Of a DNA stretch of 24,000 nucleotides, positions 1 through 24,000 are shown in pieces; position 1 is the stretch's first letter; the number at the start of each line of letters is the position of its first letter. Origin of the DNA: Eubacteriales bacterium mix99 (GTDB lineage: Bacteria; Bacillota; Clostridia; Caldicoprobacterales; DTU083). A program made the translations under genes and the position numbers. The notes below the pieces were generated by a model. The model worked only from the letters and a program-made list of their open reading frames with translations. It ran no database searches and had not been told where the DNA came from. The stretch spans positions 2,484,356 through 2,508,355 of the forward strand of contig CP121690.1 in assembly GCA_038396605.1 (NCBI GenBank), written 5' to 3'.

Positions 1-843
1 ATGGTGTACAGTCATGGGAAGGGTTATTTCGTCTGTAAAGGCAGCAAACTCACAACACATATGGAATCGGCATATCGGGCAACCGACAGGGACATCCGTT
101 GTATTCTTCAGTTGATATCGGACTATTCCATCTATGCCTTTGATGAAGAAATCCGGAACGGGTACATTACGCTGCGGGGTGGCCATCGGGTCGGAATGGC
201 GGGTAAAATTGTTCTGGACAACGGTAAAATCCAGGCAATGAAATATATTAATTCCTTTAATATCCGGATTTCCAGGGAAGTGATTGGATCGGCCGACAAG
301 CTGATCCCTTATCTGATATCCGGCAGGGACGTCTTTCATACCCTGATCCTGTCTCCGCCGCAAATGGGCAAGACGACTCTGTTGCGGGATATCGCCAGAA
401 AGCTGAGCAACGGATTTCCTGGCTTTCGGGCTGTTAAGGTGGGAATTGTGGATGAACGTTCTGAGATTGCAGGATGTTGGCAGGGCATTCCTCAGAGAGA
501 GGTTGGGATTCGTACCGATATTCTGGATGGATGTCCCAAGGCGGAGGGAATGATGATGCTGATCCGATCCATGTCTCCCAATGTGATTATCACAGATGAA
601 ATCGGGCGGTCCGAGGATGTGGCGGCCATCCGGGAGGCATTGAATGCCGGGATCCGGGTGATTACTTCCGCTCATGCGTCGGATCTGCAGGATGCCAGGG
701 TAAGGCCGGTGCTGTCCCAGCTTCTGGACTGCCGGATCTTCCAGCGGATCGCGGTACTTGGCGGCTCCCTGGGAGTCGGAACGCTGGAAAAGGTCTATAC
801 CGGGGATGATTTTACACAGATTTTGCACAAACCGGTTCGGTGA
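1..843 (+). CDS. spoIIIAA: Stage III sporulation protein AA (ATPase of the SpoIIIA-SpoIIQ channel); probably truncated at the 5' end by the window edge
   Basis: The ORF is open from base 1. It has Walker A 'PPQMGKTTLLRD', Walker B-like 'VIITDEIG' and an 'ITLRGGHRVG' motif. spoIIIAB-AH follow in canonical order. Confidence 0.9.
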   Translation: MVYSHGKGYFVCKGSKLTTHMESAYRATDRDIRCILQLISDYSIYAFDEEIRNGYITLRGGHRVGMAGKIVLDNGKIQAMKYINSFNIRISREVIGSADKLIPYLISGRDVFHTLILSPPQMGKTTLLRDIARKLSNGFPGFRAVKVGIVDERSEIAGCWQGIPQREVGIRTDILDGCPKAEGMMMLIRSMSPNVIITDEIGRSEDVAAIREALNAGIRVITSAHASDLQDARVRPVLSQLLDCRIFQRIAVLGGSLGVGTLEKVYTGDDFTQILHKPVR

Positions 844-860
844 CAGAAAGGAGGCTCCAA

Positions 861-1382
861 ATGATCCTTAAAATATTCAACAGCTGCGTAATTGTGCTGA
901 CCTCTACATTGATCGGATTTGAAGCCGCAAAGCGTTACGTAATGAGAACAAGGGAGCTTCGTGCGTTTCAAAGCGCACTGTCCCGGTTGGAAACGGAAAT
1001 CCTTCATTATTCCTCCCTCCTGCCGGAAGCGATGCTGCAGATCGGCGGCTCCATTGGAGGAGGGACCGGGAAGGTTTTCATCCGGACCGGAAAACTCCTG
1101 GCAGGCAAAAAGAACTATTCTGTTTCCGAAGCCTGGAGTTCTTCCCTGCAGTATCTGAAGACGGAATTGTTTCTTGAAAAGGAGGATATGGAAATTTTAA
1201 GACGGTTCGGAGAACAGCTGGGAGGCAGTGATAAGGACGGGCAGGTAAAATATATCAGGCTGACTTTGATGCAGCTGCATGAGGAAGAAGAAAAGGCACG
1301 GGTCATTCGGGAGAAATATGAGCGAATGTATAAAAGTCTGGGATTGCTTGGCGGTATCGCATTAGCGATCATTCTGTTCTGA
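861..1382 (+). CDS. spoIIIAB: Stage III sporulation protein AB
   Basis: RBS AAAGGAGG (847-854) lies 6 nt before ATG 861. The track's GTG 840 start overlaps spoIIIAA and is less likely. About 173 aa with hydrophobic N- and C-terminal segments; size and position match SpoIIIAB. Confidence 0.85.
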   Translation: MILKIFNSCVIVLTSTLIGFEAAKRYVMRTRELRAFQSALSRLETEILHYSSLLPEAMLQIGGSIGGGTGKVFIRTGKLLAGKKNYSVSEAWSSSLQYLKTELFLEKEDMEILRRFGEQLGGSDKDGQVKYIRLTLMQLHEEEEKARVIREKYERMYKSLGLLGGIALAIILF

Positions 1383-1396
1383 CTGGAGGGAAGGAA

Positions 1397-1594
1397 ATGG
1401 ATGTAGACCTCATTTTTAAGATTGCTGCCATAGGAATCCTGATCGCTGTCATCAATCAGGTTTTGACCAAGGCAGGAAGGGAAGATATGGCTATGATGAC
1501 TTCCCTGGCCGGTGTGATAATCGTTCTTCTTATGATAGTGGATCTGATCAGCCGGCTGTTCAACAGTGTGAAGTCCATCTTCCATTTATACTGA
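1397..1594 (+). CDS. spoIIIAC: Stage III sporulation protein AC (small 2-TM protein)
   Basis: 65 aa. 'IFKIAAIGILIAVINQVLTKAGREDMA' is a typical SpoIIIAC sequence. RBS GGAGGGAAGGA lies upstream, and the gene is in the expected operon position. Confidence 0.9.
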   Translation: MDVDLIFKIAAIGILIAVINQVLTKAGREDMAMMTSLAGVIIVLLMIVDLISRLFNSVKSIFHLY

Positions 1595-1618
1595 AAGGTT
1601 CCGAAGGAGGTCCCCTCG

Positions 1619-2005
1619 ATGAACATTATGCAGATTGTAGCCATAGGTCTGACGGCTGCCGTACTTGCCCTGGTTGTCCGGCAGCAAAGGCCGGATATTG
1701 CAATGATGATTTCCCTGGCTGCCGGAACGATCCTGTTTCTGATGATTCTCGGTAATCTGAAGTCCGTGGTTACGGTTGTGAATCAGCTGTCCCACAAAGC
1801 AAGCCTGGATTCCATTTATCTTTCCACCGTTCTGAAAGTAATCGGGATTTCCTATATCGCTGAGTTTGGAGCTCAGATCTGCCGGGATGCGGGAGAAAGC
1901 GCCATTGCCTCCAAAATTGAGTTGGGGGGAAAGGTCCTGATCATGATGTTGGCGGTTCCCATACTGTCCGCATTGCTGGAAACCATATTAAAGCTGCTTC
2001 CGTAA
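1619..2005 (+). CDS. spoIIIAD: Stage III sporulation protein AD
   Basis: 128 aa, multi-TM. 'VLKVIGISYIAEFGAQICRDAGESAIASKIELGGKV' is a characteristic SpoIIIAD core. RBS GAAGGAGG (1603-1610). Confidence 0.9.
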   Translation: MNIMQIVAIGLTAAVLALVVRQQRPDIAMMISLAAGTILFLMILGNLKSVVTVVNQLSHKASLDSIYLSTVLKVIGISYIAEFGAQICRDAGESAIASKIELGGKVLIMMLAVPILSALLETILKLLP

Positions 2006-2018
2006 AAGGAGAGTACTT

Positions 2019-3206
2019 ATGAGGAAAATGATCCTGACGATGCTGCTTGTGCTGGCTCTTTTTGTTTCACCGGCATATGCAGCTCCCGCGGAAAGTGAAA
2101 ACCGGGAGGCAGATCCGGAAGATATTCTTACCGATCAGATTGATGAGCTGAACACGGCGGATTGGGAACCGTACTGGAAAGCTCTTCAGGACCAGGGTAT
2201 GGATATTTCGGAAGGGAAATCGGCCAAGGAAATGATTAGAAAGCTGGTAACCGGACAATTTACCCTTGGGTGGAAGGATATCCTGGACAGAATCCTCGAT
2301 GTCTTCTTCCGGGAGTTTCGGCCGAATCTCATGCTTATGGCGAAAATAATTGTCATAGCAACCCTTTGCGGCCTATTCAAAAATATGAATGATTCCTTCC
2401 GCAATCCCTCGGTTGGCGAAGTCGCATATTTTGCCTGTTACAGCATTATCGTCATTCTGATTCTCCAAAGTCTGATGTCCGCTCTGGAGATTGGAAAAAC
2501 CGGCATCGAACAAATGACGGAATTCATGCAGGTGCTTTATCCGATATTGCTGGCTATGCTGACCGCTGTAGGCAATGTTACAACTTCTTCAGTCCTGCAG
2601 CCTGCTGTTGGAGTGTTGGTCGGAATCGTGGGAACTTTGCTGAAGGATATTATGATACCACTGATTACCTTGTCCGCTGTCGTTCATTTGATCAGTTATA
2701 TCAGTGACAGGGTGCAGATCAAAAAGCTGGGGAAGCTGTTGAACCAAATAAGTGTCTGGATCCTGAGCTTTGTCTTCACGATATTTGTCGGTGTTCTCAC
2801 TATCCAGGGAGCCATGACATCTTCTTTTGACGGACTTTCCGTACGGACTGCCAAATTTGCACTGGACCAGTTTGTCCCGGTTGTTGGAAAGATGCTCTCC
2901 CAATCCATGGATACCATTATCGGATGCTCGATCCTTCTGAAGAATGCAGCAGGTGTGACAGGTCTGATCATCATTGGCATGTTGTGCCTTGCGCCGGGAA
3001 TGAAAATATTGACGCTTATGCTACTGTATAAACTTTCCAGTGCATTGCTGGAACCGATAACGGATCAACGTATTGTGGATTGTCTGGACGGAATCGGCAG
3101 TGTGCTGAATGTATTGTTTATTACTGTTGTGGGCATTGCGCTGATGTTTTTTCTCACGGTGGCCCTGATTATCGGTACCGGAAATGCATCTTTGATGGGG
3201 AAATGA
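2019..3206 (+). CDS. spoIIIAE: Stage III sporulation protein AE (polytopic membrane protein)
   Basis: 395 aa. Signal-like N-terminus 'MRKMILTMLLVLALFVSPAYA' followed by many TM segments. RBS AAAGGAGAG upstream; expected operon position. Confidence 0.9.
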   Translation: MRKMILTMLLVLALFVSPAYAAPAESENREADPEDILTDQIDELNTADWEPYWKALQDQGMDISEGKSAKEMIRKLVTGQFTLGWKDILDRILDVFFREFRPNLMLMAKIIVIATLCGLFKNMNDSFRNPSVGEVAYFACYSIIVILILQSLMSALEIGKTGIEQMTEFMQVLYPILLAMLTAVGNVTTSSVLQPAVGVLVGIVGTLLKDIMIPLITLSAVVHLISYISDRVQIKKLGKLLNQISVWILSFVFTIFVGVLTIQGAMTSSFDGLSVRTAKFALDQFVPVVGKMLSQSMDTIIGCSILLKNAAGVTGLIIIGMLCLAPGMKILTLMLLYKLSSALLEPITDQRIVDCLDGIGSVLNVLFITVVGIALMFFLTVALIIGTGNASLMGK

Positions 3207-3215
3207 GGTGATGGT

Positions 3216-3803
3216 ATGAAAACCGCAGTCAGCCAGTGGATCATCAATCTCACCGTGATTGCCATACTGGGAGCTTTGGTGGATATTCTTCTGCCCAACA
3301 GCAGTTTCCGGAAGTACAGCAGTTTCCTTTTCGGGCTTGTAATCCTGATCATGTTTCTGCAGCCTGTTCTGAAACTCATGGGTCAAACACAGGATTTTGA
3401 TGCATTCATATACCAAAGGGCAGCGACGCAGAATGCGGAGACGGCTTCCTTTCAAAGCAGTCAGCTGGAAAAGGGACAGAAACAGCAGTTGGAAAAAGTG
3501 TATCAGAAAAACCTGGAAAAAGATATGGCGGATCAACTGGAAAGCGCAACGGACTGGGACCCGGTATCGGTTCAGGTAACCTTTTCCGGAACCAGGGGAG
3601 AACCCGATTTGTCGCAGCTGGAACGGATTGATGTGTCTGCCGAGCAAAAAGGTCAAACCGTTTCCATCGATCCTGTCACCATTGAAACCGGTAAGGAATC
3701 CGGGAATCTGCAGAAGGATGCAGAAGGAGTGCCGGAGATCAAACGATTGCTGTCGGAACGTTATGGGATCGAAAAGGACAGGGTTTATGTAAACGGGAAT
3801 TAA
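3216..3803 (+). CDS. spoIIIAF: Stage III sporulation protein AF
   Basis: 195 aa. Two N-terminal TM helices ('WIINLTVIAILGALVDILLP', 'SFLFGLVILIMFLQPVL') followed by a soluble domain. Position and size fit SpoIIIAF. Confidence 0.8.
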   Translation: MKTAVSQWIINLTVIAILGALVDILLPNSSFRKYSSFLFGLVILIMFLQPVLKLMGQTQDFDAFIYQRAATQNAETASFQSSQLEKGQKQQLEKVYQKNLEKDMADQLESATDWDPVSVQVTFSGTRGEPDLSQLERIDVSAEQKGQTVSIDPVTIETGKESGNLQKDAEGVPEIKRLLSERYGIEKDRVYVNGN

Positions 3804-3822
3804 AAACAAAGGAGGGCTTTTT

Positions 3823-4440
3823 ATGGAAAAGGAGATGCGCTTCCACGCCCTGTTTGATCGGCTGAAAAAAGTGAAAAATATTGAGTATTTTATTTTTATT
3901 CTGGCCATAGCAATAATAATGAGTCTGGCAGGTAATTTGCTTCAGCCGCAATCAAAGGGAGAGGGTGAAGAGAAAAAGGTCCGCTCCGGCGCGGCTTTGC
4001 CTGAGTCCAGCCAGGATGCGAAGAAGGAAAAAGGCAGTACGGACCGGGAAAAGCGGTTGAAGGACGTTCTGTCGGCGATTCAGGGTGCCGGAAAGGTGGA
4101 TGTCATGATTACTTACAAAACAGGCAAGGAGGTTGTTCCAGCCATGAATACCGTGGAATCCAGCACGGAAACGGAGGAAAAGGACAGCAATGGCGGTGTC
4201 CGGCGCACAACGCAAACCGATGTCAATACCCAGCCTGTCAGCATGGATTCTCCGGACGGATCCCAGCCGCTGATTTCCAGGGAAAACGAGCCGGAGGTTC
4301 AGGGAGTCATCGTTGTGGCGGAAGGTGCGGAAGATATTCAGGTCCGGATTGGACTGCAGCAGGCGGTGCAGACCCTTCTGGGGATACAGTCCGATCAGGT
4401 TGAGGTTTTTGTCATGGACGATAACGGAATGGAGGAGTGA
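3823..4440 (+). CDS. spoIIIAG: Stage III sporulation protein AG (ring-forming component)
   Basis: 205 aa. N-terminal TM, a charged linker, and a C-terminal 'GAGKVDVMITY...VQGVIVVAEGAED..VR..LQQAVQTLLGI' block typical of SpoIIIAG. RBS GGAGGG (3811-3816). Confidence 0.85.
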   Translation: MEKEMRFHALFDRLKKVKNIEYFIFILAIAIIMSLAGNLLQPQSKGEGEEKKVRSGAALPESSQDAKKEKGSTDREKRLKDVLSAIQGAGKVDVMITYKTGKEVVPAMNTVESSTETEEKDSNGGVRRTTQTDVNTQPVSMDSPDGSQPLISRENEPEVQGVIVVAEGAEDIQVRIGLQQAVQTLLGIQSDQVEVFVMDDNGMEE

Positions 4441-4443
4441 GAG

Positions 4444-5130
4444 ATGTTGGTGCTGAAAAGAAAAAATCTGGTTATTGGGCTTTTGGTGGTGTTATTGATC
4501 ATCACGGGTTATCTGAACTTTGTGTACAATCAGGATTCTGCCCCGGCTGTCAGTCCGGAGAAGGACGTCGCAGCAGAAAAAAAAGATGGGATAAGCGGAA
4601 AGATTACGATAAGCGATCTGGAGGATCAGGGGAAAGCGTCTGATTCGAAAAAGTTGGCAGATCAATCGCAAAAGGACGAAAATGCAGATGAAAAGAAGGG
4701 CAAAACCACAGACGCCGCAGATGGGAAATCAACCGATAAGGAGAGCCAGGAAGCTTCTGCGTCTGCGAGTACCACCTTTTTCCGGGATTACCGGTTTCAA
4801 AGGGAACAGGATAGGAACGAGGAGATCGGACACATCAATTCCATCGTAAAAAATCCCAATTCCGATCCGGAAATGGTAAAGGAAGCACAGGCACAGCTTC
4901 TGGACATTACCTCCAATAAGGAATCGGAACTGGCGATCGAAAATCTGATCAGGGCAAAAGGTTTTTCCGATGTGGCAGTGATTCTGCATCATGACAACGT
5001 CAATGTCATTGTGGATAAATCTGAACTGGTCCCGGAAGAGGTAGCAATGATCCTGGACATTGTCAAACGGGAATCCGGAAAGGAAGCAGAAAACATAAAA
5101 ATCATTCCCAGGGTTGGAACGAAGGATTAG
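4444..5130 (+). CDS. spoIIIAH: Stage III sporulation protein AH (partner of SpoIIQ)
   Basis: 228 aa. N-terminal TM 'LVIGLLVVLLIITGYL', a long K/D/E-rich linker, and a C-terminal 'FFRDYRFQREQDRNEE...' domain as in SpoIIIAH. It is the last gene of the operon. Confidence 0.8.
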   Translation: MLVLKRKNLVIGLLVVLLIITGYLNFVYNQDSAPAVSPEKDVAAEKKDGISGKITISDLEDQGKASDSKKLADQSQKDENADEKKGKTTDAADGKSTDKESQEASASASTTFFRDYRFQREQDRNEEIGHINSIVKNPNSDPEMVKEAQAQLLDITSNKESELAIENLIRAKGFSDVAVILHHDNVNVIVDKSELVPEEVAMILDIVKRESGKEAENIKIIPRVGTKD

Positions 5131-5136
5131 AACGAT

Positions 5137-5165
5137 TTGTAAAAGCCCATGTTATTTGGTATAAT
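5137..5165 (+). promoter_or_regulatory. Candidate sigma-A promoter for the asp23 module: -35 TTGTAA, 17-nt spacer, extended -10 TGgTATAAT
   Basis: TTGTAA at 5137-5142. TG at 5157-5158. TATAAT at 5160-5165. It sits in the 71-nt gap between spoIIIAH and asp23. Confidence 0.55.
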
Positions 5166-5201
5166 AAAACCATGTAACAACAATTTACAGGAGGTGAAAA
5201 A

Positions 5202-5576
5202 ATGGAACAACAGACAAATGGGGATTATGGCAATGTGACATTTGCCGATGAAGTCGTTGCCATTATCGCAGGCCTGGCAGCCATGGAGATTCCGGGGGTT
5301 TCTGCAATGAGCAGCGGTATTATGGAAAAACTCGGGAAAAAGAACCTGTCCAGAGGGGTAAAGGTGGAGGTTGGCGAAAAAGAAACGGCAATTGACTTAT
5401 ACCTAATTGTGGATTATGGCGTTCGGATACCGGATATTGCGTGGAATATCCAGGAGAATGTTAAAAAAACCGTTGAAACCATGACAGGACTTCATGTAAT
5501 AGAGGTAAACATCCATATTCAGGGCATCGATTTTGAAAAGGAAAGAAAAGAAGGGGAACCGCCGTCCAAGGCATGA
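5202..5576 (+). CDS. Asp23/Gls24-family alkaline-shock/envelope-stress protein (YqhY-like)
   Basis: 124 aa. 'VTFADEVVAIIAGLAAMEIPGV' and 'DIAWNIQENVKKTVETMTGLHVIEVNIHIQGI' are classic Asp23-family blocks. RBS AGGAGGTG upstream. Confidence 0.9.
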   Translation: MEQQTNGDYGNVTFADEVVAIIAGLAAMEIPGVSAMSSGIMEKLGKKNLSRGVKVEVGEKETAIDLYLIVDYGVRIPDIAWNIQENVKKTVETMTGLHVIEVNIHIQGIDFEKERKEGEPPSKA

Positions 5577-5595
5577 TCCCCATGATTCTTTCAAA

Positions 5596-5615
5596 CCCTC
5601 TGAATTCTCAGAGGG
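5596..5615 (+). other. Perfect 8-bp stem / 4-nt loop hairpin (CCCTCTGA-ATTC-TCAGAGGG) between asp23 and amaP; no U-tract follows
   Basis: Inverted repeat read directly from the sequence. The following sequence TACTTGCAC is not T-rich, so it is not a canonical terminator. Confidence 0.4.
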
Positions 5616-5667
5616 TACTTGCACAGGAACCGGAAACAAAAGAAACAAGAAGAAAGGATGGATACCG

Positions 5668-6222
5668 ATGAAGATGAAAATGGGAGACCGTATTCTGCTG
5701 TCGTTTTATATTCTTGTTGTCATTGCTCTTTCGCTTGGACTGCTTTGCATTGCTCTGAATGTCATCCCTCTTTCGTATTTCAAGGGCCTGATTGCCGGCT
5801 TGGATTACAATGGACCCTTTATTCTGGTTACGTTGGCGATATCACTGGTTTTGCTGGCAGCCAGTGTCCGTCTTTTAACAGCCGGCACCTCCCGGAAGAA
5901 ACCGGCCAGTGCTGTCTTGAAAACAACGGATCTGGGAATGATCCGGGTGTCCCTGGAGACCCTGGATACTCTTACCCAAAAGGCAGTACATAGTTTCCAG
6001 GAAGTCCGGGATGTTGTCAGCACCGTTCTTCCGGAGGCCGATGAGGGTGTCCGGATAAAATTGAAGGTAACAATACTGCCGGATGTCCGGATGCCTGAAT
6101 TAACGCAAAACATTCAGGAAAAGGTAAAAAAATATGTGGAGGAAATGTCGGGAATTGCAGTCAGGGAAGTACTGGTTTATATTGATAATCTGACGGCTGC
6201 ACGACCAAACCGGGTTGAATAG
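5668..6222 (+). CDS. amaP: AmaP-like membrane anchor protein for Asp23 (two TM segments plus an Asp23-like C-terminal domain)
   Basis: ATG 5668 is preceded by GAAAGGA. The N-terminus 'MKMKMGDRILLSFYILVVIALSLGLL' has two TM helices, followed by an Asp23-like 'NIQEKVKKYVEEMSGIAVREVLVYIDNL'. The track's 5533 start adds an implausible K/R-rich extension that overlaps asp23. Confidence 0.75.
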   Translation: MKMKMGDRILLSFYILVVIALSLGLLCIALNVIPLSYFKGLIAGLDYNGPFILVTLAISLVLLAASVRLLTAGTSRKKPASAVLKTTDLGMIRVSLETLDTLTQKAVHSFQEVRDVVSTVLPEADEGVRIKLKVTILPDVRMPELTQNIQEKVKKYVEEMSGIAVREVLVYIDNLTAARPNRVE

Positions 6223-6234
6223 GGGGCAACAGCA

Positions 6235-6474
6235 ATGACAATAAAGGAAATTGTTGTATCCTGCTTTACCACACATCGGGGGAAAACCATCGGGTTCCTG
6301 GGCGGACTGATCTTTGGCATTCTGATCCTGACGATTGGTTTTTGGCGAGGCTTGTTTCTGAGTCTGGCGGTTGGGATCGGCTGTTGGATCGGAAGCTTTT
6401 ACGACCGGAAGGAAAGCTTCCTTACCTTTTTGAGCGAGATGATATCGGATGGAATACGCAATAGAAAGCAATAG
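6235..6474 (+). CDS. Small 2-TM membrane protein, DUF2273-like (third member of Asp23/AmaP operons)
   Basis: 79 aa. 'GKTIGFLGGLIFGILILTIGFWRGLFLSLAVGIGCWIG'. RBS AGGGGG lies 8 nt upstream. Its position after amaP is the same as in Asp23 operons. Confidence 0.7.
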   Translation: MTIKEIVVSCFTTHRGKTIGFLGGLIFGILILTIGFWRGLFLSLAVGIGCWIGSFYDRKESFLTFLSEMISDGIRNRKQ

Positions 6475-6482
6475 GAGGGCAT

Positions 6483-6914
6483 ATGGCAAGAAGACCGGCG
6501 AGGGAAGCTGCAATGAGATTATTATATCAGGAGATCTTTACACAGGATTTCGGGAATTGCGATCTGGGAACTTTCAGGGATATTACTTCAGATCTGGTTC
6601 TGGACAAGCGGGATATTCCTTATGTGGAAGATATCCTGCGGGGCTGTACGGATCATCAGGAGGAGATTGACCGGATCATCCGGACTCACAGTAAGGCATG
6701 GAAGTTTGAACGGATTGCAAAGGTGGATCTTTCCATTCTTCGTCTGGCTCTGTACGAAATCAATTACCGCGATGATATACCGGACAGCGTTTCGGTCAAT
6801 GAAGCGGTGGAGCTTGGAAAAAAATATGGCGGAGATCAGTCCGGATCCTTTATCAATGGCATCCTGGGTGCCTATCTTCGCCAGTGCACCCCATCCGGAA
6901 GTCCTTCGTCATGA
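6483..6914 (+). CDS. nusB: Transcription antitermination factor NusB
   Basis: 143 aa. 'RRPAREAAMRLLYQ' and 'VDLSILRLALYEI...VSVNEAVELGKKYGGDQSGSFINGILG' are conserved NusB blocks. RBS AGGAGGG upstream. Confidence 0.9.
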   Translation: MARRPAREAAMRLLYQEIFTQDFGNCDLGTFRDITSDLVLDKRDIPYVEDILRGCTDHQEEIDRIIRTHSKAWKFERIAKVDLSILRLALYEINYRDDIPDSVSVNEAVELGKKYGGDQSGSFINGILGAYLRQCTPSGSPSS

Positions 6915-7909
6915 AGTACATACTTGGCATGGATACCAGCTGTTATACGACGTCTCTGGCAGGTGTCGGGCTGGATGGGGAAGTCCTGTTCAGCAGACAG
7001 CTTCTGCTGTCTGTTCCCGGGGGGAAGAGGGGATTACAGCAATCCGAGGCTTTGTTCCAGCATGTAAAGAATATCCCGAAAGTAACGTCCGGTCTGCGGC
7101 AGGCCCTGCCGGACGGAGAGATTGCAGCTGTCTGTGCAAGTACCCGGCCCCGACGATCCGAAAGCTCCTATATGCCTGTCTTTTTGGTTGGGCATCATTT
7201 TGGCCATGCAGTTTCCGATTTGACCCATGCTCCGTTTTATAAGACCAGCCATCAGGAAAATCATATTATGGCCGGTCTTTCTTCCGCAAAGGGGCCGGAT
7301 TCCAATCGCTTCCTTGCCCTCCACCTGTCCGGCGGTACCACAGAAATGCTGGATGTGGTACGCATCCCATTCGGATTTCAGATTCAACGGGTGGGAAGAA
7401 CGCAGGATCTGCATGTCGGTCAACTGGTGGACCGAATCGGTGTGGCAATGGGCCTGCCTTTTCCGGCAGGTCCTTATTTGGAAGCAATGGCAGCATCCGG
7501 TACCGGCTCCGTTCATCTGTCCGGTTCCGTAAAGGGCCTTTGCGTCAGTTTTTCCGGGCCGGAGTCCCAGGGACAGCGTTTGCTCCGGGCAGGGGTTTCC
7601 CAACCGGAAATTGCCTGTGCTGTTTATCAGCTGTTGATCCGAACCACAGCCAATTGGATTCTGCATGCGGTGGAGCGGGGATATCCGGAGGAAGTATTGC
7701 TTGTCGGAGGGGTATCCTCCAGTTCATTGTTCCGAAATGGGCTGCGGGAGCGTCTGCTTCACCGACGCAGAAGCGTCCGCCTTTATTTTGCACAGCCGGA
7801 TTTGTCACGGGATAATGCAGTGGGAACAGCACTGCTGGGATTGCAGGCCTATCAAAAGTCAGGAGGGGTATATGAGCCATGTCATTCTTTCCGTCCATCA
7901 GCTGAATGA
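6911..7909 (+). CDS. TsaD/Kae1-like (glycoprotease/ASKHA-fold) paralog of unknown function
   Basis: ATG 6911 forms an ATGA overlap with the nusB stop. 'MKYILGMDTSCYTTS' resembles the TsaD 'ILGIETSCDET' motif. It keeps an HxxxH pair ('HQENH'), and 'LHLSGGTTE' and 'LLVGGVSSS' resemble ASKHA phosphate motifs. It diverges elsewhere from bona fide TsaD. Confidence 0.65.
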   Translation: MKYILGMDTSCYTTSLAGVGLDGEVLFSRQLLLSVPGGKRGLQQSEALFQHVKNIPKVTSGLRQALPDGEIAAVCASTRPRRSESSYMPVFLVGHHFGHAVSDLTHAPFYKTSHQENHIMAGLSSAKGPDSNRFLALHLSGGTTEMLDVVRIPFGFQIQRVGRTQDLHVGQLVDRIGVAMGLPFPAGPYLEAMAASGTGSVHLSGSVKGLCVSFSGPESQGQRLLRAGVSQPEIACAVYQLLIRTTANWILHAVERGYPEEVLLVGGVSSSSLFRNGLRERLLHRRRSVRLYFAQPDLSRDNAVGTALLGLQAYQKSGGVYEPCHSFRPSAE

Positions 7910-9119
7910 ATATGTAAGGATTCTTCTGGCAAGGGATCCCTTGCTGCGTCAGGTAAGGGTAAGAGGAGAGATTTCCAATTGCAGGTATCCTTCTTCCGGT
8001 CATATCTATTTTACATTAAAGGATGACCAGGACAGGATACGATGCGTACTGTTCCGCCAAAACGCCATTCATCTGAATTTCATGCCGGCGGACGGTATGC
8101 GGATTGTTGCAGAAGGGACGGTTTCCCTGTACAGCAGGGACGGACAGTATCAGCTTTATGTGGAGGAAATGGAACGGGAGGGCCTGGGAGATCTTCATCT
8201 TGCCTTTGAGGCAATGAAAAACAGACTTCAGAAGGAAGGATTGTTTGACCCTGCAGGGAAAAAGCCTCTTCCCCTGATGCCGAAGAAAATTGCAGTCATC
8301 ACTTCCCATACGGGAGCGGCTGTACGGGATATCCTCCGTGTTCTGCGGCACCGGAGCCGAACGGTGGATATCCTGATTCTTCCCGTTGCCGTTCAGGGAG
8401 CAAAAGCAGGCGGGCAGATTGCCAGCGCCATTGCCTATGCAAATACCAGGAAGGATATTGATCTGATCATTACCGGACGAGGGGGAGGTTCCATAGAAGA
8501 ATTGTGGGCCTTCAACGAGGAAGAGGTGGCCCGGGCCATCTTTCACTCGGAACTACCAGTTATTTCTGCTGTTGGACATGAAACGGACTTTACCATATCG
8601 GATTTTGTGGCGGATGTACGGGCAGCCACCCCATCAAATGCTGCGGAGATGGCTGTATCGGAAACATCCCGCCTTCTTTCTGTAACGGAAGGACTGAAAA
8701 AGCGTCTGATCGATGCCATGACGCGCCTTCTGTTGAATAAGCGGCATCAGCTGGATATGCTGAGAAGCCATTATGTATTCCGAACACCACGGATGCTCCT
8801 GGACCGGCAGAGCCAGCATGTGGACCTGCTGTCGCAAAGACTGACGGCTGCTATGCAATCCGATTTGCATGGAAAGAAGGAGGAGATGGGTAAAATTGTG
8901 TCTTCCCTGAATGCCTTGAGTCCGTTGAATGTGCTGTCCAGAGGATATGCCGCGGTGCTTCCGGAAAAGGGGACGGTACCGTTCCGTTCTGTCCGGGAGG
9001 TAAAGGTTCCGGATCGGTTGAAACTTCTTATGCGGGACGGCAGGATTTTTGTTACGGTGGAGGAGATACGACCGGATAAAGGCGAGCCATGGACTTCAGG
9101 GCAGAGCAGGAAGGGGTAA
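7872..9119 (+). CDS. xseA: Exodeoxyribonuclease VII large subunit
   Basis: AGGAGG (7861-7866) precedes ATG 7872. 'LSVHQLNEYVRILL...VRGEISNCRYPSSGHIYFTLKD' is the OB-fold N-terminus, and 'GRGGGSIEELWAFNEE' and 'ISAVGHETDFTISDFVAD' are also present. The track's 7665 start is an out-of-context extension. Confidence 0.9.
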   Translation: MSHVILSVHQLNEYVRILLARDPLLRQVRVRGEISNCRYPSSGHIYFTLKDDQDRIRCVLFRQNAIHLNFMPADGMRIVAEGTVSLYSRDGQYQLYVEEMEREGLGDLHLAFEAMKNRLQKEGLFDPAGKKPLPLMPKKIAVITSHTGAAVRDILRVLRHRSRTVDILILPVAVQGAKAGGQIASAIAYANTRKDIDLIITGRGGGSIEELWAFNEEEVARAIFHSELPVISAVGHETDFTISDFVADVRAATPSNAAEMAVSETSRLLSVTEGLKKRLIDAMTRLLLNKRHQLDMLRSHYVFRTPRMLLDRQSQHVDLLSQRLTAAMQSDLHGKKEEMGKIVSSLNALSPLNVLSRGYAAVLPEKGTVPFRSVREVKVPDRLKLLMRDGRIFVTVEEIRPDKGEPWTSGQSRKG

Positions 9120-9131
9120 AGCAACGATATT

Positions 9132-9398
9132 ATGGAAAAAGAGGAGAAAGAGAAGCAAACCATTTCTTTTGAAGAAGCGGTAAAGGAATTGGAGTCCGTC
9201 GTAAATACACTGGAAGCCGGTGAGGTTTCCCTGGAAGAGTCCCTGAAGCTGTTTCAGAGAGGCATTTTCCTGACAAATCTTTGCAATAAAAAGCTGACGG
9301 AAGCAGAAGGCGTTGTAAAAATTTTGTACCGTGAGGATACCGGGGAGCTGCGGGAAATGCCTTTCGGGGAAGAGGAAGAAAAGGAGCTGGGGGAATAA
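9132..9398 (+). CDS. xseB: Exodeoxyribonuclease VII small subunit
   Basis: 88 aa. 'SFEEAVKELESVVNTLEAGEVSLEESLKLFQRG' is the typical XseB helix-hairpin. It lies directly after xseA. Confidence 0.9.
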   Translation: MEKEEKEKQTISFEEAVKELESVVNTLEAGEVSLEESLKLFQRGIFLTNLCNKKLTEAEGVVKILYREDTGELREMPFGEEEEKELGE

Positions 9399-10315
9399 TG
9401 GACTTTCAGAGCGTTTATCGTCAAAAGGTACAGTCTGTCAACCTTGCCCTGGAGCAATTGCTGAAGGAATACCGGGATTGTCCGCCGGCCATTCATAACG
9501 CAATGAAATACAGCCTGATGGCAGGCGGAAAACGATTGCGTCCTGTTTTATTCCTGGAAGCCTATGAGCTGACATGCCGATATCAACATAAGGAGCCGGA
9601 AACGGCTTTGGTAGAGCCTATGGCATGTGCGTTGGAAATGATTCATACCTATTCTCTGATCCATGACGATTTACCGGCTATGGATAACGACGATTACCGA
9701 AGGGGAAAGCGGACCAATCACAAGGTTTTTGGCGAAGCAATGGCCATTTTGGCAGGAGACGGCCTTCTGAATCTTGCCTACGAAGTGATGCTGGATCATA
9801 TGCCAAAAGACGGAATAAAACACCCCGGTTATCCGAAAGCCATGTCCGTCCTTGCCCATTCTGCAGGTATTTTCGGCATGATCGGGGGTCAGGTTGTCGA
9901 TATGCAAAGTGAGAATATGGATTGCAACCGGTCGGACGACACCTTACTGGATTATATCCATACCCATAAAACGGAGGCCTTAATTACCGGCTCCCTGAAA
10001 GCCGGTGCTTTGGCTGCGGATGGGGATGAATTTGTGACTAATACGGTTGTCGCTTATGGAAAGGCCTATGGAATGGCGTTTCAGATTACGGACGATATTC
10101 TGGATGTGACTGGGGATCCGTCGGTTTTGGGCAAGCTTCCCGGCAGCGATGAAAAGCAGGGAAAACTGACTTATCCGGCCCGATTCGGTCTTGAACTCTC
10201 CGGGGAAATGGCAAAGAAGTATGTGGAGCAGGCGGTCTCCACGATGAATGGGTTCGGATCCGAAGGGGAATTTTTAAGACAACTTGCCTTTTCCGTCCGG
10301 AACAGGAATCAATAA
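9398..10315 (+). CDS. ispA: (2E,6E)-farnesyl/geranylgeranyl diphosphate synthase (short-chain trans-prenyl diphosphate synthase)
   Basis: The start overlaps the xseB stop (TAATG). The first Asp-rich motif is 'LIHDDLPAMDNDDYRRGK' and the second is 'FQITDDILD'. Confidence 0.9.
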   Translation: MDFQSVYRQKVQSVNLALEQLLKEYRDCPPAIHNAMKYSLMAGGKRLRPVLFLEAYELTCRYQHKEPETALVEPMACALEMIHTYSLIHDDLPAMDNDDYRRGKRTNHKVFGEAMAILAGDGLLNLAYEVMLDHMPKDGIKHPGYPKAMSVLAHSAGIFGMIGGQVVDMQSENMDCNRSDDTLLDYIHTHKTEALITGSLKAGALAADGDEFVTNTVVAYGKAYGMAFQITDDILDVTGDPSVLGKLPGSDEKQGKLTYPARFGLELSGEMAKKYVEQAVSTMNGFGSEGEFLRQLAFSVRNRNQ

Positions 10316-10372
10316 GGGAATCCTTTGGAGCCGTAGCAGGGTACAGCTGGAAAGCATGGGCAACAGGCGTTC

Positions 10373-10401
10373 TTGTCGATGACTGTGTTTCATGATATAA
10401 T
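10373..10401 (+). promoter_or_regulatory. Candidate sigma-A promoter for dxs: -35 TTGTCG, 17-nt spacer, extended -10 TGaTATAAT
   Basis: TTGTCG at 10373-10378. TG at 10393-10394. TATAAT at 10396-10401. It lies in the 170-nt ispA-dxs gap. Confidence 0.55.
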
Positions 10402-10485
10402 TTGAGTGATACGTCGAAAAAGACGGATGCTGCGACAATCCAGGAGCTCAGGTTGGCAAGGCTCGGAAAGAAAGAGGAATCAACA

Positions 10486-12390
10486 ATGGCACTGCTGGAG
10501 CAAATAAACGATCCGAGGGATTTAAAAGCCCTGAGTCCGAAACAACTGATCCTTCTTGCGAAAGAGATCCGACAGTTTGTTCTGGAGCATGTAGCAACCA
10601 CCGGGGGGCATTTGGCATCCAATCTTGGAGTCGTGGAGCTTACCATAGCTCTGCATTATGTGTACAACAGCCCCATTGATAAAATCGTCTGGGATGTCGG
10701 CCATCAATGCTATGTACACAAAATTCTGACATCCCGCAGGGATCAGTTTTTCACTCTTCGCCAAAAAGGCGGACTAAGTGGGTTTCCTAAAAGATCGGAA
10801 AGCGTTCATGACATTTTTGAAACCGGCCACAGCAGCACTTCACTGTCTGCTGCTTTGGGAATCGCAAGGGCACGGGATATGAAAGGGGAGGATTATCATG
10901 TTCTGGCAGTCATAGGGGATGGCGCCCTGACGGGCGGTATGGCCTATGAAGCCCTGAACGATGCCGGCCACCAGGATACGAATCTTACCGTCATTCTGAA
11001 CGACAATGAAATGTCCATTGCCCCGAATGTCGGGGCAATGGCGGCCTATTTATCCAAAATCCGATCCAGTCCGCACTATAAGAATATGAAAAGGAGAGTG
11101 GATAAGGCTTTGCGAAGCCTGCCGGTCGGCGGGGATTGGCTTGCAGATAAGGTGGAAAAGTTAAAGAACAGCTTCAAATATCTCTTGGTATCGGGTGTCC
11201 TGTTTGAAGAACTGGGATATACCTATATCGGGCCGGTGGATGGTCATGATCTTCCGCTGCTGATCAGCATTCTGAACCGTGCCAAGCAGACTCAGGGACC
11301 AACACTGATTCATGTTGTCACGAAAAAGGGGAAGGGTTATTCGTTTTCGGAAGCCAATCCAGCCCGTTATCATGGAGTTTCTCCCTTTGATATCCGTCGG
11401 GGGTGCGTGTCGCGTCCAGGTCCATACAAAAGCTATTCCGTGGTTTTGGGTCAGCATCTGACAAAGTTGGCACAGAAAGATCCTTCCATTGTCGCCATTA
11501 CGGCTGCCATGCCGGATGGAACCGGTTTGATCCCTTTTCAGAAACAGTTTCCGGACCGCTTTTTTGATGTGGGGATCGCAGAGCAGCATGCCGTTACATT
11601 TGCAGCAGGGCTGGCGATAAACGGGATGAAGCCGGTGGTGGCGATTTATTCCTCGTTTCTGCAGAGGGCATACGATCAAATACTGCATGATGTTTGCCGT
11701 CAGAATCTGCCGGTAATACTTGCCATTGACCATGCAGGACTGGTTGGAGAAGACGGGGACACGCATCAGGGAGTGTTTGATCTCAGTTACTTGCGGCACA
11801 TTCCAAATTTGACCATTCTGGCTCCGAAAAATACTTCAGAACTTCGATATATGCTGGATTATTCCCTTCAGCAGAACCGTCCGATTGCGATCCGATATCC
11901 AAAAGGTTACAGCAAAGTAACAGAAAAGCTGCCGAGTTTTCCGCTGACGGACTTATCATGGGAGATTCTGGAGAATGGCAGGGACCTTGTCTTGCTGGCA
12001 GTGGGATCCATGGTGGAAACGGCTTTGCTGGCAGCAAAAATTCTGAAAGGGCAGGGAATCCATCCTGCGGTGGTCAATGCACGAACAGTGAAACCCCTGG
12101 ATCAGGAAATGATGAACCGTTTCCTGCAGGATCGATGTCAGCTATGGGTTACATTGGAAGACAATGTGACAGAAGGGGGATTTGGAAGCAGCATAGATGA
12201 ATATGTCATGGGATACGAAGCCAGGGTAAAGGTAGTCAACATGGGGATACCCGATCGTTTTATTGCCCATGGCTCCGTAAGCGAACTGCGGAAAGATCTC
12301 AAACTGGATCCGGCCGGTATTGCAGTCCGGATTTGTTCTGTTCTTGGGAGGGAAATGACTTGTGAGAAGTCCTCGGAAAGAGCGTATTGA
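10486..12390 (+). CDS. dxs: 1-deoxy-D-xylulose-5-phosphate synthase
   Basis: ATG 10486 follows AAAGAGGA. 'LLEQINDPRDLK' is a typical Dxs N-terminus. 'GHQCYVHKILT' and the TPP-binding 'GDGALTGGMAYEALN' are present. The track's TTG 10402 start would begin right at the predicted -10 element. Confidence 0.95.
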   Translation: MALLEQINDPRDLKALSPKQLILLAKEIRQFVLEHVATTGGHLASNLGVVELTIALHYVYNSPIDKIVWDVGHQCYVHKILTSRRDQFFTLRQKGGLSGFPKRSESVHDIFETGHSSTSLSAALGIARARDMKGEDYHVLAVIGDGALTGGMAYEALNDAGHQDTNLTVILNDNEMSIAPNVGAMAAYLSKIRSSPHYKNMKRRVDKALRSLPVGGDWLADKVEKLKNSFKYLLVSGVLFEELGYTYIGPVDGHDLPLLISILNRAKQTQGPTLIHVVTKKGKGYSFSEANPARYHGVSPFDIRRGCVSRPGPYKSYSVVLGQHLTKLAQKDPSIVAITAAMPDGTGLIPFQKQFPDRFFDVGIAEQHAVTFAAGLAINGMKPVVAIYSSFLQRAYDQILHDVCRQNLPVILAIDHAGLVGEDGDTHQGVFDLSYLRHIPNLTILAPKNTSELRYMLDYSLQQNRPIAIRYPKGYSKVTEKLPSFPLTDLSWEILENGRDLVLLAVGSMVETALLAAKILKGQGIHPAVVNARTVKPLDQEMMNRFLQDRCQLWVTLEDNVTEGGFGSSIDEYVMGYEARVKVVNMGIPDRFIAHGSVSELRKDLKLDPAGIAVRICSVLGREMTCEKSSERAY

Positions 12391-13195
12391 TGTCCTCATG
12401 GTACAAAAAGGGCTTTCTGACAACAGAGAAAAAGCGAAAAGGATTCTGATGTCCGGACTGGTCTTTGTCAATCAGCAGAGAGTGGACAAGCCGGGTACGC
12501 TTGTTCCTGTCATGGGAAATATTGAAGTCCGGGCAAAGAACCCTTTTGTCAGTCGCGGCGGACGGAAGCTGGAGAAGGCGTTGGACCGGTTTCCGGTATC
12601 GGTATGCGGACGCAATTGGCTGGATATCGGTGCCTCGACCGGAGGCTTCACCGATTGTCTCCTGAAGCATGGCGCCGCAAAGGTGTATTCCATAGATGTC
12701 GGATATGGACAGCTGGCATGGAGACTGCGTCAGGATTCCAGGGTTGTGGTGATGGAACGAACGAATATACGGAATGTAAAAAAGGAGGATCTGAATTCTC
12801 CTGTGAACGGTGCAGCCATAGATGTATCTTTTATTTCGTTGAAGCTTGTCCTTCCTGTGGTCTCCCGGCTTCTGACGGAGGATAGCCCTGTCCTGTCCCT
12901 GATCAAGCCTCAGTTCGAGGTGGAGAGAGATGAGGTGGGAGAAAAGGGAGTTGTTCGGGAGGCCGGTCTGCACAGAAGGGTTGTGGAAGAGATATTGGAG
13001 TTTGCACAGGATATGGGATGGAAGATTCAGGATCTGGACTTTTCTCCCATAACCGGGCCGAAAGGCAATATAGAATTTCTGGCATATTTTAGGAAAGGTG
13101 GAGGGGACGGATTGCGTTTGGAGGACAGGGAAATATTAGTGAATAAGACCGTTCAGACAGCCCATGATACTTTTGATAAGCGGGTGACAAAATGA
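12362..13195 (+). CDS. tlyA: TlyA-family 16S/23S rRNA (cytidine-2'-O)-methyltransferase (S4 domain + FtsJ-like methyltransferase)
   Basis: GTG 12362 follows the GGGAGGG RBS and overlaps the dxs 3' end. 'KERIDVLMVQKGL' is the S4 N-terminus and 'DIGASTGGFTDCLLKHGAAKVYSIDVGYGQLAW' is the SAM-binding motif. Confidence 0.85.
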   Translation: MRSPRKERIDVLMVQKGLSDNREKAKRILMSGLVFVNQQRVDKPGTLVPVMGNIEVRAKNPFVSRGGRKLEKALDRFPVSVCGRNWLDIGASTGGFTDCLLKHGAAKVYSIDVGYGQLAWRLRQDSRVVVMERTNIRNVKKEDLNSPVNGAAIDVSFISLKLVLPVVSRLLTEDSPVLSLIKPQFEVERDEVGEKGVVREAGLHRRVVEEILEFAQDMGWKIQDLDFSPITGPKGNIEFLAYFRKGGGDGLRLEDREILVNKTVQTAHDTFDKRVTK

Positions 13196-14046
13196 TACAG
13201 GTCGGTATCATATCCAACTTATGTAAGGATATCGGCGGAAAAAATGCCGGAAAAATCATACGGTGTATGAAGGGACGGAATATGAACCCCCTGGTTTCCA
13301 TACCGGTTTATCAGCTCTTGAACGTCGGCACTCCCCTGGAGGAAAAGAAATTGTACCAACAGTCTGATTTGATCCTGGTACTGGGCGGGGACGGCACGAT
13401 TTTACGGGCGGCCAGGCCGGCAGCAATCTATGGAAAGCCTATTCTGGGCATGAATCTCGGCCAGCTTGGTTTTATGGCTGAGGCGGAAATGGCGGATTGC
13501 GAATCCATCCTGGATGCTTTGTCTTCCGGTTCGTATCACATTGAAAAACGAATGATGCTGGATGCGGAAGTCCTGCGGGACGGGAAGGCCATGGGCCGGT
13601 CTGTTGCGTTGAATGATATGGCAGTGGCAAAAAGCGCTTTTGCTCGTATGATTCATCTGGAAGTTCAGATCAATGGAGAATTTGTCAACCATTATGCAGC
13701 AGATGGTCTTTTGATATCCAGCCCTACCGGATCCACAGCTTATTCCCTTTCTGCAGGCGGACCAGTCATCCAACCGGACATGGAATGTCTTCTGGTTACC
13801 CCGATTTGCCCCCACACATTGAACTCCAGACCGATTGTAACCAATCCCTGTGCGGAGGTTGAAGTGGAAGTCCAGGATAAAGACAGGAATATGCAGCTGA
13901 CGGCAGACGGCCAGGAAACGGTGGACCTTCAGGACGGAGATCGGATCCGGATCCATAAATCCAATCGGATCACCCAATTGATATGTCTTCCCGGATCTGG
14001 CTTCTTTCACCTGCTCCGCAGTAAATTATCCGTCCGAACAGATTAA
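13192..14046 (+). CDS. nadK: NAD+ kinase
   Basis: ATGA overlap with the tlyA stop. 'LGGDGTILRAAR', 'NDMAV' and 'DGLLISSPTGSTAYSLSAGGP' motifs are present. Confidence 0.9.
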   Translation: MIQVGIISNLCKDIGGKNAGKIIRCMKGRNMNPLVSIPVYQLLNVGTPLEEKKLYQQSDLILVLGGDGTILRAARPAAIYGKPILGMNLGQLGFMAEAEMADCESILDALSSGSYHIEKRMMLDAEVLRDGKAMGRSVALNDMAVAKSAFARMIHLEVQINGEFVNHYAADGLLISSPTGSTAYSLSAGGPVIQPDMECLLVTPICPHTLNSRPIVTNPCAEVEVEVQDKDRNMQLTADGQETVDLQDGDRIRIHKSNRITQLICLPGSGFFHLLRSKLSVRTD

Positions 14047-14067
14047 GATGGGAGAGTGACCGGTACA

Positions 14068-14538
14068 ATGAAGTATGACAGACATTCCCTGATATTGAAA
14101 ATCATTGAGGAGAAGGACATTGAGACGCAGGAGGAACTGGCAGAGGAACTCCGGAGATATGGAATGGATGTGACGCAGGCTACGGTATCCAGGGACATCA
14201 AGGAATTACGGCTGGCGAAGGTACTGGGCAAATCCGGCATTTATAAATATGCCGCTCTGGAGCAGTCCGAATCCGATCTGTCCGACCGCTTGATCCGGGT
14301 ATTTTCGGAATCGGTGATATCAATGGAGCATACTGACAATCTGATTGTCATCAAAACAATCGTTGCAGGAGCACAGGCTGCCGCATCTGCCATTGATGCC
14401 ATGAACTGGCCGGAGATTATAGGCTGTATTGCGGGGGATGACACCATACTTGTTATCCTGAGGAGTGGTTCCATTGTCGGCGATGTTCTGAAACGCTTTT
14501 CCAGACTGATGCATCCGTCATCCGGAAACAAGTCATAA
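14068..14538 (+). CDS. argR: Arginine repressor ArgR/AhrC
   Basis: 'MKYDRHSLILKIIEEKDIETQEELAEELRRYGMDVTQATVSRDIKELRL' is the winged-helix N-terminus, and the C-terminus has 'GCIAGDDTILVI'. GTG 14056 is an alternative start. Confidence 0.9.
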   Translation: MKYDRHSLILKIIEEKDIETQEELAEELRRYGMDVTQATVSRDIKELRLAKVLGKSGIYKYAALEQSESDLSDRLIRVFSESVISMEHTDNLIVIKTIVAGAQAAASAIDAMNWPEIIGCIAGDDTILVILRSGSIVGDVLKRFSRLMHPSSGNKS

Positions 14539-14615
14539 GACCATATGGATGCAGTTCGGGCAGCCTGTGACGGAAATATCACGAGGCACTGTTGTCATGG
14601 ATTAAGGGGGATAAC

Positions 14616-16316
14616 ATGATTCATGAAATTTCAATCAGAAATATTGCCCTGATTGACGATCTGACGATTTCCTTTGAGAAGGGGTTCAATGTATTGACGG
14701 GGGAAACCGGTGCCGGAAAATCCATCCTCATAGATTCCGTAAATCTTGCCCTGGGAGAGAGGGCAGACAGGGAGCTGATTCAGACCGGAAAAGATCATGC
14801 CAGGGTGGAATTGCTGTTTTCCATGGTAACCGGAAAAGTCAATGAGATTTTGAAGAGCTACGGGATTGAACCGGAATCCGACGGAACTCTGCTTTTAATG
14901 AGGGAACTGACCGTTCAGGGGAGAAACATCTGCCGGATCAATGGACACTCCGTTACCCTTTCCATGCTTCGCAACGTCAGCAGGCATTTGGTGGATGTCC
15001 ATGGGCAGCATCAGCATCAATCCCTGCTTTCTGCAGAATCCCACATTGATTACCTGGATCGGCTGGGTGGTGACGAGTTGAAATCCCAAAAAGAGGGCTT
15101 CCAAAAAACCTGGCAGTCCTGGAAGTCGATTCAGAAGGAAATCAACAAAATAATCAACCGGAACAAGGACGGGGAAACCCGAAAGGATTTTTTGAAGTAT
15201 CAGATTGATGAGATTGAACAGGCCAGTCTGAAGCCGGGTGAGGAAGAGGAACTGCGGAAAGAACGGGAAGTTCTGATTCATGCAGAAAAAATCATTCATG
15301 CGGTAACCGACGCCTATGGGCAGCTTTATTCCGGGACAAATGTGACACCATCGATTACGGACCAGTTGGGGAAAGTCCTTGATCAGCTGCATACCGTGGA
15401 ATCTTTCGATGAATCTTTGGAGCCTGTTCTGCATTCATTGGAAAATATACAGTACTCTCTTGAAGATGCCATACTGAACCTGAGAGCCTATAAAGAACGT
15501 TTTGAATTTGATCCTCTCCGACTGGAGAATATCGAAACCCGACTGGAAGAAATTCAGGCTGTCAAAAGGAAATATCGTGGTACGGCAGAAGAGGTGCTGG
15601 AGCGGAAAAAGCAGATGGAATCTGAACTGGAGGAAATTGAAAAAAGTCAGGGACGACTGGAATCCCTGCAGGAGAAATATCAATCCACTTATCAAACCGT
15701 ACTTGCAAAATGCCGGCAGATTTCCCACACCCGTAAGCGATGTGCGAAGTTTCTTGAGAGCGGGCTGGCCAGGCAACTGGCAGACCTGAATATGGAGAAA
15801 ACACAGTTTCGGGTTTCTTTTATGACACCGGATGCAGCCGATATCACGGAAAACGGCTACGATAAGGTGGAATTTCAGATTTCAACAAATCCGGGAGAAC
15901 CTCTGAAGCCATTGGCGAAGATTGTATCAGGAGGGGAGATGTCCCGCGTGATGCTGGCATTCAAAACGATACTGGGCAATCTGGATGAAATCCCGACCAT
16001 GATTTTTGACGAAATTGATGTGGGCATCGGCGGCAGAACCGCACAAAGTGTAGCAGAAAAGATCCGTGCCATTTCAAAAAACCGACAGGTAATCTGCGTG
16101 ACGCATCTGCCTCAGATTGCTTCCATGGCAGATGGACATTATGCCATTGAGAAAAAATTTACAGGCAATCATACCCGCACTTTGGTTTCCAAACTGGGGC
16201 CGGAAGAACGAAAAAAGGAAATTGCCAGAATGATTGGAGGGTCTTCCCTGACACCATTAAGTCTCCGGCATGCCGGCGAACTGATTGCATCGGCGTCGCA
16301 GCATAAAAATTCCTGA
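14616..16316 (+). CDS. recN: DNA repair protein RecN (SMC-like ATPase)
   Basis: AAGGGGG RBS precedes ATG 14616. 'IRNIALIDDLTISFEKGFNVLTGETGAGKSI' is Walker A, 'SGGEMSRVMLA' is the signature motif, and 'MIFDEIDVGIGG' is Walker B. Confidence 0.95.
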   Translation: MIHEISIRNIALIDDLTISFEKGFNVLTGETGAGKSILIDSVNLALGERADRELIQTGKDHARVELLFSMVTGKVNEILKSYGIEPESDGTLLLMRELTVQGRNICRINGHSVTLSMLRNVSRHLVDVHGQHQHQSLLSAESHIDYLDRLGGDELKSQKEGFQKTWQSWKSIQKEINKIINRNKDGETRKDFLKYQIDEIEQASLKPGEEEELRKEREVLIHAEKIIHAVTDAYGQLYSGTNVTPSITDQLGKVLDQLHTVESFDESLEPVLHSLENIQYSLEDAILNLRAYKERFEFDPLRLENIETRLEEIQAVKRKYRGTAEEVLERKKQMESELEEIEKSQGRLESLQEKYQSTYQTVLAKCRQISHTRKRCAKFLESGLARQLADLNMEKTQFRVSFMTPDAADITENGYDKVEFQISTNPGEPLKPLAKIVSGGEMSRVMLAFKTILGNLDEIPTMIFDEIDVGIGGRTAQSVAEKIRAISKNRQVICVTHLPQIASMADGHYAIEKKFTGNHTRTLVSKLGPEERKKEIARMIGGSSLTPLSLRHAGELIASASQHKNS

Positions 16317-16359
16317 AAACGGATATCCCTTTTTTTCTAGTTTATGCGATACCTTCCCT

Positions 16360-16388
16360 GTATAAATCATTTTTGAAAGGTTAACTTA
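16360..16388 (+). promoter_or_regulatory. Weak candidate forespore (sigma-F/G-type) promoter upstream of spoIVB: GTATA-N14-GGTTAACTTA
   Basis: This is only a partial match to the B. subtilis sigma-F pattern as I recall it (GYATA, spacer of about 15, GGnnAnAHTR). The spacer is 1 nt short and there is one mismatch in the -10. The call is motivated by the known forespore expression of spoIVB. Confidence 0.2.
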
Positions 16389-16440
16389 AGATCATGCCCG
16401 GCAACTATGGACAAAAAATGATTTTGCAGGAGCGTGGAGG

Positions 16441-17739
16441 ATGAGAAAGGGAATCATCAAAAAAATAGCGGGAGTTTTATTGGCAGCATTCTTCCTGGCC
16501 TTTAATTACTCCTCTTATGTTCAGAATATTGTTAAGTTTCCGACCGAACTGGAGATCTTTGAAGGGGATACCCAGACATTGAATTTTCGCCTGCCATTGC
16601 AGGTAAAGATCCGAAGCAGGGACAAAAATGTACTGAAGCTCAACGGGGATTCCCTGAAGGATCAACAATACTGCCAGGTAAATCAGCCGTTGGCGATTCA
16701 ACCGGTAAAGCAGGGATATGTCAATCTGGATTTCAGATTATTTGGTGTGATCCCGATCAAACAGCTCAAAATAAACGTTACATCCCAAAAAGCCCTCATA
16801 CCGGGCGGCAATTCCATCGGGGTGTCTTTGTATACAAACGGGGCATTGATTGTCGGCACATCGGAAGTGACAGATGCTGATGGAGTCACCCATTTTCCGG
16901 CCATGGATGCCGGCCTTCTGCCGGGCGATGTCATCGAGAAGATTAATAGCGTCACGGTAAAGGATGCCAACCATTTATCCAGGCTTGTAAATAAAGTCAG
17001 GGGCATCGCAGTGGATCTGGAATGTAAACGGGACAACCGGATTTTTGTTACACAAATCCATCCGGTAAAGGATGCAACCGACTCAAAATACCGTCTTGGA
17101 ATATGGGTGCGGGACAGTACCGCAGGAGTCGGAACCCTGACTTTTGTCGATCCCGTGACAAAGCATATGGGCGCTTTGGGACATGCCATTACGGACGTGG
17201 ACACGGGTTCCCAGCTTTCTGTCAGAAATGGGGAGATTACCGAATCCGGAATTATTGATGTTAAAATCGGTAAAAAGGGGCTTCCTGGTGAATTGGTGGG
17301 AAATTTTACAGGTAAAAGGAAATCATTGGGCACAATTATAAAAAATACTTCCTATGGGATATACGGTAAGGCTTCCGGAAAGATCACCAATCCGATTTAC
17401 AAGGATCCGTTGTCCATTGCCCATCAGTATAATATCAAGCCGGGTAAGGCGTCCATCCTGACAACTATAGATGATCAGGGGATTCAGGAATACGATGTGC
17501 AGATTCTCAAGGTAAACCGACAGACCTCTCCGGGGCCCAAAGGCCTGGTCCTGGAAATTACCGATCCCAGGCTGTTGGAAAAAACAGGAGGAATTGTTCA
17601 GGGTATGAGCGGAAGCCCGATTATACAGGATGGAAAACTGGTGGGAGCCGTCACCCATGTATTCGTCAATGACCCGAAAAAGGGATACGGGATTTTCATC
17701 GAATGGATGCTGGAGGAATCGAATAAGATCATCGAATAG
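16441..17739 (+). CDS. spoIVB: SpoIVB peptidase (S55 signalling serine protease with a PDZ domain)
   Basis: 432 aa. N-terminal TM, PDZ-like 'GLLPGDVIEKINSVTVKD', catalytic His context 'GALGHAITD' and catalytic Ser context 'GMSGSPI'. AGGAG lies 8 nt upstream. Confidence 0.9.
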   Translation: MRKGIIKKIAGVLLAAFFLAFNYSSYVQNIVKFPTELEIFEGDTQTLNFRLPLQVKIRSRDKNVLKLNGDSLKDQQYCQVNQPLAIQPVKQGYVNLDFRLFGVIPIKQLKINVTSQKALIPGGNSIGVSLYTNGALIVGTSEVTDADGVTHFPAMDAGLLPGDVIEKINSVTVKDANHLSRLVNKVRGIAVDLECKRDNRIFVTQIHPVKDATDSKYRLGIWVRDSTAGVGTLTFVDPVTKHMGALGHAITDVDTGSQLSVRNGEITESGIIDVKIGKKGLPGELVGNFTGKRKSLGTIIKNTSYGIYGKASGKITNPIYKDPLSIAHQYNIKPGKASILTTIDDQGIQEYDVQILKVNRQTSPGPKGLVLEITDPRLLEKTGGIVQGMSGSPIIQDGKLVGAVTHVFVNDPKKGYGIFIEWMLEESNKIIE

Positions 17740-17777
17740 CGGACTTTTGTGTTTTAGAGGAATTTTCCAGAGAGGGA

Positions 17778-17804
17778 GAAGGAATACTGCTTCATTTGTC
17801 GAAT
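17778..17804 (+). promoter_or_regulatory. Candidate sigma-H promoter of spo0A: -35 GAAGGAATA, 11-nt spacer, -10 GTCGAAT
   Basis: This is an exact fit to the B. subtilis sigma-H consensus RnAGGAwWW-(11-12)-RnnGAAT. It ends 56 nt upstream of the spo0A ATG. Confidence 0.55.
17797..17803 (+). promoter_or_regulatory. 0A box (TGTCGAA; consensus TGNCGAA) overlapping the -10 of the putative sigma-H promoter
   Basis: Exact 7-mer match read from the sequence. It is the only one in the spoIVB-spo0A gap. Confidence 0.5.
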
Positions 17805-17859
17805 AGAATATTGGTATAAGCGACTGAAACCGGAAATTTTTTTAGGGGGGATACATGGA

Positions 17860-18666
17860 ATGAAGGAAAAAATCACTGTACTGATTGCGGATGACAACAA
17901 GGACTTTTGCGATATCATCAACCAATATCTGAGTAAGCAGGAAGACATGGATGTAGTAGGGATTGCAAATGATGGTATGGAAGCATTGGACTTATTTTAT
18001 AAAACGCAGCCGGATGTTATTGTACTGGATATTATCATGCCTCATTTGGATGGGCTGGGTGTGTTGGAGAAGCTGAATGAAGATAACCTGGAAAAATTCC
18101 CGAAAGTAATCATACTGTCTGCCGTGGGTCAGGATAAAATCACACAGAGAGCCATTACTCTGGGTGCAGATTACTATATCGTAAAGCCATTTGATCTGGA
18201 GGTATTCGTCCAGCGTATTCGCGAACTAACCATGACGGAAGATATGGATGCCATCCGGTTTCCGTCCGTTTCCACTTCTCCTGATTCCACTGTTTCAGAT
18301 GCTGGCAGGGAACGGAACCTGGAAGTGGAGATTACGAATATCATTCATGAGATCGGGGTTCCGGCTCATATCAAGGGATATCAATATCTGCGGGAAGCCA
18401 TCACCATGGTGGTCAATGATATTGATCTTTTGGGGAGCATTACAAAAAAGCTTTATCCGGGAATCGCCCAGAAGTTCAATACTACTCCCAGCAGAGTGGA
18501 GAGAGCCATTCGTCATGCCATTGAAGTGGCCTGGAGCCGGGGCAGGGTGGATACCATAAACAAGCTTTTTGGATATACGGTGCAGGATGATAAAGGAAAG
18601 CCGACGAACGGAGAGTTTATTGCCATGGTGGCTGACAAACTCAGAATGCAAATCAGGACGGTCTGA
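17860..18666 (+). CDS. spo0A: Sporulation master response regulator Spo0A
   Basis: 268 aa. The receiver domain is '[10 protein letters not shown]...[13 protein letters not shown]', and the DNA-binding domain has the Spo0A-specific '[18 protein letters not shown]' and '[17 protein letters not shown]'. Confidence 0.97.
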
Positions 18667-18701
18667 TAAGAATACATTACCAGTGAAACAGGAAAAACAG
18701 T

Positions 18702-18736
18702 AAGGGGTTGTCCGGGGGGACAATCCCTTTTTATTG
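18702..18736 (+). terminator. Rho-independent terminator after spo0A
   Basis: A 12-bp stem AAGGGGTTGTCC / GGACAATCCCTT (one G-U pair) with a GGGG loop, followed by TTTTATT. Confidence 0.8.
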
Positions 18737-18793
18737 TGCATAAATTGTAAGGAATTGTTAAGACTATGAATACTTCATTGAGGAGCGTAAGGA

Positions 18794-19912
18794 ATGATTA
18801 GTGGTACTGCCAGAAAGGACAGAAAAACAAAGAATCTGATCCATCGGTTGCATGCAGATGACATTGCGGTGATTCTTCACCGGGATCTAGATGAAGTGGC
18901 TGCCACCCATCTTGTGGAACGAAAAGTCAAGGCAGTGATCAACTGTGAGAAATCCATCAGTGGGAAATTTCCCAATCAGGGACCCAAAATTTTAAGTGAT
19001 GCAGGCATTCCTCTGGTTGATGATATGGGACAACGGATTTTTGACCAAATACAGGATAATGATTGGATTGAGTTGAAGAACCGGACACTTTTTCTGAATG
19101 AAAAGCCATTGTGCCCCGCCACAATCCTGATGAAGAAAGAAATCCAGGAAAAAATGGAAGCTGCTTCAGATAATATACAGAATGTTTTACATGATTTTAT
19201 TGACAATACCCTGCATTATGCGGAAAAAGAAAAAGATATTGTTCTGTCCCCGGTAAATATGCCTTCTGTCAACATCCCCATAAAGGGACACCATGTATTG
19301 ATCGTCACGAGAGGGAAAAACTATAAGGAAGATCTGAAGGCCATCCGATCGTACATAGATGAAGTGAAGCCTGTTCGGATCGGAGTGGACGGCGGAGCAG
19401 ATGCCCTGCTGGAATTTGGGTACCAGCCGGATATTATCGTCGGGGATATGGACAGCGTAAGTGATTCTTCCCTGTATCAGTGCAGGGAAATCATTGTTCA
19501 TGCCTATCCGGACGGTCAGGCGCCCGGCATGGAACGAATACGTAAACTGGGGCTGTCTGCCAGGGTATTTCCTTATCCCGGTACCAGTGAGGACGTTGCC
19601 CTGATTCTTGCACACGAGAACAAGGCGGAACTTATTGTTACGGTGGGCAGCCATACCAATATGATCGATTTCCTGGAGAAAGGGAGGAGAGGAATGGCCA
19701 GCACCTTTCTGGTGAGAATGAAAGTAGGTTACAATGTGATTGACGCCAAAGGGGTCAGTGAATTGTACAGAAATCAGTTCAAGCCTGCCTATCTGATGGC
19801 GTTGTTTCTGGCTGTCATGCTTCCCATCTCCATGGTGGCGAGAATGTCTCCCCTGATGCAGGAGCTTTATCAGCTGATTACGCTGCGCCTGAAAATTCTT
19901 GTGGGCTTGTAG
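18794..19912 (+). CDS. steA: SteA-like putative cytokinetic-ring protein (thiamine-pyrophosphokinase-like domain, C-terminal TM anchor)
   Basis: AGGAG lies 8 nt upstream. The TPK-like block 'GVDGGADALLEFGYQPDIIVGDMDS' is at 19382-19456. The C-terminal hydrophobic helix is 'AYLMALFLAVMLPISMVARM'. Confidence 0.75.
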   Translation: MISGTARKDRKTKNLIHRLHADDIAVILHRDLDEVAATHLVERKVKAVINCEKSISGKFPNQGPKILSDAGIPLVDDMGQRIFDQIQDNDWIELKNRTLFLNEKPLCPATILMKKEIQEKMEAASDNIQNVLHDFIDNTLHYAEKEKDIVLSPVNMPSVNIPIKGHHVLIVTRGKNYKEDLKAIRSYIDEVKPVRIGVDGGADALLEFGYQPDIIVGDMDSVSDSSLYQCREIIVHAYPDGQAPGMERIRKLGLSARVFPYPGTSEDVALILAHENKAELIVTVGSHTNMIDFLEKGRRGMASTFLVRMKVGYNVIDAKGVSELYRNQFKPAYLMALFLAVMLPISMVARMSPLMQELYQLITLRLKILVGL

Positions 19913-19924
19913 GTGAGGATCCAT

Positions 19925-20815
19925 ATGAATGCAAAGTACTACGCTTTCCTGATGGTTGGAATATTTCTTGCCATTGGACTGGGAATGATGATTGGAATGA
20001 CCCTGGAAGACAAAAATATTGTTGAAGATCAGCAGACACAAATGATTCAGCAAATTGAGGATCATTTTACCCGTCTGCGGACGGAAACGGAACAACTGCA
20101 GAAAAGTATGAGCTCCATGGAAGAACAAAACAACCAGCTTTATGAACTTTCCAGTACCCTGATGACGGAAATCGTCCGGAACAAGTTGTCCGGAGTACAG
20201 GTTGGCGTGATCAGTTTTGCCGGCGAGACGCAAAAGAAAGACATTGGCGAACTGTGTGATTTTTTGCAGCAAACCGGTGCAACGGTTCAGTCCACCATTG
20301 TCCGCTTTCCATCCTCGGACTGGGATCGGACCGCCTCTGCAGGGAAATCTCCTGAGGAGGATTCTACCATATCGGCAGTGATTGAAAGCCTGGTCTTCAC
20401 CATGCGTTTTGGCGGTGTGTCGCCTCTGATTCAGGAGGTTGAGGATTTACAGATGATTTCCCATACCGGTGGATATGATGTTCCGATTGATAAAATTCTG
20501 CTGATTGGGCAGGGAAGTTCCGGGGTGGTCTGTGACAGGCTGCTGATCCGGCATGCTTCAAAAGCCGGCATTCCTGTTATCGCTGTGGAGTTGGGGGACC
20601 GGAAGGACAGTGGAATTGGTGAATATAAGAAACTTGGGATCTCCTCTGTGGATCATGTTGAAACGATTTATGGAAAACTGGCGATGGCCTCCCTGCTGGC
20701 CGGTAACCAGGGAAATTTCGGATATGGAGCGGAATCGCAGATGCAGCTGCCAAATCCTTTGTTTCCGGAAACAGACAAAGGTTCTGTTGCAACAAATGGG
20801 GAAAAGGCACAATGA
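19925..20815 (+). CDS. MctB / 'copper transporter' (DUF3186)-family protein, SteB-like: N-terminal TM, coiled coil, soluble domain
   Basis: AGGTGAGGA RBS precedes ATG 19925; the alternative GTG 19913 abuts the steA stop. The TM helix is 'YYAFLMVGIFLAIGLGMMIGMTL', followed by a Q/E-rich coiled coil and 'KLSGVQVGVISFAG'. The architecture is the one seen in proteins encoded next to steA. Confidence 0.65.
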   Translation: MNAKYYAFLMVGIFLAIGLGMMIGMTLEDKNIVEDQQTQMIQQIEDHFTRLRTETEQLQKSMSSMEEQNNQLYELSSTLMTEIVRNKLSGVQVGVISFAGETQKKDIGELCDFLQQTGATVQSTIVRFPSSDWDRTASAGKSPEEDSTISAVIESLVFTMRFGGVSPLIQEVEDLQMISHTGGYDVPIDKILLIGQGSSGVVCDRLLIRHASKAGIPVIAVELGDRKDSGIGEYKKLGISSVDHVETIYGKLAMASLLAGNQGNFGYGAESQMQLPNPLFPETDKGSVATNGEKAQ

Positions 20816-21525
20816 GTAAAAACGGGCAGGATATCGGAGTTGTGATCCCCGCTTTCAACGAAGAACGAACAATCGATAAAACCATAAAAGCTCTGAAACA
20901 GGTCGCCTGTATTGACCGGATTCTCGTCGTGGATGACGGATCTTCCGATTCCACAGCCGAATTGGCTTCTGAGAGCGGGGCAGAAGTGCTGAAGCTTCCG
21001 CAGAACAGTGGGAAGGGTCATGCCATGAAAATGGGCTATGAGGCTCTGCCGTGCTCTGTATTGATTTTTCTGGATGCTGACCTTGGGGAAACAGCAGCGG
21101 AAGCCATCCGGTTAATCGATCCGATCTGCGGGGGAAATGCGGAAGCAACCATTTCCCGTTTTCCTATGACTCCCGGGAAAGGCGGTTTTGGTTTTGTGAA
21201 AAGGCTTTCTTCCCGGGGACTGTTCTTTCTTACCGGTCAGACCTCTTCCAGTGTTCTTTCCGGCCAACGGGGGTTTTTACGTAAAATTCTTTCAGAGGAA
21301 AGCTTCCGATATTCCGGTTTTGGGATTGAGTTTGGTATGACAGTGGATCTACTTTGGAAGAATAGAAAGATACGGGAGGTGGATGTTGCAATGGAGCATC
21401 GGACAACGGGCAGGGACTTCGGAGGATTTTTGCATCGGGCCCGTCAATTTATGGATATTGCAATAGTCATTGTGAGGAAAGCAGTGGAAAAATCCAGCGC
21501 CCTGCCAAAGGGTAATGATATATGA
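20812..21525 (+). CDS. Soluble family-2 (GT-A fold) glycosyltransferase
   Basis: ATGA overlap with the upstream stop. 'IGVVIPAFNEERTI', 'ILVVDDGSSDST', 'NSGKGHAMKMG' and the DxD motif 'FLDADL' are present. I saw no TM segment. Confidence 0.8.
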   Translation: MSKNGQDIGVVIPAFNEERTIDKTIKALKQVACIDRILVVDDGSSDSTAELASESGAEVLKLPQNSGKGHAMKMGYEALPCSVLIFLDADLGETAAEAIRLIDPICGGNAEATISRFPMTPGKGGFGFVKRLSSRGLFFLTGQTSSSVLSGQRGFLRKILSEESFRYSGFGIEFGMTVDLLWKNRKIREVDVAMEHRTTGRDFGGFLHRARQFMDIAIVIVRKAVEKSSALPKGNDI

Positions 21526-22366
21526 GAAGAATCCGATTATGAATCCATCCACAATCCTTCTTTCGATCATCGTATCCGTTGCCTCCTTTTTTCTCTTCCG
21601 CAACAGGGTTCTTGCTTTTCTGGATGAAAAGAATCTGTCCGTCCAAAACTATTCCGGCAGAAAAGTGCGGACCGGAGGAGGCCTGCTTCTTCTATTTCCG
21701 GTCTTGCTTGCTGCCGTTCCGTCATTGTTTGTCACAAGACAGGCAGACGTTGTTTTTTATATCCTGATGATTCTCTGCCTGGCATTTTGCGGACTTCTGG
21801 ATGATGTTCTGGGGGATTCCACATCCAGGGGCCTGTCCGGACATATTGGAAAATTTTTAAAAGGCGGATTGTCCACCGGATGGATCAAGGCTTTTACCGG
21901 AGGGCTGATCGGAATACTTCTGGCATGGTACCGGTATCGAAATTTTCCTCTCTTTCTTTTGGATTCCCTGAGTTTTGCATTATGTGTCAATCTGGTCAAT
22001 CTTTTTGATCTGCGTCCCGGCAGGGCCATCAAGGGACTTCTGTTTGCCCTGGTACCCGTCATGCTCTTTGCCGGCTTCCGGGAAGTGTGGTCTGTCCTGC
22101 CTGTCCTTGTCCTTCTGATGTTCTATCTGGAGGGGGAAATGGAGGAGGCCTACATGCTGGGGGATACAGGCGCCAACCTTCTGGGCGGTATTCTTGGATT
22201 TTACGAAGTAATCGGGCTGCCCGTAAAGGGTAAAATCATTCTTACAATTTTTCTGGTTGCCCTTCATGTCCTGGCTGAATTTCAGTCGTTCTCCAAATGG
22301 ATTGATGCGGTGCCGATCCTCAGGGCAATCGACAGGCTGGGCCGGAAAAAGGGAAGCGAAAGATAG
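21515..22366 (+). CDS. Short, divergent MraY/WecA-type (GT4/PNPT superfamily) polyprenyl-phosphate sugar-phosphate transferase-like membrane protein
   Basis: About 9 hydrophobic helices. 'GLLDDVLGD' carries the DD motif (21800-21805), 'NLVNLFDLRPGR' (21989-22024) sits in place of NxxNxxDGxDGL, and 'GDTGANLLGGILG' is also present. The start is uncertain: ATG 21515 or ATG 21539. Confidence 0.7.
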   Translation: MIYEKNPIMNPSTILLSIIVSVASFFLFRNRVLAFLDEKNLSVQNYSGRKVRTGGGLLLLFPVLLAAVPSLFVTRQADVVFYILMILCLAFCGLLDDVLGDSTSRGLSGHIGKFLKGGLSTGWIKAFTGGLIGILLAWYRYRNFPLFLLDSLSFALCVNLVNLFDLRPGRAIKGLLFALVPVMLFAGFREVWSVLPVLVLLMFYLEGEMEEAYMLGDTGANLLGGILGFYEVIGLPVKGKIILTIFLVALHVLAEFQSFSKWIDAVPILRAIDRLGRKKGSER

Positions 22367-22375
22367 GTGGGAAGC

Positions 22376-23467
22376 ATGCTGGAAATGCAAATGGGAAGAG
22401 CCATACAGATTCTTTCCAGGCGGAATGGAATAACGGAAGTACTGCTGGAAACAGATCATCCAGTCCGGAAAGCGATCAATTACGATCGGATGACCGGAAA
22501 GGTTTCCGTCGGGGATATGCTTTATCTCAATACGACGGCAGCTTCCCTGGGACTGGGCACCGGGGGCTTCCATTTTGTCATGCTGAATGCCTCGCATGAA
22601 AAACTCTCCATGACGTCGGGAGGACATGGAATGAAATTACGATACACCCCGTTTCAGGTCAAGGTACCATTTGAGGAAGAAGAAAACAAGGGAGTAGAAG
22701 AATGTTTCAATCGTCCGCTGAATCTGAACAACAGATTGCTGTTCTTTGGCGAGCTTCACAGTATGATACCGCCGCTTTGTGCCTGCATCCGTTACTTTTT
22801 GGGGGAAAAATGCCGGATTGCCTATCTTATGACCGATCACGGTGCACTGCCTTTGGAGTTCAGCAAAAATGTTGCCTTCCTGAGGGAAAAAAAGATGCTG
22901 GATACGGTCATAACGATCGGCAATGCCTTTGGCGGAGATCATGAATGTGTCAATATCTATACAGGCCTGCAGGCGGCGGCTTATTTGGAAGGCTGTGATA
23001 TTATCCTGGTGGCCATGGGGCCGGGAATTACCGGCACCGGGACCCGATATGGATTTTCCGGCCTGGAGATGGGCTTTTACCTGGATCTGGCATATCGCCG
23101 GGGAGGACAATGCTGTTACATTCCCCGCATCAGCTTTGCCGACAGGAGGAGCCGACATTATGGACTGAGCCACCATTCCCGGACCCTGCTTGGTGAAATT
23201 TTGCAGTCACCTATTTCTCTTGTCCTGCCGATTGTAAGGCGAAGGGAGCAGAAATATCTTCTTGAGCAACTCAATCATGCGAATCTTTCCGGCAAATATC
23301 CGATGATCCTGTCCGATGGCAGCTATATCCGCACTGCCATGGATGCTTATCAGCTTTCCGTCACCACCATGGGAAGAAATATCGAGCAGGATCCGGCTTT
23401 CTTTTATGCAATCGGCGCTGCGGCACGGACAGGATTATCTCAGTTCCATCAAAGGGACGGGTTATAA
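22376..23467 (+). CDS. DUF3866-like protein of unknown function
   Basis: AGGTGGG precedes ATG 22376; the alternative GTG 22367 abuts the upstream stop. The blocks 'LNTTAASLGLGTGGFHFV', 'HGMKLRYTPFQ', 'MGPGITGTGTRYGFSG' and 'SFADRRSRHYGLSHHS' match my recollection of DUF3866. This has not been verified by an HMM search. Confidence 0.6.
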   Translation: MLEMQMGRAIQILSRRNGITEVLLETDHPVRKAINYDRMTGKVSVGDMLYLNTTAASLGLGTGGFHFVMLNASHEKLSMTSGGHGMKLRYTPFQVKVPFEEEENKGVEECFNRPLNLNNRLLFFGELHSMIPPLCACIRYFLGEKCRIAYLMTDHGALPLEFSKNVAFLREKKMLDTVITIGNAFGGDHECVNIYTGLQAAAYLEGCDIILVAMGPGITGTGTRYGFSGLEMGFYLDLAYRRGGQCCYIPRISFADRRSRHYGLSHHSRTLLGEILQSPISLVLPIVRRREQKYLLEQLNHANLSGKYPMILSDGSYIRTAMDAYQLSVTTMGRNIEQDPAFFYAIGAAARTGLSQFHQRDGL

Positions 23468-23527
23468 ACCGGGCTTGTCTGACATAAGAATATGCTATGA
23501 GACGAAACCATTCGGGGGGTGTCGGGT

Positions 23528-24000
23528 ATGTTCAGACGATTGGGAACGGATATCATCCAGCATATCCGAAAGAACATTGCTCTGTATCTGATTATTTTAT
23601 TTGCCATGCTGACCGGCGTCCTTTCCGGCTTTTTTACAGCAGGGGCAGTGGATGCTGTACAACGATCTGCCCTGATGGATTATCTGAAAGATTTTTTTCA
23701 AAATCTGGAGCAGGAAGGCATTCATCGGAACTCTGTTTTCCTGGAATCCTTATGGCAAAATCTTCAGTGCACCTTTTTCATCTGGCTCTCCGGTCTTTTT
23801 CGCTTTGGGATCCCATTCATTTTGCTTTTTGTTGGAATGCGCAGTTTTGTGATCGGCTTTACCTCAGGATTCCTGGTCGGTCAATATCATTTTGGAGGAT
23901 TCCTGTTTACCCTGCTCTGCATCCTTCCGCAAACCCTGCTCTATATTCTGTGTGTTTTTGGTATTGGAGTCCTGGCATTGGAGCATTCCGTTGACAAGCT
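23528..24000 (+). CDS. spoIIM: Stage II sporulation protein M (SpoIIM), 3' end beyond the window; not in the supplied ORF track
   Basis: My own translation from ATG 23528 reads 'MFRRLGTDIIQHIRKNIALYLIILFAMLTGVLSGFFTAGAV...LWQNLQCTFFIWLSGLFRFGIPFILLFVGMRSFVIGFTSGFLVGQ...LLCILPQTLLYILCVFGIGVLALE'. The frame stays open for 157 codons to the window end. An in-frame TGA at 23498-23500 bounds the 5' end. A G-rich RBS is at 23514-23520. The TM pattern is like SpoIIM. Confidence 0.8.
   Translation, partial: MFRRLGTDIIQHIRKNIALYLIILFAMLTGVLSGFFTAGAVDAVQRSALMDYLKDFFQNLEQEGIHRNSVFLESLWQNLQCTFFIWLSGLFRFGIPFILLFVGMRSFVIGFTSGFLVGQYHFGGFLFTLLCILPQTLLYILCVFGIGVLALEHSVDK

What the first reader, a model, noticed from the sequence alone, without database searches (positions are those of the whole stretch)
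18794..23467. Uncharacterised five-gene operon (SteA-like, MctB/SteB-like, GT2, divergent PNPT, DUF3866) between spo0A and spoIIM
Seen directly: a strong terminator (18702-18736) closes spo0A, and five + strand genes follow with essentially no intergenic space.
- steA stops at 19912 and the next gene starts at 19913 or 19925.
- There is an ATGA overlap at 20812-20815.
- The next junction is an 11-nt overlap or a 13-nt gap at 21515/21539.
- The fourth gene stops at 22366 and the fifth starts at 22367 or 22376.
This is the signature of one translationally coupled unit.

The parts are a membrane-tethered protein with a pyrophosphokinase fold, a membrane-anchored coiled-coil protein, a soluble GT-A glycosyltransferase, a polytopic protein carrying MraY/WecA catalytic motifs, and a conserved protein with no assigned activity.

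Inference: the set looks like a compact pathway. It would prime a polyprenyl-phosphate carrier, add a further sugar or modification, and couple the product to a septal scaffold. That would be a lipid-linked glycoconjugate system acting at the division or engulfment septum.

The operon lies between the sporulation master regulator and an engulfment gene. As far as I recall, B. subtilis has no counterpart at the equivalent position after spo0A. I know of no described function for this gene set as a whole.
Basis: partly seen in the sequence, partly recalled or inferred. Interest (0 to 1): 0.85.

Follow-up and report, generated by a model that had tools for sequence, protein, structure and literature searches.

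The report
SteAB operon with lipid-sugar enzymes
This is a real, tightly packed five-gene operon after spo0A that joins the SteA-SteB cell-separation complex to two enzymes that probably build a lipid-linked sugar, and it appears to match a Clostridioides difficile gene cluster that is essential but still unexplained.

Summary

- Gene 1 is SteA (NCBIfam equivalog, 508 bits).
- Gene 2 is a true SteB/MctB homologue.
- Gene 3 is a soluble GT2 of the DPMS/ArnC/GtrB/GpgS branch.
- Gene 4 is a short, divergent PNPT. It has the MraY/DPAGT1 fold and keeps the catalytic aspartates, but other motifs are changed.
- Gene 5 is DUF3866. No informative fold relative was found.

The set is not unknown. By order, size and annotation it matches C. 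difficile cdr20291_1053-1057, which is essential. Knock-down there gives short, swollen, chaining cells, and no function is assigned. SteAB after spo0A in Clostridia has also been noted in print.

New here:
- The conserved unit is four genes, steA-(steB)-GT2-PNPT. It also occurs in Armatimonadota and in loci without spo0A.
- DUF3866 is separable and travels with NUDIX, spoIIM and xerD.
- SteA in these clusters keeps intact thiamine-pyrophosphokinase motifs. These motifs are decayed in the two solved actinobacterial SteA proteins.

The most likely role is vegetative envelope growth and cell separation, not sporulation. The mechanism is inferred. I class it as a new variant of a known kind.

The parts
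18702..18736 (+). Intrinsic terminator of spo0A; upstream boundary of the operon
   Evidence: 12-bp stem with 6 GC pairs and a 4-nt loop, followed by a T-run. Folds at -23.3 kcal/mol, z = -4.9.
18780..18785 (+). Ribosome-binding site GAGGAG of steA
   Evidence: Read directly from the sequence. It lies 8 nt before ATG 18794. The consensus scan found no sigma-70-like promoter in the 57-nt gap.
18794..19912 (+). steA: cytoplasmic thiamine-pyrophosphokinase-like protein with one C-terminal membrane helix (residues 329-355)
   Evidence: NCBIfam NF040608 division_SteA scores 508 bits against a cut-off of 150. Pfam finds TPK_catalytic and SteA-like_C. MtSteA 9HMY matches at 224 bits, E = 4e-65. Hydropathy supports the single helix. 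The motifs VDGGAD, GDMDSVSD and GTSED are invariant in 156 relatives.
19913..20815 (+). steB (MctB family): N-terminal membrane helix, coiled coil and an extracytoplasmic core. The likely start is ATG 19925.
   Evidence: Pfam MctB scores 79.9 bits but covers only the N-terminal part. A profile of 36 orthologues hits MtSteB/MctB 9m9z and 9hle at E = 4e-11, at both ends of the protein, and CgSteB 8au6. Hydropathy supports the helix.
20812..21525 (+). Soluble GT-A family 2 glycosyltransferase of the DPMS/ArnC/GtrB/GpgS branch; no membrane helix
   Evidence: Pfam Glycos_transf_2 scores 71.6 bits. The best NCBIfam hits are AglJ (104), GpgS (75) and PpgS (55), all below their cut-offs. The family profile matches DPMS 5mlz best (82.7 bits), then ArnC, GpgS and GtrB. 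D88-x-D90 is invariant.
21515..22366 (+). Short polytopic PNPT-superfamily protein. The alternative start 21539 is favoured by homologue alignment.
   Evidence: The window protein itself has no Pfam or NCBIfam hit, but 21 of 35 relatives match PF00953. The family profile hits MraY 8g01 at E = 2.5e-5. The AF2 model has pLDDT 93.5. The top 22 Foldseek PDB hits are all DPAGT1 or MraY, TM 0.5-0.66, followed by a sharp drop. Invariant residues include D96, D97, N159, N162, D165, RPGR and D217.
22367..23467 (+). DUF3866 protein: cytoplasmic, with an N-terminal small beta-barrel and a C-terminal alpha/beta domain. The likely start is ATG 22376.
   Evidence: Pfam PF12982 scores 373 bits. The AF2 model has pLDDT 89. 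PDB matches are weak and resemble SIMIBI NTPases, TM about 0.3. No PDB sequence hit and no second Pfam family were found. There are 1862 family representatives at 50% clustering.
23528..24000 (+). spoIIM, cut off by the window end; downstream neighbour, possibly read through from the operon
   Evidence: Pfam SpoIIM scores 65 bits. The 60-nt gap holds no terminator-like fold.

Best explanation
The five genes form one co-transcribed, translationally coupled operon that appears to be the counterpart of C. difficile cdr20291_1053-1057.

Its conserved core is four genes. SteA is cytoplasmic, membrane-tethered and has a nucleotide-binding thiamine-pyrophosphokinase fold. SteB is its extracytoplasmic coiled-coil partner. 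In Corynebacterium and Mycobacterium these two form a septal transmembrane complex that positions and activates a peptidoglycan endopeptidase. Here they are encoded with two enzymes that use nucleotide-activated sugars at the membrane: a short PNPT-type phosphotransferase and a DPMS/ArnC-like GT2.

The most likely role is in vegetative envelope growth and daughter-cell separation. The enzyme pair would make or modify a polyprenyl-phosphate-linked sugar. The SteAB complex would couple this chemistry to septal wall remodelling, either by using the product or by sensing the nucleotide or sugar state through the SteA pocket.

DUF3866 is co-expressed here but is an evolutionarily separable add-on of unknown activity.

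Shown: the gene identities, the operon architecture and the co-conservation. Taken from the literature: the essentiality of the matching C. difficile cluster. Inferred: lipid-linked sugar synthesis, coupling to SteAB and the septal site of action.
For: Parts:
- SteA passes the NCBIfam equivalog cut-off, 508 against 150 bits, and matches MtSteA at 224 bits.
- The SteB family profile hits solved SteB structures at E = 4e-11.
- Gene 4 has the PNPT fold and keeps the catalytic aspartates.
- The GT2 is closest to DPMS, ArnC, GpgS and GtrB, enzymes that put one sugar on a phosphate-bearing acceptor.

Operon:
- Overlaps and stop-spanning ribosome-binding sites occur at every junction.
- Median junctions across loci are 2-12 nt.

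Co-conservation:
- 38 of 46 non-redundant DUF3866-anchored loci carry steA-(steB)-GT2-PNPT upstream on the same strand.
- All six loci reached through distant gene 4 relatives have steA directly upstream.
- The four-gene core occurs in two Armatimonadota genomes in unrelated neighbourhoods (L089, L093). Inherited Bacillota synteny cannot explain this.

Phenotype: cdr20291_1053-1057 is essential, and knock-down gives chaining plus short, swollen, phase-bright cells (PMC12548448). Chaining is the SteAB-type separation defect.

SteA pocket: CgSteA is stabilised by GDP or UDP, the leaving groups of glycosyltransferases (PMC12977500).
Against: - No biochemical product is known. The GT2 is equally compatible with a soluble phosphorylated acceptor (GpgS scores 71 bits against 83 for DPMS), and it has no membrane helix.
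- Gene 4 lacks the second aspartate of the NxxNxxDGxDG motif (DLRPGR instead), and no counterpart of the His-rich loop E motif of MraY/WecA was seen in the alignment. Its donor may therefore not be a UDP-sugar.
- CRISPRi in C. difficile is polar, so the phenotype cannot be assigned to single genes.
- Actinobacterial SteAB works without adjacent GT2 or PNPT genes.
- Some clusters lack steB (L078, L086, L091), and one lacks the GT2 (L092).
- Orthology with the C. difficile genes rests on order, annotation and length only. No sequence comparison could be run.
- No coiled-coil NlpC/P60 partner was looked for.
Confidence: 0.5

Rival explanations
1. SteA is itself an enzyme in these clusters. SteA (a membrane-tethered TPK/MptE-like phospho- or pyrophosphotransferase), the PNPT-like protein and the GT2 would form a three-enzyme pathway for an unusual lipid-linked or phosphorylated glycan, with SteB as an optional outer partner. 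On this view the actinobacterial SteAB is a catalytically decayed, purely regulatory remnant.
For: - VDGGAD, GDMDS(V)SD and GTSED are invariant in 38 Bacillota and 118 Armatimonadota SteA proteins. They match the catalytic GDFDSISD region of a solved thiamine pyrophosphokinase, 3l8m.
- MtSteA has GTGAD, GDPDQ and GSATD at these positions. CgSteA has DGAAD, GNPTG and NSSTD.
- SteA is linked to GT2-PNPT more constantly than SteB is. Clusters L078, L086 and L091 lack steB.
- The uridine-pocket motif of gene 4 is altered, so an unusual donor is conceivable.
Against: - Only two actinobacterial sequences were compared.
- Motif conservation may reflect ligand binding rather than catalysis.
- No pyrophosphokinase activity has been reported for any SteA.
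- No substrate can be proposed from sequence.
Confidence: 0.18
2. The genes are functionally independent housekeeping genes held together by ancient synteny and convenient co-transcription. SteAB controls a wall hydrolase, and GT2, PNPT and DUF3866 serve unrelated envelope or nucleotide functions.
For: - The whole region is an old syntenic block. The window shows spoIIIA...nusB-xseA-ispA-dxs-nadK-argR-recN-spoIVB-spo0A.
- DUF3866 occurs alone in 8 of 46 loci. It is usually followed by NUDIX, spoIIM and xerD.
- An M20 peptidase, with or without pyrG, separates PNPT from DUF3866 in 7 loci.
- Actinobacteria have steAB without the enzymes.
Against: - For the four-gene core, the same order with overlapping junctions appears in Armatimonadota in two different neighbourhoods and in Bacillota contigs away from spo0A.
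- Every gene 4 relative that was looked up sits next to steA.
Confidence: 0.17
3. One reading: a sporulation or engulfment-specific glycoconjugate system, placed between spo0A and spoIIM because it acts at the asymmetric or engulfing septum.
For: - It lies between spo0A and spoIIM in the window and in most Clostridia loci.
- No terminator precedes spoIIM.
- PMC12977500 also speculates about a sporulation role.
Against: - The matching C. difficile cluster is essential for vegetative growth.
- The cluster is present where recN abuts steA with no spoIVB or spo0A (L042, L058, L059, L069).
- It is present in Armatimonadota.
- Unrelated genes are inserted between spo0A and steA in L024 and L027.
- A strong terminator isolates it from spo0A.
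Confidence: 0.07
4. The genes belong to an already characterised polymer pathway: a wall teichoic acid linkage unit, the C. difficile-type lipoteichoic acid with GlcNAc-glycerate repeats (through a GpgS-like step), capsule, or S-layer glycan.
For: - The GT2 hits GpgS at 49-71 bits and AglJ at 104 bits.
- C. difficile lipoteichoic acid contains glyceric acid (abstract of PMC13558421).
- A PNPT plus a GT2 is the classical pair for starting a linkage unit (general knowledge).
Against: - No NCBIfam equivalog reaches its cut-off for any of genes 3-5.
- The cluster has no flippase, polymerase, ligase or GT-C gene.
- It spans Clostridia, Halanaerobium, Carboxydocella and Armatimonadota, which is far wider than any one polymer type.
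- No paper links the cluster to a pathway.
Confidence: 0.08

Closest known systems
C. difficile R20291 cdr20291_1053-1057 (essential cluster not assigned to any pathway; J Bacteriol 2025, PMC12548448)
   Same: The same five annotations in the same order with near-identical sizes: 373/291/230/274/355 aa there against 372/300/237/283/366 aa here. The DUF3866 annotation matches. The authors did not recognise the first two genes as SteA and SteB.
   Different: The organism differs. The window matches a Clostridiales MAG, with gene 4 100% identical to NCBI protein DDW86_02325. Orthology is inferred from order, size and annotation, not from a sequence comparison. That the C. difficile cluster directly follows spo0A is from my memory.
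SteA-SteB (Rv1697-Rv1698/MctB; Cg1603-Cg1604) septal complex that activates RipA/RipC in Mycobacteriales
   Same: SteA passes the equivalog model and aligns with MtSteA over residues 3-326. SteB is homologous at both ends. The membrane topology is the same: SteA has a C-terminal helix and SteB an N-terminal one. The genes are adjacent, and steA follows recN once spoIVB and spo0A are set aside.
   Different: Here two glycan-type enzymes and DUF3866 follow in the same operon. The SteA TPK-like motifs are intact here but decayed in MtSteA and CgSteA. SteB is very divergent (22-36% identity even among Bacillota) and sometimes absent. The hydrolase partner is unknown. The C. difficile counterpart is essential, whereas C. 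glutamicum steAB mutants were obtained.
PNPT superfamily (MraY, WecA/TagO, DPAGT1/AglH)
   Same: The predicted fold matches (TM 0.5-0.66 to DPAGT1 and MraY). The DD pair on the third membrane helix, the NxxNxxD motif and the GDxG aspartate are all conserved.
   Different: It is only about 275 aa, with about nine long helices. The second aspartate of the DGxDG motif is replaced by an invariant DLRPGR. No His-rich loop E motif was seen. The window copy falls below the Pfam threshold. The substrate is unknown.
Polyprenyl-phosphate GT2 enzymes (DPMS/Dpm1, ArnC, GtrB, AglJ) and GpgS
   Same: It has a GT-A fold, the PxxNE and DxD motifs, and its best profile matches are to exactly this branch.
   Different: It has no membrane helices, only a C-terminal amphipathic stretch. 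It scores below every equivalog cut-off. The acceptor, polyprenyl phosphate or a small phosphorylated molecule, is undetermined.

Membership tests
SteA (NCBIfam NF040608, putative cytokinetic ring protein) | Whole-protein score above the curated equivalog cut-off | tested here: met
   508.2 bits against a cut-off of 150, covering model positions 1-368 of 369.
SteA (NCBIfam NF040608, putative cytokinetic ring protein) | Cytoplasmic TPK-like core followed by one C-terminal membrane helix (SteA-like_C) | tested here: met
   Pfam TPK_catalytic and SteA-like_C. One hydrophobic segment at residues 329-355. Aligns with the MtSteA core 9HMY.
SteA (NCBIfam NF040608, putative cytokinetic ring protein) | Septal localisation and a requirement for cell separation | not testable with these tools
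   The only indirect evidence is chaining after polar knock-down of the matching C. difficile cluster.
SteB / MctB (PF11382) | Homology to the solved SteB core, not just to the coiled coil | tested here: met
   The single sequence gives Pfam 79.9 bits but covers only profile positions 3-117 of 306 and has no PDB hit. A profile of 36 orthologues hits 9m9z and 9hle at E = 4e-11 in two stretches (45-147 and 248-286) and 8au6 at 2e-9.
SteB / MctB (PF11382) | Binds the coiled coil of an NlpC/P60 hydrolase (RipA) | not testable with these tools
   No partner hydrolase was identified. The RipA-contact residues were not mapped.
PNPT superfamily (PF00953; MraY/WecA/DPAGT1) | Pfam model match | tested here: inconclusive
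   The window protein has no hit even at E <= 1. 21 of 35 relatives match PF00953, best E = 4.6e-9. The family profile hits MraY 8g01 at E = 2.5e-5.
PNPT superfamily (PF00953; MraY/WecA/DPAGT1) | Polytopic PNPT fold | tested here: met
   AF2 pLDDT 93.5. Foldseek ranks 1-22 are all DPAGT1 or MraY, probability 1.00, TM 0.49-0.66. The next hit has E > 1.
PNPT superfamily (PF00953; MraY/WecA/DPAGT1) | Catalytic aspartates (the DD pair and the D of GDxG) | tested here: met
   D96, D97 and D217 are invariant in 35 sequences and align with the MraY DDxxK and MGDxGS motifs.
PNPT superfamily (PF00953; MraY/WecA/DPAGT1) | Complete NxxNxxDGxDGL motif and the His-rich loop E motif of the MraY/WecA subfamilies | tested here: not met
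   The motif reads N159-x-x-N162-x-x-D165-L-R-P-G-R with invariant RPGR. No HHH or HIHH counterpart is visible in the alignment. It is therefore not a member of the MraY or WecA subfamilies.
Named polyprenyl-phosphate or phosphoglycerate GT2 equivalogs (AglJ, GpgS, PpgS, ArnC, DPMS) | Score above the curated equivalog cut-off | tested here: not met
   AglJ 104 against 325, GpgS 75 against 262, PpgS 55 against 370, ArnC 39 against 529. It belongs to the branch but to none of the named families.
GT2 (PF00535) | Pfam match and a DxD motif | tested here: met
   71.6 bits against a cut-off of 23.3. D88 and D90 are invariant in 43 orthologues.
DUF3866 (PF12982) | Pfam match | tested here: met
   373 bits, covering profile positions 1-318 of 318.
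Sporulation-specific gene set | Restricted to spore formers and dispensable for vegetative growth | tested here: not met
   The cluster is present with no spoIVB or spo0A beside it and in Armatimonadota. The matching C. difficile cluster is essential vegetatively.

The most novel reading that the evidence does not exclude
SteA-(SteB)-GT2-PNPT is an ancient module shared by Bacillota and Armatimonadota. In it SteA is a catalytically active, membrane-tethered TPK-like phosphotransferase. It works with a non-canonical PNPT and a DPMS-like GT2 to make a previously unknown lipid-linked or phosphorylated sugar that licenses septal peptidoglycan cleavage. The well-studied actinobacterial SteAB would then be a degenerate, enzyme-less remnant of this pathway.
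Probability: 0.18. Interest if true: 0.85.

Novelty: new variant of a known kind. Interest (0 to 1): 0.6.

Why it matters
The apparently matching cluster in C. difficile is essential, absent from B. subtilis as an essential set, and named by its discoverers as a high-value target class for narrow-spectrum antibiotics. Nobody knows what it does.

Two points make the problem experimentally tractable. First, its first two genes are SteA and SteB. Second, the conserved unit is SteA-(SteB)-GT2-PNPT across at least two phyla, which ties an unexplained essential operon to a mechanistically studied cell-separation system. The specific handles are the SteA acidic motifs, the PNPT donor and the identity of the lipid-linked product.

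It also bears on the open question left by the SteAB structural work, namely which cytoplasmic ligand or signal drives the complex. In these bacteria, enzymes that consume UDP- or GDP-sugars are encoded in the same operon.

Tried and rejected
1. Genome scan. I spent the single genome-contig scan on one protein rather than an alignment, so it returned only 6 loci. The metagenome scan with a profile and the exact-protein look-ups made up for this. I could not survey Actinobacteria for GT2 or PNPT genes near steAB.

3. Lipoteichoic acid idea. I considered whether the GpgS-like GT2 makes GlcNAc-glycerate for the C. difficile-type lipoteichoic acid. I rejected this as the general explanation. The family profile prefers DPMS, the R185 and T187 positions of the GpgS GGRVT stretch, which I recall as substrate-binding, align to F and K in the window protein, and the cluster occurs far outside organisms known to have that polymer.

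4. Literature. Searches for locus tags and SteA in Clostridia found no functional study. No supplementary tables were held.

5. Genes between spo0A and steA in low-GC loci. These are unrelated: a nucleotidyltransferase-like ORF in L027 and an opposite-strand ORF in L024, judged by eye only.

6. Fusions. None was found among 150 DUF3866 representatives except one DUF3866-NUDIX protein. No fusions appeared among gene 4 relatives.

Full report
**Observation.**
All four junctions are as described.
- ATG 19925 and ATG 22376 are each preceded by a Shine-Dalgarno-like sequence (GGTGAGGA and AGGTGGGA) that spans the stop codon of the gene before.
- Genes 2 and 3 share an ATGA overlap.
- Genes 3 and 4 overlap by 11 nt, or are 13 nt apart if ATG 21539 is used. 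Homologue alignment favours 21539.

Upstream, spo0A (TIGR02875, 420 bits) ends in a hairpin of -23.3 kcal/mol, z = -4.9, followed by a T-run. Downstream, spoIIM starts at 23528, and the 60-nt gap before it has no terminator-like fold. The rest of the window is the classical Bacillota block: spoIIIAA-AH, asp23, nusB, xseA, ispA, dxs, ftsJ/tlyA, nadK, argR, recN, spoIVB, spo0A.

**The five proteins.**
1. Gene 1 is SteA. NCBIfam equivalog NF040608 scores 508 bits against a cut-off of 150. The solved M. tuberculosis SteA core (9HMY) matches at 224 bits. There is one C-terminal membrane helix.
2. Gene 2 alone matches only the N-terminal third of Pfam MctB and no PDB sequence. A profile of 36 orthologues hits MtSteB/MctB (9m9z, 9hle) at E = 4e-11 in two stretches, one near each end, and also CgSteB (8au6). 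It is therefore a genuine but very divergent SteB.
3. Gene 3 is a 237-aa GT2 with no membrane helix. The profile of 43 orthologues matches archaeal dolichol-phosphate mannose synthase best (82.7 bits). ArnC, GpgS and GtrB follow at about 70 bits. Every NCBIfam equivalog is far below its cut-off.
4. Gene 4 has no Pfam or NCBIfam hit of its own. However, 21 of 35 relatives match Glycos_transf_4, and the family profile finds MraY at E = 2.5e-5. A confident model (pLDDT 93.5) matches only DPAGT1 and MraY structures in its top 22 hits, TM up to 0.66, and then nothing. The DD pair, NxxNxxD and the GDxG aspartate are invariant. The second aspartate of DGxDG is replaced by an invariant RPGR, and no His-rich loop E motif is seen.
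5. Gene 5 is DUF3866 (373 bits). Its model (pLDDT 89) has a small N-terminal beta-barrel and an alpha/beta domain. It resembles SIMIBI NTPases only weakly, and there is no Walker A motif. No further homology was found.

**What is already known.**
A CRISPRi and Tn-seq study of C. difficile lists cdr20291_1053-1057 as [quoted passage not shown].
- CRISPRi gives strong viability defects.
- Knock-down gives short, swollen, phase-bright, chaining cells.
- No pathway is assigned (PMC12157513 and PMC12548448).

The sizes and order match the window set. The 2026 structural paper on M. tuberculosis SteAB states that steA-steB also occur in a restricted subset of Bacillota immediately downstream of spo0A, and it speculates about sporulation (PMC12977500). 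Neither paper connects the two facts or discusses the enzymes. I found no functional study.

**Co-conservation.**
I collected 94 loci.
- Among 46 non-redundant loci anchored on DUF3866 with enough upstream DNA, 38 carry steA-(steB)-GT2-PNPT upstream on the same strand. In 31 of these the cluster is directly adjacent to DUF3866. In the other 7 an M20-type peptidase, with or without pyrG, is inserted.
- Median intergenic distances are 11, 11.5, 2 and 4 nt.
- Eight loci have DUF3866 without the others (confirmed with HMMs).
- Loci reached through distant gene 4 relatives always have steA next door but no DUF3866: Anoxybacter fermentans, Carboxydocella, two other Bacillota contigs, and Halanaerobium. 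In Halanaerobium a ParA/CbiA-like protein stands where the GT2 is expected.
- One such locus (L089) lies between greA and cytochrome c genes. Its SteA groups with proteins named Chthonomonadales or Armatimonadetes. A second Chthonomonadaceae genome has the same four genes in a different neighbourhood. A third has steA only.
- Three clusters lack steB altogether (L078, L086, L091).

The unit conserved across contexts is therefore steA-(steB)-GT2-PNPT. DUF3866 is an add-on seen here only in Bacillota loci.

**Position is inherited, not a sporulation signal.**
- In four non-redundant loci recN is followed directly by steA, with no spoIVB or spo0A.
- Unrelated genes separate spo0A from steA in other loci.
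- DUF3866 is usually followed by a NUDIX gene (47 of 86 loci), then spoIIM and xerD.
- As I recall the M. tuberculosis order (recN, steA, steB, pyrG, NUDIX, xerD), the whole stretch looks like old shared synteny into which spoIVB-spo0A, GT2-PNPT, DUF3866 and spoIIM are variously inserted.
- Together with vegetative essentiality in C. difficile, this argues against an engulfment-specific role.

**A new lead on SteA.**
In 38 Bacillota and 118 Armatimonadota SteA proteins the motifs VDGGAD, GDMDS(V)SD and GTSED are invariant. The middle one equals the GDFDSISD catalytic region of a solved thiamine pyrophosphokinase. MtSteA has GTGAD, GDPDQ and GSATD at these positions. CgSteA has DGAAD, GNPTG and NSSTD. 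The authors of the structures found that CgSteA is stabilised by GDP or UDP and proposed a sensing role. SteA proteins encoded with GT2-PNPT thus keep a complete acidic site that the two studied actinobacterial proteins have lost. This is compatible with catalysis, but two sequences are a thin comparison.

**Most likely mechanism.**
- Shown: the five genes are one translationally coupled unit.
- Shown: SteA and SteB are homologues of a septal transmembrane complex that activates a wall hydrolase.
- Shown: genes 3 and 4 belong to enzyme classes that transfer a sugar or a sugar-phosphate from a nucleotide donor to a phosphate-bearing, usually polyprenyl, acceptor at the inner face of the membrane.
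- From the literature: the apparently matching C. difficile cluster is essential.
- Inferred: the enzyme pair makes or modifies a lipid-linked sugar, and SteAB couples this to septal wall remodelling and cell separation. The chaining and swelling seen in C. difficile fits this.
- Unknown: the donor, the acceptor, the product, the hydrolase partner and the activity of DUF3866.

**Verdict.**
The finding is not new as a gene set, but its function is open and medically relevant. This analysis narrows the set to a four-gene core found in at least two phyla and gives testable handles. I class it as a new variant of a known kind (the SteAB system) with interest 0.6.

Noticed in passing
L021 8133-8618, L063 8131-8595 and about 45 other loci; protein P0361: A NUDIX hydrolase gene follows DUF3866 within about 50-300 nt in 47 of 86 loci, including loci where DUF3866 stands alone. 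One 562-aa protein is a DUF3866-NUDIX fusion. The window lacks this gene; spoIIM follows DUF3866 directly.
   Followed up: partly
L052 5553-6695, L055 3253-6079, L076 4192-7004; also L046, L065, L079, L085: An M20-type peptidase of about 380 aa, sometimes with pyrG (CTP synthase), lies between the PNPT gene and DUF3866. The peptidase also precedes DUF3866 in loci where DUF3866 stands alone. Identification is by sequence inspection and tblastn only.
   Followed up: partly
L089 4231-7834; L093 6001-9608; L094 6001-7134: The four-gene core steA-steB-GT2-PNPT occurs in Armatimonadota (Chthonomonadales) in two different neighbourhoods. A third Armatimonadota contig has steA followed by a 128-aa ORF and no enzymes. 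The published survey mentions SteAB only in Actinobacteria and some Bacillota.
   Followed up: partly
L078, L086, L091 (no steB); L092 4477-6056: Variant clusters exist. In three, steA is followed directly by GT2-PNPT with no steB. In Halanaerobium the order is steA-steB-PNPT followed by a 223-aa protein with weak ParA/CbiA similarity in place of the GT2.
   Followed up: partly
window 19388-19408 (VDGGAD), 19442-19465 (GDMDSVSD), 19580-19594 (GTSED): These SteA motifs are invariant in 156 Bacillota and Armatimonadota proteins and match thiamine pyrophosphokinase catalytic motifs. They are altered in the solved MtSteA (9HMY) and CgSteA (9HMZ).
   Followed up: partly
window 23468-23527: No terminator-like structure lies between the DUF3866 stop and the spoIIM start, so spoIIM may be read through from the operon in addition to any promoter of its own.
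   Followed up: partly
window 6884-7909 and 7665-9119: A 341-aa GTG ORF with a weak TsaD-family hit (64 bits) overlaps the start of the xseA ORF as listed. The true xseA start is probably further downstream.
   Followed up: no
window 3823-4440: A 205-aa ORF between spoIIIAF and spoIIIAH has no Pfam hit at E <= 0.001. By position it is presumably spoIIIAG.
   Followed up: no
L027 2163-3359; L024 2337-3050 (- strand): In low-GC relatives, unrelated genes sit between spo0A and steA: a 398-aa nucleotidyltransferase-like ORF and a 237-aa opposite-strand ORF. The spo0A-steA adjacency is therefore not strict. The ORFs were judged by eye only.
   Followed up: partly
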